64,000 nt of DNA from a virus. Under the pieces are notes generated by a model. That model searched no databases and was not told the DNA's origin. It worked only from the letters and a program-made list of their open reading frames with translations. The position numbers and the translations under genes are program-made. This document shows positions 1 through 64,000 of this stretch, in pieces; within the stretch, counting starts at the first letter, position 1; every line of letters begins with the position of its first letter. The stretch spans positions 1-64,000 of the IMG/VR virus record IMGVR_UViG_3300042868_005641; one strand, given 5' to 3'.

Positions 1-64
1 GCTGGATACAACAAATATACCGCCACCAGGTCTTAGACGCATACATACTTCATTGGAGACTCTA

Positions 65-1042
65 ATGAAAAAAACTGCTTTTATTACAGGCATGACTGGT
101 CAGGACGGCCCGTATCTTGCTAAACTATTGGTCGAAAAAGGCTATCATGTGTACGGCCTTGTAAAACGATACTCAAACCCAAACTTAGATAATATCAAGT
201 GGTTGGGCATAGAAAATGATATCGAGTTAGTAACCGGTGATATCACTGATGAAAACAACATGAATCATCTCATGCAAACTCTCAAGCCTGCCGAAGTATA
301 CAACCTAGCAGCACAGAGTTTTGTAGGAGCAAGTTGGGATCTCAACAAACTCACAACTGAAGTAAATTCAATTGGTGCGTTGAATTTGCTGAATGCAATT
401 CGCAGCCATGTTCCTAACACACGCTTTTATCAAGCTAGCACAAGTGAAATGTTTGGTAATGCTACAGAAGCTGGGCAACAAGGAGAACTCACTCCATTCC
501 GCCCACGTAGCCCATACGGAGTTAGCAAACTGTACAGTCACTGGATGACCATAAACTTTCGTGAAAGTTACAGTTTATATGCTTGCTCGGGCATATTGTT
601 CAATCATGAAAGCCCGTTGCGTGGCCGTGAATTTGTCACACGCAAAGTAACCGATGGGGTTGCTCGTATCAAGCTAGGCCTAGAAAAATCTATCACCCTG
701 GGCAATCTTGATGCACGACGAGATTGGGGATTTGCTGGTGACTTTGTAGAAGCCATGTGGCTGATGCTACAACAACCCGAAGCTAGGGACTATGTTATTT
801 CTACAGGTGAACAACACAGCATTAGAGAACTGTGTGATATTGCATTCCGTCATGCTGGTATTATTGATTGGCAGTCTATGATCAAATCTGATCCTAGATT
901 CAAACGTCCTGCCGAACTGCACAGCTTGTGTGGTGATTCGACATCTGCTAGAGATATACTAGGATGGAAACCGCGTACTGATTTTGCTACCATGATACGT
1001 AGTATGGTGGATGCTGATTTAGCTAGACTGCAATCTACCTAG
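65..1042 (+). CDS. gmd: GDP-mannose 4,6-dehydratase
   Basis: ITGMTGQDG Rossmann motif, NLAAQSFV, YQASTSE, PYGVSK (YxxxK), LFNHESPLRG, LGNLDARRDWG. ATG at 65 follows a GGAG RBS. Confidence 0.95.
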   Translation: MKKTAFITGMTGQDGPYLAKLLVEKGYHVYGLVKRYSNPNLDNIKWLGIENDIELVTGDITDENNMNHLMQTLKPAEVYNLAAQSFVGASWDLNKLTTEVNSIGALNLLNAIRSHVPNTRFYQASTSEMFGNATEAGQQGELTPFRPRSPYGVSKLYSHWMTINFRESYSLYACSGILFNHESPLRGREFVTRKVTDGVARIKLGLEKSITLGNLDARRDWGFAGDFVEAMWLMLQQPEARDYVISTGEQHSIRELCDIAFRHAGIIDWQSMIKSDPRFKRPAELHSLCGDSTSARDILGWKPRTDFATMIRSMVDADLARLQST

Positions 1043-1861
1043 CAATCTTCCAATTGGCCCACCGGTCGTTATTTCACCCAGGGTCCATTCTGTGTGACAT
1101 AACTCATCCAACCACACTGACCTGTCAGGCATGTGTGGTTTTTCTATTTGTGCGTAATCTAAATTGGCCACAGGTGCTGCCATTGAGTATGCACCCACAA
1201 ATGCCGGAACACCATCTAGTATAGCTTGACTTCCGGGCCCAGAATTTTCATTGACCACTGCCCAGGCCTTGTTTAAACTTGATCTGAAATCAAATTCATC
1301 ATAAGTTCCACGCAAAGACAATGGCATTTGAAACTTCACCCCTATCTTTGGTTGCAGTTTTTGTCTAGGATGTGGCCTAACCACGATAGGTCGATCAGTG
1401 TGCTCACGCAACTTGGCAATGGTTTGATCTAGCCATTGTTGTGCAGGTGGCAATCCAATCCATTGTTCACTATCGCTGCGTTGCATGGCTATCAAGATAT
1501 GATCACCTTGATGCCATGGCTGCAATCTCACTGCTAGTTTTTTTGCACGTCCTGGCTCAATACCTTCGCCGAACCATCCACGAGCATTTACACCATTGAT
1601 ACCCATTTTCCATGTGACACCACGATTCAATTGTCCTACTTCTAGCACAATCACTGGGCGACCGGATGCAGAGAACTCATCCCATACTGCTCGATTAGGG
1701 GCCATACGTCCAGTCCATAACTGACTCCAGATCACTGCTACGTCTGCAGACATGTTGTGCTCGGTTACACGTATACGATGTTTCTTACAACCGTTACGAA
1801 ATGCTTCAAATACTGGCCCTGAATTAAGGGCGCCAAACTTATTAAAGATGCTGATGTTCAT
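1019..1861 (-). CDS. GT-B-like protein resembling capsule polysaccharide biosynthesis proteins
   Basis: IVVRPHP and AVVNENSGPGSQAILDGVP motifs; paralogous to 4165-5130 and 5127-5939. Confidence 0.55.
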   Translation of the reverse strand: MNISIFNKFGALNSGPVFEAFRNGCKKHRIRVTEHNMSADVAVIWSQLWTGRMAPNRAVWDEFSASGRPVIVLEVGQLNRGVTWKMGINGVNARGWFGEGIEPGRAKKLAVRLQPWHQGDHILIAMQRSDSEQWIGLPPAQQWLDQTIAKLREHTDRPIVVRPHPRQKLQPKIGVKFQMPLSLRGTYDEFDFRSSLNKAWAVVNENSGPGSQAILDGVPAFVGAYSMAAPVANLDYAQIEKPHMPDRSVWLDELCHTEWTLGEITTGGPIGRLLGRLQSS

Positions 1862-1878
1862 AGTGATAATTAGTATAT

Positions 1879-2601
1879 ATGAACTTTACTCTTCCATACG
1901 AAAAACAAGGGCACAGCCAATTTGGCGAAACTGGTATAATTGAACTATTACTCTCTGGATTGCAAGATCCACATCAAACTTTTTTAGAAATTGGGTTTGG
2001 CACAGGTAATCAGAATATGACCATGGACTTATTAGACCGAGGCTATCATGGTGTAGGTGTTGACGCCCGAGATTGGGATCCTGATACACCCAATCGTTGG
2101 GGTGATGCCATTACTAAATTAACTCAGATGATCACCCCCGACAATATAGTAGACGTTCTACGACCAGTGACTGACTGGAATACTGATTTCTTTAGTCTTG
2201 ATATAGATAGTTTTGATTACGAAATTGCCCGTGCGTTATTAGAAGCAGGCTTCCGCCCTGCTGTGGTGTGTGTAGAGATCAACAAGCACTTTGGACTCAC
2301 AACACAGGCCAGCTTTCCTTATATCCCCAATGCAAGAAAAAAAACTTACGATCGTAGATACTTTTGTGGAGCTAGTTTAAGCAAATATACCAAACTGTGG
2401 GAACATTATGGTATGAAATTTTTTACATTAAATAGTATCAGCAATCACAATGCTTTTTACTATGATCCAACTAGAGTCACTATACCTGATGTACCTGTGT
2501 TATCACAAATTGAAGTCGAACTGCAGGACATAAACACAATGATCCAAGAACATTGGTGTTGGAAAGATCATCAACAAACTATCTACAAGGATTTTAAATG
2601 A
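1879..2601 (+). CDS. FkbM-like SAM-dependent methyltransferase
   Basis: SQFGETG, FLEIGFG, FSLDIDSFDY, RPAVVCVE. Confidence 0.6.
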   Translation: MNFTLPYEKQGHSQFGETGIIELLLSGLQDPHQTFLEIGFGTGNQNMTMDLLDRGYHGVGVDARDWDPDTPNRWGDAITKLTQMITPDNIVDVLRPVTDWNTDFFSLDIDSFDYEIARALLEAGFRPAVVCVEINKHFGLTTQASFPYIPNARKKTYDRRYFCGASLSKYTKLWEHYGMKFFTLNSISNHNAFYYDPTRVTIPDVPVLSQIEVELQDINTMIQEHWCWKDHQQTIYKDFK

Positions 2602-3422
2602 CTAAATTTGCAGTAGTTACTACATTCAATCAAGCAGGTTACGACAAGTATGCTAGCAAGATGATTGATACTTTTTTAAAAAGTTGGCCAAGAGAAGTTG
2701 ATCTATATGTGTATACAGAAGATTGCACAATCACACAATCAGCTTCTAATCTGCATGTGAGAGATCTGCATGCATTAAGTCCTGAGATTGTTGCATTCAA
2801 ACAACGATGGGGGCCTGATCCCAGAGCTCGCGGTGAAGTAGCAACTGGTCCTACGGATAAAAAAGGCAAAGCCCCGGGCATTGGATTCCGTTGGGATGCA
2901 ATACGATTCAGTCACAAAGCCTACAGTGTGTTTCATGCTGCTGCCAATTGCAAAACTGATGTGTTATTTTGGATGGATGCTGATATGATATGTCACACCA
3001 GTCTTAGCGCAGCATTTTTAGTATTACAGATACCGTCAGACGTGGGGCTGGCGTATCTAGGACGAGAAAGAAAGTTTTCTGAGTGCGGATTGTATGCAAT
3101 GAATCTTCGAAATCCAATCACTCGCAAATGGCTTGCAGAGTTTCAACTGGCATATGATTCAGGCCGACTCATGACCATGGCTGAATGGAATGACTGCTGG
3201 GTATTTGACGAAACTCGTAAAGAAGTTCAAGCAGCTCATCCTGAATGGCAAGTGTTAAACTGGAGTGAAGGCTTGATTCAAGGCGAAGGACATCCGTTGA
3301 TCAACACAGTCTGGGGAGCATATTTGGATCACCTCAAAGGCAATCGAAAGGACACAGGACGCAGTCTTGCTAAAGATCTCATCCGACCTAGGAACGAGCG
3401 TTATTGGTCTTCGGGGTACTGA
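2598..3422 (+). CDS. GT-A-fold glycosyltransferase-like protein
   Basis: FWMDAD DxD motif, RFSHKAY, C-terminal HLKG. Confidence 0.6.
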   Translation: MTKFAVVTTFNQAGYDKYASKMIDTFLKSWPREVDLYVYTEDCTITQSASNLHVRDLHALSPEIVAFKQRWGPDPRARGEVATGPTDKKGKAPGIGFRWDAIRFSHKAYSVFHAAANCKTDVLFWMDADMICHTSLSAAFLVLQIPSDVGLAYLGRERKFSECGLYAMNLRNPITRKWLAEFQLAYDSGRLMTMAEWNDCWVFDETRKEVQAAHPEWQVLNWSEGLIQGEGHPLINTVWGAYLDHLKGNRKDTGRSLAKDLIRPRNERYWSSGY

Positions 3423-4168
3423 GATAAGTCAGGATCAAAGCAGATCTCGCTAACATCTGCTTTGGAATATTCAGCTTTGCTATGTTTGGCTTTGTAATGC
3501 ATCAGGTATGGGCCTAATACAGTATGAGGTAGTGGCGTTTTATATTTCTTCTCAAACCCATAGCACAAGTCGTTGTATTGTGCATTCACTGAATTCAACG
3601 CTGCACCAAACACATCATTGTCATAGAATCTACGAAGATCTTTATAGTCGCGTTCATGATAACGTCTAATGTATTCAGATCTAAATGCCTGGAACTTTTT
3701 GTGACGAGTGTTTACAGCAAAAATTCCAGTCTCAGGGCATAACCATTCACCAGGGTGTCCTGACTTGTTTTCATGATATGTCACACCCATATACATACTG
3801 AGACACTCAGGCCGCAGCAGTGAATCAATTAACACTTGAGGAATAGCTTTTAATGTGAGAACATCGGCATCTTGCCATATGATCCAATCTGCTTGGCTAT
3901 GCATCAAGGCATGCATAACACTGTATGCTTTTTTTGAGAACTTCTTGTCAGACTGACTAAACGTTGTGTCTAACTGAAATTTTTCATAATCTGGGTCTAG
4001 TTGATCAAAATCAATTTGCCGAATACGTTGATGTTCAGGTAGTCTAAATCCTTCTACGTAACAAGTAATTGAGAGATCTTTGGGCCAATGTTCTAGGAAA
4101 CTATCCACACTGTCTCGCCCGATAAGATCATAATATAATTGATTAAAACTGGTTATAACTTCTATCAT
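3401..4168 (-). CDS. GT-A-fold glycosyltransferase-like protein, paralog of 2598-3422
   Basis: KFSKKAYSV, IWQDAD, HYKA. Start at 4168 makes an ATGA overlap with the upstream stop. Confidence 0.6.
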   Translation of the reverse strand: MIEVITSFNQLYYDLIGRDSVDSFLEHWPKDLSITCYVEGFRLPEHQRIRQIDFDQLDPDYEKFQLDTTFSQSDKKFSKKAYSVMHALMHSQADWIIWQDADVLTLKAIPQVLIDSLLRPECLSMYMGVTYHENKSGHPGEWLCPETGIFAVNTRHKKFQAFRSEYIRRYHERDYKDLRRFYDNDVFGAALNSVNAQYNDLCYGFEKKYKTPLPHTVLGPYLMHYKAKHSKAEYSKADVSEICFDPDLSQYPEDQ

Positions 4169-5130
4169 TTTTTTGCCCATTTTTTCATGTGTGCCCAACA
4201 TACACCTGTACGCAATTCCTCGTGACTCCAATGGAACTGACTGATGCGTCGAACCCATTCTTGCCGATCAGGCATGAAAGGATTTTCAATTCGATTCAAC
4301 GACAACGTTGCTACATCTCGTGCTTGACTACGATCTGGATCAGTAAGAAACACCGGAATTCCTTCTATAACAGCAGCTACACCTGGACTAGAATTGTGAT
4401 TTACAACTGCCCAACAATTAGCAAAATCTTGAGTCAATGATGATACTGATTGACTAATTTCAATTTTAGGTATTCGACGCCCTTGACATAGTTTGATCAA
4501 TCGATCGCAATATTTTACAGCCCGTTTATCTCCAGGATGAGGACGTATACGTATAGGACGATCACTATATTTGCGTATTTCAATTATGGCTTTGATAGCC
4601 CAATCAATCACATCCCACCCGCCCATGCTCCACCCACCATCACGTTGCAAACACAATAAGATATGATTGCCAGAAGTTCTCCAGGGTTTTAGTTCTAGTG
4701 CGTAGTGTCGTTGAACTTGATTCCATCTAGCAGGATCAGGAGTTTGATTACAATATTCTCCAGTGTTGGCAAAGATGCCATCGTAACTGTAGCGCAACCA
4801 GTATCCTGGATTTTCTTTGTTCCTGTATAAGAACAGATTGCTGTCTGCCACAATAGTTCTACCACCTGCTGCGAGTTGCCCATCTATAATTTCTTGTCTA
4901 AACTGCAAGTGTGCAGCAGTTTTGCCATGCTCGTGAACCCATCCTAGTATAACAGCCACTTCGCTAGGTTGATAGTTCATGTTGGTTTCAACAATTCCTT
5001 GATCACCTTGTGCATTTACGCCTTGTGCAAAGTATGTTAGTGTATTGACTTTGTCAGTGGCATTTTTCAAGCTCTCGGCTGTGTATTGCTCTTTTTTAGG
5101 CAAGGTTGCGGTATAACTTATAACTCTCAT
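4165..5130 (-). CDS. GT-B-like capsule-biosynthesis-like protein
   Basis: IRIRPHP, AVVNHNSSPGVAAVIEGIP. Confidence 0.55.
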   Translation of the reverse strand: MRVISYTATLPKKEQYTAESLKNATDKVNTLTYFAQGVNAQGDQGIVETNMNYQPSEVAVILGWVHEHGKTAAHLQFRQEIIDGQLAAGGRTIVADSNLFLYRNKENPGYWLRYSYDGIFANTGEYCNQTPDPARWNQVQRHYALELKPWRTSGNHILLCLQRDGGWSMGGWDVIDWAIKAIIEIRKYSDRPIRIRPHPGDKRAVKYCDRLIKLCQGRRIPKIEISQSVSSLTQDFANCWAVVNHNSSPGVAAVIEGIPVFLTDPDRSQARDVATLSLNRIENPFMPDRQEWVRRISQFHWSHEELRTGVCWAHMKKWAKK

Positions 5131-5939
5131 ATTTCTTGCATCATTCTAAATGCTGTGCCATTTTTTAATTCGCGCACATGATATTGTCCGTATGCCATAC
5201 TATGGCACCATGCATCCAACAAGTCTTGATCTGGATAAAATGGATTTTCTATCTTGGACAAGTCTTGATTGGCCACAGGCTCAGCCACATGGCTGGGTGC
5301 CATGACAAATGCTGGAACACCAGCCAATATACTTTCCACTGCTGCAACACTGTTGAATGTAACTAGAGCATGCACATCTTGTGTTAACAACTGACTCAGT
5401 GGCTGATTCATTACTCTATCTATGCGTAATGCTGCACGTTCTCGAACTTCCACCGGGCGATCTGTATGTTTTTTAATTTCGGCCACAGTGTCATGAATCC
5501 ATTGTTGCTGATCAATTCCATAATACTTGCAGGGTTTTTCATCAGGGGCTGCTACTATAATCTTATGTCCGTGGAGTCGAGGATGAGTTTTAACCCCCAG
5601 TAAGTCCCACCGATCACTGGGCCGTGGTCTTATGATTCGATGCTGCAAGTCATTGAGCACAATCCTATGATATTGTTTAATACCCTGACTGTTTCGATCA
5701 CCTACATTGTTACCAACGTACCCTGAATCCATGTAATAAAAATTATTGCCATCTGCTAGGCATTTTTTCATGATCTTGTGTTTGAGAATACCACGCAGTA
5801 CCAGCTGATTATGATCCACATCCACATCGTAATGATAATCAAAATAATCTGAATCCAATGGTTGCATGTTCGCACTGTGGGCCAGCATGTTTACGTACTC
5901 GTCCTTGCCGCCTTTACTTAGGAAAATCCAGTTGCTCAT
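5127..5939 (-). CDS. GT-B-like capsule-biosynthesis-like protein
   Basis: ALVTFNSVAAVESILAGVP; same family as its neighbours. Start taken as MSNWIF. Confidence 0.5.
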   Translation of the reverse strand: MSNWIFLSKGGKDEYVNMLAHSANMQPLDSDYFDYHYDVDVDHNQLVLRGILKHKIMKKCLADGNNFYYMDSGYVGNNVGDRNSQGIKQYHRIVLNDLQHRIIRPRPSDRWDLLGVKTHPRLHGHKIIVAAPDEKPCKYYGIDQQQWIHDTVAEIKKHTDRPVEVRERAALRIDRVMNQPLSQLLTQDVHALVTFNSVAAVESILAGVPAFVMAPSHVAEPVANQDLSKIENPFYPDQDLLDAWCHSMAYGQYHVRELKNGTAFRMMQEI

Positions 5940-6628
5940 AAAATATCTCTTTGTTGGCAATACTCTGTGAAAATACGCTCTCTATGCCACTCATTTGAGA
6001 AATCGCCTTGATCAGCAAACTCATGAAAGCAAGGAGTTCCTAGAGTAAAGTGAACCAACTTTGCCAATGGGTTCCATTCGTACTCTACATCTAACCAATT
6101 CCATTCAGCAGGCAATTCTCCTATGCGAGCATCGTCGAGCCAGGTAAATCTGTGCAGTTCTGCACCAGTAGACTTTTCAACAAACTCGGGGGTAAGTTTG
6201 CGGTTAGGGAAACTGTTGCAGTTCCACAGCATCACGCTGCTCCAGTTCTTACGTGGATAGTTTTCATTTTTGCTACCAAGGTACTTTTCACTCATGCGTG
6301 TTTCGTAATTGTGTTTGACAACTTGCACATCCATGGAAGTGTTACGCAACTCCCATAATTCAGCAATGTCCCCGCGCACGATCATGTCGCCATCTATAAA
6401 AATGGCATGACTGGAATAGTTCATTAAATGCGGTACTAAGAAACGTGTGTAGATGAAATGATTAGATCCATCTGTGTGTGTTTCTGAATAATCTTTGAAC
6501 AGATTCAAAGCCAATGGAACAATAGCTACAGGTTTGCTACTATTGCGTATGATTGAATTTACACAGGTGTGGTATGCAATGGCTTCTCTAGGGTCGTACC
6601 CTACAAACACTGGTATAATGTTGTTCAT
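5936..6628 (-). CDS. GT8-like glycosyltransferase
   Basis: VFVGYDPRE, FIYTRFLVP, FIDGDM, YPRKNWSS, LPAEWNWL, HFTLGTP. Confidence 0.75.
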   Translation of the reverse strand: MNNIIPVFVGYDPREAIAYHTCVNSIIRNSSKPVAIVPLALNLFKDYSETHTDGSNHFIYTRFLVPHLMNYSSHAIFIDGDMIVRGDIAELWELRNTSMDVQVVKHNYETRMSEKYLGSKNENYPRKNWSSVMLWNCNSFPNRKLTPEFVEKSTGAELHRFTWLDDARIGELPAEWNWLDVEYEWNPLAKLVHFTLGTPCFHEFADQGDFSNEWHRERIFTEYCQQRDIL

Positions 6629-7392
6629 TTGCGCTCGATATCTTCTTCTACACAATCTTCACCATACTGAATTTCAATGAGTTTGAGCAATTGATCAGTT
6701 TCGTTACACAACTGATGCCATTCTCCTAGGCGAATCCATGTGTGTTGATGCCGGGCAGGGCTAGCCAACAAATCATAATCAGTACTATGCGGATCCACGG
6801 TGTACACAGTGGCTTCACCTTCGGCCACAAACCAAAATTCTGCACGTTTTTCATGCCGTTGCATACTGAGTCGTTGTCCCGGTAGCACTGTTAGTTCTTT
6901 GAGTTTAACATGTGAGCCAACTTCATGCAGGATACGGTAATACCCCCAAGCACGGTCTGTTTTGGGTTTTTTCCATTCTTCTAAAATCCAGCTGCTGCTG
7001 TTGGCTTTGTTTTCACCGCCGACACCAAACACAAACTCCACATCATCAAACACCATTTCGGGTATATTTTCTTTTGTGCGATCCCCGCCATTGGCAAAGA
7101 TTATTTCTGCGCTGGGATATTGAGCTTTGACTTTGCGAATTGCATCACACGCAGATCCGTCAGCATCATCAAAACTAACAACACCGTCTACGTATCTACA
7201 TCCCAGCAGCACAGCCCATCGCTCATGGTAATTCATAAACGGTCGACCTTTTTTACGGGAGAGCCATTCATCAGAGTTTAATCCCACAATCAACATGTGA
7301 CCAAGTTTACGTGCATCTCTAAGATACATCACATGACCTGAATGCATGGGGTCAAACCCACCGGTAACAATTACAATTTTCATAGTGTCCAT
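6625..7392 (-). CDS. Cytidylyltransferase-family nucleotidyltransferase fused to a cupin (type II mannose-6-phosphate isomerase C-terminal-like) domain
   Basis: TGGFDPMHSGH (HIGH-like), GLNSD, ANGGDR; C-terminal RAWGYY...LSMQRHEKRAEFW...EDIER. Confidence 0.8.
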   Translation of the reverse strand: MDTMKIVIVTGGFDPMHSGHVMYLRDARKLGHMLIVGLNSDEWLSRKKGRPFMNYHERWAVLLGCRYVDGVVSFDDADGSACDAIRKVKAQYPSAEIIFANGGDRTKENIPEMVFDDVEFVFGVGGENKANSSSWILEEWKKPKTDRAWGYYRILHEVGSHVKLKELTVLPGQRLSMQRHEKRAEFWFVAEGEATVYTVDPHSTDYDLLASPARHQHTWIRLGEWHQLCNETDQLLKLIEIQYGEDCVEEDIERK

Positions 7393-7432
7393 AGAAATAT
7401 TTATCGGCGTACATAACGGTAAATAAAATATC

Positions 7433-8005
7433 ATGGAACATTTTTATCAAACAGTGGACGGATTTATGGGCCCAAGAAACATCATGATGTTTGACTTGGT
7501 ACTTAAAGATTTCCCCAAGTTAGGAACTTGGGTTGAGCTAGGATCCTGGATGGGGCGAAGTACGGCCTATTGTGCAGTAGAGTTAATTAATTCAGACAAA
7601 ATAGGTAAGTTTTATTGTGTAGATACTTGGCAAGGTGGCGACACTCTTGAAAATCATACCTGGGTGTTGGATGGCACAATCAAGCAAAGATTTCTTGACA
7701 ATATTGTACCAATAGCACAACATATAACACCCATACAAAGCATAAGTTGGATTGCGGCAGATCATTTTGCTGATGCCAGCGTGGATTTTTGTTATGTTGA
7801 TGCCTTGCACACATATGAAGGTGTTATGCAGGATTTAACAGCGTGGTGGCCCAAAATTAAACCTGGTGCATGGTTTGCCGGTGACGATTACACCAAAGGG
7901 TGGCCCGGCGTGCAACAAGCAGTTCAGGAATTTTTTATCAAACAAGATGTGCGAGTTAATCGCTGCGGCAGATGCTGGCTAGTTAAAAAACCAGAAATAA
8001 TATGA
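7433..8005 (+). CDS. Class I SAM-dependent methyltransferase
   Basis: VELGSWMGRS, VDTW, YVDALHTYE, KPG...GDDY. Confidence 0.8.
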   Translation: MEHFYQTVDGFMGPRNIMMFDLVLKDFPKLGTWVELGSWMGRSTAYCAVELINSDKIGKFYCVDTWQGGDTLENHTWVLDGTIKQRFLDNIVPIAQHITPIQSISWIAADHFADASVDFCYVDALHTYEGVMQDLTAWWPKIKPGAWFAGDDYTKGWPGVQQAVQEFFIKQDVRVNRCGRCWLVKKPEII

Positions 8006-8637
8006 ATAATTGGCTAGACTTTTATAAAAAAACTTACTACCCCTTACTTAATGCTACACTAAGTGGTGTCAAGCGAGGATTACATGAAGGGCTGGGACAA
8101 CGAGCTGACGGTTTCAAATTGATGTTTGAACTGTTGTTACAAAAACAACGCACAAGATATCATATTATTGAGACCGGAACTTGTCGTAATCCAGGTAATT
8201 GGAAAGATGGGCAAAGCGCGGTAATATTTACAGATTTTGTCAAACACACCGGCGGCTGGGTTCGCAGCGTAGATATTGATGCAACAGCATGTGATCGGGC
8301 CCGATCACATATTACCAGTGACTTATTCAGTGTTACTTGTAGTGACAGTGTGTCTTGGTTAAAACAACAATCTGATCTTGCTGATGTTGATTTGTTTTAT
8401 CTTGACAGTTACGATGTAAAATGGGCAAACGACACAAATAGTGCTGCCCATCATTTGCAAGAATTTCAAACAATTGAAAAACACATTGTTGCTGGAACAA
8501 TTATTGCCATAGATGACAATGCTAGATTCCTTGATAGTGGACGTCGTACTGGAAAGGGTAGAATGATAGTAGAATATCTCGAATCAAAAGGAATACAGCC
8601 GGTGTATGATGCTTACCAAATAATATATCAGATATGA
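8002..8637 (+). CDS. Class I SAM-dependent methyltransferase-like protein
   Basis: IIETG, SVDID, DLFYLDS, IAIDD, GKG. Confidence 0.7.
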   Translation: MNNWLDFYKKTYYPLLNATLSGVKRGLHEGLGQRADGFKLMFELLLQKQRTRYHIIETGTCRNPGNWKDGQSAVIFTDFVKHTGGWVRSVDIDATACDRARSHITSDLFSVTCSDSVSWLKQQSDLADVDLFYLDSYDVKWANDTNSAAHHLQEFQTIEKHIVAGTIIAIDDNARFLDSGRRTGKGRMIVEYLESKGIQPVYDAYQIIYQI

Positions 8638-9413
8638 TAGTTGATACTTTTATGTTTAACGATGAATTTGATATGCTGGATATACGTTTAGCTATCACTG
8701 AATCATATGTTGATAGTTGGATCATATTAGAAGGTAATAAAACTTGGAGCGGTATTCCTAAAGCATATAATCTAAGTTTGAATCTGGACCGATACACAAA
8801 ATACCAAGATAGAATTTCCATAATCAAATTGGATATACCAACGGACTATGTGAACTGGCAATGCGAAAATTATAGTCGAGCTGCCCTGCAACATGAAATT
8901 AAAAAACTTAATGGTCAAGACATAGTGTTACATGGGGATTTGGATGAAATAATAGACCCGACAAAATTTGACAGCATTGTTACACTGATGAATCAACAGA
9001 ATCTTCCAGTATCATGCTCTTTGGAAATGTTTATATACAGATTTGATCAAAAAACCAATCGCAACTGGAGCGGGACAGTTGTGGCAAAAAAACACATGTT
9101 TGATAATCCGCAGCAGTTGTATAAAGGAGCCAATGTGAAAAAAAAGGATCGTAGCCATTGTGTGGGTTATCCGGGTAATGCAGGGTGGCACTGGACCTGG
9201 ATTGGATCAGATGAAAGAATACGTAACAAAGTTATGAGCTGTATCGAAAGTCAGCACAGAGATCCTGAACAGGTATTGGCAGCATTCAAGCAGTCAGACA
9301 CGGCCTCAGCAATAAATCACAAGTGTACCACCAGCACTATTCAGGTTAACTATCCCGACTTGGTGATGAGAGTGCTGCAACAATACCCACAATATTGGAA
9401 TATACAATCTTGA
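8634..9413 (+). CDS. GT17-like (N-acetylglucosaminyltransferase-like) protein
   Basis: DTFMFNDEFDML, EGNKTWSGIPK, GDLDEI, GWHWTW. Confidence 0.75.
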   Translation: MIVDTFMFNDEFDMLDIRLAITESYVDSWIILEGNKTWSGIPKAYNLSLNLDRYTKYQDRISIIKLDIPTDYVNWQCENYSRAALQHEIKKLNGQDIVLHGDLDEIIDPTKFDSIVTLMNQQNLPVSCSLEMFIYRFDQKTNRNWSGTVVAKKHMFDNPQQLYKGANVKKKDRSHCVGYPGNAGWHWTWIGSDERIRNKVMSCIESQHRDPEQVLAAFKQSDTASAINHKCTTSTIQVNYPDLVMRVLQQYPQYWNIQS

Positions 9414-10117
9414 CAAATAAAATAAAACTCATAAACGGTTGGAATTTTCCTGAAAATGATATTGGCCCCAGTACCTGGGCTGATTGCGAGTGGGGCGAAC
9501 CTATTTTAAACACCGCCATGTTTGATGAAATTTTATCAGTATTTGATGGTAGAGTCAGGCGCCATGCCTTGGACATAGGTGCCAATATAGGATATGTAAC
9601 GTCCTGGCTGAGCAAACGTTGGCCACGGGTGACCAGCTTTGAACCCACGCCGTTAACGTTTGAATGCTTACAGTTGAATTGCACAAGATCACACATACGG
9701 TTGCATAATCTTGGATTAAGTAATATCAATGGAAATCTTTGCTTTGCCACAAGCGATGTTAAACCTGATCAAAATCAAATAATTACAAACGAAAGCAAAT
9801 TGCGTAAACATTGGGGATTTACTCGTGTTCCAACTCGACGATTAGATAGTTTTAATTTTGGCACCGTTGATTTTATTAAAATTGACGTAGAGGGGCATGA
9901 ATATCAAGTAATACAAGGAGCTCTTAACACCATACAACGTTGTAGACCTGCTATAATGATTGAGATCAGCTATGAAGGAAAACTACTTGATCACGAAATT
10001 TCGTCAGACCATAAACAAACTATATCAGTTATAGAAAATTTAGGATATCGCACAGTATGGCAACATAAACATGATTGGTTATTAATTCCCAATGAGTGGC
10101 ATCGCACTGCTCCTTAA
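9395..10117 (+). CDS. FkbM family methyltransferase
   Basis: LDIGANIG, SFEP, DFIKIDVEGHE, RPAIMIE. True start may be the TTG at 9410. Confidence 0.85.
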   Translation: MEYTILTNKIKLINGWNFPENDIGPSTWADCEWGEPILNTAMFDEILSVFDGRVRRHALDIGANIGYVTSWLSKRWPRVTSFEPTPLTFECLQLNCTRSHIRLHNLGLSNINGNLCFATSDVKPDQNQIITNESKLRKHWGFTRVPTRRLDSFNFGTVDFIKIDVEGHEYQVIQGALNTIQRCRPAIMIEISYEGKLLDHEISSDHKQTISVIENLGYRTVWQHKHDWLLIPNEWHRTAP

Positions 10118-10126
10118 CAAATTAAT

Positions 10127-10945
10127 ATGGCTACCCAAGAGGAAAAAATTCTGCATCGTGCTGAGAGAGAAGCACATCGAGCAAAAAAACTACCCGGATA
10201 TGTTGCCACTGCTATAATGAACCCATCCAGCCCTGTAGATTGTGCTTGCGTTATCCATGGCACAGGTTACGATTGGGTTTATGTGGAAAGATTACACAGC
10301 ATGTTGAGCCGTCACTTAACACGCGGCGTGAGATTGCATGTGTATACAGAAGCCCATCGGTCAGTACCGCCACACATGGTCAAACATGTGCTGGAAGAAT
10401 GGCCGGGCATTAGTGGTCGCAAACGCAGCTGGTGGTATAAAATGCAGATGTTTAACCCTGCACACCATCAAGGGCAATTGCTGTACTTTGATCTAGACAC
10501 AGTGATTGTTGACAACATAGATTGGATTGTAGATCTCAGCCCATTTTATTTTTGGACCATACGGGATTTTAGAGTTTTATGGAAACCCGATGTGCAAAAT
10601 ATGAACTCGTCTGTGATGTATTGGGACACTACCAAATGGTCGCATGTGTGGGCAAACTTTGAACAAAATGGATCTAACAAAATAATCAGCAGATACCAAC
10701 ACGGCGGCGATCAGGAATATCTCACCACAGTGATTACTCCGGAAAAACGCCGATTCATGGATCCTGATCGTATTGTAAGTTGGAGATGGACTGCACTAGA
10801 CGGCGGCATGAACTTCAAAAATAGAACCTACAACAGACCTGGACGTGGCACTATCCTTTCTCCCGGCAATAGTGTATTGGTATTCCATGGAGATCCAAAA
10901 CCGCACGAAGCCAATGATGTTGTGATAAAACAACACTGGCGCTAA
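10127..10945 (+). CDS. GT8-like glycosyltransferase
   Basis: WWYKMQMF, LYFDLD, NSSVM, GDQEY, VFHGDPKP. Confidence 0.75.
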   Translation: MATQEEKILHRAEREAHRAKKLPGYVATAIMNPSSPVDCACVIHGTGYDWVYVERLHSMLSRHLTRGVRLHVYTEAHRSVPPHMVKHVLEEWPGISGRKRSWWYKMQMFNPAHHQGQLLYFDLDTVIVDNIDWIVDLSPFYFWTIRDFRVLWKPDVQNMNSSVMYWDTTKWSHVWANFEQNGSNKIISRYQHGGDQEYLTTVITPEKRRFMDPDRIVSWRWTALDGGMNFKNRTYNRPGRGTILSPGNSVLVFHGDPKPHEANDVVIKQHWR

Positions 10946-10955
10946 CGCAGCCTGG

Positions 10956-10984
10956 TTGACCGGTATTGCATGATCAGCTACAAT
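10956..10984 (+). promoter_or_regulatory. sigma70-type early promoter
   Basis: TTGACC-N17-TACAAT. Confidence 0.75.
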
Positions 10985-11086
10985 AGCTGCATGTCAACAA
11001 AGATACCAACAAAAACACTGCTAAACAATGTGGCAAAAAGCCCACAGTTTTCGCAGAAAAAGTTGGAAAAATCCTGCAAAAAGGAG

Positions 11087-11115
11087 TTGACCGGTAATTC
11101 AACAACTGCTACAAT
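11087..11115 (+). promoter_or_regulatory. sigma70-type early promoter (extended -10) for the AAA ATPase
   Basis: TTGACC-N17-TACAAT with TG upstream of -10. Confidence 0.85.
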
Positions 11116-11147
11116 AGTGGCATATTAACAAAACGGGGCTAGAAACC

Positions 11148-12170
11148 ATGAGCGCAATTCGTATTATTCGCGGCGAGTACCGCGGCAAGTCTGTTAACAA
11201 CAAGAGCTTCACACTAGTGAGCGGGTTCCAAACTGGTGCCAAAGGCGGCTTTGTGACAGTACAAAATGATGGCAACTTCCCCAACTGCCCATCTGCTGTT
11301 CGCATTCGTGTTGATGCAATCACTGACTATGAGATGGTAAGTGGCGATAGTGTACATGTGCCCGAAGTGCCTGTGGCTGCGTTTGTTGTAGCCGAATCTG
11401 AAGAAGCTGCAATGAATCGTATCCGCGAGCGTTTTGAGATTCTTACAGAAATGACTCGTGCTGCAATCGACGGTGGTATCCGTGCTATGATTGTAAGCGG
11501 CCCTCCTGGTGTGGGCAAGAGCTTTGGTGTTGAGCAAGAAATTGACAAAGCTACCTTGTTTGATCGTATTGCAGGCAAGCGTCTCCGTGCAGAAGTTGTC
11601 AAGGGCAGTGCAACTCCTATTGGACTGTATCAAACTCTTTACAAGTATTCAGACGAAAACTGTGTGCTGGTGTTTGATGACTGCGACAGCATCTTGGTTG
11701 ACGACGTTGCACTGAACTTGCTGAAAGGTGCCCTGGACTCTGGCAAGAAGCGTAAAATCTCTTGGTTGGCTGAGAGTTCTACACTGCGTCGCGAAGGCAT
11801 TCCAGACAGCTTCGACTTCAAAGGCTCGGTGATCTTTATTACCAACTTGAAGTTTGAGACAATGAAATCGCAGAAGCTGCGGGATCACTTGGATGCACTG
11901 CAATCGCGTTGCCACTACTTGGACTTGACACTAGATACCATGCGTGACAAGATCCTGCGTATCAAGCAGATTGCCAAAGATGGTGTGTTGTTCGAGGGTT
12001 ACGATTTTGAGCCTGAGACTCAAGACGCAATCTTTGAGTTTATGGAAACTAACCAGACTCGTCTGCGTGAGATGAGCTTGCGTATGGCATTGAAGATTGC
12101 TGACTTGCGTAAACTCAGCGAAGGCAACTGGAAGCGCCTGGCAGAAACAACCTGCATGAAGGCAGCGTAA
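11148..12170 (+). CDS. AAA+ ATPase of unknown function
   Basis: Walker A GPPGVGKS, Walker B VLVFDD, sensor-1 FITN, ALQSR arginine finger. Confidence 0.8.
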   Translation: MSAIRIIRGEYRGKSVNNKSFTLVSGFQTGAKGGFVTVQNDGNFPNCPSAVRIRVDAITDYEMVSGDSVHVPEVPVAAFVVAESEEAAMNRIRERFEILTEMTRAAIDGGIRAMIVSGPPGVGKSFGVEQEIDKATLFDRIAGKRLRAEVVKGSATPIGLYQTLYKYSDENCVLVFDDCDSILVDDVALNLLKGALDSGKKRKISWLAESSTLRREGIPDSFDFKGSVIFITNLKFETMKSQKLRDHLDALQSRCHYLDLTLDTMRDKILRIKQIAKDGVLFEGYDFEPETQDAIFEFMETNQTRLREMSLRMALKIADLRKLSEGNWKRLAETTCMKAA

Positions 12171-12253
12171 TGGGATGGGTAGCCGTAATTGCAGCACTGT
12201 GGTGCGGCTACCCATGGTTGGCAGCGTTTATAGTCCTGATGATTGTGATGTAA
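12170..12253 (+). CDS. 27-aa hydrophobic micro-protein (not in ORF track)
   Basis: MGWVAVIAALWCGYPWLAAFIVLMIVM; ATG overlaps the ATPase stop (TAATG). Confidence 0.5.
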   Translation: MGWVAVIAALWCGYPWLAAFIVLMIVM

Positions 12254-12254
12254 T

Positions 12255-12404
12255 ATGAATTTGGCATTGGAACAAATAATCTGGATGCTGGGCAATGCGT
12301 TTCTTGCCAAGATCAGCTTTGAAAGCAACAGCAATTTTATGGGATGGGTGTGTTTGGTCAGCAGTGCCTTCTGTATGAGCAAGGTGTTACTTTTTATCTT
12401 TTAA
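12255..12404 (+). CDS. 49-aa hydrophobic micro-protein (not in ORF track)
   Basis: MNLALEQIIWMLGNAFLAKISFESNSNFMGWVCLVSSAFCMSKVLLFIF; starts 1 nt after the previous stop. Confidence 0.5.
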   Translation: MNLALEQIIWMLGNAFLAKISFESNSNFMGWVCLVSSAFCMSKVLLFIF

Positions 12405-12413
12405 GGAAATTTT

Positions 12414-12524
12414 ATGTTTGAAATTTGGGATGGTGATTTGTTTTTGTATGCTGTGGATACTCAATATGAGGCAGATGAAGCAGATGAAGCAGGTTTTCGG
12501 ATTGTAGAAATCGAAACCAAGTGA
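12414..12524 (+). CDS. 36-aa acidic micro-protein (not in ORF track)
   Basis: MFEIWDGDLFLYAVDTQYEADEADEAGFRIVEIETK, with an AAGGA RBS. Confidence 0.6.
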   Translation: MFEIWDGDLFLYAVDTQYEADEADEAGFRIVEIETK

Positions 12525-12585
12525 GATTTTGGGCTAGTCCCAAATAGAGTCGCAGCCGTTTTTCTAGCCTGGCGACTCTTTTTAT

Positions 12586-12617
12586 ACAGTCGCCCCTAAA
12601 AAGGCGACTGTTTTTTT
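12586..12617 (+). terminator. Rho-independent terminator
   Basis: ACAGTCGCC-loop-GGCGACTGT followed by a T run. Confidence 0.8.
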
Positions 12618-12644
12618 GACTTCTTGCCAGCCAGCGTGTATAAT
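12616..12644 (+). promoter_or_regulatory. sigma70-type promoter, probably giving a leaderless mRNA
   Basis: TTGACT-N17-TATAAT; ATG at 12652 lies 7 nt after -10. Confidence 0.8.
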
Positions 12645-12651
12645 TATATAC

Positions 12652-13782
12652 ATGCCCTTTTGTTTTTCTCCCTGGACCAATCTTGACATTAGCCCGCAAG
12701 GTGATATTGCACCCTGTTGCAAATTTGTCATTGACCCGCAGGCGCAATTCAACATCCAACGAGACTCCTTGGTTGATTACAGCAGCAGTGCCTTTTTGAA
12801 AGAAATCAAGCAGGATTTTTTAGCAGATCAATGGCCTACAGGTTGCATACGTTGCCGCAACGAAGAAGCTGCCAACATAAAAAGCAAACGTCAACTGGAT
12901 CATGACAGATGGTCTGAACACTATGCTCGGTACCAACTGGACAGCGATCAATGGATCACAGCCAGTATAGCATTTGGTAATACCTGCAATCTCAAATGCA
13001 TCACTTGTGACTCGTACAGCAGCAGTCGTTGGAATTCTGAATACAAACAAATATACAGAATTGATACCAGACATGTGAAATTTTATAGAGATGATTTTGT
13101 GGACAGCTTGATATCACAAGCACCGGGCATCATACACCTGGACATCCCAGGCGGCGAGCCATTCCTGAGTGGAGTAGCCGAACAAAAGAAACTGTTGAAA
13201 CACTATGTTGATTCAGGGCAGGCTGCTGATATCTCGTTACACTATACCACCAATGTGACTGTGTTCCCTGATAGTGAATGGTGGTCAATATGGACACACT
13301 TTCAAGAAGTAGATCTTCAACTCAGCATAGATGGTATAGGTGCAAGATACGAATACATAAGACATCCAGCTCAATGGACAGACACAGTAATCAACACTAA
13401 AAGATATATACAAAAAGAACAAGAACTCGGCAATGTCAGACTCAGCGTGAGTCATACTGTGAGTGCCTATAATATCTATTATCTAGACGAATTCTTTACC
13501 TGGTGTTACGACATAGGACTGCCCCGTCCGTGGCTAGGCGCAGTACATCAGCCTTTGCACATGCGGCCCGGAGTTTGGCCCACAGAAGCCCATGACGTTA
13601 TTGCAAAAAAACTTGGCAACAGCAACTACAATGATGTACGTGTATGGGCCAATGTCATAGTTAAAAATAGAGATATGGATCAATTTGGCGAATTCTGCAA
13701 ACGATTACACCAGCATGACCAATATCGTGACACTGATTTTAAAACGGTATTTCCTGAAATAGCATCTTATATAAATGACTGA
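12652..13782 (+). CDS. Radical SAM protein with N-terminal SPASM/twitch-like cysteine domain
   Basis: CNLKCITC (CxxxCxxC), GGEP, LSIDG; N-terminal FCFSPW...PCC...CIRC. Confidence 0.9.
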   Translation: MPFCFSPWTNLDISPQGDIAPCCKFVIDPQAQFNIQRDSLVDYSSSAFLKEIKQDFLADQWPTGCIRCRNEEAANIKSKRQLDHDRWSEHYARYQLDSDQWITASIAFGNTCNLKCITCDSYSSSRWNSEYKQIYRIDTRHVKFYRDDFVDSLISQAPGIIHLDIPGGEPFLSGVAEQKKLLKHYVDSGQAADISLHYTTNVTVFPDSEWWSIWTHFQEVDLQLSIDGIGARYEYIRHPAQWTDTVINTKRYIQKEQELGNVRLSVSHTVSAYNIYYLDEFFTWCYDIGLPRPWLGAVHQPLHMRPGVWPTEAHDVIAKKLGNSNYNDVRVWANVIVKNRDMDQFGEFCKRLHQHDQYRDTDFKTVFPEIASYIND

Positions 13783-15073
13783 TAGAAAAGATTATCCTAT
13801 ATACAAAATATTGGAATCCAAGAGCAAATTCTTTTGTCCAGCAAAATGGACTGAATTATATCTGTATCTAAATCATGGCAATAGCAACAGTTGCCATCAT
13901 CCAATGCCGCATGCTATCCCTGAACACTTGCTAGACAACCCGGCGGTGCTGCACAATACTCCCCACAAGTTGAAAATGCAACAGCAGATGTTGGATGGAC
14001 AACGTCCTGATGAGTGCCACATGTGCTGGCATATAGAAGATTCGGCACCTGATGCCATAAGTGATCGATTGATAAAAAGTGTTGACTGGCAGGATCATAT
14101 TGCCGATTTAAAAATAGATCCACAGTATGTGCCGCCTATGATTGAAGTTGTATTTGATAACTATTGCAACCTAACTTGCAGCTATTGTGATTCGGGACAA
14201 AGCTCTAGTTGGGCAGCCCGCATACATCAGGAACCATTGGCATTAGAAACTGATCTTCGACAGTTGTATTCCAAGATACATATTGCTCCGGGTACTACTA
14301 AAACAGCGTACCTGGATGCCTGGATGAAATGGTGGCCCACTGCTAGAACACAAGTGAACAAAATAAAAGTCAGTGGCGGCGAACCATTGATTAGTAAAAA
14401 CTTTTGGAAATTTATTGACTCAATGGGGCCGGCCACTGACCTCAACTTGGCCATTAACAGTAACTTTTCAGTATCCGCAGAACATGTAAAAAAGCTGGCT
14501 GCACTTGCTGGAAATTTTTCTACAATAAACATTGCAGCCAGTATTGATGCCACTGGTTCTATTGCAGAATACACTAGGCAAGGCCTGGACTACCAAAAGT
14601 TCCTAACCAATGTGGAATATTGGTGCTCATCGACTCCACCTAATTGTAGCATTTACCTACAAAGCACTGTGAACGTACTAAACATATGGGGGCTCACTGA
14701 CAAGTTTGATCTTAACATACAGCTACGGAAACAGTATCCTGATCGTGTGCGGGATCTTTATTGTACTGTGGTTCGTAGTCCAGAATTCCAAAGCATTAGT
14801 ATACTTCCGGCCCATCTCAAACTGCAATTGCATACCAAGATGCAAGATTGGGCCACCATCAACCAACATCTACTCACATACAATGAACTGATCTATATCA
14901 ACAAAATCATTGGATATCTAACACACAATCCTGAACCTATGCATAAGTTTACTCAACGGCAATTAGAGATTGACTTTGTGAAGTTTTTGCAGTATTATGA
15001 CAAGTCCAGTAAACACAAATATCAAGATGTTTACCCTACGGAATTCATTGAATGGATACACACAATACAATAA
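13775..15073 (+). CDS. Radical SAM protein with N-terminal SPASM/twitch-like cysteine domain
   Basis: CNLTCSYC, SGGEP, ASID; N-terminal FCPAKW...SCHH...CHMC. Confidence 0.9.
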   Translation: MTDRKDYPIYKILESKSKFFCPAKWTELYLYLNHGNSNSCHHPMPHAIPEHLLDNPAVLHNTPHKLKMQQQMLDGQRPDECHMCWHIEDSAPDAISDRLIKSVDWQDHIADLKIDPQYVPPMIEVVFDNYCNLTCSYCDSGQSSSWAARIHQEPLALETDLRQLYSKIHIAPGTTKTAYLDAWMKWWPTARTQVNKIKVSGGEPLISKNFWKFIDSMGPATDLNLAINSNFSVSAEHVKKLAALAGNFSTINIAASIDATGSIAEYTRQGLDYQKFLTNVEYWCSSTPPNCSIYLQSTVNVLNIWGLTDKFDLNIQLRKQYPDRVRDLYCTVVRSPEFQSISILPAHLKLQLHTKMQDWATINQHLLTYNELIYINKIIGYLTHNPEPMHKFTQRQLEIDFVKFLQYYDKSSKHKYQDVYPTEFIEWIHTIQ

Positions 15074-15074
15074 T

Positions 15075-16535
15075 ATGAAAAGATGCACAATTAAAATAAG
15101 CGACGAAGTCAACATCAAAATTGAAGGGTTAGATCTTGATGCTCGCAAAGAGCTGGTAAAGAAATTTAAATACGATGTACCTTACGCACGATATCTACCA
15201 GCAGTACGGTTAGGACGATGGGATGGTAAAATAGCATACTTTCAATTAGGTGGCAGCACTTATGTGAATCTGCTGCCGGAGATTTTGCCCATACTAGACA
15301 AGCATAATTATGATGTTGAGCTAGATGATCAACGCACTTACACAACTACATTTGAATTTGATCAGGTGCATGAGCAAACTTATGCTCACATGGCGTGGCC
15401 AGACAAACACCCACAGGCAGGCAAGCCTATTGAGCTACGCGACTATCAAGTGGAGATTATCAATAACTTTCTAGCCAACCCGCAGTGCCTGCAGGAAGTG
15501 GCCACAGGTGCAGGCAAGACTATTATGACAGCAGCACTGAGTGATGCTGTGAGCAAGTATGGGCGCAGCATTGTGATTGTGCCCAACAAGAGCTTGGTCA
15601 CACAAACAGAAAAAGACTACATCAACATGGAACTGGATGTGGGTGTGTACTTTGGGGATAGAAAAGAATATGGTCGTAGCCATACCATATGCACTTGGCA
15701 AAGTCTAAACAATCTCATGAAGAACACCAAGAATGGCATAGGTGATTGTACCATCCAGGAGTTCCTTGAAGATGTTATTTGTGTGATAGTAGACGAAGTA
15801 CATATGGCCAAAGCTGATGCATTGAAAACCTTGTTGACCACTGTGATGGCGCAAGTGCCAATTCGTTGGGGATTAACTGGTACTATACCCAAAGAAGCAT
15901 TTGAAAGCCAAGCACTGTTGGTAAGTTTAGGTCCAGTTATTTCAAAGCTGGCTGCTAGTGAATTGCAAGATCGAGGCGTGCTGGCGCAGTGCCATGTGAA
16001 TGTGGTGCAGATGGTAGACACCGTGGAACACAAAACTTACCAACAAGAGTTAAAATATCTACTGGAGGAATCAGGTCGCCTGGATGCTATTGCACAACTG
16101 GTATTGCAAGTTAATGAAACTGGCAATACCCTAGTGCTGGTAGATCGTGTGGCACCAGGACATGAGTTGGTTGCAAGGCTAGGTGATCGAGCAGTGTTTG
16201 TGTCAGGTGCAACCAAAGGCGCTGCACGTCAAGAAGAATATGATGAAGTAGCCACGGCTACAGGCAAAATCATTGTGGCCACTTATGGTGTGGCAGCAGT
16301 AGGTATCAACATACCACGTATCTTTAACTTGGTCATGATCGAGTCAGGCAAGAGCTTTACCAGAGTTATCCAATCAATCGGACGTGGCATTAGAAAAGCC
16401 GAAGACAAGGACCATGTGCAGATTTGGGATATTACCAGCACTTGTAAATTCAGCAAACGTCATTTGACCAAGCGCAAGGCCTACTATAATGATGCTGCAT
16501 ACCCTTATACCCAGGAAAAATTGCATTGGCAATAA
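15075..16535 (+). CDS. uvsW: SF2 DNA helicase (UvsW-like)
   Basis: LRDYQ Q motif, ATGAGKT, VDEVH, GLTGT, QSIGRGIR. Confidence 0.85.
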   Translation: MKRCTIKISDEVNIKIEGLDLDARKELVKKFKYDVPYARYLPAVRLGRWDGKIAYFQLGGSTYVNLLPEILPILDKHNYDVELDDQRTYTTTFEFDQVHEQTYAHMAWPDKHPQAGKPIELRDYQVEIINNFLANPQCLQEVATGAGKTIMTAALSDAVSKYGRSIVIVPNKSLVTQTEKDYINMELDVGVYFGDRKEYGRSHTICTWQSLNNLMKNTKNGIGDCTIQEFLEDVICVIVDEVHMAKADALKTLLTTVMAQVPIRWGLTGTIPKEAFESQALLVSLGPVISKLAASELQDRGVLAQCHVNVVQMVDTVEHKTYQQELKYLLEESGRLDAIAQLVLQVNETGNTLVLVDRVAPGHELVARLGDRAVFVSGATKGAARQEEYDEVATATGKIIVATYGVAAVGINIPRIFNLVMIESGKSFTRVIQSIGRGIRKAEDKDHVQIWDITSTCKFSKRHLTKRKAYYNDAAYPYTQEKLHWQ

Positions 16536-16537
16536 GG

Positions 16538-16566
16538 TTGCATTTTTACAAAAAATAACATACAAT
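16538..16566 (+). promoter_or_regulatory. sigma70-type promoter, leaderless
   Basis: TTGCAT-N17-TACAAT; ATG at 16573. Confidence 0.6.
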
Positions 16567-16572
16567 ACAATC

Positions 16573-17073
16573 ATGCGTATATTAACCCTTGACAACAAAC
16601 CTTACGATCTAGATCATTTGCCCGAAGAAGTAGATGACATGAGATTTGCCATCCTAGACAACTCTGATCCAGCTAATCCAGACTATCATTACATACCTTT
16701 AATTTTTCTGGAAAGTTTCAATGCACCTGCATTGGTATTGCAAATAGGTGATGCACGAATCAAAATGCCCATGGATTGGCAAGTGCTGATTGGAGAACCT
16801 GATGTAGGCGATCTAGAAATGTTGCCACTAACTAGCATTAATGATCGTGGATTCAAACTGTTTCAATTCAATCCACTCAGCAGTTTCCGTCCAAGTTTTC
16901 CACCTATTGAAATTGTAGATGTATATCAAGAAGTAGCATGGTATGCACCCAAACTCAAAAATGGGCAGATGTTGTGCGTACCCATTAATGATGCACCTCA
17001 ACCAGACTGTGTGTATTTTGTCAAAGACATCAGTCGTAACTGCGAAATCGTGGACTATAACAAGGCTTGGTAA
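16573..17073 (+). CDS. Hypothetical protein, possible degenerate Hint fold
   Basis: Sequence pattern resembles intein/Hint blocks without the catalytic residues (see findings). Confidence 0.45.
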   Translation: MRILTLDNKPYDLDHLPEEVDDMRFAILDNSDPANPDYHYIPLIFLESFNAPALVLQIGDARIKMPMDWQVLIGEPDVGDLEMLPLTSINDRGFKLFQFNPLSSFRPSFPPIEIVDVYQEVAWYAPKLKNGQMLCVPINDAPQPDCVYFVKDISRNCEIVDYNKAW

Positions 17074-17075
17074 TC

Positions 17076-17888
17076 ATGGCAGAATTATCCTACAGCGAAA
17101 AACTCAAAAACTTTCCCTCAGTTAATTACACCAGCTTGCGTGAAAGTACGGATCGTCGGTTGTACATGAAATATCAATTTGATCATTATGGTATCACAAA
17201 AACAAATGTGTACCTAACTGAAAGATTTGATAAAATTTCTGATTATGTTCAAGTAACAGGCACAGGATTGATCATGCCTGAAGTTCACACACAGATGGGA
17301 ACCATAATTTCTCACATAAATCTCTTGAGAAATTGGTACGTGTCCACTGATGAAGAATATGCTATTTTTTGTGAAGATGACGTTAGCTTTGAAAGCATAA
17401 GATATTGGAATTTCACCTGGGATGAGTTTGTACAAAGTCTTCCAGAATACTGGAATGGTGTGCAACTGACCAAGGTAATGATGCCTTACTGCAATCCCGA
17501 GGGTGACCCTAACTTAAAACTCAAGATAACACGTGGCCGCTGGTGGGGCGCACATTCGTTATTCCGACGATCTTATGTGAAACTTCTGTTGGACAATGTG
17601 TGTCGTGGTTACAACAGCTATCAATTGGATTCTATCTATCTTGACGGAGTCCCGTACGGCCCTATTATAGAAAACTTACTGTATCTGCAAGCAGGCGGAG
17701 TGTTTAATTTTCCAATGCTGTTTGAAGACGCATCGTTTGATACCACTTATAGGGGCAAAAACAAAATCACAGTGGGCGCAGACACTGCTAACGACTCACA
17801 ATATTGGTCACATCGTTTGGTTGCTGAACAATGGAGAACCCATGGAGCAACTTTGGATTTCAAAGATGCTATGACATTAGAATATTGA
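17076..17888 (+). CDS. GT25-like glycosyltransferase
   Basis: SLRESTDRR, SHINLL, IFCEDD. Confidence 0.7.
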   Translation: MAELSYSEKLKNFPSVNYTSLRESTDRRLYMKYQFDHYGITKTNVYLTERFDKISDYVQVTGTGLIMPEVHTQMGTIISHINLLRNWYVSTDEEYAIFCEDDVSFESIRYWNFTWDEFVQSLPEYWNGVQLTKVMMPYCNPEGDPNLKLKITRGRWWGAHSLFRRSYVKLLLDNVCRGYNSYQLDSIYLDGVPYGPIIENLLYLQAGGVFNFPMLFEDASFDTTYRGKNKITVGADTANDSQYWSHRLVAEQWRTHGATLDFKDAMTLEY

Positions 17889-17891
17889 TCT

Positions 17892-18137
17892 ATGCCAGTG
17901 TTTGAAAGTCCAGACGGTGGAAACACAGTGTACTCTCGTGAGGCAGGATCAGATCAACGTGAGTTGGTCAAAACTTATGATCTTAGAACCCACGATGGTA
18001 GACCGCTGCATGAACACATAATGGAAGACAAGATGTGGGGTAAAATTCGACGAGCAGCTAAGACTAATCCTGCTTTACAAGATGCCCTAGAACGTGCTAT
18101 AATGATCTATCACTTGACCAAGAAAAATAATGGATAA
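17892..18137 (+). CDS. Hypothetical phage protein
   Basis: Tightly packed ORF; FESPDGGNTVY N-terminus. Confidence 0.6.
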   Translation: MPVFESPDGGNTVYSREAGSDQRELVKTYDLRTHDGRPLHEHIMEDKMWGKIRRAAKTNPALQDALERAIMIYHLTKKNNG

Positions 18138-18570
18138 ACTACATATCAGCAACGAGATGCGGCAGATGGATGCAAAGAATCGAGCATTCTACGATGAGCT
18201 CACAGTGGAAGAACGCAAGAAGTTTAGCACGTTCCTTATGGTACGTTGGGGCAGTACAGTGAGCGGCAGTCAAGAACTACAAGAATACTATGTGCAGAGT
18301 GTGAATCATTATCTCAACAAGCACTTCTTTACCATGCACAAGCATCCTAAACTGCAATGGCTTATGGCCACAGCAGCCAGCCCAGGTATGGGATCCATGC
18401 GACATGACTGGCTTTCTCTTAAAAAGAAAGAGGGCGGCGACTCTGCGCTAAAGAAGCAGTTAAGAGAACTGTATCCGCATTTCAAAGAAGATGAAATTGA
18501 TTTGATGGCTACGATGACCACCAAAAAAGAAGTCACACAACTCATACGTGACCATGGCAACGACAAGTAA
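18130..18570 (+). CDS. Probable clamp-loader small subunit (T4 gp62-like)
   Basis: Size, F.L.RW.S...N...HPKLQW...W...KK pattern and replication context. Confidence 0.5.
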   Translation: MDKLHISNEMRQMDAKNRAFYDELTVEERKKFSTFLMVRWGSTVSGSQELQEYYVQSVNHYLNKHFFTMHKHPKLQWLMATAASPGMGSMRHDWLSLKKKEGGDSALKKQLRELYPHFKEDEIDLMATMTTKKEVTQLIRDHGNDK

Positions 18571-19240
18571 CTTCACATGCAAGTATTGCAGTCGATCATT
18601 CAGCAAAGAGTCCACGCTGAGTGTGCATGTTTGTGAACAGAAGAAACGTTTTCAGGAATCTAGCGAACGTGGTGTACAACTGGGACTGCAAGGGTACTTG
18701 AAGTTCTACGAATACACCCAAGGATCAGCCAAAGTCAAGACTTGGGAAGACTTTGCCACGTCACCTTATTACCGTGCATTTGTCAAATGGGGTCGATACT
18801 GTGTGGATGTCAAAGTAATCAACCCTGTGCGTTTCATAGAATGGTTGCTGAAGAACAACAAGAAAATTGACAACTGGTGTAGCGATAATTTGTATACAGA
18901 GTATCTTGTGGAATATGTGCGTAAAGAAGCTGTAGATGATGCATTGGCTCGAGCAATCGAACATGGCATGACCTGGAGTGAAAAACAACATGCACCTGCA
19001 CATGATTGTTTACGTTATGGCAGTGCAAATGCCAATTGCTATGCAATCACAACAGGTAGAATAAGTGCCTGGGTGATCTACAATAGTGAGTCAGGGCAGA
19101 AGTTCTTGAATGAACTCAATGCAGAGCAAGTGGCCATGATATGGCCTTACATTGATTCCGACATATGGCAAAAGAAGTTTGCGGATCATCCTGCAGACCA
19201 GGCGTATGCACAAGAAATTTTAACACAAGCAGGATGGTGA
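18554..19240 (+). CDS. Hypothetical protein with N-terminal zinc finger
   Basis: FTCKYCSRSF...LSVHVC. Confidence 0.65.
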   Translation: MATTSNFTCKYCSRSFSKESTLSVHVCEQKKRFQESSERGVQLGLQGYLKFYEYTQGSAKVKTWEDFATSPYYRAFVKWGRYCVDVKVINPVRFIEWLLKNNKKIDNWCSDNLYTEYLVEYVRKEAVDDALARAIEHGMTWSEKQHAPAHDCLRYGSANANCYAITTGRISAWVIYNSESGQKFLNELNAEQVAMIWPYIDSDIWQKKFADHPADQAYAQEILTQAGW

Positions 19241-20298
19241 TGAAAACACTAAAAATTAATCCAATCAACCTCGTGGATGAATTCATGAGTCAATATCAGA
19301 TTTGGAAAGATCATGATAATTTCTACAATCAAAGTTCAAATATTGTTGATATACAGAAAAGTGATAGCGGCATACCTTGTTTTAATTATCAAGAAATTGG
19401 CGCTATAAATCAGTGCAACGCTCCATTGATAGCAATCGACTGTTTGACTGAGGGCAAGCACTCAGTCCGGTGGTTTAACCAATACAACACAGACAAGCAC
19501 TATATCATATTTGCCAACGAATCACATTGTGCGCCAGAAGATCTCAATTTAAAAATATCCTATACTTGGATACCTCACTATTTCTTTTTATTTCTAATGG
19601 CTGACACATATAACACTCCATGGAAATTTTGTTTTTATATTGACAAATTGTACAAATTTGATTATCCAAAGCCCATGCAATTTGTATCCACCACTGGTGA
19701 TATAAGACCAGAGAGATCCTATCTTAAAAATCAGCTGATCGAACACATCAAATACAAAAATTTTATTTTTAGATATAGCGGAGTTGATTATGGAGTTCAA
19801 GCCGATTCATTTGATGTGGTTAGTTTTGATAAAACTGAATTTAATCCTTACCGACCGATATTAGAAAAATACTATCATAACATAGGTCAAACGTTGCCTA
19901 TAAACATGTACAATCAGGCCTGTTTCAATCTTGTGGTGGAGACTGACATTGATTATCAGTATGGGTTTTTACTGTCAGAAAAAACCATCAAGTGTCTAAT
20001 CACTGGAATGCCGTTTGTAATTGTGTCAACTCCGTATTTTTTAAAACATCTCAAAGAATTAGGATTCTACACGTACAGTGAGTTATGGGATGAAAGTTAC
20101 GACGAGTTAGACTATACCAAACGCATTGATAAAATAGTTGATCTATGCAATAATCTTGACTCATTTGACTGGGCAGCAAATAGGTCTGCGCTGGAGCTAA
20201 TTGGGTTAAAAAACAGATGCAACTTTCTAAATCTAAATCAGGTTATAAGTAAAAGTTTTCAACAATTTGAACAGGCAATATTGGAGTTAACAGTATGA
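19240..20298 (+). CDS. GT-B/GT10-like hypothetical protein (paralog 1 of 4)
   Basis: FNLVVET...SEKTIK...PFV...LKELGF.T....DESYD motif. Confidence 0.55.
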   Translation: MKTLKINPINLVDEFMSQYQIWKDHDNFYNQSSNIVDIQKSDSGIPCFNYQEIGAINQCNAPLIAIDCLTEGKHSVRWFNQYNTDKHYIIFANESHCAPEDLNLKISYTWIPHYFFLFLMADTYNTPWKFCFYIDKLYKFDYPKPMQFVSTTGDIRPERSYLKNQLIEHIKYKNFIFRYSGVDYGVQADSFDVVSFDKTEFNPYRPILEKYYHNIGQTLPINMYNQACFNLVVETDIDYQYGFLLSEKTIKCLITGMPFVIVSTPYFLKHLKELGFYTYSELWDESYDELDYTKRIDKIVDLCNNLDSFDWAANRSALELIGLKNRCNFLNLNQVISKSFQQFEQAILELTV

Positions 20299-20645
20299 TC
20301 AAAGGACTAATGGGCGATATGTATGTACACGTAAGTGGTGGTGATACCAGTTTACCATACGTGACACAAAACACAAACAATCCTATACAAGGCATGATGC
20401 GGGTTAACGGCAATCTTTTGGAAACATTTGACGGATCTAGATGGATCCAGATAAACTCCAGTTACGCAACTGTGAGCCTTACTGCAACATATCAAGCGGC
20501 CATGAACTGGGTTATTGACAAAATGGAAGAAGAACAACAGATGAAAGCATTGGCCGAACAACATACAGCAATTGCTGATCTAGTGGATGCAGTGGACCGA
20601 GCACAAGAACAACTGCGAATGACAGCAGCATTGGTTAAGATATGA
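20295..20645 (+). CDS. Hypothetical phage protein
   Basis: ATGA overlaps on both sides. Confidence 0.6.
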   Translation: MIKGLMGDMYVHVSGGDTSLPYVTQNTNNPIQGMMRVNGNLLETFDGSRWIQINSSYATVSLTATYQAAMNWVIDKMEEEQQMKALAEQHTAIADLVDAVDRAQEQLRMTAALVKI

Positions 20646-21193
20646 GCGCAGACATTGATATTGACGTGCCCAATAGGGATGCTGTGCTGGCATTGATCGA
20701 GCACACAGCCGCACGACAAAGTAATGGAAAAAAGCACAACTCAGGAATCTACATCACACACATACCACGTGATCCTGTGCTAGGATGCGCAGCCATAGAC
20801 TATGAAACAGCAGAAGCAAGAGGCTATTTCAAGATCGACTTGTTGAACATGAGTGTGTACAACTTGATTCGTGACACTACACACTATGAACAGATGCTTG
20901 CAGCTACTCCGCCGTGGGATAGATTGTGGTCAGATCCTACGTGGGCCAGTCAACTGGTACATATAGGCAACTATCAAGCATTACTAAAGAGTATGCGCCC
21001 AGATTCGATTCCTAGAATGGCAGCGTTTATCAGTGTGATACGTCCAGGCAAAGCACACTTGCAGAACCAGTCTTGGCCTACAGTATTTGACTCAGTGTGG
21101 GACGGTGATGACAGCAGAGGCTATACATTTAAGAAAGCTCATGCTGTGGGATATGCAGCTTTGGTTGCGCTACATATGAATTTGTTGAACTAA
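20642..21193 (+). CDS. Miniature DnaE (Pol III alpha, family C)-like protein
   Basis: [23 protein letters not shown] and [11 protein letters not shown] appear in DnaE order within 183 aa. Confidence 0.75.
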
Positions 21194-21715
21194 TTTACAA
21201 TTATCATTATGCCAACGATTGATATTAGTTAAAATACTAATAAATCCACAATGTATGCAAGAGTGTTTTTGTTTTTGTTTTGCTTTTTCTCTAATTTTTT
21301 CTTTGTGTGATTCTGACTTTGGCTTACCAACCAATGCTGCACTGATTTTATTTGATCCGGTTTGTTTACGACCAAACATAGGATTTAAATTACCAACTCT
21401 AGTACCGGTCATTGTCAGACTACGCCGTTGTCTAGTTTTGTTAGATTGCTTAACTCCGCCTGCACCATCTCCACCATCAGTCTGATTTTGTAAAATGCCA
21501 GTGCCTAAGTCTTTTCTACCCCACCAACGTATAAGTCGGCGTTCTATGGCACAAGCACCTATGTCTGTTAAATTTGATTCGAGTATTATTATTCGTGTTG
21601 ATTCTTTTGGCACGGCAACTCGATGTTTTTCTGTTGCTCTGCGGCCTTTACCTTTACCGATATAATAAGGCGTGCCATCTTTGCGTAGATAGGCATAAAC
21701 GTAGTAAATATGCAT
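21170..21715 (-). mobile_element. Free-standing GIY-YIG homing endonuclease with NUMOD3-like repeats
   Basis: YVYAY...[36 protein letters not shown]. It is on the opposite strand and overlaps the end of the mini-DnaE gene. Confidence 0.85.
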
Positions 21716-21788
21716 GCTGTGATTCCTTTCAATCATAGAGTAGTTGGATATTTCCAGTATCGCGAACTACACCCTTATTTAGTATATT

Positions 21789-22166
21789 TTACTCAATACG
21801 CCTCACCAGGGTAATTGATTTTCGCTTGCCTTTTCTACGGGCAATGTCATTGAGACTGCACACAGGACCATGTAGTATTTCCAAGTCTTTGTTTACAAAG
21901 GTTCGTAAACAACTGCGAAATTCGTCCCATTCACCACGTAGGAATATGTTGATAGGAATGCTGCGATTAGATTCCCACCACCAGGTGTTGGCAAGATCCA
22001 AGTATCGACGTTTTTGCTCTAGATCTTTTACATTTCCAAAGTCATAAATGGTGGTGATTATATCATCTCTGTTCTGTACAATGCCCACATATTCGTTGGT
22101 GGCGTACATACACAGCGTTATAAACGGATATTTGTCTGCAAGTTTTTGAAATAAGTCTCGGCCCAT
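21789..22166 (-). CDS. Hypothetical phage protein
   Basis: Clean ORF preceded by TATAAATA on the minus strand (22183-22190). Confidence 0.65.
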   Translation of the reverse strand: MGRDLFQKLADKYPFITLCMYATNEYVGIVQNRDDIITTIYDFGNVKDLEQKRRYLDLANTWWWESNRSIPINIFLRGEWDEFRSCLRTFVNKDLEILHGPVCSLNDIARRKGKRKSITLVRRIE

Positions 22167-22226
22167 ATTGTACTAGTTCGGATATTTATACCCGGAGACT
22201 CTAGGTAAATATCATTGGAGCACCAT

Positions 22227-23315
22227 ATGTATTCAACTCAGATCTATATCTATCAGCAAATCCAACGAGTGTTGGTCTTGGATTCCAGCGGTGCTTATTT
22301 TGACCGGAGGTGGGACCCAGTGTACGCTAAAAAATTAACCATCAACAAAGGTGTTGACAATGTGATCTTGTTTGAATTTGTTAATCAAGATCAAAAGCCT
22401 GTGAACATCACAGGATCAGAATTACGATTCAAGTTGATCAATCTAGCAGGTACTGCTCAGTTGATTGAAAAAGACATGGTCATTATTAATGCACAGTACG
22501 GCCGTGCCAAAGTCACGTTAACCTCTGCTGAAACTTCTGAATTTCCACCAGATCCAAGCAGCTATAGTATTGAACGTGCCAGTGGCAATCTAGTAGAAGC
22601 TGTGTTTGTGGATGCGCAAGCCCAGGCTCGTGGTGATGTGGACATTGTAGACAGCGTAAAGCCTGCTTTTGTGCCTAGCCAATTGGTGACTATACCTAAC
22701 ATCTACGGGCCAGAAGCATTCCTAGATCCTGTATTCAGTGCCAACTACCCAGACTGGGCATTAAATCCACCAGGCGCATATGGAAATGTTTACAATGATC
22801 CACAACGATTCAGTAGCCATGTAAACAGTAATGGTTCTAGCTTGACTACGTTTCAGATGGAGATGGATCATTTCACTGGCAATGTCAAGGCACAAGGTGC
22901 TCAAACATATGAATCAGTCTGGGTTGATGTTACTGAACAACAAAGTTACTACAACAAAACTGGTACAGACTATATCAATGTATTAGGATATCATCCTTTG
23001 TTAAGACTTGTGGCAGATCAATGGCCGGGCACAGAACAGGTACAATTAGCCACAGCCACAGCGTATGGTGCAAATGGTGTAATTACATCTATCACAGTGA
23101 CGCAGTCTGGATATGGATATCTAGCACCACCGCGTGTGAATATTATTGGCCTGGGTGCAGGTGCTGTAGCCGAAGCAGAAATTGAAGGTAACTCAGTAAG
23201 TGCCATAAATGTTATTAATGGTGGGCAAGGGTATGTATCCAATCCACAACAAAGCAATCAGATTGCTGCGGTCAGTCTCAATCGTGGAGCCATTACAAGC
23301 ATACTAGTTAGATGA
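22227..23315 (+). CDS. Probable virion structural protein
   Basis: TAAATA box at 22206, GGAG RBS; BppU-like N-terminus and I.VT..G.GY..PP repeats typical of virion proteins. Confidence 0.55.
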   Translation: MYSTQIYIYQQIQRVLVLDSSGAYFDRRWDPVYAKKLTINKGVDNVILFEFVNQDQKPVNITGSELRFKLINLAGTAQLIEKDMVIINAQYGRAKVTLTSAETSEFPPDPSSYSIERASGNLVEAVFVDAQAQARGDVDIVDSVKPAFVPSQLVTIPNIYGPEAFLDPVFSANYPDWALNPPGAYGNVYNDPQRFSSHVNSNGSSLTTFQMEMDHFTGNVKAQGAQTYESVWVDVTEQQSYYNKTGTDYINVLGYHPLLRLVADQWPGTEQVQLATATAYGANGVITSITVTQSGYGYLAPPRVNIIGLGAGAVAEAEIEGNSVSAINVINGGQGYVSNPQQSNQIAAVSLNRGAITSILVR

Positions 23316-24046
23316 AATATAAAAAAATTGTAGGATTTGGTGATTCGTGGATGTATGGTGACGAGTTGTTGGATCCAGAGTTGGTGCTAACCCACTCAGA
23401 TGCACACTCATGTTGGATACAAAATAATACATATCGAACTAATCATAATTTTTTAGGCTTGCTTGGTAAACATTACAATGTGCCTGTTGAAAATTTTGGC
23501 ATCCCGGGTGGCTCAATGCAAAGTTCAATATGGACATTTCAATGGTGGTTGGACCATGAACCCAACCCTGAAGAATGTTTGGTATTGGTAGGACATACAG
23601 ATTCAGACAGACTTAGTTTTTATAATCCCAATCATCGCAGTTACGATAATGATCCGCCTTGGAACAAGTTTATACATTCCACATGGGTAGAATTTGGAAG
23701 CAGTGTAGTACCTGAAGAATTCCGCACAATGATTAAACAACAATTGGTACTGACCAACTGTGCAGCACTGTCAAGATTGAATTATCAACAGACTGTGATG
23801 TTTTTTGACGGAGTCTCTGCTAGACATAACATACCCATTATGCAATTTCACGTCATGCCTGCCGAGTGCGAAATGAAAAATACTCCTACTATAATTTGGC
23901 CCGGCTTTGCAACTACACTTTGGTTCCGAGACCATCCAGGAAATCGAAATCGTGAACTGATCAAAGCAGGCGGTCATCCCAACGAGATTGGGCATGTAAT
24001 GATTACTGAAAAGTTGATTTCTACCATAGACTCTGCTACAATGTAA
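23312..24046 (+). CDS. SGNH/GDSL hydrolase-like protein
   Basis: GFGDSW, NFGIPG, GHPNEIGH. Confidence 0.7.
   Translation: MKYKKIVGFGDSWMYGDELLDPELVLTHSDAHSCWIQNNTYRTNHNFLGLLGKHYNVPVENFGIPGGSMQSSIWTFQWWLDHEPNPEECLVLVGHTDSDRLSFYNPNHRSYDNDPPWNKFIHSTWVEFGSSVVPEEFRTMIKQQLVLTNCAALSRLNYQQTVMFFDGVSARHNIPIMQFHVMPAECEMKNTPTIIWPGFATTLWFRDHPGNRNRELIKAGGHPNEIGHVMITEKLISTIDSATM
24014..24042 (+). promoter_or_regulatory. sigma70-type promoter for primase, leaderless
   Basis: TTGATT-N17-TACAAT with TG extension; ATG 6 nt downstream. Confidence 0.6.
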
Positions 24047-24048
24047 GG

Positions 24049-25026
24049 ATGCTAGACATCCTTGGATATTTGCCGGCGAAACGAAAATCTACTCCGTCGG
24101 GCTGGGTAAGTTTCAACGCAGTATGTTGTCAACATAACAGCAGTACCAAAGACACACGCAGCCGCGCTGGCCTTAAATCTTCAGAACAAGGTTGGACATA
24201 TCATTGCTTCAACTGCAACTACACCGCTAGCTTTATCCTTGGCCGTACATTAAGTTATAAGGCCCGCAGGCTCTTGGGTTGGATGGGTGTGCCCGACGCT
24301 GAAATTGATATGCTGAACTTAGAAAGTCTAAGACATCGGGGCATATACGGCATCATCGACGATAGACAACGTACATTTGATGTACTAGCAGGCATAGAGT
24401 TTACTGAACAAGAACTACCTCCACTTACTGAGTTGTTGACCGACAATAACGAACTTAGAAAGTATCTACGTAATCGACAAGTACCCGAAGATTACCCTGC
24501 GTTGATCTTTAAGAATCATAGCAACCATCGACCGGCAGTGATCATACCATTTACACATCACAGTCGTGTGGTAGGGCACACTGAGAGGTACTTGGATAAC
24601 AAAAAACCCAAATATATTAGCAATAGCCAACCAGGTTATGTGTTTGGTACAGATTTGCAGCATAATGATTGGACCAATGTAATTGTGACAGAAGGCGTAT
24701 TTGATGCCCTGTGCATTGGTGGCCTAGCTGTGATGCACAGTACAATATCTGATCAGCAGGCTAGATTGATTCGCAGTTTAGGTAAAGAGATTACTGTGGT
24801 ACCAGACCAGGACCTAGCAGGTATGGAACTTGTGGACCGTGCTGTGGAACTAGGATGGGCAGTAAGTATGCCACCTTGGCCTGCGGACATCAAGGATGTG
24901 AATGACAGTGTGGTTCGTTACGGTCGGCTTGCAACTCTACTAACTATATTTGAAAATCGTGAAACCAGCCGAATCAAAATAGAAATGAAAAAAAGAAATC
25001 TTTTAAAGAAACTCAATGATGAATAA
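24049..25026 (+). CDS. DNA primase (zinc-binding plus TOPRIM)
   Basis: CCQH...HCFNC, PKY, VTEGVFDA, PDQD, KDVND. Confidence 0.9.
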   Translation: MLDILGYLPAKRKSTPSGWVSFNAVCCQHNSSTKDTRSRAGLKSSEQGWTYHCFNCNYTASFILGRTLSYKARRLLGWMGVPDAEIDMLNLESLRHRGIYGIIDDRQRTFDVLAGIEFTEQELPPLTELLTDNNELRKYLRNRQVPEDYPALIFKNHSNHRPAVIIPFTHHSRVVGHTERYLDNKKPKYISNSQPGYVFGTDLQHNDWTNVIVTEGVFDALCIGGLAVMHSTISDQQARLIRSLGKEITVVPDQDLAGMELVDRAVELGWAVSMPPWPADIKDVNDSVVRYGRLATLLTIFENRETSRIKIEMKKRNLLKKLNDE

Positions 25027-26089
25027 ATTTACCAATCTAGACCAATTTAGAAAAACTGGCGATGTGTTTACAATGTCCTATATCTATTCAGGCATCGCAG
25101 CATATTTTTCGCAACAAAACAAATTCAACCAACTGGAATTTACATCTAGCGCAAATACTATTTTCTGTAGAGATTGGGATACCAATTTTGTTGATAGCGA
25201 TCCCACTGAACAAAAATATTTTGGACTTGTGAATGAAGCACACATTGATTATTGGTTTCCGGTTGAAGAATGGAAGAATGTCATATTGATAACTGGTCAC
25301 GAACATGTTCGTTATTATCCAAATAATATCAAAAGTATAGGATTTAATCGATGGGACATAGTGATTCAACAGAACTTCTCTAATCCAGTGGTACGCAATG
25401 AAGTCAATCGTCAAGAACTATCAATAGCCGAATATGATGTGTTGTGCTTGGTCGGTCGACCAAGAGATCATAGACTTGAATTTTTATTGAATTTGCAATG
25501 CAACAGTAGCGGACTCAAGATTGTGACTGACAGTAATCAACAGATCTTGGATACAGAATATCGCACCACAGCATTGGGATTTGAATCTTTTTTTAACAAA
25601 TGTGATATTGACAAATTTAATTCTTACCAGGGATTTTCCAGTTTCTACCAGGCCGAGGATAAAATTTATCTAGACCACCAACCGCACAAGGACATGTATG
25701 GGTCTTGTAGAGTCAATGTGGTACTAGAAACCACTGTGTATGATGTGAAAAAACCTTTTCTGAGCGAAAAGACTTGGAAAGCATTAGCGCATCGTAGACC
25801 ATTTGTGATACTTGGAGATACCAACAGTATATCTACATTGAAAGAAAAGGGATTTAAAACTTTTGGTAATTTCTGCGACGAATCATACGACTCTGAACCA
25901 GATTTAAGCAAGAGAATCAAAATGGTAGCAGTGGCCATGCATCAATTGGTGTCTGCTTGTAAAACCCATGCCAACGAAATAGATAAAATTTGTAAGCACA
26001 ATCAGGAATTGTTCTTTGATGCCAATCGAACTAATTCAGATCTTGCAGCATTTGGTAAGCTGTGTCTGGATGAATTGTATAATATATAA
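25016..26089 (+). CDS. GT-B/GT10-like hypothetical protein (paralog 2 of 4)
   Basis: VNVVLET...LSEKTWK...PFV...LKEKGFKTF...DESYD. Confidence 0.55.
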   Translation: MMNKFTNLDQFRKTGDVFTMSYIYSGIAAYFSQQNKFNQLEFTSSANTIFCRDWDTNFVDSDPTEQKYFGLVNEAHIDYWFPVEEWKNVILITGHEHVRYYPNNIKSIGFNRWDIVIQQNFSNPVVRNEVNRQELSIAEYDVLCLVGRPRDHRLEFLLNLQCNSSGLKIVTDSNQQILDTEYRTTALGFESFFNKCDIDKFNSYQGFSSFYQAEDKIYLDHQPHKDMYGSCRVNVVLETTVYDVKKPFLSEKTWKALAHRRPFVILGDTNSISTLKEKGFKTFGNFCDESYDSEPDLSKRIKMVAVAMHQLVSACKTHANEIDKICKHNQELFFDANRTNSDLAAFGKLCLDELYNI

Positions 26090-26098
26090 GGAAAAATC

Positions 26099-27535
26099 TT
26101 GTTAAAAGACTACGGAATTGAAGTACAAAAGTTATTTCTGGAAATGATGCTAGAGGACGCACAAGGCTATGTGCGTGTGCAGAACATTTATAATCCAGAG
26201 AACTTTGATAGAAGTTTGAGGCCAGCTGCTGAGTTTCTTAAAGAGCATGGAGACAAATACAAAACACTTCCTGATCGAGCACAGATATCAGCCACAACAG
26301 GAGTGAAACTTCAACCAGTTCCTGAGCTGAATGAAGGACACTTTGAATGGTTCATGAATGAGTTTGAAGCATTTACTAGACGTCAAGAGTTGGAACGTGC
26401 AATTCTCAAAGCAGCAGACTTGTTGGAGAAGGGCGACTATGATCCAGTAGAGAAGCTGATCAAGGATGCTGTGCAAATATCATTGACCAAGGATATGGGC
26501 ACTGATTACTTTGCTGATCCCAAAGGACGCATCGAAAAGTATTTCAACTCTGGCGGGCAAGTTAGCACAGGATGGCCGCAGATGGATAGGCTGCTGTATG
26601 GCGGGTTCAGTCGCGGAGAACTCAATATCTTTGCAGGTGGATCAGGATCAGGTAAAAGTCTTGTGATGATGAACATAGCATTGAACTGGGTACAGTCAGG
26701 ATTGAGCGGAGTATATATTACATTGGAGTTGAGTGAAGAACTTACATCTCTAAGAACTGATGCCATGCTCACAAACATGAGCACTAAAGATATTCGCAAG
26801 GACATTGATACTACAGAACTCAAAGTCAAAATGGTAGGTAAGAAATCTGGTAACTATCAAGTGAAAGGGTTGCCGGCTCAGAGCAACATCAATGACATTC
26901 GTGCTTACTTGAAAGAATATCAAATTCAAACTGGCAAGCGTGTGGACTTTGTAATGATCGACTATTTGGACTTGTTAATGCCAGTGAGTGCAAAGGTAAG
27001 TCCTAATGACTTGTTTGTAAAAGACAAGTATGTGAGTGAAGAACTGCGTAACTTGGCCAAGGAGTTACAGATACTAATGGTCACTGCATCACAGTTGAAT
27101 CGATCAGCAGTGGAAGAAGTAGAATTTGATCACAGTCATATTTCAGGTGGTATCTCAAAGATCAACACAGCAGACAATGTGTTTGGTATCTTTACCAGCA
27201 GACAAATGAAAGAACGTGGCAAGTATCAAATTCAATGTATGAAGTCACGTAGTTCAACCGGTGTAGGACAAAAGATTGACTTAGAATACGATATTGATAC
27301 CATGCGTATTACTGACGCAGGAGGAGAAGATGGTGAAAACTCATTCCGGAAACCTAGCCTAATGGATTCAATCAAGGCAAAAACATCAGTCACTCCAACT
27401 GAGTCGACTGCTTCTGCCAGTGGGTGGGAACGGGCAAAACCCAAAGACGGGCACGATCCTCTTGCTCCAAAAGTTTCCGCAGATGTACAAAGTACCAAAC
27501 TCAAGCAATTGTTGGGTAAGATCAAAACAAACTAA
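26099..27535 (+). CDS. Replicative DnaB-family helicase (gp41-like)
   Basis: GGSGSGKS, ITLEL, IDYLDL, ASQLNR, MKSR; TTG start with AAGGA RBS. Confidence 0.92.
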   Translation: MLKDYGIEVQKLFLEMMLEDAQGYVRVQNIYNPENFDRSLRPAAEFLKEHGDKYKTLPDRAQISATTGVKLQPVPELNEGHFEWFMNEFEAFTRRQELERAILKAADLLEKGDYDPVEKLIKDAVQISLTKDMGTDYFADPKGRIEKYFNSGGQVSTGWPQMDRLLYGGFSRGELNIFAGGSGSGKSLVMMNIALNWVQSGLSGVYITLELSEELTSLRTDAMLTNMSTKDIRKDIDTTELKVKMVGKKSGNYQVKGLPAQSNINDIRAYLKEYQIQTGKRVDFVMIDYLDLLMPVSAKVSPNDLFVKDKYVSEELRNLAKELQILMVTASQLNRSAVEEVEFDHSHISGGISKINTADNVFGIFTSRQMKERGKYQIQCMKSRSSTGVGQKIDLEYDIDTMRITDAGGEDGENSFRKPSLMDSIKAKTSVTPTESTASASGWERAKPKDGHDPLAPKVSADVQSTKLKQLLGKIKTN

Positions 27536-27568
27536 AAACCAATAAATAAGTCAAGGGCCCTTAACCAC

Positions 27569-27814
27569 ATGCAGAAACGAACTCGTAGCTTATTAGAAGA
27601 ATTAGATTCTATGTATATTGAGCGTGAGCGCGACCTAGTGATAGAGAGCCGAGCTGCAAATATTATTGCTGGTGCTATTAATCTACTGGAACAGATTGAT
27701 GCCTCCTATACCCAAGAACAAGCAGAAAATTTAACACGCAAATTACTCAATGCTATCCGTACTCGTGACGCAGGAAAATTTGCCAGAACAGTGAGGCGCA
27801 GTGATGCAAATTAA
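27569..27814 (+). CDS. Hypothetical late protein
   Basis: TAAATA at 27543; RSLLEEL N-terminus. Confidence 0.6.
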   Translation: MQKRTRSLLEELDSMYIERERDLVIESRAANIIAGAINLLEQIDASYTQEQAENLTRKLLNAIRTRDAGKFARTVRRSDAN

Positions 27815-29780
27815 ACAGCTACTTGAAGGTGGCAACGTATTCAAAACCAAATCGGGTGAACCATTAACCCAACGTATCAATCTGCAAGATGTGCCAGCCA
27901 CAATTGACTGGATTGAACAAGTAACTGGCATAGACTTTACCACAGAAAAAGGCTCAGACGGAATCCCGTTACGCTGGTTGGGCAGCACTGGTAAAAAGCC
28001 CACGTCGGGCGACTTGGATTTAGCTGTGGATCTCAATGAAATCAGCAAAGAACAATTGGCTGCTATACTCACACAGTTTGTGCAAAGTCAAGGACTTGAT
28101 CCTAGAGAATGGGTCAAAAAAAGCGGTGAAGTACATTTACGCACACCTATTGGCGGAGATGCTAACAAAGGCTTTGTACAAACAGATTTTATGTTCTTTC
28201 CTAACTTGGATTGGGGACAGTTCTTTTATGCAGGTGGTACAGATTCAGCATACAAAGGTATGAATCGTAATGTACTCATGAGCAGCATAGCCAAACAACA
28301 GGGGCTCAAAGTAGGTGCCAATGGTATGTTTTCGCGTACATCGAATCAACTGGTTGATGGCGGTATGGATCCTGACTATGTGGCCAGTGTGCTGCTAGGC
28401 CAAGGGGCCGACCGTGAGAATCTAAAGAACGTGGAATCTATCTATGCTGCATTGGCACAAGATCCTGCACGAGATACCAAGCTAGCCGACTTCCGTGAAT
28501 ATCTCTCACGTGAAGGACTACAAGAGCCTGCTACCACAGTCAAAGAAAATGATGTGAATTTCCTAGCACGCCTGCGTGATCGAATTGTAAATCAAGGTAT
28601 GATGCCATTGATTGAAACCAAGAAAGCATATGAACTATACGAACAAGAACCTGCTGCTATAGGTGGCAAAGCCAAAGGCATTGAGCACCTGGAAGATTAC
28701 ATATTCCGTAGCGGAACAGCTGGAGTTGATCGAGCATTGGCCATTGCAGATTCATTCTACACCAATCCCAAAACTGGATCAGTAAAATGGGACGGCAAAC
28801 CTGCTGTGGTGTTTGGTCGCAAACCAGAAACTGGTGAATTTGTGCTCACCGATGATGCTGGATTCACTGCTGCTGGATACGATGGCTTGTTTACTAGCCC
28901 AGACGCTATTGCTGATGATATGGCTCGACGAGACGCTAATGCAGCGGCCAAAGGCAATGTGGCCACTAGAGTCAATACATTGTTGCCGGTGTATCAGACC
29001 ATATGGCCTTATCTCGAAGCAGCTACCCCTACCAACTTCCGTGGGTTTGTCAAAGGGGATCTATTGTACATACAGACTCCTCCTACCGAAGCTGGCAACC
29101 TGGTATTTCAACCCAACACTGTGCAGTATCGTATTCCTGCCAACAGCAAGTTAGGACAGCAAATTGCCAACAGCGATGTGGGTGTAGCAGTGCATACCAT
29201 GTATGAAGATGCAGGTGCGGCTAAACAACCTCTCAGTAGAGTTAAGTTTAATCCTGTACCTGGACTATTACTAATCGAACCAATCTATGCTAAACCAGTG
29301 CCAAAGAATGATGCCATAACAAAAGAGATTAAAAAGCTGTTACGTCAAAATCGAGCAGCATTAGACACATTGTTTAATCCAACAGAGCTGCGGGCCATGA
29401 AGATAACTGATTTGGCTAAACTTGCAATTGACTATATCAACAAACGTGTGGATCCTAATCATGCAGCATACACTGGAGATTTCGGCGATCTAGTACCAGG
29501 ATTCTTGTCTTGGTTACAGCAGACCCAAACTCCGCAAAAAGTCAACAACATTGCACAATACCTACGTAGCCCTACTTCAAATGAACAAGCATTAGCAGCA
29601 GCATTCTTGTTGTTTGAATTGTTGCATGATTTGAAACTGGATCTGTTGGGACAACTGGATGCGCAAGTACCAGGCAACGAAGGATGGGTGTTTGCTACCC
29701 CTGCAGGCTATGGTAAGGCTGTGAATAGATTTGATTTCACAGCTAGAAACAAAGCAAGAAACAACCCGCCAACTGAGTAA
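27804..29780 (+). CDS. Two-domain late protein: Pol-beta-superfamily nucleotidyltransferase plus ligase-like (KxDG) domain
   Basis: LGSTGKKPTSGDLDLAVD and VQTDFM; then VKWDG, KGDLLY, NEGWV, KAV. Confidence 0.6.
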   Translation: MQIKQLLEGGNVFKTKSGEPLTQRINLQDVPATIDWIEQVTGIDFTTEKGSDGIPLRWLGSTGKKPTSGDLDLAVDLNEISKEQLAAILTQFVQSQGLDPREWVKKSGEVHLRTPIGGDANKGFVQTDFMFFPNLDWGQFFYAGGTDSAYKGMNRNVLMSSIAKQQGLKVGANGMFSRTSNQLVDGGMDPDYVASVLLGQGADRENLKNVESIYAALAQDPARDTKLADFREYLSREGLQEPATTVKENDVNFLARLRDRIVNQGMMPLIETKKAYELYEQEPAAIGGKAKGIEHLEDYIFRSGTAGVDRALAIADSFYTNPKTGSVKWDGKPAVVFGRKPETGEFVLTDDAGFTAAGYDGLFTSPDAIADDMARRDANAAAKGNVATRVNTLLPVYQTIWPYLEAATPTNFRGFVKGDLLYIQTPPTEAGNLVFQPNTVQYRIPANSKLGQQIANSDVGVAVHTMYEDAGAAKQPLSRVKFNPVPGLLLIEPIYAKPVPKNDAITKEIKKLLRQNRAALDTLFNPTELRAMKITDLAKLAIDYINKRVDPNHAAYTGDFGDLVPGFLSWLQQTQTPQKVNNIAQYLRSPTSNEQALAAAFLLFELLHDLKLDLLGQLDAQVPGNEGWVFATPAGYGKAVNRFDFTARNKARNNPPTE

Positions 29781-29841
29781 TTTTTTGTCAGATTCATAAA
29801 TAAGTGTAGGGCAAAAACCCACTTACTTAGGAGATTTTAAA

Positions 29842-30273
29842 ATGGCAGGATTTACAAAAACAAACGGAACTACCCAACCGGTATTCCACATGGACACTGC
29901 GAATGGTAACATTCAAGGTACAGCTAACATTGCAGCTACAGGCTCAGTTAACTTCCAAGGCCCTAAGCTGGACTTCTTCAGCTTGGTAGCTAACGGTGCG
30001 TTAACAACTTCCGCTAATGTCAATGGCTACATCAACAACCTGATGCAAGCTATTCAGACCAAAGCCACAGTGGCCATGTATCAGGTCAGCCCAGCAGCAC
30101 CTACAGTGTTGAACTTGGCTGTGTATCCTACAGGCGCTTACACCAACGTTACATTGCTGGCTACTGCTAACACCAGTGCTACTGTAGCGTCTGGTGGTCA
30201 GAACCTGGAACTGAGCTCATGCGCAGGTAATGCTGTGTTTGTGACCAGCGCAACCAACTTTGCTCCAACCTAA
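29842..30273 (+). CDS. Probable virion structural protein
   Basis: TAAATA at 29797, strong AGGAG RBS, own terminator, Ala/Thr/Asn-rich. Confidence 0.6.
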   Translation: MAGFTKTNGTTQPVFHMDTANGNIQGTANIAATGSVNFQGPKLDFFSLVANGALTTSANVNGYINNLMQAIQTKATVAMYQVSPAAPTVLNLAVYPTGAYTNVTLLATANTSATVASGGQNLELSSCAGNAVFVTSATNFAPT

Positions 30274-30294
30274 TTCTAGGCTGTAGTACAGAAC

Positions 30295-30328
30295 AAAAGC
30301 CTTGGATTAATTTCCAAGGCTTTTTTTT
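30295..30328 (+). terminator. Rho-independent terminator
   Basis: AAAAGCCTTGGA-TTAATT-TCCAAGGCTTTT, ending in a T8 run. Confidence 0.85.
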
Positions 30329-30343
30329 GGCCGTAAATACCAT

Positions 30344-30754
30344 ATGACAATGAGTATACAAATAACCACAGACTTTGATTGCAGACCCACTGGAGTTACT
30401 GGACATCTACGAGAAAACTTGCTGCCGTTTACGGATCAGCTAGGGCAGCAAGTGACAGATATCTCTAGTTGGGTACGCAGTCGCAACCAACAACGCAACT
30501 GGGAAACCATCATGCAGTTAATCGGCCTCTACACACAACCGGTAAGAGTTTCTCGTGTACGGGCCAAAGACCAACGTTGGCAATTTGAATTTGACACAGA
30601 GTTTGATGATGTATTTGCAGTTGACAATGATCCTGTAGGAAGACTACTGCAAGCATGCGATGGCGTACCTATTATCAACTATGTTGAACAGCAGTTAACT
30701 ACACTATTGCGTCCAGATGTTAACATTTGGTTTGAACCATTAAACCATAAATAA
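30344..30754 (+). CDS. Hypothetical late protein
   Basis: TAAATA 4 nt upstream of ATG. Confidence 0.6.
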   Translation: MTMSIQITTDFDCRPTGVTGHLRENLLPFTDQLGQQVTDISSWVRSRNQQRNWETIMQLIGLYTQPVRVSRVRAKDQRWQFEFDTEFDDVFAVDNDPVGRLLQACDGVPIINYVEQQLTTLLRPDVNIWFEPLNHK

Positions 30755-30757
30755 CTC

Positions 30758-31018
30758 ATGGACACTACAGATATTGAAAAGAAAAGTTTAGAGGCCCACG
30801 TTGAGCTTTGTGCCGAACGTTATCGTATGTTGGAACTCAAGATTGAAACTGTTGAGTCCGGCATTGACTCAGTAAAAACCATGGTGGAGTCAGTGCATGA
30901 TATGGTGCATACCATGTCAGCCAAACGCAATGATCAATTGATTGGCTGGGGTATTGGCGTTATTGGGTTTCTTGTGGCCACTGTGGGGTGGATGCTAAAA
31001 CACTACGTATTACAATGA
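30758..31018 (+). CDS. Small coiled-coil protein with C-terminal transmembrane helix
   Basis: LIGWGIGVIGFLVATVGWML hydrophobic segment; TAAATA upstream. Confidence 0.6.
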   Translation: MDTTDIEKKSLEAHVELCAERYRMLELKIETVESGIDSVKTMVESVHDMVHTMSAKRNDQLIGWGIGVIGFLVATVGWMLKHYVLQ

Positions 31019-31506
31019 AAGCCAGTCGTAAATTGGCTGCATTGGCGGCAAAAGAGCTGCCGCTGCTTCTAGACAAAGTGATCATAGAAGATGGCAAGAA
31101 GTATCGAGCATTTGGCAAATACACTATACAACCTATTCCTGCAGGATTTCAAGTTCGCCTGCGTGATGATGACATTGGTACATTTTCGGGTACCAAATCT
31201 GCACTGGCTTGGTGCATAGCAGATAATCTAAATCATCTCAACTTGGCTAGACAAATAAAAGAATTAGACCAATCTATCATTAGATTGCGCAATGACATAT
31301 ATGTACGTCGTGCATTAGCTGATCGCACAGCAGGACACACATGGGAAAACTTGATTAACAAAACAAGTGCTAGGCAAGAACATACTCAGGTCCTAGAAAA
31401 AGAACTAGCAAAATGTATAAATTTGGCTAAATACTGGCAACTACGAGGAAACTCAGATGAAACTAAACGAACTGGCCGTAACACGCCCCACACGACAAAT
31501 CGCTAA
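31015..31506 (+). CDS. Hypothetical protein
   Basis: ATGA overlap with the previous gene. Confidence 0.55.
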   Translation: MKASRKLAALAAKELPLLLDKVIIEDGKKYRAFGKYTIQPIPAGFQVRLRDDDIGTFSGTKSALAWCIADNLNHLNLARQIKELDQSIIRLRNDIYVRRALADRTAGHTWENLINKTSARQEHTQVLEKELAKCINLAKYWQLRGNSDETKRTGRNTPHTTNR

Positions 31507-32359
31507 AGTATTTGAAAGTCACTTTGACAAATCAGTCAAATTTGATACTTTGAATCGCAAACAATTACACAGCATGTATCGCCAGGTGCGCGGCATGCTG
31601 GGCGAAGTGCGCAGCAGCCCTGCTCGCCATACTAGCGAAAAGAATCCAGCTTATCTCAAGCTCATGATGATGGAACAAGCACTTGCTGATCGTATCTATG
31701 AAGCAGAGATGGGTGCCACAGGCGGCGTGGCCCCTACTACTCCTGGTGCAACTCCTCAACAAGCTGCTGCCATGGCTGTGAAGCAAAAAATGGATCAGAA
31801 GAAGCAGGTGCAACAAGAACTGGACAATGCAAAGAAACAAGTTACAGATTTGCAAAATCAACTCAACAGTCTTAACACTACTACTACAGTTCAAGAAACT
31901 GAACTTCGATTACGTGCGCAAGGATACGGTTATTATCTCAGCGAAGGCGAAGTACAACAAGCTCAAGTGGTGTTAGCTGCACAAGACATGGTTGACAAGA
32001 TGCAGGATATGATCGAAGACAGCACAGAAATGCAGTTCAAAGAACTTCCAGCATTAGTTGATTCAATTAAGAACCAAATTGGGCCTGATCAAGCAGCACA
32101 GTTCAATAATGATGCACAAGCAGCATTAAGTGGGTTAGTGCAGAATTTGCAAGGCAGCAAGCAACAGCTAGAACAAGCATTAGGTGTTGTAACTGGACAA
32201 GGTCCTGTAGCAATGCCAGGTGCAGATACAGGTATGACACCTCCAGGTGGTGATATGGGATTAGCAGGTCCTCCTCCAGGCGAAGAAGAAATTGAAATCA
32301 GTGCCGAAGAACCAGCAATTGGTGGGCCAGCAGCCGCATTGGGTCGTGAGCGTAGATAA
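31457..32359 (+). CDS. Probable head/scaffold-associated coiled-coil protein
   Basis: TAAATA at 31428, GAGG RBS, MKLNE start, Gln-rich coiled coils, Pro/Gly tail ending LGRERR. Confidence 0.5.
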   Translation: MKLNELAVTRPTRQIAKVFESHFDKSVKFDTLNRKQLHSMYRQVRGMLGEVRSSPARHTSEKNPAYLKLMMMEQALADRIYEAEMGATGGVAPTTPGATPQQAAAMAVKQKMDQKKQVQQELDNAKKQVTDLQNQLNSLNTTTTVQETELRLRAQGYGYYLSEGEVQQAQVVLAAQDMVDKMQDMIEDSTEMQFKELPALVDSIKNQIGPDQAAQFNNDAQAALSGLVQNLQGSKQQLEQALGVVTGQGPVAMPGADTGMTPPGGDMGLAGPPPGEEEIEISAEEPAIGGPAAALGRERR

Positions 32360-32706
32360 TGCGAATCAATGAAGTAGAAGCAGACGCTACCACAGACAAA
32401 CTCATGGCATTGGCCAGGTTTGCTGTGGGTAGAGCACAGGATACTTCAGCCAAGATGCAAATGCCGGTGCAGGCGTTTATCAATCGAGCACAAAGTATGG
32501 GCATAGATATCACTCCAGACACTTTGCAAACATTAGTTGGCCAACCACCACTAAGTGGGTTAATTGAACCCATGAGCCCAAACGCTACAGAACTAACATT
32601 CAAAGGTGGTGATCAACCCGGCCCAGTCACAATGCCAGTGAATCAAGCACAGGATATTGTGGCATCTGCTGCACAGTCAGCAATGAGAAAAGACCGCGGC
32701 ATTTAA
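32359..32706 (+). CDS. Hypothetical late protein
   Basis: MRINE N-terminus; TAATG coupling to the previous gene. Confidence 0.55.
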   Translation: MRINEVEADATTDKLMALARFAVGRAQDTSAKMQMPVQAFINRAQSMGIDITPDTLQTLVGQPPLSGLIEPMSPNATELTFKGGDQPGPVTMPVNQAQDIVASAAQSAMRKDRGI

Positions 32707-32743
32707 ACCTGCACAGACTGGTGCGCCTATCATAAATACTTGT

Positions 32744-33340
32744 ATGAAAAACAAGTATGGTATACAAAAAATATGTTTATTCTGCGGTAACAAATTTATT
32801 ACTAAGCCGCGGTTACTTGAATATTGTTCTCAACCGTGTAAAAATCCACATAACAGACCAGGCCACATTCCATGGAACAAGGGTGTTAAACTCAATGATG
32901 ACCAAAAAGCAAAACAAAACACATCGGGGCTTGCTAAAGGACATGGGTGGAACAAAGGTATTCCAAATGAAAGACAACGAGAAAAGTGGTTAATTGATAA
33001 TCCTAACAAAAATGGTAAACTGAATAATCTCAGACCTAAAAACTATGTAGATGATAATTTCACTGCATACAAAAGAGAATGCCAGAAAGCAACTTATAGA
33101 ACTGTGTATGCTATGAAAAAAGAAGGAACAGCTAAAATAACTGGAAAAAGGAAAACTGATTATCAACTTGATCATATCATTCCTTACAGGCAAGGATACA
33201 CATTAGGTATAGATCCTACCGTAATTGGAGGAAGGAAAAATTTAAGGTATATACTAGGAGAAGAGAATAGATCCAAATGGGATTATTTTCAATCTGACGA
33301 TGTAGTAAAATCTATAATAGGAGATAAGTATGGCGTATAG
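32744..33340 (+). mobile_element. Free-standing HNH-type homing endonuclease
   Basis: CLFC...YCSQPC, PWNKG/GWNKG repeats, YQLDHIIP...NLRYI...ENRSK; visibly AT-rich. Confidence 0.75.
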
Positions 33341-33716
33341 TGAAGCTGTTCTCGATCATTATAATAATCCAAGAAATGTTGGATCTTATAAAAAAGACGA
33401 AGAGGGAGTCGGGATAGGACTCGTTGGAGCACCAAGTTGCGGTGATGTTTTGCAATTGAGCATAAAAGTAACTGATGGAATTATCACAGATGCAAGATTT
33501 AAAACGTATGGTTGCGGAAGCGCGATTGCGTCGAGCTCGCTTGTTACTGAATGGGTCAAAGGACGGACACTTGACGAAGCGGCAGCGATTAAAAATAGCG
33601 AGATTGCTTCTGAACTTGCCCTCCCCCCAGTTAAAATTCATTGTTCAATACTTGCAGAAGATGCGATCAAAGCAGCAGTAATGGATTACAAGAGCCGACA
33701 TGATCTCATTAACTGA
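33330..33716 (+). CDS. iscU: Fe-S cluster scaffold IscU
   Basis: YS..VLDHY.NPRNVG, GAPSCGDV, FKTYGCGSAIASSS, LPPVKIHCS. Confidence 0.95.
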   Translation: MAYSEAVLDHYNNPRNVGSYKKDEEGVGIGLVGAPSCGDVLQLSIKVTDGIITDARFKTYGCGSAIASSSLVTEWVKGRTLDEAAAIKNSEIASELALPPVKIHCSILAEDAIKAAVMDYKSRHDLIN

Positions 33717-34020
33717 CACTGCTGCTCGAAAAATAACTCAAACTATTCAACGTCGGGGTCGCGGAATTGGTATCCGGGTAGGGGTCAAAACAACAGGTTG
33801 CTCTGGGCTTGCTTATGTGTTAGAATATGTAGACACTGTGCAACCGGACGATATCTGTATCGATTGCAACAACTGTAAATTGTTTGTTGACCCCAAAAGC
33901 TGTGCATATCTGCAAGGACTTGAAGTAGACTACACTAGGCAAGGGCTCAATGAGGGATTTCAGTTCAACAACCCCAATGAACGTGACCGATGCGGTTGCG
34001 GAGAAAGTTTTAGAGTTTAA
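33700..34020 (+). CDS. iscA: Fe-S cluster A-type carrier IscA
   Basis: GCSGLAY, F.FNNPN, CGCGESF. Confidence 0.95.
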   Translation: MISLTDTAARKITQTIQRRGRGIGIRVGVKTTGCSGLAYVLEYVDTVQPDDICIDCNNCKLFVDPKSCAYLQGLEVDYTRQGLNEGFQFNNPNERDRCGCGESFRV

Positions 34021-34021
34021 T

Positions 34022-34738
34022 TTGTACAATCCAAAATTTGATTACCAAGAAATACCCAGAGTCACAATAGACGGCAAACGCTTTTATGCCACACCTGATG
34101 GAAACAAGTTACCGTCAGTGACTACTATTCTTGACAAAACCAAAAGTGAAGAAAGCAAGGCTGCACTTCACAATTGGAGGCGTGCAGTTGGAGCCGAGAA
34201 AGCACAGCAGATCACCACAGAAGCTGCCAATCGTGGCACACGTATGCACACATATCTTGAAGACTATGTGAAAAAAGGCTCAATCAAAGAACGTGGTACT
34301 AATCCATTTTCGTGGAGCAGTCACGAAATGGCCAAGACCGTAATACGTGATGGGTTGAAACATGTGAATGAATTTTGGGGTATTGAAGTTCCGCTATACT
34401 TTCCCAAAATATATGCAGGTACTACAGACGGTGCAGGATTACATCTAAATGAAGAATCTATCCTGGATTACAAACAATCTAACAAGCCAAAAAAGCGTGA
34501 ATGGATTGATGATTACTTTGTTCAATTGTGTGCGTATGCCGAAGCTCACAACGAATTGCATGGTACCAAGATACGCAAGGGAGTGATCCTAATGTGTGTT
34601 AAGCCCGAACTTGATGCCAATCACAATATCATTAGCAAGCCGCAATACCAGGAATTTGTGTTAGAAGGCGCTGAGTACGATCGTTATCGTGACTTGTGGT
34701 GGCGCAAAGTAGAAGAATACTACACCAAACACATTTAG
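34022..34738 (+). CDS. PD-(D/E)xK exonuclease (phage exonuclease A/lambda-exo-like)
   Basis: LPSVTTIL, RGTRMH, YAGTTD, ILDYKQS, QLCAY; probable TTG start at 34022. Confidence 0.85.
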   Translation: MYNPKFDYQEIPRVTIDGKRFYATPDGNKLPSVTTILDKTKSEESKAALHNWRRAVGAEKAQQITTEAANRGTRMHTYLEDYVKKGSIKERGTNPFSWSSHEMAKTVIRDGLKHVNEFWGIEVPLYFPKIYAGTTDGAGLHLNEESILDYKQSNKPKKREWIDDYFVQLCAYAEAHNELHGTKIRKGVILMCVKPELDANHNIISKPQYQEFVLEGAEYDRYRDLWWRKVEEYYTKHI

Positions 34739-34746
34739 TTGCCTGA

Positions 34747-34779
34747 CTGATTCTGGCTAAATACAGCACAGAATCAGGA
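34747..34779 (+). promoter_or_regulatory. Late promoter inside an RBS-sequestering hairpin
   Basis: CTGATTCTG / CAGAATCAG 9-bp inverted repeat; TAAATA in the loop; 3' arm overlaps the AGGA RBS. Confidence 0.7.
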
Positions 34780-34784
34780 CTCAC

Positions 34785-36371
34785 ATGGCAATAGTTCAAG
34801 TATCACGAATAACAAACCGTAAAGGTCTAGCAGAAAATCTGCCGCAATTAGCTGGCGCAGAATTAGGCTGGGCAATCGACGAACGTCGACTATACATCGG
34901 CAATGGAACCTTGCAAGATGGCGCACCTGTAATAGGCAATACAGAAATACTCACTGAATACAGTGATATATTGCTAGTAGGCGGCGCATACACTTACAAG
35001 GGCACCGCAGCTGGATATACAGTACAAACAGGATCGTCGTCGGGCAGTCCGATTAGCATTCCACTGCAAAGCTGGTTAGATCAATTTGCCAGTGTGCTGA
35101 GCTTTGGTGCCGTGGGCGATGGTGTTACTGATGACACCGATGCTATCAATCGTGCATTGTATGAATTATATTGCAGAGAACCAAATCCACAAATACGTAG
35201 ATCATTGTTCTTTCCAGCTGGACGTTACTTGATTACTAGTTCACTTGAAATTCCGCCATATGCATTGTTATATGGTGAGGGAATTAACTCCAGCGTGATT
35301 GTGTTGGATGCAACTAGTGCCAGTCAATATGTGGCTGTGTACAGTGACAGCTTGCAGCAAACTGGAGTAAACATTGGTAACAATGGTGCCACACCTCCAG
35401 TTGATATCACAATCTCTAACATGGGGTTTCAGGCACTGGGGTTGGCAGACGTATTTTTGGTCGAAGATGCAAGCCAGTGTACATTCACAGATGTAAGTTT
35501 TTTAGGATCTCTTGTTGAAGCCGATCTAACAGATGCAATTGACAATGTAGCATGTATACATTTTAAGTCTACTGCAAGTTTGATCTGTAACAATATCACC
35601 TTTCGTCGATGCACATTTGGTGGTACTACCTGGGCATTTGAAACCCCCAATCAAGTACAAGGGGTATTGGTTACAGAAAGCACATTTGATACACATTATC
35701 AAGGTGTATTGCTAGGTGATCCAACACCAGTGAACGGTGGTCCTACTGGATTCCGTTTCTTGGGTAATGTGTTTGATAACATCTATGCCGAAGGCATCTT
35801 AATTGCTGCCAACACTGTAATGAATATTAGTGGTTACAATATGTTTTATGATGTGGGAAATCATTTTGATGGAACTACATCGCCGGCCACAGCAGTAATT
35901 AATTTTGTAGGGCAAAACAATGTCAGCGTTGGTGACATGTTCCAACGTACCACAATTTACGCTGGCACCTATCCTCGTATCAACATTAACAACGGTATCA
36001 ACATAGCATTTGATGCTGCCAGTCAAACACAACAAGGTACGTATGTACGGCAAACCGGTGCTACAGGAACATTACTTGACAACACAGCCGATCAAACTAT
36101 CTTGACATTTAATGCCACAGCAATTAGAGCAGTGCAGATCAACTATACCATAGTACGAGATGTTAATACCAGAACTGGAGTTTATACCATTGTAGCCGGC
36201 ACCGACAGTGCAGGTACAAATATACAAGGATCAGACTCTGGTGTGCAAAATGTAGCACCCGGTGTTACTTTCAGTGTCAGCGAAACTGCTGGTATTGTGA
36301 GTTGGAAAGCTACTACCACTAACACTGGTGTTGCGGCTACTATTAACTATTCAGTAACCAAACTTGCTTGA
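34785..36371 (+). CDS. Tail fibre/spike protein with pectate-lyase-like beta-helix
   Basis: N-terminal RKG...LAGAELGW..D.RRLYIGNG anchor-type motif; FGAVGDGVTDDTDAINRA and FFPAGRY. Confidence 0.75.
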   Translation: MAIVQVSRITNRKGLAENLPQLAGAELGWAIDERRLYIGNGTLQDGAPVIGNTEILTEYSDILLVGGAYTYKGTAAGYTVQTGSSSGSPISIPLQSWLDQFASVLSFGAVGDGVTDDTDAINRALYELYCREPNPQIRRSLFFPAGRYLITSSLEIPPYALLYGEGINSSVIVLDATSASQYVAVYSDSLQQTGVNIGNNGATPPVDITISNMGFQALGLADVFLVEDASQCTFTDVSFLGSLVEADLTDAIDNVACIHFKSTASLICNNITFRRCTFGGTTWAFETPNQVQGVLVTESTFDTHYQGVLLGDPTPVNGGPTGFRFLGNVFDNIYAEGILIAANTVMNISGYNMFYDVGNHFDGTTSPATAVINFVGQNNVSVGDMFQRTTIYAGTYPRININNGINIAFDAASQTQQGTYVRQTGATGTLLDNTADQTILTFNATAIRAVQINYTIVRDVNTRTGVYTIVAGTDSAGTNIQGSDSGVQNVAPGVTFSVSETAGIVSWKATTTNTGVAATINYSVTKLA

Positions 36372-36790
36372 TGTGGTGTTCAACCTTTGAACAACGCTTG
36401 GCAGCGTGGAATTCGTTAAGAGACCGCGCCCGCATGTTGCCCAAGCCAGATGCCCTAGGCGCGATCAATTCCTGGTGGCAGCAAACTCCCTGGCGTGCAT
36501 ATCATCTACACTGGGACGATCAACCTGATTGGCCCGATCCCTGGCAACTTTTGAGCGACAACATCTATTGTGATCTTGCTCGCGGGCTTGGAATCCTGTA
36601 TACTATTACTGTGTTGGATCGTGATGATCTCCAGGACGCTGTGCTGGTTGATTCTGATCAGGGCAATTTAGTCCTGGTAGAGGATGGAAAATATATATTG
36701 AATTGGGACCAGTCTCTAGGGTTAAATATCAACCTACAGCAGAACAAACATCACATTGCGCAGAGCGATGTAAAACAACAACTATATTGA
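36371..36790 (+). CDS. Hypothetical protein
   Basis: Trp-rich ORF coupled to the tail gene (TGATG). Confidence 0.55.
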   Translation: MWCSTFEQRLAAWNSLRDRARMLPKPDALGAINSWWQQTPWRAYHLHWDDQPDWPDPWQLLSDNIYCDLARGLGILYTITVLDRDDLQDAVLVDSDQGNLVLVEDGKYILNWDQSLGLNINLQQNKHHIAQSDVKQQLY

Positions 36791-36794
36791 GTAT

Positions 36795-39116
36795 ATGACA
36801 CAAATCACAGTTATTAAACGTAACGGAAGAAAAGAACAATTGAGCCTGGAAAAGTGGCAAACCCAAATTGCCAAAGTTTGTTCGGGCATTGCAGACGTAA
36901 GTCAAAGCATGGTAGAGATCAAAGCACAGATGCACTTTTATGATGGCATCACTACTAAAGAGATCGATGGTATCACACTACGAGCCATTGTAGACTTGAT
37001 TGACATAGAACACAATCCAGATGTTGGACATACCAACTATCAATACGTGGCAGGCAAGCAACGTCTTAGCATGCTGCGAAAAGATGTTTATGGATCCTAT
37101 GAGCCTCCCCACCTGTATGAGATTGTGAAGAAAAACGTGGCCACTGGCTTGTACACTCCAGAACTGCTGGAATGGTATGACGAAGCTGACTGGAACCGTA
37201 TGCAAGATATGATAGATCATTCTAAGGACGAACAATACGGCTATGCTGCAATTGAACAATTGATTGAAAAATATCTAGTAAAGAATCGTGCCACAAAGGA
37301 AACTTATGAAACTCCCCAAGTTCGTTACATGGTTGCAGCAGCTACAGTTTTTCACTCGGAAGACCCCAACACAGCCAGAATGCGATACATCAAAGAATAC
37401 TATAACGCGGCTAGCGATGGCTTGTTTACTCTTGCAACTCCTGTTTTGGCCGGCCTTGGTACTCCAACAAAGCAATTTAGTTCTTGTGTGCTTATTCGCT
37501 CAGATGATGATCTTGATTCTATATTTGCGTCTGGGGAAATGATGGCAAAGTATGCCAGCAAACGTGCTGGCATCGGTCTTGAGATAGGTCGACTGCGACC
37601 GTTGGGTAGCCCCATTCGTGGTGGCGAAATCATGCACACTGGCATGATACCATTTTTAAAGAAATGGTTCGGCGACTTGCGTAGTTGCTCACAAGGAGGA
37701 ATTCGTAATGCTTCTGCTACTGTGTTTTATCCCATTTGGCATCATCAGTTTGATGATCTTATTGTTCTTAAGAATAACCAAGGAACAGAAGAAACTCGGG
37801 TTCGACATATGGACTATGGAGTGGTACTTTCTGCCTTCTTCTGGAGAAGATTTAAAAACAAAGAAGACATAACATTCTTTGATCCAAACGAAGTTCCAGA
37901 TCTATACGAAGCATTTTACAAAAACACCCAACGGTTTGAAGAACTGTATGTGAAGTATGAAAAGCGTAAGGATCTTCGCAAGAAGACCATGAGCGCGGAA
38001 GAAGTATTCAAATCAGGCATACTAAAAGAACGCACAGATACAGGTCGTATCTATCTAGTGTTCATCGACAATGTGATGAACCAAGGACCATTTGATCCTG
38101 AGTATCACACCATCTACCAGAGTAACTTATGTTGTGAAATCCTTTTACCTACTAAGAGTTTTAAACGACTTGATGATGCTGATGGTCGAATTGCTCTTTG
38201 TACGCTGGGATCAATTAACTGGGGTGCGTTCCGCAATCCAGAAGACATGCGTCGTGCTTGCCGTATTCTACATCGCAGTCTTAATAACATTTTGGATTAC
38301 CAAGACTTCCTGAGTATTCAATCTAAACTAAGCAACGATGAAATCCGTCCATTGGGTATTGGTATCACTAACCTAGCATACTGGCATGCCAAACGCAACT
38401 TGAAGTATGGTGAAAAGGATGCTCTACACGAAGTCAAAGCATGGAGTGAACACCAAGCATTTTATCTAACTGAAGCCAGTGTTGAACTTGCCAAAGAACG
38501 CGGCAAGTGCCTAGGCAGTGATCACACACGTTATGGACAAGGTGTATTTCCGTGGGAACTCCGTGCCAATGGCGTTAATGAGCTTGCAGACTTTACGCCT
38601 GAACTTGATTGGGGAACTTTACGAGCTCAAATGAAAGAACACGGTGTTCGTAATGCTACACAAATGGCAGTTGCTCCTGTTGAATCAAGCAGTGTTGTTA
38701 TTAACAGCACCAATGGTATTGAAATGCCCATGAGTTTGATCAGTGTAAAAGAATCCAAAGCAGGATCATTTGTACAAGTTGTTCCTGAATATCACAAACT
38801 AAAGAACAAGTATCAATTGATGTGGGAACAAAAAGATTGTGATGGTTATCTAAAAACAGCCGCAGTGATTGCAGCGTATGTTGATCAATCAATCAGTACC
38901 AATACATTCTACAATCCTGCACATTTCCCAGATCGTAAAGTTCCTACCACGTTGATTGCTAAAAATCTAATGCAATCACATGCGTGGGGCCTCAAGACCT
39001 TTTATTATAGCCTCGTGAATAAACAGGGTTCAAAAGCAGATGCAGAAGAAGCACCTGCCATGTTAGAAGCTATTGATTTTGACAACGAAGAAGATTGCGA
39101 AAGCTGCAAACTTTAA
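36795..39116 (+). CDS. nrdA: Ribonucleotide reductase class Ia alpha subunit
   Basis: ATP cone VIKRNG, ATPVL, QFSSC, SNLCCEI, APVESSS, KTFYY, C-terminal CESC. Confidence 0.97.
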   Translation: MTQITVIKRNGRKEQLSLEKWQTQIAKVCSGIADVSQSMVEIKAQMHFYDGITTKEIDGITLRAIVDLIDIEHNPDVGHTNYQYVAGKQRLSMLRKDVYGSYEPPHLYEIVKKNVATGLYTPELLEWYDEADWNRMQDMIDHSKDEQYGYAAIEQLIEKYLVKNRATKETYETPQVRYMVAAATVFHSEDPNTARMRYIKEYYNAASDGLFTLATPVLAGLGTPTKQFSSCVLIRSDDDLDSIFASGEMMAKYASKRAGIGLEIGRLRPLGSPIRGGEIMHTGMIPFLKKWFGDLRSCSQGGIRNASATVFYPIWHHQFDDLIVLKNNQGTEETRVRHMDYGVVLSAFFWRRFKNKEDITFFDPNEVPDLYEAFYKNTQRFEELYVKYEKRKDLRKKTMSAEEVFKSGILKERTDTGRIYLVFIDNVMNQGPFDPEYHTIYQSNLCCEILLPTKSFKRLDDADGRIALCTLGSINWGAFRNPEDMRRACRILHRSLNNILDYQDFLSIQSKLSNDEIRPLGIGITNLAYWHAKRNLKYGEKDALHEVKAWSEHQAFYLTEASVELAKERGKCLGSDHTRYGQGVFPWELRANGVNELADFTPELDWGTLRAQMKEHGVRNATQMAVAPVESSSVVINSTNGIEMPMSLISVKESKAGSFVQVVPEYHKLKNKYQLMWEQKDCDGYLKTAAVIAAYVDQSISTNTFYNPAHFPDRKVPTTLIAKNLMQSHAWGLKTFYYSLVNKQGSKADAEEAPAMLEAIDFDNEEDCESCKL

Positions 39117-39135
39117 TAACAACAGAAATATAAAA

Positions 39136-40236
39136 ATGTCCACAGCACAATACAACCTATCAACCAAAACAGACTATTTGAGTCGCAAGATGTTCCTGGA
39201 TCCTGCAGGTCCAGTTACTATCCAACGCTTTGAAGAAGTCAAATATAAAAAGATTGCAGACTTTGAAGCAACAGCACGTGGCTTCTTCTGGCAACCTGAA
39301 GAGATTAGTCTAAGCAAGGATGCCAATGACTTTAAAGAAGCCAGCGATGCAGTCAAACACATCTTTACCAGCAACCTGCTACGGCAAACGGCATTAGACA
39401 GTTTGCAAGGACGTGGTCCCACACAAGTATTCACTCCTGTTTGCAGCCTGCCAGAAGTAGAAGCATTGATGTACAACTGGGGCTTCTTTGAAACCAACAT
39501 CCACTCAAAGAGTTACAGTCACATTATTCGTAACATCTACAACGTGCCCAAGGATGTGTTCAATACCATTCATGACACAACAGAAATCGTAGACATGGCA
39601 TCAAGTGTGGGAAAATATTATGATGACCTACATAGAATTAACTGTGCAAAAGAATTGGGTCAACCAGTAGAAGAAATTGAACATGTTCGTGCAATCTGGA
39701 TGGCATTGCATGCCAGCTACGCACTAGAAGCATTCCGCTTTATGGTATCCTTTGCCACAAGTCTTGCCATGGTAGAGAACAAAATCTTCATTGGCAACGG
39801 CAATATCATCGGATTGATTCTGCAAGACGAATTGCTGCATAAAGGGTGGACAGCATATCTTATTAACCAAGTGATCAAAGAAGATAGTCGCTTTGCTGCT
39901 GCCAAAGAAGCTTGCGAAGCAGAAGTGTATCAGTTGTATATGGATGTTATCCGCGAAGAGAAAGACTGGGCTGAATATTTGTTTAAAATGGGTCCAGTGA
40001 TTGGACTCAACGCCAACATTCTCAAAGACTTTGTGGATTACACAGCAGTGGGTGCGCTCAAAGACATTGGTATCAAGTATCAAGCTGCTGCACCACGCAG
40101 CACACCAATTCCATGGTTCAACAAGCATTCGGACACATCGAAGAAACAAACTGCACTGCAGGAGAACGAATCGACTAACTATGTTATTGGCATCATGAGC
40201 GAAAGTTTAGACTACGACCAATTACCAGATTTATAA
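39136..40236 (+). CDS. nrdB: Ribonucleotide reductase class Ia beta subunit
   Basis: FFWQPEE, LDSLQGR, ETNIHSKSY, LEAFRF, DELLH. Confidence 0.96.
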   Translation: MSTAQYNLSTKTDYLSRKMFLDPAGPVTIQRFEEVKYKKIADFEATARGFFWQPEEISLSKDANDFKEASDAVKHIFTSNLLRQTALDSLQGRGPTQVFTPVCSLPEVEALMYNWGFFETNIHSKSYSHIIRNIYNVPKDVFNTIHDTTEIVDMASSVGKYYDDLHRINCAKELGQPVEEIEHVRAIWMALHASYALEAFRFMVSFATSLAMVENKIFIGNGNIIGLILQDELLHKGWTAYLINQVIKEDSRFAAAKEACEAEVYQLYMDVIREEKDWAEYLFKMGPVIGLNANILKDFVDYTAVGALKDIGIKYQAAAPRSTPIPWFNKHSDTSKKQTALQENESTNYVIGIMSESLDYDQLPDL

Positions 40237-40244
40237 GGAAAACA

Positions 40245-40490
40245 ATGAGAGCTATAGTATGGAGCAAAGACAATTGCGCATTCTGTGATCAAGCCAAGGC
40301 TTTGTTAACACAGCGTAATATTGCATTTGAAGAAAAAAAGATTGGGCATGGCTTTACTAGAGAGGATCTGTTAGAAGCAGTCCCTTCGGCAAGAACAGTC
40401 CCGCAAATTTTCGTGAACAATAACCACATCGGCGGGTTCACAGAACTAAGAAAATACATCGAAGAAACCGCTGGCGGATACGGAGATTAA
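40245..40490 (+). CDS. Glutaredoxin
   Basis: CAFC, TVPQIF, IGGF. Confidence 0.92.
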   Translation: MRAIVWSKDNCAFCDQAKALLTQRNIAFEEKKIGHGFTREDLLEAVPSARTVPQIFVNNNHIGGFTELRKYIEETAGGYGD

Positions 40491-40491
40491 A

Positions 40492-41106
40492 ATGTCAGAA
40501 TTTACATCAGATTGGTTCACTTATGCCATTGATAATTTTAAATTGGTCAAGACTGCATTCATGGGGGATCGGAATCTTCAGCCAGGTTATATTAACAATA
40601 TATTAGAAATTGGCAGTCACGAAGGCCGTAGCTCGTGTTGGATGTTAGAAAACATGCTTTCGGATTCAGGAACACTCATATGTATTGATCCGTTTGCTAA
40701 TGATCATATCAATCCTTTTAGAGATGAAAGTTACGAAATGGATGAGGAAGTATTTGCTCGATTCCAAGCCAACGTAACTAAATCAAAAAAACCGCAACAA
40801 ACAGTAAATGTCATGAAAGGGGCCAGCTACTATGCATTGGCCGATCTCATAGCCCATCGAAAAACATTTGATTTTATATATGTAGATGGCAATCATCAAG
40901 CAGATGCTACATTAGCCGATGCTTGTATGTGTTTTGGATTACTCAATCCTGGCGGCTTCATGTTGTTTGATGACTACCTGTGGGATCATTTACCAAATGT
41001 GTTAGACAGAGGAAAAATGTCAATTGATGCATTTGTAAACATGTTCCTGCCCAACATCAATATATCCAGCATAGGTTATCAATTTTTAATACAAAAGAAA
41101 GCGTAA
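40492..41106 (+). CDS. Class I SAM-dependent methyltransferase
   Basis: LEIGSHEGRS, CIDPF, YVDGNH, PGG...FDDY. Confidence 0.85.
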   Translation: MSEFTSDWFTYAIDNFKLVKTAFMGDRNLQPGYINNILEIGSHEGRSSCWMLENMLSDSGTLICIDPFANDHINPFRDESYEMDEEVFARFQANVTKSKKPQQTVNVMKGASYYALADLIAHRKTFDFIYVDGNHQADATLADACMCFGLLNPGGFMLFDDYLWDHLPNVLDRGKMSIDAFVNMFLPNINISSIGYQFLIQKKA

Positions 41107-41109
41107 ATC

Positions 41110-41400
41110 ATGTTAATAGACAAAGGCGTTAGCGCAGGCGAAGTGGTCACACTCAAACTCACATCAGGTGAGGAATTGGTAGCAAGACTCAATGAGGAAA
41201 CAGCTACACATTATAAACTATCAAAACCTATGGTGATTGCCATGGGTGCCAAAGGTCCAGGACTCATGCCATACTTGTTTACAGTAGCACCGGACAAGGA
41301 CATCAATCTAAGCAAAACCACAGTGACTGTGGCAGTGGCCAGCGATAAATCATTTGCTGACCAATACATGCAAAGCACTACCAATATCCAGTTAGTCTGA
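41110..41400 (+). CDS. Hypothetical protein, possible Sm-like fold
   Basis: TLKLTSGEELVA beta-rich pattern. Confidence 0.5.
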   Translation: MLIDKGVSAGEVVTLKLTSGEELVARLNEETATHYKLSKPMVIAMGAKGPGLMPYLFTVAPDKDINLSKTTVTVAVASDKSFADQYMQSTTNIQLV

Positions 41401-41428
41401 TACGAATTTTTGCTCCCATAAATAAAAC

Positions 41429-41644
41429 ATGGGACATAGATTTGTAATCATGCGTCGTGATGTTATTGAAGTATACGATTGCTATGACGATATCCCAGAT
41501 GACCTAGACCATGTGATAGAATTTCTTCCGGAGATCCCTCCAGAGCCGCATACTCGACAGCAGCACGAGGAAATTGATTCATGGCTAGGTCTCTTTAATA
41601 GACTTATGGAGAAGGCGTATGCGACCAGTAGCAAGATTGGGTGA
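41429..41644 (+). CDS. Hypothetical late protein upstream of PAAR
   Basis: TAAATA 4 nt upstream; F.PE.PP.PH...H motif. Confidence 0.6.
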   Translation: MGHRFVIMRRDVIEVYDCYDDIPDDLDHVIEFLPEIPPEPHTRQQHEEIDSWLGLFNRLMEKAYATSSKIG

Positions 41645-41906
41645 TAAAGGAGTTCCACATTGTAGTGGATTTAGTATTGCGCAAGGCAGTCCCACAGTAT
41701 TTGTAAACGGAAAGCCTGCATCTAGACTTGGGGATCTTAGCACTCCTCATTTGCGGCCAGGTACTCCGTGCAAGCCACACGTGGCTTCGATTTCAAGTGG
41801 AAGTCCTACAGTATTTGTAAACGGCAAACCACTGGCAAGAGTTGGCGATGGACTTGCTGGCTGCACAGCAGTGGCTACTGGTAGTTCAGATGTATTTTCA
41901 GGATAA
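41619..41906 (+). CDS. PAAR-repeat spike tip protein
   Basis: PVARLGD, PASRLGD, PLARVGD; GSPTVFVNGKP occurs twice. Confidence 0.92.
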   Translation: MRPVARLGDKGVPHCSGFSIAQGSPTVFVNGKPASRLGDLSTPHLRPGTPCKPHVASISSGSPTVFVNGKPLARVGDGLAGCTAVATGSSDVFSG

Positions 41907-41909
41907 GCA

Positions 41910-43832
41910 ATGGCCATTGGTATTTTAACTCCCTTACAAATGATTGCTGGTGCCACACTGAGCAATAACGGTGGCATTAAACTTGCCAACACCTGGACCA
42001 ACAGTGTAAATTCATACACAGGTACAACATTACTCACACCTTTCTTTGCCGCAGTAGCTAATTCAGCTGCTGCTAATATCAGTGTTAACACACTGGCCAA
42101 CATGTTTACATTTTGTTCGGCCACAGTTCCTGCCCTGGCTGACAATACTCCTGCAGCCTATTTTAATTTGGGGATCAACATCTCTTCAGGATTCACTGGA
42201 GTGATTACTGCACAAGGCACAAAAGATCTTGGCAGCGGCAATGTCACGGTGTTTGCACAAGTATTTTCGGCAGCACAAGGATATGTGTCTGCCACAAATA
42301 ATTATATCAATACCAGTATCAACAGCCAGACTTATCTAGGATCAACTTTTACCACAATGAACAGTTTGATCACTGGAAATCTAAGTGATGTGAACCTGGC
42401 CATGAGAGCATTTGGTACTGATCTAGCAGCATTGGGACAATTGATTGATCTTGATAATCTTGGAAATTTTGGATCACCTGCTGCATTGTTACAACGGTTA
42501 TCTTCATTGACCAATGTCACACCAGGTGTAAGCAATGCATTAATACAAGCAGGACTCAATCAGGCCAATATTGATGACATAGTGAATCCAAATGTCAATG
42601 TCAATGATAATTTGCAACGACTGGCATATCAGGGCATGTTGAATGTCACAGGTACAGAATTGGAGCAGGTTTTGGTTGTGTTCGGGGTGTTAACTCCAAA
42701 TATTAATACCATGGCTGACTTGTTGAATCCTGTTAAAATTTTCCCCAACAGTTATCCAAGCCTTACAGTATCAACTTACAATCAAGATACATCAACTGTG
42801 CTTCGGGCCATTTATGATAACAATCAAGGTGCAGTAAATTCAAAACTATTGATTTACTTGCCACGCTATGTGTTGATACTTGGTGGTAGCAATATGATCA
42901 CATATCAACGATTGAGTTTGATCATACCCCCAGACCAAGCATTAGCTTGCAAAGCAATTCAAGTCAGTTTGCAGCAGATTAAAAATATCAACAACATGAG
43001 CCTAGCACAGTTGGCAACTGCATTTATTAACATGCAGACCACTCGAGATCTTGATCTCATAAGTTCATTGACCACAGCAGTTCCGCCATCGGTAGCAGCA
43101 TTTTATGCCAACACGTATGCAACTGGCACTGGCCCTGATGGAACTTTGGTCATAACTGATCTGTTGGGTGCAGCAGTTGGTGTACCGTTTACTAGTGATC
43201 TTACCAATGTTACTACTACTATCAACAGTATGACTTCGGCTGGTATCTTGATCACGTTAACTGGTACCTATGTGCAAATGCAAAACACAGTAAATGGTGT
43301 ATATGATATGGGCAACACGGTAGTAATTCCGTCTGGGCCGGCAGCAGGCACGTATGGAAATGCTGATGCTGCGTTAAATGCATTGATCATTGTGGCGGCC
43401 AGCGAGGTTGCCGGAATTGAAAGTGCATACCCTGCACAAGCGTCGGTATTAAACAGCAATTTTATTTCTATGGCTGCTAATCTCAACACAGAGATTAACA
43501 ATCTTTCGTTGGCCAGTATAGACATAGCCAATTTGGATCCCAATGGCCGTGGACCGATTATGAGTTTTGTGCAGAATTTACCCGATTATGGAATTAATAC
43601 AGAACAGAATGGTCCAGCGCAGTTTCTTGAATCCGTTGCTAATCTCAACACACAAGGTGGACAGGCCATTGTGGCCTGCTTGAGAGAAGGTAAAAATGTA
43701 TCTGTGTTAGATGGTGCTGGTGCCGGGCAAGACACAGTGATTCCTAGTACACCTAGCGCAGTTCCTCCTCGTGCAATCTTGATTCCGAGCACATATTCTG
43801 AGGCAGAAGCAGCCAATTTAGTTGTAAAATAG
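41910..43832 (+). CDS. Probable virion (baseplate/tail) protein
   Basis: 640 aa, Ala/Asn/Thr-rich and charge-poor; directly follows PAAR. Confidence 0.5.
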   Translation: MAIGILTPLQMIAGATLSNNGGIKLANTWTNSVNSYTGTTLLTPFFAAVANSAAANISVNTLANMFTFCSATVPALADNTPAAYFNLGINISSGFTGVITAQGTKDLGSGNVTVFAQVFSAAQGYVSATNNYINTSINSQTYLGSTFTTMNSLITGNLSDVNLAMRAFGTDLAALGQLIDLDNLGNFGSPAALLQRLSSLTNVTPGVSNALIQAGLNQANIDDIVNPNVNVNDNLQRLAYQGMLNVTGTELEQVLVVFGVLTPNINTMADLLNPVKIFPNSYPSLTVSTYNQDTSTVLRAIYDNNQGAVNSKLLIYLPRYVLILGGSNMITYQRLSLIIPPDQALACKAIQVSLQQIKNINNMSLAQLATAFINMQTTRDLDLISSLTTAVPPSVAAFYANTYATGTGPDGTLVITDLLGAAVGVPFTSDLTNVTTTINSMTSAGILITLTGTYVQMQNTVNGVYDMGNTVVIPSGPAAGTYGNADAALNALIIVAASEVAGIESAYPAQASVLNSNFISMAANLNTEINNLSLASIDIANLDPNGRGPIMSFVQNLPDYGINTEQNGPAQFLESVANLNTQGGQAIVACLREGKNVSVLDGAGAGQDTVIPSTPSAVPPRAILIPSTYSEAEAANLVVK

Positions 43833-43908
43833 CAATTGTGATGCTATAGTAGCTAAGTAAGAGTGTGCCATTTGGTACATAACAACAACTTTTTAAAAGG
43901 AAAACTTC

Positions 43909-44808
43909 ATGAAGAAATATGCTTTACTACTGGCCCTGGCATTGGCCGCAGGTTTTGCTCAAGCACAAACCACCCCTCAAGTCAGCGTCTATGGCAAAGT
44001 GCGTGAGTATCAAGAATCTTATACTTTGGGTACAGCTAGCGCATTGACACGTTTGACCAATGATTCCAGTCGCCTGGGATTCAAAGCCTCAGCCGATGTT
44101 GGCAACGGTATCACTGCTAGTGCTGTGATCGAAACTGGTGTTGCATTGGACGCACCCAGCGCCACCACACTTGGTGATCGCGTTTCTGTGTTCAGTTTGA
44201 GCAACAGCTTGGGTTCCGTTGGTGTAGGCCGCGACAAGCACTCAGTGACTCGTGTGTTGGATAACTATGATGCATTGGAAAATGCGTATGGTACATTCGC
44301 AACCACAATCCACAGCGCACAAGGTAGCCGTTTGCAAAACGCAGTATTTGTCAGCACAGCAACTGTGGCCGGATTCAAAGGTAACTACGTGATGGCCAAT
44401 AGCGAAACCGCTGGTGTGACCAATGTACAAACTGCCAGCATTGATTATGCAGCAGGCCCATTTGCTGCCACCTTGGCACGTTACGACAGCAGCACAAACA
44501 GCCAAAGCACTATCGTTGGTGCCAAGTACACCTTGGCTGCTACAGGTACCACAGTGTTTGGAATGTATAGCGATGACACAGTGTCAGGTGTGAGTACCAC
44601 AGGTAAGAGCGTGGGTGTTCGTCAAGCAGTTGGTCCACGTGTTACAGCGTTGGCCAGCTACGGCGAAACCAATGCTGGCGTAACTGCCAAGGCTGTTGGT
44701 GTGGCGTATTCAATGAGCAAGGCACTGACTGTGCATGGTCGTTGGAGTTCTACTGACGCTGCAACAGATGTCACACAATATGGCGTTGGTGTGGAATACA
44801 ACTTCTAA
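43909..44808 (+). CDS. Gram-negative porin
   Basis: Signal peptide ending AQA, V.VYG, SRLGFK..D.GNG, alternating beta strands, C-terminal GVEYNF. Confidence 0.9.
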   Translation: MKKYALLLALALAAGFAQAQTTPQVSVYGKVREYQESYTLGTASALTRLTNDSSRLGFKASADVGNGITASAVIETGVALDAPSATTLGDRVSVFSLSNSLGSVGVGRDKHSVTRVLDNYDALENAYGTFATTIHSAQGSRLQNAVFVSTATVAGFKGNYVMANSETAGVTNVQTASIDYAAGPFAATLARYDSSTNSQSTIVGAKYTLAATGTTVFGMYSDDTVSGVSTTGKSVGVRQAVGPRVTALASYGETNAGVTAKAVGVAYSMSKALTVHGRWSSTDAATDVTQYGVGVEYNF

Positions 44809-44851
44809 ATTGCCAACTGTAGTTTGCGACATTTTGTCGCAAAATAACCAC

Positions 44852-44879
44852 AAAAACCCTGCCCTGTGCAGGGTTTTTT
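44852..44879 (+). terminator. Rho-independent terminator (likely bidirectional)
   Basis: AAAAACCCTGC-CCTGT-GCAGGGTTTTTT. Confidence 0.85.
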
Positions 44880-44906
44880 GTTGTAAAAATACCATAATTA
44901 TTTTGG

Positions 44907-44935
44907 TTGACCAGAATTGCAAGATCGGCTATAAT
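44907..44935 (+). promoter_or_regulatory. Early promoter, cassette 1
   Basis: TTGACC-N17-TATAAT. Confidence 0.85.
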
Positions 44936-44965
44936 ACATACATAAACAGCAACATACCGGAGCAC

Positions 44966-45157
44966 ATGATGGACCAGACACTTAAAGTAATCCCCAGCGT
45001 TGGCGAAGCAGGGTTTGACACTGAAGCTAGCCCGGGCAACGGACCATTTTATGTCAGGCTGTATGATGGGTCCTATGATGTCTGCGGCTTTGACACCATT
45101 GATGAAGCCTATGCAGAACTGTTAGATATCTCAACCGAAGTTGGTAAAATCGGTTGA
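44966..45157 (+). CDS. Small acidic early protein
   Basis: GGAG RBS then ATG 44966; the longer start in the ORF track runs through the terminator and is unlikely. Confidence 0.6.
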   Translation: MMDQTLKVIPSVGEAGFDTEASPGNGPFYVRLYDGSYDVCGFDTIDEAYAELLDISTEVGKIG

Positions 45158-45182
45158 CCGGTATTGAGTTTTCGGTTATAAT
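45154..45182 (+). promoter_or_regulatory. Early promoter, cassette 2
   Basis: TTGACC-N17-TATAAT; the TGA of -35 is the upstream stop codon. Confidence 0.85.
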
Positions 45183-45208
45183 ACATACATCGCAACAAGG
45201 AACACACT

Positions 45209-45538
45209 ATGATCGCACTAGACAACATTGAAAGCATCCATAACACCGCAACAGCCGCAGCCCGCAAGACTACTGAAGACTTTCTTGCCAAACACGGTGA
45301 TCGCGATGCTTGCGGATTTGCTTGGGTCACGGTCTACGAAAAAGGATCCACCAAGTTGGGCCGTGCGCTGAAAGCCGTAGGCTTCAAGCCAGCATACGGT
45401 GGTGGCCTTCAACTATGGAACCCAAGTGGCAGCTGGACCCAATGCATCACAGCCAAGGAAGAAGGTGCCCGCGCCTACGCTGATGTGCTACGCAAGTTCG
45501 GTATCGAGCAGGCCTACGCAGGAAGCCGAGTAGACTAA
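45209..45538 (+). CDS. Hypothetical early protein
   Basis: AAGGA RBS; CGFAWV motif. Confidence 0.7.
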   Translation: MIALDNIESIHNTATAAARKTTEDFLAKHGDRDACGFAWVTVYEKGSTKLGRALKAVGFKPAYGGGLQLWNPSGSWTQCITAKEEGARAYADVLRKFGIEQAYAGSRVD

Positions 45539-45545
45539 GAATTGG

Positions 45546-45574
45546 TTGACTGGTATTTCCCAAACTGCTATAAT
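45546..45574 (+). promoter_or_regulatory. Early promoter, cassette 3
   Basis: TTGACT-N17-TATAAT with TG extension. Confidence 0.85.
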
Positions 45575-45607
45575 TAACATATAGACAGCAACACACAGGA
45601 GCACAAA

Positions 45608-45994
45608 ATGGGATACATGGATTGGAAAGCATCAGCAAAGATCGAAGACATGGTTGGCAAGGTGTTCACTCGCGTGACAGGTGGAGTGGGCGAGGGCGCG
45701 ATGGTGTTTGAGAACGCAACCGAACGCTTTGTGTTCTTCCACTCACAAGACTGTTGCGAGTCCGTGGACATCAACGACATTGCGGGTGACCTGGAGGACC
45801 TGGTTGGTGAGCCTTTGTGGATCGCTGTAGAAGTGTCAGGTGCTACTGAGCCAGACGAAGAGCACTACGAATCCTACACCTATACCTTCTACAAGTTCGC
45901 TACCCGCAAGGGCTATGTGGACGTTCGTTGGTTGGGAGAGTCAAATGGATACTACTCCGAAGGTGTAAGCCTGGGACGCGAGCTGGTTGACTGA
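45608..45994 (+). CDS. Hypothetical early protein
   Basis: AGGAG RBS; HSQDCCESV and ESNGYYS motifs. Confidence 0.7.
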   Translation: MGYMDWKASAKIEDMVGKVFTRVTGGVGEGAMVFENATERFVFFHSQDCCESVDINDIAGDLEDLVGEPLWIAVEVSGATEPDEEHYESYTYTFYKFATRKGYVDVRWLGESNGYYSEGVSLGRELVD

Positions 45995-46015
45995 TCTTGA
46001 GGTTTCGGTTATAAT
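45987..46015 (+). promoter_or_regulatory. Early promoter, cassette 4
   Basis: TTGACT-N17-TATAAT. Confidence 0.85.
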
Positions 46016-46043
46016 ACATTTTTAATTTAACTTAGGAGTTTTT

Positions 46044-46463
46044 ATGTCTTACACTTTCGCTGGTACTTCTGTTCTCAAAGGTGTTCTCAAAGTTCGTTTT
46101 GCCAACTCAGAGGCTCGTGCTAAACAACTGGCCAAGCTGGGCGATACTGATGTGAACATTGTGCCGCTGCCGTCCACCATGGACAAGGCAGGCGCAGTTG
46201 CATATCTGTTGGGACTGGCAGGGTTTGCTGACACTGATGCTGTGCGTGAAGCACTGCAAGCAGAAGTGGCTGTGAAGACTCGCCCTGCAAAGGCTGCAAA
46301 GACTGTGAAGCAGAAAGTTTCCAAGACTGTGACAATCAAGGCTCGTCCTACCATGGATTCCATCCGGGCCAAAGCGGCTAAGGCTCGCGCCGCAGCAGCC
46401 GAAGTGGTTGTAACTGAAGCAGAAGTTGACAGCCTAATGATGGCTGTGTTTGGTACCAAATAA
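46044..46463 (+). CDS. Hypothetical early protein with Ala/Lys-rich C-terminal half
   Basis: AGGAG RBS; KVRFAN motif; basic AK-rich segment. Confidence 0.7.
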   Translation: MSYTFAGTSVLKGVLKVRFANSEARAKQLAKLGDTDVNIVPLPSTMDKAGAVAYLLGLAGFADTDAVREALQAEVAVKTRPAKAAKTVKQKVSKTVTIKARPTMDSIRAKAAKARAAAAEVVVTEAEVDSLMMAVFGTK

Positions 46464-46518
46464 TCAACGTCCACAGGGCAGGTGCAATGCCTGCCCGCCT
46501 TTACTATAAGGAATAGTC

Positions 46519-46872
46519 ATGTCAGGTTGGCTTGCAATTCAAAAAATTCGTAAATTGGAACAAACAGCAGACAGCCTCGGAATGAAGTTTGCTGCAACCA
46601 AGTATGAAAACAAGTATGGAGAACTTGTATCATTGATTCCGAAAGACGCTGACTCATTGCCTATCTACTGTCGTGATGCAGAATTGTTTTCTGGGTCATT
46701 GGAAGCTGCTGACTATTTCATGCGTGGTATTGAATGGGCACGTGATTATGATCGCATGGTTATCGCCAAGGACACTGACAAGAAGCGTGACCGCAAAGAA
46801 CAAGATGAGCGCAATCGTATTCTACTGCGCACACTCAAAGATGGCGTAATGCCCTCTCTAGTGCAAACATAA
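46519..46872 (+). CDS. Hypothetical protein
   Basis: AAGGA RBS, preceded by a GGGCAGG/CCTGCCC hairpin. Confidence 0.65.
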   Translation: MSGWLAIQKIRKLEQTADSLGMKFAATKYENKYGELVSLIPKDADSLPIYCRDAELFSGSLEAADYFMRGIEWARDYDRMVIAKDTDKKRDRKEQDERNRILLRTLKDGVMPSLVQT

Positions 46873-46873
46873 C

Positions 46874-47161
46874 ATGGCCAAGTTTACATTTTACTGCCGA
46901 GTGGATAGAGACTATCCTGAACGAGAAATTAAGGCAGGTGTCTATGCATATAGATCCGAGCACGATCACCGTCGGTGCCAGCGGTTCGCCAGCGTGTACG
47001 CACCACTTATTCGGAATAGTAACAAAGTTTGGCGCCTGGGCCCACGCGGTGGTGTAAAGATTATCAAAAATCGCGATATTGGTAGTTATGGATATGTAAC
47101 CACCAACGAAGAACAGATGAAAGAATTTGTCTGGATTAAATTACAAGCTCAAGCAGTATAA
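46874..47161 (+). CDS. Hypothetical protein
   Basis: Packed ORF; VW..GPRGGVK. Confidence 0.6.
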   Translation: MAKFTFYCRVDRDYPEREIKAGVYAYRSEHDHRRCQRFASVYAPLIRNSNKVWRLGPRGGVKIIKNRDIGSYGYVTTNEEQMKEFVWIKLQAQAV

Positions 47162-47171
47162 GGAGAAACAC

Positions 47172-47549
47172 ATGGGACTAGATATGTATGCGTATGCAGC
47201 CACACAAGCAAACGACAGTGCCACGCAAGGCAAATTGGTACAGCGTGAGATTGCATACTGGCGTAAGCATCCTAATCTGCATGGATGGATGCATCAACTG
47301 TGGGAACACAAAGGCTGTCCAAACGGCCATCCTGAAGATCAATTTAATGGTACCGAACTAGAACTCACCTGGGAAGACCTTGAAGAACTTGAACGTGCAG
47401 TCACACACAAACAGTTGCCTGCCACTAATGGATTCTTCTTTGGCAACGACAGTGACGATCACTATCGCGAACACGATTTGAAATTTGTGCGTGAAGCCAA
47501 AGCTGAAATATTCACTGGCCTAAAAGTATTCTACAACAGCTCATGGTAA
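47172..47549 (+). CDS. Hypothetical phage protein
   Basis: AAGGAG RBS; MGLDMY...YWRK...Y.SSW pattern. Confidence 0.7.
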   Translation: MGLDMYAYAATQANDSATQGKLVQREIAYWRKHPNLHGWMHQLWEHKGCPNGHPEDQFNGTELELTWEDLEELERAVTHKQLPATNGFFFGNDSDDHYREHDLKFVREAKAEIFTGLKVFYNSSW

Positions 47550-48004
47550 AGACAGTATTTTACGAAAAGATAGGACGCAAGTATACGCCTGTGCGTGAAT
47601 ACGATAGCCTTCTTATGGAATCGTTTCCTAAAGGTGCTCATCTTGTGATAACACATCCAGGTGGGCGCAGCACTCGTTACAATATTGATCCCAACTATGC
47701 TGGATTGATTGCTGCCAGTCAAGTGGCCGAAAATGTTATGACCAAAGCCATGCAGATGGCTAGCGAGTTGAAACCACGGCAAACCCCGATCACGCCTGCT
47801 CAACAACGAGCTTGGAAGAAACTGGCTAAAGAGTTTGGTGACGAACTTTGCACACTGCAAGGACCCAGCGCACACGATATTGCACAGGCAGGAATCAATG
47901 CTTTACTTTCAGAAGCAGATGTGCTATACTCTAATCCAGCAGTACGTGATGCCTACGAAAAGTTTCTATTCGTATGTGCATTAACCAAACAGAAAGCAGA
48001 GTAA
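47543..48004 (+). CDS. Hypothetical protein
   Basis: Overlapping packed ORF. Confidence 0.6.
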   Translation: MVKTVFYEKIGRKYTPVREYDSLLMESFPKGAHLVITHPGGRSTRYNIDPNYAGLIAASQVAENVMTKAMQMASELKPRQTPITPAQQRAWKKLAKEFGDELCTLQGPSAHDIAQAGINALLSEADVLYSNPAVRDAYEKFLFVCALTKQKAE

Positions 48005-48007
48005 ATA

Positions 48008-49396
48008 ATGATTTATGAACCACTTGCACCATACACCATCGACGATGATCGTTTCAAAGGCAATATGTCCTCAGGTTGGATAACAGATCTCAACAGTTCC
48101 GACAGTCGCATCCACAAAGAAAAAGTGATTGAAAAAGCCTTGATGGCTGCAAAATTGGGCAGTGCCGACGCACAGTCTTTTTTGTTCAATTGCTATCAAG
48201 CATACAATCCTTTCTATACCTTCCATGTGAAACAAGTTCCGGAGACTCAAGGTCTTACAGGACGTGATAATCCCTGGCCAATGTTTTGGGGCTTGTTGGA
48301 AAGCCTGCGCACCCGTTCCAGCACAGGACATGCAGCCCGTGACTTCATGACTCGTGTGAGTGAAGAATTTGATAGTGAAGAATGGAACACAATCTGTGCG
48401 CCGGTGATACGCAAAGACCTGCGCTGTGGCATCAGTGAAAAGACATTGAACAAGGTGCTGGGCAACACACAATATCGTATTCCTGTGTTCTCATGCCAGC
48501 TGGCACAAGACTCTACAGATCGTCCGGCCAAGATGAAAGGAATCAAACGCCTGGAAGTCAAACTGGATGGCGTGCGAGTAATTGCTGTGGTCACCCAAGG
48601 TGGTTGTACATTGTACAGTCGCAACGGTAAACAGTTTGCAAACTTTCCACAGATTGCCGACGCTGTGATGGAATCACGTGCAGCACTAATAGCAAACTCT
48701 TCGCTGAAAGGCAGCTTCATCCTGGATGGTGAAGTGGTAGGAGAAAGTTTCCAAAAGCTCATGCGTCAAGCACATCGTAAGAGCAATGTCGAGACGTCCG
48801 ACACGGTATATCACATCTTTGATGCCATGCCGTTGAACGAGTTTATGGAAGGGCATTGCAATGCCAATCAAGCACGACGGCTTGAATGGTTGGAACACAG
48901 TCGAGATCGACTGATGGCCACAGACTGTTTACGCATCATGCAAGGCATTGACGTGGATTTAGACACTGCGGAAGGACATGACGTGATGAATCGTTATGCA
49001 CAGGATGCAGTAAAGGATGGGTTTGAAGGCATCATGATCAAAGATCTGTCTGCACCTTATGAATGCAAACGATCCAGCTTCTGGATGAAATGGAAACCCA
49101 CCATCACTGTGGATCTCAATATCGTGGGATTCGAAGAAGGAACTGGTCGCAATGCTGGCCGGTTAGGTGCTATAGTATGTGAAGGAGTTGATAATGACAG
49201 AAACATCAGAGTTAATGTTGGTAGCGGTTTGTCTGACAGCGATCGTGATGAGTATTGGGCTTCCCGGGATCAGTTACTTGGTCACGTGGTTGAAGTTGAA
49301 GCGGACGCAGTTACGCAAAACCAAGACGGAACATACAGTCTCCGATTCCCAAGATTCATGAGATTCCGTGGTTTTGACGCAGGAGATAAACTATGA
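48008..49396 (+). CDS. ATP-dependent DNA ligase
   Basis: VKLDGVR (motif I), LDGE, IFD, EGIMIK, WMKWK, OB-fold NVGSG, SLRFPRF. Confidence 0.95.
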   Translation: MIYEPLAPYTIDDDRFKGNMSSGWITDLNSSDSRIHKEKVIEKALMAAKLGSADAQSFLFNCYQAYNPFYTFHVKQVPETQGLTGRDNPWPMFWGLLESLRTRSSTGHAARDFMTRVSEEFDSEEWNTICAPVIRKDLRCGISEKTLNKVLGNTQYRIPVFSCQLAQDSTDRPAKMKGIKRLEVKLDGVRVIAVVTQGGCTLYSRNGKQFANFPQIADAVMESRAALIANSSLKGSFILDGEVVGESFQKLMRQAHRKSNVETSDTVYHIFDAMPLNEFMEGHCNANQARRLEWLEHSRDRLMATDCLRIMQGIDVDLDTAEGHDVMNRYAQDAVKDGFEGIMIKDLSAPYECKRSSFWMKWKPTITVDLNIVGFEEGTGRNAGRLGAIVCEGVDNDRNIRVNVGSGLSDSDRDEYWASRDQLLGHVVEVEADAVTQNQDGTYSLRFPRFMRFRGFDAGDKL

Positions 49397-49626
49397 GCAA
49401 ATTTAAAACCGTATACACAGAAGTTGAAGTTGATGTAGACATTAGTGAGTTTGAAACCGAGGATCTACTAGACGAACTAGAAGCACGTGGTCGACTGCCA
49501 GCTGATGCCGATGAGGATGCTAAAGCATTAATTGAAAAAATCTGGATGAAGCGTAGATTGGGCAAAGACAACTATCAAGAAGAATTGGGTCAGTTGATCT
49601 ATCAAGTGCTCGGGCATGTGGTATGA
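49393..49626 (+). CDS. Hypothetical protein
   Basis: AGGAG RBS; acidic N-terminal half. Confidence 0.65.
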   Translation: MSKFKTVYTEVEVDVDISEFETEDLLDELEARGRLPADADEDAKALIEKIWMKRRLGKDNYQEELGQLIYQVLGHVV

Positions 49627-49904
49627 TTGATCTAAACTTTTCAATTGAATATCCCTTTAGCAATCGCTTTAAAATGCTAGCGTCAACTAGCAAACGGTTG
49701 ACCAGGCATAAAGCAGTTGAAGCTAGTGCATATAAAACCACAAACATTATCACGCTGTCACTCAGTTACTGTATCAGACAGGATCATGCAGGCTTACGCA
49801 TAGTGCTTGGACTGATTGGGTACGAATGCCAATTGCACATTTACGATACTCGTCACTGGAACGACGAAACCAACAGTTGGGCAACGTATGATCATTTATC
49901 TTAA
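49623..49904 (+). CDS. Hypothetical protein
   Basis: ATGA coupling; YD.RHW motif. Confidence 0.6.
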   Translation: MIDLNFSIEYPFSNRFKMLASTSKRLTRHKAVEASAYKTTNIITLSLSYCIRQDHAGLRIVLGLIGYECQLHIYDTRHWNDETNSWATYDHLS

Positions 49905-50130
49905 TTGGTTTTTGTTTTTAACAGCCCTGATAGGATGAGGCTGGTTGGTGTTTGAAGAACACATGACCGCAGCTGAATTCCGTAAGGAATGCTGTGCAGT
50001 TGGTGAGCATCAATATACCAAACCCATGCGATGGTTGAGCTTGCCCAAGCCCAATGCACCAAGCGTATGGATGGTCTCGCAGCATTGTGCTCATTGTGGT
50101 AATTACAAAACTTGGATAGAAAATGATTAA
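49888..50130 (+). pseudogene. Small membrane/CxxC protein interrupted by one in-frame TGA
   Basis: MIIYLNWFLFLTALIG-TGA(49936)-GWLVFEEH... continues in frame into ORF 49945-50130. Confidence 0.45.
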
Positions 50131-50467
50131 CAACATTGATGACAGGATTACCTGCCCGGCTTGTGCCAAGGAAATAAGTGTTCTAGCACGACGTTGCCCT
50201 CATTGCACAACTGCAATCGAAACAGTGGCTGTGTATAGTATTGCACCCCACACTCCCATGGCCAAGATCGTTGGATTTTTGTTCGGCCTGGCAGTTAGTA
50301 TCATGGGAGGTGTGCTAGGCGCACATTTTGATATCAGTATAGTAACCACAGTGATTGTGTGTATAGTGTCTGGTATAGGAGTTGAGTGGTTGATCAGCAG
50401 GCACGGATTAGGTAGAACACTGGTAACCACAATAGGTGACAATCAAACCAGTATTAAACAACGATAA
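50123..50467 (+). CDS. Zinc-ribbon membrane protein
   Basis: CPAC...CPHC plus two hydrophobic helices. Confidence 0.65.
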   Translation: MINNIDDRITCPACAKEISVLARRCPHCTTAIETVAVYSIAPHTPMAKIVGFLFGLAVSIMGGVLGAHFDISIVTTVIVCIVSGIGVEWLISRHGLGRTLVTTIGDNQTSIKQR

Positions 50468-50481
50468 CTTAGGAGTAAAAT

Positions 50482-50694
50482 ATGGCAACAGCAAAAACAG
50501 TAAACAAACTCAGCGACAAGCTGGTCAAAGTGAATGATAACTTCTCAATCAACATGTACGACAACGGATTCATGGTTGAAATTGGTGGCCGCAACAAGAA
50601 AACTGATTACGTCAACGCCAAGATCTTATGTAACACACTGGAAGAAGTGCAGGCATTGGTAGCAGAAGCATGTGTTATGGAACGTGACAGCTAG
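50482..50694 (+). CDS. Hypothetical protein
   Basis: AGGAG RBS; YDNGFMVE. Confidence 0.65.
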   Translation: MATAKTVNKLSDKLVKVNDNFSINMYDNGFMVEIGGRNKKTDYVNAKILCNTLEEVQALVAEACVMERDS

Positions 50695-50697
50695 GTC

Positions 50698-51795
50698 ATG
50701 AATTCGCCTAATGTCGGACTCTATATAAATTACGAAACCAGTCATTTATTAGAAAATCAATTTTCTCCAAATTGTAAAATATATCGAGATTATCTTGACG
50801 ATCAAGATCGTGATGTATTTTTAAAATCCACACATGATCAATACATTGCAGTTTTGACCATGTTTCCCTTTCATGACGGATGGGCAGATCAAATTAACCC
50901 ATTGATTGCTCGTTGTGATCATGTGTTTATAATCTGCACAGAAGTTTTACTTCCTATTGTTGATTTTATCCAAGCTCATGATCATCACAACATCACTTAT
51001 TATCTTTGTGGACATTTGAATTTTGAATTAAAACACAGTGCTGTACATCAGTACATGTATTGGTTTGATAACACTACAGATTTTTATCGTAACTGGCTTC
51101 CTGAACTGTTGCATAGACTACATCCGTTCGACACAAAAAGATCGAGTTTTGATATCTTATTAGGATCTCGACGAGAGCACAGAAATTTCATATTTGAGCA
51201 GGCAATAAAAAATCCCGCATCTTACGTTCTGACATATTTTAAAAATCTATTAAGTTGGAGACTGTTACAGCAATCTGAATGGGAACAGCAAGGAGTCAAG
51301 ATAAATCAAACTCCAAGTATCACAGTGGAGAAAGTTGAGTATTACGGACGTGAAATTAGTCTAAGTCAAATTATTCCGTTTAAGATTTATAATCAAACTG
51401 CATACTCTGTGGTTGCAGAAAGTGCTATACAAAATCACTTTTCACTGTTTTCAGAAAAAGTAGTCAAACCAATAATGGCACGTAGATTGTTTGTGATGTT
51501 TAGTGGAAAGGGATATCTAGCCAATTTAAGAAAATTAGGATTTCAAACATTTGGTAACATCATCGACGAAAGTTATGATGACTTGGATAACAACACTGAG
51601 AGATGGCAACATGCATGGGATCAAGTTGAGTGGTTAAATCAACAATCACAAGAACTTGTACTAGAAAAGATACGTCCAATTGTGGAACATAATTTTTCAG
51701 TTATGATGAATACAGATTGGTATGGAATATTTAGACAACAATTAACGCAGGACTTTATTAATAATTTAATTACTACAGGAAAACAAAATGCTTAG
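50698..51795 (+). CDS. GT-B/GT10-like hypothetical protein (paralog 3 of 4)
   Basis: YSVVAES...SEKVVKP...LFV...LRKLGFQTF..IIDESYD. Confidence 0.55.
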   Translation: MNSPNVGLYINYETSHLLENQFSPNCKIYRDYLDDQDRDVFLKSTHDQYIAVLTMFPFHDGWADQINPLIARCDHVFIICTEVLLPIVDFIQAHDHHNITYYLCGHLNFELKHSAVHQYMYWFDNTTDFYRNWLPELLHRLHPFDTKRSSFDILLGSRREHRNFIFEQAIKNPASYVLTYFKNLLSWRLLQQSEWEQQGVKINQTPSITVEKVEYYGREISLSQIIPFKIYNQTAYSVVAESAIQNHFSLFSEKVVKPIMARRLFVMFSGKGYLANLRKLGFQTFGNIIDESYDDLDNNTERWQHAWDQVEWLNQQSQELVLEKIRPIVEHNFSVMMNTDWYGIFRQQLTQDFINNLITTGKQNA

Positions 51796-52087
51796 AAATC
51801 CACGTGACCTAACCAACGAAGAAATTGAAGAATGCATTGACGGTAGCAGCGATGTCGGCATGATACGTGAAATTATCTCCATGGAAGATGTGTACAATGA
51901 AGATAGCACACACTTGCATGAAGAAAACTTTGCCACACGTTTTGCTTATGCAATCGAAGGCTTTATTGATGCAGATCCAGAAACCGAAGCCTGGTCCGAA
52001 GCATGGGATAACAACTACGAATGGGGCCTAAGCATTGCTGAAAATATCAATGATGTGTTGACCGTAGATGTTGACAGCACCGATTGA
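51788..52087 (+). CDS. Very acidic small protein
   Basis: 27 D/E against 4 R and no K in 99 aa; AGGA RBS. Confidence 0.7.
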   Translation: MLRNPRDLTNEEIEECIDGSSDVGMIREIISMEDVYNEDSTHLHEENFATRFAYAIEGFIDADPETEAWSEAWDNNYEWGLSIAENINDVLTVDVDSTD

Positions 52088-52099
52088 AACTGCTATAAT
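52071..52099 (+). promoter_or_regulatory. Perfect-consensus sigma70 promoter
   Basis: TTGACA-N17-TATAAT with TG extension. Confidence 0.9.
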
Positions 52100-52104
52100 T
52101 ACTA

Positions 52105-52291
52105 TGCATGGGCAAGGAGGTAGAGTAGCTCAATGGTGCTTGCGGGATAGATCTCTAACCCGGGCCTGCAGGCATCCGTGGCATGTGAGCGTAAGTCTTT
52201 AAGGTTGCGACTAAGACCTCGATTGAAAAATCAAAACCAGGCTGGTACCCTGGGAGTATGCCAAGAGGAATAATCTGGAAAGGATATGTAA
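52105..52291 (+). ncRNA. Candidate structured RNA (leader or ncRNA)
   Basis: About 190 nt with no convincing ORF after a consensus promoter; several helices, including a multi-way junction with a GAAA tetraloop. Confidence 0.4.
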
Positions 52292-52627
52292 ATGTCTATT
52301 GAAGTTGGGATCTCTGCGTCGAGCATGTCCGAATCACTCAATTCGCTTAAAGTAACGCCCTTGCCCATGCACCGTATTTTTGTGGAGATTGGCAGTACCG
52401 AGATTTGGTACAAGATCATTGCCGAAGCCAATCGTGAATTTGGTATTCGCGGCTGGAGCGGACAATCGGGTACCAAACGTCGGCTAGATCGTCAGAATCA
52501 CATGTGGCCGTCTGCACTCAAAACCACCATACGTGTGTGGTTTGACGTGCCTGATGAAAAGTTTGCCACTTGGATTGCTATAAAGTATCCAGTAACTGTT
52601 CTAGCACCACCGGCAACCAAAATATGA
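52292..52627 (+). CDS. Hypothetical protein
   Basis: AAGGA RBS; VWFDVPD..FATW motif. Confidence 0.65.
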   Translation: MSIEVGISASSMSESLNSLKVTPLPMHRIFVEIGSTEIWYKIIAEANREFGIRGWSGQSGTKRRLDRQNHMWPSALKTTIRVWFDVPDEKFATWIAIKYPVTVLAPPATKI

Positions 52628-53628
52628 AACTATATGAATCTTTTGTAAAATTTGACCACGTTAACAAAAGCTATGATGGCAAAACTCTGGTGGTACAAGA
52701 TCTATCTCTTGACGTTCGGCCAGGAGAATTTCTAACCTTGCTGGGCCCGTCAGGGTCGGGTAAAACCACTGCATTGATGATGCTGGCTGGATTTGAAAAT
52801 CCCACCGCCGGTGAGATATATCTCAATGGTAATCCTATTGTACACATTGCGCCCGAGCATCGGAATATTGGCATGGTGTTTCAGAACTATGCCTTGTTTC
52901 CGCACATGACTGTGGCTGAGAATATAAGATTTCCATTAAAGGTACGTGGTATAGTAGGCAACACCGCTAATGATAAAATTACTGCTATATTGAGCAAGGT
53001 AGGACTAACAGGGTTTGAGAATCGTCGGCCATCACAACTATCTGGTGGACAACAACAACGAGTGGCAGTGGCACGAGCATTGGTGTTTGATCCGCAATTG
53101 GTATTGATGGATGAACCATTGTCATCCCTGGACAAACAATTACGAGAACAATTGCAATATGAGATCAAAAATCTACATAGAGCAACAGGTATCACGTTTG
53201 TGTATGTGACACATGATCAAACTGAAGCAATGTACATGTCAGATCGCGTGGCAGTATTTCATCAAGGACGTATACAGCAAATTGGCACACCATCTCAATT
53301 GTATGAATCCCCGGCCAATATGTTTGTGGCACAGTTCATTGGCGAAAATAACATTATAAAATCTTTCAATAATCTACACAATGTTTGTGTTCGCCCTGAA
53401 CGAGTTCAACTCGACCCGGTTGATGCAGTTGATATACTAGTCAACGGCACTGTGCTCGATGTAACTTATCTAGGACGGTATATCCGCATACAGTTAGATT
53501 CATGTGGTCTTGACAATTTTACTGTGACCCTGGCAAATACTGGGCAACTTTTAAATTTGCAAGTTGGAAGAATAGTCAAACTAGGATGGAATTTTGCTGA
53601 TTGCCGCACATTCGCTCCAGCAGAATAA
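52624..53628 (+). CDS. potA: Polyamine-type ABC transporter ATP-binding subunit
   Basis: GPSGSGKT, FQNYALFPH, LSGGQQQR, LMDEP, VTHDQ, C-terminal TOBE-like domain. Confidence 0.85.
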   Translation: MKLYESFVKFDHVNKSYDGKTLVVQDLSLDVRPGEFLTLLGPSGSGKTTALMMLAGFENPTAGEIYLNGNPIVHIAPEHRNIGMVFQNYALFPHMTVAENIRFPLKVRGIVGNTANDKITAILSKVGLTGFENRRPSQLSGGQQQRVAVARALVFDPQLVLMDEPLSSLDKQLREQLQYEIKNLHRATGITFVYVTHDQTEAMYMSDRVAVFHQGRIQQIGTPSQLYESPANMFVAQFIGENNIIKSFNNLHNVCVRPERVQLDPVDAVDILVNGTVLDVTYLGRYIRIQLDSCGLDNFTVTLANTGQLLNLQVGRIVKLGWNFADCRTFAPAE

Positions 53629-53632
53629 ATTT

Positions 53633-54820
53633 ATGAGTTTGACTCAACATACCCGTGCGTATGCACTAATTGCGCCATTGCTGCTTTTTGTTGTTGTGAG
53701 CTTTATCCTTCCGCTTGGAATGATACTGGTCAACAGCATTTATGATCCTGTGATACCCAATGGATTACCTCGTACTGTATCCGCACTTGAAACATGGGAT
53801 GGTGCCCCGACTCAAGTTCCTCCTGAGCATGTGTATGCTGCGTTGGCACAGGATCTCAAACAAGCAGTTGAACAACAAAAAATTGGTTCAATTGCCAATC
53901 GATTAAACATTGAAGAACCTGGGTTACGCACCATCCTTACTAGGACTGCAACACAACTCGATTATCAAATTACAGGCCCATGGGCACCTGCATTTGAAGC
54001 TGTTAATCCTGCATGGGCTCGCCCAGAAATTTGGGGTACAATAAGAAATCTTTCATCATCTACCCATTTGTTGTTTTTCTTGTCTGCATTGGATTTACAT
54101 CAATTGCCCGACGGGACTGTGGCAAGGAAACCTGAAGATCAACGTATCTATATCAAGATCTATCTACGCACCTTGGGAGTAGCAGCAACTGTAACTGCAA
54201 TATGTATGTTGTTGGGATTTCCACTGGCGTATATGTTAGCGCACCTTAAAGAAAAAACAGCTAACATACTATTAATTTTGGTGTTGCTACCATTGTGGAC
54301 GTCGCTATTGGTACGTACTACAATTTGGATGGTAATGCTGCAAAAAGAAGGAATAGTAAATTGGCTGTTACAACGTTTGGACATTATCTCTAGCCCAATG
54401 CAGTTGATATTTAATCAAAGTGGAGTTATAATTGCAATGACGTATATTTTATTGCCTTTTATGATTTTACCTATGTATTCAGCGATGCGGCAGATTCCTG
54501 CACAGTATGTGAATGCAGCACGATCATTAGGAGCCAGTTCAGCAACTGCGTTTTTTCGTGTGTACTTGCCACAATGCATGACTGGTGTTGGTGCCGGTAT
54601 GCTATTGGTATTTGTTCTTTCTTTAGGATACTATATAACACCTGATCTGATAGGCGGGTCCACAGAACAAATGATCAGTTATTTTATAGCAGACAACATA
54701 GGCCGGTCCCTAAATTGGGGGCTAGCATCAGCCCTGTCTGTTATTTTACTTGCTGCTGTGTTACCGTTGTATGTGGTATATGATCGTGTGATTAGTAACA
54801 ATAGATTTAAAATTCAATAA
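53633..54820 (+). CDS. Polyamine-type ABC permease (PotB-like)
   Basis: LPLWTSLLVR, LPFMILP.Y, AARSLGA, YYITP.LIGG. Confidence 0.85.
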   Translation: MSLTQHTRAYALIAPLLLFVVVSFILPLGMILVNSIYDPVIPNGLPRTVSALETWDGAPTQVPPEHVYAALAQDLKQAVEQQKIGSIANRLNIEEPGLRTILTRTATQLDYQITGPWAPAFEAVNPAWARPEIWGTIRNLSSSTHLLFFLSALDLHQLPDGTVARKPEDQRIYIKIYLRTLGVAATVTAICMLLGFPLAYMLAHLKEKTANILLILVLLPLWTSLLVRTTIWMVMLQKEGIVNWLLQRLDIISSPMQLIFNQSGVIIAMTYILLPFMILPMYSAMRQIPAQYVNAARSLGASSATAFFRVYLPQCMTGVGAGMLLVFVLSLGYYITPDLIGGSTEQMISYFIADNIGRSLNWGLASALSVILLAAVLPLYVVYDRVISNNRFKIQ

Positions 54821-54828
54821 ACTATATC

Positions 54829-55644
54829 ATGCAAATTGTTGGAAAAATTTTACTTTATTTGATTGCTGCTGCGGTGTTGTTATTCTTGATTGCACCAATC
54901 CTACTAGTAATGCCATTGGCATTTACTCAATCGTCATATTTCCAGTTTCCAATTGAAGCATACAGTCTACGCTGGTTTGAAGAATTATTTAGTAGTCCAA
55001 TTTGGTTACATGCCATATACAACAGCATTGTGATTGCATTGATGTCTACATTACTAGCAGTATCTTTGGGCACATTGGCTGCAATGGGACTAAATCATAA
55101 TGACTTGCCGGGCAAACGTTTTGTCATGGCAGTTTTAATCTCACCAATGATTGTGCCAGTTGTGGTGCTGGCAGTTGGATCTTACTTTTTTTATTCTAAA
55201 TTGGGCATTGCTAACAATTTATTGAGTATTGTGTTGATTCATGCAGTGTTAGGCATGCCATTTGTGGTGATCACCGTAACTGCTGCACTGGCTGGATTTG
55301 ACATGAAACAAGTGTGGGCTGCACGTGGGTTAGGGGCATCTGCCTGGCAGGCTTTTTGTTATGTAATGTTTCCGGCAATTTGGCCAGGTGTGGTATCTGG
55401 TGCTCTATTTGCATTTGTTATGTCCTTTGACGAAGTAATTGCAGTATTGTTTTTGGGCGGGCCTGAGCAAACTACATTACCAAGACAGATGTGGGAAGGA
55501 CTTCGTGAGCAACTGTCGCCGACTATTCTTTCAGCTGCGTTCGTGATAATTTCTATAACCACAATTATATTGCTGCTAGAAACACTACGCCATCACAGAA
55601 CTGTAAAGTACACAGTCACTGTGCCATTATTACCTGGTAAATAA
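54829..55644 (+). CDS. Polyamine-type ABC permease (PotC-like)
   Basis: SLRWF, SPMIVP, AARGLGA, SFDEV, TLP. Confidence 0.85.
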   Translation: MQIVGKILLYLIAAAVLLFLIAPILLVMPLAFTQSSYFQFPIEAYSLRWFEELFSSPIWLHAIYNSIVIALMSTLLAVSLGTLAAMGLNHNDLPGKRFVMAVLISPMIVPVVVLAVGSYFFYSKLGIANNLLSIVLIHAVLGMPFVVITVTAALAGFDMKQVWAARGLGASAWQAFCYVMFPAIWPGVVSGALFAFVMSFDEVIAVLFLGGPEQTTLPRQMWEGLREQLSPTILSAAFVIISITTIILLLETLRHHRTVKYTVTVPLLPGK

Positions 55645-55648
55645 TCTT

Positions 55649-57205
55649 ATGTTTCTTAGTCTCATTACTTTAGCTGTGGCATTGAGCCTTAGCGTTATTG
55701 CTGCATATTACAGCATTGCTGGCCTGGCTGCTATATTTGCAGCGGCTGTGGTACCCATCATGATCATGGGATCTGTGCTGGAATTGGCCAAAGTTGTGGT
55801 CACATTGTGGCTGCATGAATACTGGTCACGCTGCCGCTGGTTGATGAAATTATATCTAGTACCGGCTGTGGGCATGTTGATGTTGATAACGTCAATGGGT
55901 ATCTTTGGATTCCTATCAAAAGCACACAGCGATCAAAGTCTAGTATCAGGTGACGTGATAGCAAAGATTGCTGTGTATGATGAAAAAATCAAGACTGAAA
56001 AGGAAAACATAGATGTTAGCCGTAAATCCCTTAAACAAATGGATGAAGCTGTGGACCAAGTTATGGGTCGTAGCTCAGACGAAAAAGGTGCAGACAAAGC
56101 TGTGGCTGTGCGCCGTGGCCAACAAAAGGAGCGTCAGCGCCTGCTTGCGGAAATTTCTGAAAGCCAAACACGCATTTCAGCACTTAACGAACAACGTGCC
56201 CCAATTGCCGCCGAAGTTCGCAAGGTTGAAGCAGAAGTAGGCCCAATCAAGTACATTGCAGCATTAATCTATGGAGACAATCCGGAGATTAATGTGTTAG
56301 AACGTTCTGTACGTTGGGTGATTATACTGCTGGTATGTGTGTTTGATCCACTGGCCATCATGATGCTGCTGTCTGCAACCGAAAGTCTCAAGTGGGCTCG
56401 TAAACCGCCAATGAAGGAAATATCCGAAGATGGGCACAAGACACCATGGTCTGAACCTGTAGTAGAAGAATATGTTAAATGGCCTGGGGGGTGTGGGCCT
56501 ACTGAAACAGTAGCAGAAAAAGAATTTGATATCAATGATCATCCGTACTTGTTTACACCGCCAGGGAATCGTACTCCGCCAGGCGTAGAACCTGCCCCAA
56601 TACAAGTATATCGGCCCAGCGATCCAGAACTTGATCCTTGCTATAAATGTGGTACACCATTGATGAATGCTCCGGGCATTGGTCCTTTTTGTCCAAATCG
56701 AGAATGTGATGTATCCGATGGACCATTCTTGCATGAACAGGAACCTATCAAAATCAAATATATTTCACCAACTGCTCATCTCGAAGATGAGCATGACGAA
56801 GATGAAAGTGTTGAGATCAAAAATGCCAAATCACAATGGAAAGCTGACAATCCTGGTGATACATTAAAACGCCATAGACGTTTGCTGGAAGTGGGAGTGA
56901 TAGATCAACTGCCGTGGATAACGTATCTGGACAAAGCGCCCGAATCAGGGTTTGGCAACGTGCTTCCTGAACACGGAAACAAGGGCGACACATTTATGTC
57001 CACCATTGGCATTCCACATCGACTGTACAAACACAATGGATTTGAATGGATCAGAATTGACAATACTCAACAAGATAACTATACTTACGACACAGCTTAT
57101 ATTGATCACTTGATCAGTCAAATTGATCAAGGATTGTATGATCCTGATCAACTGAGTGACAGCGAACGTGAACAGATTGAACAACGTATAACACAACCCA
57201 AATGA
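55649..57205 (+). CDS. Membrane protein with coiled coil and cysteine cluster
   Basis: Several N-terminal hydrophobic helices, coiled coil, VFDPLA helix, CYKC...CPNREC; TAAATA upstream. Confidence 0.6.
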
Positions 57206-58404
57206 CCAAAGAAACATATACATCTTGCAGCTTCTGCGGCAAAAACAAAGACTCGGTAAAAAAATTAATTGTTGGAGAATACGCAGGTATCTGCAACGAG
57301 TGTGTGGATTTTTGCCAAGACTTACTCAAAGACGAGGCAGTGCCCTTGGCACCGCCTCCACCATCAGACAAGATGGATCCTGTTGCATTAAAGAATTATC
57401 TGGATCAATATGTGATCGGCCAACACGCTGCTAAAATCATGCTGGCAGTAGCCATTGTGAATCATTACAAACGCATCAGCAAGACCACAACAGAGCCTGA
57501 ACTAGACAAAGCCAACATCCTGATGTTAGGACCCACCGGCTCGGGCAAGACCTTATTGGCCAAGAGTGTAGCACGATATCTTGATGTACCGTTCGCTATT
57601 GCAGATGCCACAAGCATTACAGAAGCAGGTTATGTAGGTGACGATGTGGAGAGCTTGATCAGCAGACTGTATGCAGCATCGGGCAATGACGTGGCCAAAA
57701 CACAGCAAGGTATTGTGTTTGTGGACGAGATTGACAAGATTTCACGCAAAGGTGAAAGTACCAGCATCACACGGGACGTATCGGGTGAAGGTGTACAGCA
57801 AGCCTTGTTAAAAATGGTAGAAGGTACCATCTGCCGTGTGAGTGCCGGAGGCGGCCGCAAGCATCCCGGCGGTGAGATGATTGAGATTGATACCAAGAAT
57901 ATTTTGTTCATTGCAGGCGGTGCATTTGTAGGACTAGACAGCATTGTAAAGAATCGTGTGCAAGGCACAAGTATTGGGTTTAATGCGCGAGTAGAAGCCA
58001 ACATGGATACAGATCTGGACATGACCACCCCGGACGATCTAGTGAAGTTTGGAATGATTCCAGAGTTTGTTGGGCGTTTTCCAAATTGGGTTAGTCTCAA
58101 AGAACTCTCAAAAGCAGACTTGATCCGCATCCTTACTGAAGTCAAGAACAACTACATTGAGCAGTATCATTGGTTGTTTAAAGAAGATGGCGTGGAGTTG
58201 ACCTTTACAGAACCTGCACTGGACCTCATTGCTGAACACACCCTGGCCAACAAAACCGGTGCTCGTGGACTGCATTCTGAACTGGAACGCACCTTGATTC
58301 CGCACATGTTTAATCTACGTCGCTACGCAAGCACAGGTATCAAGTGTGTGGAAATTGATCCTGCACAAGTGAACAAACCAACTGCATTAACTGGTACAGA
58401 CTGA
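57202..58404 (+). CDS. clpX: ATP-dependent Clp protease ATPase subunit ClpX
   Basis: CSFC...CNEC zinc domain, [36 protein letters not shown] loop, IGF loop, GARGL. Confidence 0.96.
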
Positions 58405-58408
58405 TGCC

Positions 58409-58645
58409 ATGTATATCGCATTTGATCTTGTAAATCAGCAGCACTGGAATGATATTCAGGATGCATTAGATGAGTGGCAAGAAAAATACGATATACCTTT
58501 CCAAACCAAAACAGTAAAACTGGTCACACGAGTGGTGTTTGCGTCCGACGAACTTTATAGTTTTTTTGCTCTAAGCTGGAATCCACCATATGCATATCTT
58601 AAAACATATCGAATAATTGAGCCAATGAAACTTGACCACTTGTGA
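58409..58645 (+). CDS. Hypothetical protein
   Basis: Packed ORF; FALSW. Confidence 0.55.
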   Translation: MYIAFDLVNQQHWNDIQDALDEWQEKYDIPFQTKTVKLVTRVVFASDELYSFFALSWNPPYAYLKTYRIIEPMKLDHL

Positions 58646-58662
58646 AATTTGCTGTATAAATA
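58632..58662 (+). promoter_or_regulatory. Overlapping sigma70 and T4-like late promoter for hsp20
   Basis: TTGACC-N17-TATAAA; the -10 extends as TATAAATA. Confidence 0.7.
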
Positions 58663-58666
58663 CACT

Positions 58667-58729
58667 TGTAGATGCCCATGGTGGGGTCTACATTATTCAG
58701 TCATACTTGCTTATTAAAGGAGAAACAAC
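58667..58729 (+). promoter_or_regulatory. ROSE-like RNA thermometer candidate
   Basis: 5' hairpin TGTAGA...TCTACA, then CTTGCTT pairing with the AAGGAG SD with a bulged G. Confidence 0.55.
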
Positions 58730-59176
58730 ATGACAAAAACTCTACACCTACGTAGTTTCGATATCCCCGCTTTCAACAAATTTGGAATTGGTTTTGACAA
58801 TGTGTTTGACGATCTAATGCGGGTCACACAAACTCAAAGTTCAACCAACTATCCTCCACACAATGTGATCAAGACCGGTGACGACACAGTCACCATCGAA
58901 GTCGCTGTGGCAGGTTTTTCCGAAGGCGAAATTGATATCAGCCTGAACAAACGATTGCTTACTGTAACAGGTAACAAAAAGCGCGATGACGATGCTGACC
59001 ATGAATATCTACATCGTGGCATTTCCAGCCGTGACTTCAAGCAGACATTTCCGCTTGCTGAGCACGTGGAAGTGAATGGTGCAGCTATCAAGGATGGCAT
59101 CTTGACTGTGTACTTGGAACGTAAAGTTCCTGAATCAGCCAAGCCGAAGAGTATTGCAATCACATACACTTCGTAG
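58730..59176 (+). CDS. Small heat-shock protein (Hsp20/IbpA-like)
   Basis: NYPPHN, EVAVAGF, YLHRGI..R.F, DGIL, C-terminal IAI (IxI). Confidence 0.93.
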   Translation: MTKTLHLRSFDIPAFNKFGIGFDNVFDDLMRVTQTQSSTNYPPHNVIKTGDDTVTIEVAVAGFSEGEIDISLNKRLLTVTGNKKRDDDADHEYLHRGISSRDFKQTFPLAEHVEVNGAAIKDGILTVYLERKVPESAKPKSIAITYTS

Positions 59177-59231
59177 TATAATTGTGTAAATACAGTGGCA
59201 GGAATCACCCTGCCACTCCAAGAGGAACCAT

Positions 59232-59540
59232 ATGTCAAACGCAGAAGCAGCAACTATTACCAAAACTAAAAAAGCCATCAAAGAGCCGCCTCTTTATCGT
59301 GTGATCTACATCAATGATAACACTACCACAATGGAATTTGTAGTAGAAAGTCTAGTAGAGTTCTTTGACTATACCATTGACACAGCTACACAGTTGACAG
59401 TGAGCATACATGAACATGGCCAGGCTATAGTGGCAGTATTGCCGTTTGAAATTGCCGAGCAAAAAGGTTATGAAGTTAAAGAAAGCGCACGTGAGCAGGA
59501 CTTTCCTTTGCAAATCAAGCTAGAGCCGGATTCCAAATAA
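59232..59540 (+). CDS. clpS: ClpS N-degron adaptor
   Basis: PPLYRVIYINDNTTTMEFVV, IHEHG, EIAEQK, FPL..LEP. Upstream: TTGCAA-N17-TATAAT, TAAATA and a hairpin at 59194-59217. Confidence 0.9.
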   Translation: MSNAEAATITKTKKAIKEPPLYRVIYINDNTTTMEFVVESLVEFFDYTIDTATQLTVSIHEHGQAIVAVLPFEIAEQKGYEVKESAREQDFPLQIKLEPDSK

Positions 59541-59541
59541 A

Positions 59542-60345
59542 TCAAGTTTTTACTTCAATACGTTTAGGATAGTAAGCATCTTGTCGATATGGTGTATCAC
59601 CACGCCCACGACAGTTGTTTACAAATCTTATTCCTTCTACAGTTTTGTCCACATTGCCATGATAGTGGCCAAAACACCAGGTACTGATCTTGCGTTCAGT
59701 GTCATTGGTATGCACTAGATGCATGAGTCTATTGCCCATGTGATTAAACTGTACAGTATTTTCTAGTTCTATATCATGACGAATCAATTGCGCACTGGGT
59801 ACAGTGTGTGTGACAATCACAATCTTTTTCACGTCATTGTGTGTTTGTAAACGTTGCACACTGTTGACCAAATACGCAACATCACGCCTGCTCATGTCAC
59901 TGATTTCTTCAGGATTGATCACATGTCCGGGCATCTTTTTAGCATACCAATCAGTTATGTATTGTTTACAATCGTCTCTGTTGATATTTTCATCTAGATC
60001 ATATCCCCACCATCCATTGGTTCCTAATATAGCTACACCATCAATCACACACACATTGTCTTGAAGATAGGTAACTCGATTTAACCGATTGATACTGCGG
60101 GCTAGTTCTTGATAGCTTTCGCCTATTCTGTGATAGTTGTAAGTGTGCTCATCATTGCCATCTATGTAAAACACAGCCGCATAACAGTTGGCTAGATGCT
60201 TCAAACAGTTTCTCACTATTCTAGGATCTGAGCTTATGTCTCCAGCTACCACACATACCGGGCTAGTAGGTTGGCCAGTCCAGTCAAATTCCCCAGGCCA
60301 CGTCTCCAGATGTAGATCTGAAATTAAGTCGAATGTCATGCTCAT
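59542..60345 (-). CDS. Calcineurin-like metallophosphoesterase
   Basis: SDLH, AGD, GNDEH, VTH, FGHYH. Confidence 0.85.
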   Translation of the reverse strand: MSMTFDLISDLHLETWPGEFDWTGQPTSPVCVVAGDISSDPRIVRNCLKHLANCYAAVFYIDGNDEHTYNYHRIGESYQELARSINRLNRVTYLQDNVCVIDGVAILGTNGWWGYDLDENINRDDCKQYITDWYAKKMPGHVINPEEISDMSRRDVAYLVNSVQRLQTHNDVKKIVIVTHTVPSAQLIRHDIELENTVQFNHMGNRLMHLVHTNDTERKISTWCFGHYHGNVDKTVEGIRFVNNCRGRGDTPYRQDAYYPKRIEVKT

Positions 60346-60369
60346 GATACATATTTAAAAGGATTACAC

Positions 60370-60723
60370 ATGAACATAATATTTGGAGACTCGGCTGCAC
60401 AACAAGCTCAAGAAAAATACATAGTATTAGAACTAGACACATTTCAAGTGGATCAACAACTGACCACTACCTATGCACTGGTTGAACAAGTGACATTGAT
60501 GGAAATGCTTAGTTTGGATCAATTTAAAGAATTACATAGCAATCTACTGAAAGAATACCGCAAACGCAATTGGAAATATTGCGAAAATGCTATGGAGCAT
60601 TTGATTGGCAAATGGAACGGTGAACTTGATACTTTTTACACAGTGTTAACAGAACGTATTCAAGAACTAAAAACGCAATCACTGCCCGATGACTGGACTG
60701 GAGTTATTTTGCGATCTGCTTAG
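60370..60723 (+). CDS. Hypothetical protein resembling the C-terminal extension of class III nucleotide cyclases
   Basis: LELD...YRKRNW...P.DWTGV pattern; no catalytic domain. Confidence 0.45.
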   Translation: MNIIFGDSAAQQAQEKYIVLELDTFQVDQQLTTTYALVEQVTLMEMLSLDQFKELHSNLLKEYRKRNWKYCENAMEHLIGKWNGELDTFYTVLTERIQELKTQSLPDDWTGVILRSA

Positions 60724-62007
60724 TCTATGCTGTCTGAGTTGTCGAATTGATCTTTTCATATACTCAGATTTAAATTCTGAACTTAGTTTATTTCCAGCCC
60801 GCCAGATTTTTCTATACCGCCAAAACGTATCACCTAGATTTTCGTAACAAAAATTTACTGCTTGATTAAGATTATGCTGTAACTCTTGGCTAACTTGATT
60901 CATGAATTCATCACTGAAAAAATGTTGACGGTTATACTCCGAAATACGATTTATCTCTTGCCAGTCGGCAGCAGTTAAGTTTTGTATTTGTTGCATGGTC
61001 TTGATAATTTTTTCCATTCTCTTTATACAATCAGTTTCACCATCGTAGCTTTCATCAAATACTGAACCAAAAGTTTGAAATCCATACCGTCGCAGATAAG
61101 CCAATGCCCCCGGGCCTGCGGCCAACACAAACGGATGACCACATGCAATGGGTCGTAGTATTTTTTCTGTGAGATGAATCTTGCTAGTATCAAACACTGT
61201 TTCTAACACCACACTGATAGCTGTGGTTGTGATATCAACTGTGTCGTAATCTGCACTGGCGCTGGCAGCAGTGTTATTATCTGGGATGGCCAATAATCGG
61301 TGAGCATCTACTGCAAATTGAGGATTTTGTACTTGATAATCACAAAGATGCACACCTTGGTTATTAACATGCTGTGTGCTGATATTGCATTGATTCAATA
61401 GATCGGCATTCAACAACAATTCCATGAATTTTAATCTATATTCTCTATTGGGTGTCCAATCTCGGCAGTAAACTAAAAATGTTTTTTCTATTTGTTTGTG
61501 TTTGAGTCTAACATCATGTTGGGCAAATCTATACCAATCTCTGGCTATCATGGCATGACTCCAGTAGTACGCCGGGCAGAATCCATTTTGAGAAAATTGC
61601 TCAACGTCCTCACTGTTCCATTCACTATGCAATAATATAGTCCAATCTTTGGCATCATAAAATGCATTGAGCCATGTGGGTTTAAATTTGGGATATCGAT
61701 CAAGTCGAGAATAAAATCTTAACCAGTCAGATGTTAATACTGCTAAGTTTTTGTCATTTTGATTATAGTGTTTGATCAACTTAACTAGTCGATCCATATT
61801 ATGATCAAATTGGTATTCGGAAAAATTCAAAGGTTCCTGATCATAACATATCATGTCAGGAATCATTGCACTGTTATTATCGTAATTTTTAAAAATATTA
61901 AGGTCAAAAATATCTTTGCTGCCATGTGGACGGAATACATAAAGTATCACTGGACGTTGTGCTAGGCCTTCTACCCAGTGATACAGATGATCTAAAGGAA
62001 TATTCAT
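60679..62007 (-). CDS. GT-B/GT10-like hypothetical protein (paralog 4 of 4)
   Basis: ISVVLET...LTEKILRP...PFV...LRRYGFQTF...DESYD; likely start MNIPLD at 62007. Confidence 0.55.
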   Translation of the reverse strand: MNIPLDHLYHWVEGLAQRPVILYVFRPHGSKDIFDLNIFKNYDNNSAMIPDMICYDQEPLNFSEYQFDHNMDRLVKLIKHYNQNDKNLAVLTSDWLRFYSRLDRYPKFKPTWLNAFYDAKDWTILLHSEWNSEDVEQFSQNGFCPAYYWSHAMIARDWYRFAQHDVRLKHKQIEKTFLVYCRDWTPNREYRLKFMELLLNADLLNQCNISTQHVNNQGVHLCDYQVQNPQFAVDAHRLLAIPDNNTAASASADYDTVDITTTAISVVLETVFDTSKIHLTEKILRPIACGHPFVLAAGPGALAYLRRYGFQTFGSVFDESYDGETDCIKRMEKIIKTMQQIQNLTAADWQEINRISEYNRQHFFSDEFMNQVSQELQHNLNQAVNFCYENLGDTFWRYRKIWRAGNKLSSEFKSEYMKRSIRQLRQHRLSRSQNNSSPVIGQ

Positions 62008-63252
62008 ATGAAAAAAATTGGTTTTATTGGTATTGGGAAATTGGGACTGGATTGTGCCGAAGTCATGGCCGAGAAGCATGAAGTTAGAGGCTATGATATT
62101 TACCCACGTACCAGTGACTCGGTAAAAGTATGTGACATTAACGAGTTGGTTAACGAAAGCGAATGGATCTTCATTGCTGTACCTACTCCGCATGCAGAAG
62201 GATACGATGGTTCTGTACCTAGCAGCCACATGGAACCTAGAGATTTTGGGCACGATGCAGTGATCGACGCTATTCACAAAATCAATCAGCATGCCCGTGG
62301 TCCTAAGAAAGTGGTATTGATCAGCACAGTATTGCCTGGCACCACCCGCAGCAAGTTTATTACACTGTTGGATCCGGTGCATCAGTTCTTGTATAACCCA
62401 TATCTCATTGCCATGGGATCAGTTAAATGGGACATGGTCAATCCTGAAATGATAATGATTGGAACTGAAGACGGCAGTTTAACTGGTGTTGCGTCTGAAC
62501 TCAAAGTATTATATGACACAGTGATGCAGAACAATCCACGTTACGAAATTGGTACGTGGGATGAATGCGAAGCTATTAAAATCTTCTACAACACATTTAT
62601 TTCGGCCAAAGTAGGACTAGTAAACATGGTGCAAGACTTTGCTATGAAGATCGGGCACATCAATGTCGATGTTGTAACAGATGCATTGGCCCGCAGTACC
62701 ATGCGTATCATGGGTCCAAAATACATGACAGCGGGAATGGGAGATGCAGGTGCTTGCCATCCGCGTGACAACATTGCACTACGCTGGTTGGCACAAGAAT
62801 ACGAAATTGGCTACGACTTATTTGATACTGTGATGCATGCTCGGGAAATACAAGCAGAAAACTTGGCAAAGTTCCTAATAGGTGAAAGTCAAGTCAATAA
62901 CAACTTACCTATTGTTATTCATGGTAAAGCATACAAACCTGATGTGGCATACTGTATTGGTAGCTATTCAACCTTGGTTGGGCATTATGTTGAGAAACAC
63001 GGACACAAAGTAGTATATGTTGATCCATTGGCAGATGATCCAACCGATGTAGTAGACCACATTGATGGTGCTGCAATATTCTTGTGGGCACACAACCGTA
63101 AAATCACATACGAATATACCGGTGATCAAGCTGATACACAACCTTATTGCAAAATACATATAGGCAGTGTTATTGTGGATCCTTGGCGCAAACTGTCACA
63201 GATCATGGATGGTATTGAAGTGGTCCATTATGGAAACACCCGTACAAAATAA
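62008..63252 (+). CDS. ugd: UDP-glucose/GDP-mannose 6-dehydrogenase family protein
   Basis: GIGKLG, IAVPTP, STVLPGT, E.IK.FYN, GACHPRD (catalytic Cys), AYKP. Confidence 0.85.
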   Translation: MKKIGFIGIGKLGLDCAEVMAEKHEVRGYDIYPRTSDSVKVCDINELVNESEWIFIAVPTPHAEGYDGSVPSSHMEPRDFGHDAVIDAIHKINQHARGPKKVVLISTVLPGTTRSKFITLLDPVHQFLYNPYLIAMGSVKWDMVNPEMIMIGTEDGSLTGVASELKVLYDTVMQNNPRYEIGTWDECEAIKIFYNTFISAKVGLVNMVQDFAMKIGHINVDVVTDALARSTMRIMGPKYMTAGMGDAGACHPRDNIALRWLAQEYEIGYDLFDTVMHAREIQAENLAKFLIGESQVNNNLPIVIHGKAYKPDVAYCIGSYSTLVGHYVEKHGHKVVYVDPLADDPTDVVDHIDGAAIFLWAHNRKITYEYTGDQADTQPYCKIHIGSVIVDPWRKLSQIMDGIEVVHYGNTRTK

Positions 63253-63751
63253 TGCCTGGGCCCGAGGGCATGTAAACCCTTGGTGGGGTCTACAGCATAG
63301 AGACCTTGGGTATATCAACGAACCATTTAATGATCGTGTGTCATTGAACAAATGGCGTGATTTGGGTTATACCCAAAGCAGATTCACTGGCGATATGTAT
63401 GATATGCGTAATGCTGCGCCAGACTGGGTTGACCAATTTCAAATGATATTTCCGTTTGAACACTTTGCCTGGAGTTTTTACCGTATGCCGCCAGGATCTG
63501 TATTGCCTGCACACAGTGACACATACGATAGATTCAAATTGATACACGGTCTAGAATCCACACACTCTGTAGTACGCACTATTGTGTTTCTTGAAGATTG
63601 GGCTAGCGGTCACTATTTAGAAATGAATAGTCAACCAGTTACCAATTGGCGTGCAGGAGACTGGGTAAGCTGGCGCGATGATTTTGTGCATCTAGCGGCC
63701 AACATAGGACAAACTGATAGATATACGTTGCAACTTACCGGAACAGTATGA
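63230..63751 (+). CDS. Putative 2OG-Fe(II) oxygenase / cupin-fold protein
   Basis: PGSVLPAHSD (HxD), distal H in VHLAAN, RYTLQ. Confidence 0.65.
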   Translation: METPVQNNAWARGHVNPWWGLQHRDLGYINEPFNDRVSLNKWRDLGYTQSRFTGDMYDMRNAAPDWVDQFQMIFPFEHFAWSFYRMPPGSVLPAHSDTYDRFKLIHGLESTHSVVRTIVFLEDWASGHYLEMNSQPVTNWRAGDWVSWRDDFVHLAANIGQTDRYTLQLTGTV

Positions 63752-64000
63752 AGATACACAGTTTTAATGAATGGGATCCACTGCGGTCCGTGGTAGTGGG
63801 GCGTGCTGATCATGCCAATTGGCCTACAAAAGATCCTGTGTTCCGTTCAGAAAGTGAACGCACACTGTGGAAAGAAACTCCACTACCGTCGGGCCCTGTG
63901 CCCGACTGGATCATCCAGGAAGCCAATCAAGACCTTGATCAACTGGTTGGCGTTCTTAGATCATTAAATGTAGAAGTATTCCGCCCTAATGATCTTGATT
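63748..64000 (+). CDS. Amidinotransferase (glycine/inosamine-phosphate amidinotransferase-like), truncated by window end; not in ORF track
   Basis: MKIHSFNEWDPLRSVVVGRAD...EANQDLDQL...L..LNVEVFRP matches the family N-terminus. Confidence 0.75.
   Translation, partial: MKIHSFNEWDPLRSVVVGRADHANWPTKDPVFRSESERTLWKETPLPSGPVPDWIIQEANQDLDQLVGVLRSLNVEVFRPNDLD

Follow-up and report, generated by a model that had tools for sequence, protein, structure and literature searches.

The window examined here is a 64,000-nt stretch of viral DNA, taken from the start of an IMG/VR viral contig of 77.9 kb, which was judged 22% complete and hence represents a fragment of a giant phage. Its + strand is densely packed with genes, and the long intergenic gap singled out in the original prediction is indeed present: 204 nt of non-coding sequence (52088–52291) separate an acidic 99-aa ORF (51788–52087) from a 111-aa ORF (52292–52627, + strand), referred to here as ORF111. 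A sigma-70 consensus promoter on the + strand (52071–52099) combines a -35 TTGACA (52071–76), a 17-nt spacer, a TGn element and a -10 TATAAT (52094–99). This TTGACA-N17-TATAAT arrangement scores 12/12 and is the only perfect match in the 64 kb, where shuffled sequence would be expected to yield 0.04, confirming its description as the sole perfect-consensus promoter. The promoter is retained together with the RNA that follows it, with TTGACA found in 79 and TATAAT in 82 of the 97 distinct upstream sequences of relatives at the same spacing, and across these 97 sequences the -10 hexamer ends exactly 6 nt 5' of an invariant GCAUG. Because of this fixed distance, and because invariance begins at the G of that motif (G1), the transcript probably starts at G52106. 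In three studies, metatranscriptome libraries yielded contigs that include the RNA, in several subtypes; these contigs run across the promoter as well and mark neither the start nor the level of the transcript. Other viral contigs encode homologues of the acidic 99-aa ORF (78% identity) and have neither the RNA nor ORF111 downstream, indicating that this upstream neighbor lies outside the module.

ORF111 encodes a basic, Trp-rich protein with 1029 homologue clusters, among the 120 listed of which no Pfam family appears; the protein has no match in Pfam, PHROGs and NCBIfam return only below-threshold matches, and matches in the ESM Atlas are to unnamed viral clusters. Nine of 12 homologues have a pI of 9–10. 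An AF2 model (pLDDT 69) adopts a ferredoxin-like fold whose structural matches are generic only (best Z 5.6), and a role for this basic, ferredoxin-like protein as an RNA-binding repressor is suggestive only. Several database gene calls for ORF111 homologues (P0044, P0047, P0055 and others) are 158 aa long versus ~106, likely a mis-annotation in which the ORF was extended upstream through the RNA by the open frame of that subtype. In related loci, ORF111 is followed within ~10 nt by a homologue of a 518-aa ORF and then by ClpX. In the window, the 518-aa ORF occupies 55649–57205 and has N-terminal TM helices, a coiled coil at approximately residues 108–207 and C-terminal Cys motifs, with no Pfam family. 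Hypothetical proteins similar to its residues 40–257 occur in Pelagibacter phage Mosig and in cultured giant phages; the matches include Xanthomonas, Salicola, Ralstonia, Stenotrophomonas, Flavobacterium and Microcystis phages, several of which exceed 300 kb in genome size. An ABC ATPase gene and two permease genes (52624–55644) are absent from all ~98 related loci, which indicates an insertion unique to the lineage of this phage; they are accompanied by no recognisable gene for a binding protein. Hence, of the proposal that the RNA is a leader for the downstream ORF and the ABC genes, only the part concerning the ORF stands, as the RNA lies upstream of it in 82 of 82 loci, and a polyamine or ABC-transporter riboswitch was rejected. 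Excluding this tempting reading and identifying the ORF111 calls that cross the RNA correct the annotation of the locus.

Relatives were collected by an ORF111 search of viral contigs, which returned 18 loci, and with a family profile, which returned 190; the 80 best of these were retained. A covariance model built from 16 sequences matches the window once (52106–52266, 166 bits) and finds the RNA directly 5' of the ORF in 35 and 47 loci, that is, in all 82 searched, at 81–171 bits. The distance from the end of the model to the AUG is 24–27 nt across these relatives. A strict three-part sequence pattern matched 96 metagenome contigs, with 77 true members among 80 checked, and the metagenome members come mostly from lakes and in a few cases from marine samples. 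Over 185,579 species genomes the same pattern gave a single match, in Parapedobacter, which we attribute to chance, and neither the RNA nor an ORF111 homologue was found in cultured phage genomes. Rfam 15 gave no match to the whole window at gathering scores, only chance-level snoRNA and S4 matches outside the element when 51900–52500 was searched at E up to 10, and no match to six diverse relatives at E up to 1. ARAGORN reported 0 tRNA genes in the window. The RNA matches neither Rfam nor tRNAs and falls outside all known families. It defines a large, uncatalogued family that has very good support and is abundant in viromes from lakes and in some marine ones, and its scale is indicated by the 1029 clusters of the associated protein and by the number of metagenome contigs that the strict pattern alone retrieves.

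Comparison of these relatives indicates that the structured RNA is real, larger than first drawn and folded differently. The single sequence folds no better than its own shuffles (z = +0.6); consequently, the evidence for structure comes from the relatives rather than from the window sequence, and the helices originally proposed cannot be judged from the latter. In an alignment of 64 distinct sequences (A6), in which the cells of helices P1–P4, hairpin H6 and a pseudoknot were scored, 96.6% of cells are paired, versus 82.2% in shuffles and 30–49% when the partners are slid. Two-sided changes are found at 20 of the 31 pairs, and the covariation score of 0.46 compares with 0.19 in shuffles (0 of 500 reach it) and with 0.06–0.10 in the slid controls. 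This abundance of covariation, together with the lack of an Rfam family, bears out the prediction of a novel structured RNA behind the consensus promoter.

The best-resolved part of the core, all of it on the + strand, is a long arm formed by P1–P4 (52123–52199) that is defined by covariation in A6. P1 (52123–26 with 52195 and 52197–99) emerged from an all-against-all covariation scan; its pair A52124-U52198 (A6 columns 20 and 117) is GC in 42 sequences, AU in 13 and UA in 9, with none unpaired. An initial P1 candidate, RRGA with UCYY, showed no covariation and was dropped when better partners were found. P2 (52128–31 with 52187–90) has changes on both sides at all 4 of its pairs, P3 (52133–36 with 52176–79) changes from G-C to A-U in 2 sequences, and P4 (52137–46 with 52165–74) has changes on both sides at 9 of its 10 pairs. 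Downstream of the arm, hairpin P5 (AGGUU/GACCU, 52202–06 with 52215–19) presents a loop with a near-invariant UG.GAC and is moderately supported by per-sequence folds and by the stem variants AGGA/UCCU, GAGG/CCUC and UAGG/CCUA. Hairpin H5 (GAUU-GAAA-AAUC, 52221–52232) is found in nearly every relative, mostly with a GNRA loop. It is misaligned between clades in A6 and was therefore judged from per-sequence folds, in which its stem varies from 4 to 7 bp (GAUC/GAUC, GACCUG/CAGGUC, UGGA/UCCA, GAUUCA/UGAAUC). Hairpin H6 (CCAGG-CUGGUAC-CCUGG, 52237–52253) is preceded by an invariant CAAAAC, and its pair A52239-U52251 (A6 columns 166 and 202) occurs as six pair types and is 98% paired. H5 and H6 had both been drawn in the original prediction, and both are supported by covariation. 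Finally, GGCA at 52180–52183 pairs with UGCC at 52259–52262 in a pseudoknot that is invariant except in one clade, where it becomes AGCA/UGCU (6 distinct A6 sequences and 13 of 77 metagenome copies); this switch represents one evolutionary event, and a terminal mismatch is present in 2 sequences. Some 40 unpaired RNA bases remain invariant while ORF111 drops to 43–50% identity, suggesting that the RNA is conserved more strongly than the ORF111 protein.

The pseudoknot corresponds to the GGCA/TGCC core of what had been drawn as an outer helix, but the cloverleaf-like four-way junction that this helix was meant to close is not supported. Its proposed arm GAG..GTCTT/AAGAC-CTC gives way to pairing of GUCUU with G-AG at 52123–25 in the relatives. 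Likewise, the relatives pair 52106–52117 with 52359–52370 and 52137–46 with 52165–74 in place of the suggested GCAAG/CTTGC helix (52112/52139), and the latter pairing also displaces CGGGATAG/CTAACCCG (52143/52155). A tRNA with an intron and a tRNA mimic were both rejected on the absence of ARAGORN and Rfam matches and of conserved D-arm letters: relatives do not conserve the D-arm-like UAGCUCAAUGGU, whose bases are part of P2 and P3.

Critically, the domain is closed by a helix that reaches into the coding region. In the window, GCAUGGGCAAGG (52106–52117, + strand) forms a perfect 12-bp helix, P0, with CCUUGCCCAUGC (52359–52370), which corresponds to ORF positions +68 to +79 within codons 23–27 of ORF111. 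Over 113 sequences, each position of this helix is paired in 88–98%, with 115 two-sided changes, and none of the 110 distinct sequences leaves the very first base unpaired. In a MAFFT alignment of 40 full-length sequences that was fitted to no structure, 97.9% of the closing-helix cells are paired, compared with 27–45% in slid controls, and 6 of the 12 pairs are changed on both sides; RNAalifold recovers the helix unaided. The invariance of GCAUG is explained by its facing the codons of the invariant Met26-His27, and pairing of the 5' end with the ORF leaves GUAUGCC free for the pseudoknot. An earlier closing candidate, GCAUG with UAUGC (52257–61), showed no covariation and had A.C mismatches in clade D, and better partners were found. 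The covariation pattern indicates a folded domain of ~265 nt (52106–52370) that encloses both the Shine-Dalgarno sequence (52280–84) and the start codon. The element covers the gap region to which it was originally assigned, but it ends 79 nt beyond the assigned boundary, inside the ORF. Such a design is unusual in that the first base of the transcript pairs deep in the coding region, with the whole initiation region held inside a knotted domain. Codons 14–18 of ORF111 (52331–52346) may form a further hairpin, CGAAU...AUUCG here and GAGUC-ACUU-GACUC in other clades, in which a synonymous GAA/GAG change is matched by AAU/GAC opposite and one large clade has an A.C mismatch.

The 3' tail (52256–52291, + strand) contains the pseudoknot strand GUAUGCC, of which GUAUGC is near-invariant in relatives, as well as UCUGG (52274–78) and the Shine-Dalgarno AAGGA (52280–84). 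Here the family divides into two types. Approximately half of the relatives carry CAGUG directly 5' of the Shine-Dalgarno, complementary to CACUG in the P5 loop, and every member of this type can form a 5–6-bp loop-tail helix. The type represented by the window has only an AGA/UCU tail match (weak, 3–4 bp) or a local hairpin, CCAAGA...UCUGG. The Shine-Dalgarno itself is not clearly sequestered by any conserved helix, single-sequence MFE folds of 14 members disagree on its pairing, and no conserved mutually exclusive helices were found. The motif GGAG, at which the T4 RegB nuclease cuts early mRNAs, occurs twice inside the RNA, at 52116–19, where most relatives keep it, and at 52253–56, where divergent relatives vary; the real Shine-Dalgarno is AAGGA.

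Coding explanations of the gap were also considered. The 32-codon ORF that might have been the conserved feature is not conserved, and with its ATG at 52104 it would begin before the point at which the transcript is inferred to start. A leaderless mini-ORF beginning at the invariant AUG (bases 3–5) was rejected, as its length ranges from 5 to 54 codons among the 110 distinct RNAs; in its codon 2, the third base is invariant while bases 1 and 2 vary. An upstream ORF starting at the AUG of AAUGG, behind an SD-like GGAGG, was rejected because some relatives have CUG or GCG in place of this codon, the bases of which form P3. A put-type antiterminator RNA was considered as well, but the element bears no resemblance to one and has no terminator downstream.

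In the window, the apical loop of P4 (52147–52164, + strand) contains two palindromes, Pal1 (AGAUCU, 52149–54) and Pal2 (CCCGGG, 52159–64). Across the family this loop is 17–18 nt long and features perfect palindromes, either one or two, at fixed positions. A set of 38 distinct loops comprises 34 with one or more palindromes of 6 nt or longer, 23 of them with two, and 4 that lack a 6-nt palindrome; palindromes cover 9.95 nt per loop versus 3.5 nt in shuffles. Pal1 occurs as AGAUCU, AUCGAU, UAGCUA, GUCGAC, UUCGAA, AUUAAU, AAAGAUCUUU, GAGAUCUC and CAAACGUUUG, the last being a 10-nt form from a marine copy, and Pal2 occurs as ACCGGU, CCCGGG, CCUAGG, CCUGGG, UCCGGA, CUCGAG and AUCUCGAGAU. At least 7 Pal1 and at least 6 Pal2 forms are all palindromic, and the substitutions among them keep self-complementarity. 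A hexamer palindrome is unable to fold on itself, and Pal1 and Pal2 are not complementary to each other. Pairing of Pal1 with H5, or of Pal2 with H6 or the 5' end, was rejected, as no co-variation of the loop palindromes with H5, H6 or the 5' end was seen in the alignment by eye. For these reasons, the simplest reading is that the palindromes mediate intermolecular pairing between two copies of the RNA; two such sites could possibly give rise to chains or rings. The loop has what would be expected of a kissing-loop site, namely a self-complementary stretch of at least 6 nt whose palindromy is kept through substitutions. If this self-pairing is real, the RNA would join a small group of natural RNAs from bacteria or phages that have quaternary structure, and would be the first of them with a direct tie to mRNA translation.

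The promoter, the knotted domain around the initiation region, the strict linkage and spacing to ORF111 and the self-complementary loops point to cis control of ORF111 translation, for which the ORF111 protein is the most likely effector. We favor this reading tentatively, at somewhat short of an even chance; the choice of the basic ORF111 protein as effector rests on analogy with the operators of S4, S15 and T4 gp32. As in an autogenous operator, the structure encloses the initiation region of its own gene, at a fixed distance from the AUG. Mechanistically, the stretch analysed is the 5' part of the ~265-nt domain, which comprises the leader and the first 27 codons of an early operon encoding ORF111, the 518-aa membrane protein and ClpX. 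A host-type RNA polymerase would start at the consensus promoter, and the first 12 bases of the transcript pair with codons 23–27. The closing helix formed in this way surrounds the four-helix arm, three hairpins and the pseudoknot together with the start codon and the ribosome-binding site. The closed, knotted fold would limit ribosome entry to ORF111, and an effector would set how often it opens, most likely the ORF111 protein acting on its own leader (autogenous control). Each translating ribosome would have to unwind the closing helix, and pairing of two RNA copies may contribute to control.

Palindromic loops are, to our knowledge, not a feature of autogenous operators. We also considered a self-associating mRNA domain, in which the palindromes join leaders into dimers or higher assemblies early and thereby set translation of the ClpX operon, with or without a protein or metabolite. 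This appears possible but doubtful; if the self-assembly reading were true, giant phages would have a novel type of RNA switch that senses concentration. A related reading, which we consider unlikely, makes the RNA primarily a self-assembling or trans-acting molecule that forms dimers, chains or rings through its loop palindromes and serves as a scaffold, a decoy or an RNP with ORF111, its position in the mRNA being secondary. This reading draws on the very strong, early-type promoter, on palindromes whose co-variation preserves self-complementarity in at least 12 different sequences, and on their apparent independence from H5, H6 and the 5' end. Natural RNA homo-oligomers have also been documented for phage-associated RNAs (PMC12286853, PMC7357161). 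It is weakened by the 4 of 38 loops without a 6-nt palindrome and by the fact that no terminator or processing signal separates the RNA from the ORF, and inclusion of the first 27 ORF codons in the fold ties the domain to the mRNA.

Other readings assign the fold a ligand or no regulatory role at all. Small-molecule aptamers and ribozymes more typically have many invariant junction bases than protein operators do, and the domain is conserved, structured and aptamer-like, with covariation support. It combines a multi-helix junction and a pseudoknot with the ~40 invariant unpaired bases, is of a size typical of complex aptamers and directly precedes a Shine-Dalgarno. A riboswitch, in which the junction bases bind a small molecule or ion reporting host state and binding shifts the fold at the ribosome-binding site, nevertheless seems distinctly improbable to us: the RNA accompanies only one gene family in one phage lineage, the strict pattern has no real match among the species genomes, no conserved mutually exclusive helices were found, and the downstream genes give no metabolic hint once the polyamine/ABC link is recognized as an insertion artefact. 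Constitutive stabilization has only a slim probability. Here, burial of the triphosphate end in the 12-bp helix would shield the early mRNA from host or phage RNases without regulation, which is consistent with the invariable pairing of the first base and with the stabilizing effect of 5'-terminal helices on bacterial mRNAs such as the ompA leader. However, a simple 5' hairpin would suffice for this purpose, leaving seven further helices, the invariant junction bases and the palindromic loops unexplained.

The closest parallels are the E. coli alpha-operon/S4 and rpsO/S15 operators and the T4 gene 32 leader, in each of which a pseudoknotted 5' leader lies at the ribosome-binding site of the first gene, the product of that gene is a small basic protein, and the RNA is strictly linked to the gene. 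Unlike these operators, the RNA described here is much larger (~265 nt, ~9 helices), pairs its first base with codons 23–27 and has palindromic loops; it is related to them neither by sequence nor by family. In its tail, the element resembles riboswitches of the SAM-II/SAM-V and preQ1-II type, in which a segment beside the Shine-Dalgarno pairs back into a core loop and unpaired core bases are highly conserved, but it differs from them in having no Rfam match and a single associated gene and in being several times larger. The phi29 pRNA is likewise a phage RNA of similar core size whose transcription is driven by a strong early promoter and whose multimers form by loop-loop pairing. However, pRNA uses two different complementary loops and is a free RNA of the packaging motor of small podoviruses, whereas in T4-like giant phages the present RNA forms the leader of an mRNA.

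With respect to the P4 loop, the HIV-1 DIS offers the nearest comparison: it also presents self-complementary, purine-flanked hexamers in an apical loop, whose sequence drifts while palindromy is kept, so that the loop palindromes of the phage RNA evolve like retroviral dimerisation sites. OLE, ROOL and GOLLD are natural RNA homo-oligomers, and ROOL and GOLLD are also phage-associated (PMC12286853, PMC7357161). The present RNA differs from the DIS and from all three in placing two palindromes in one 17–18-nt loop and in that its dimer is only predicted, and from ROOL and GOLLD in being far smaller and part of an mRNA. As a kind of element, the structured mRNA leader is already known; what is new is the closing geometry and the double palindromic loop.
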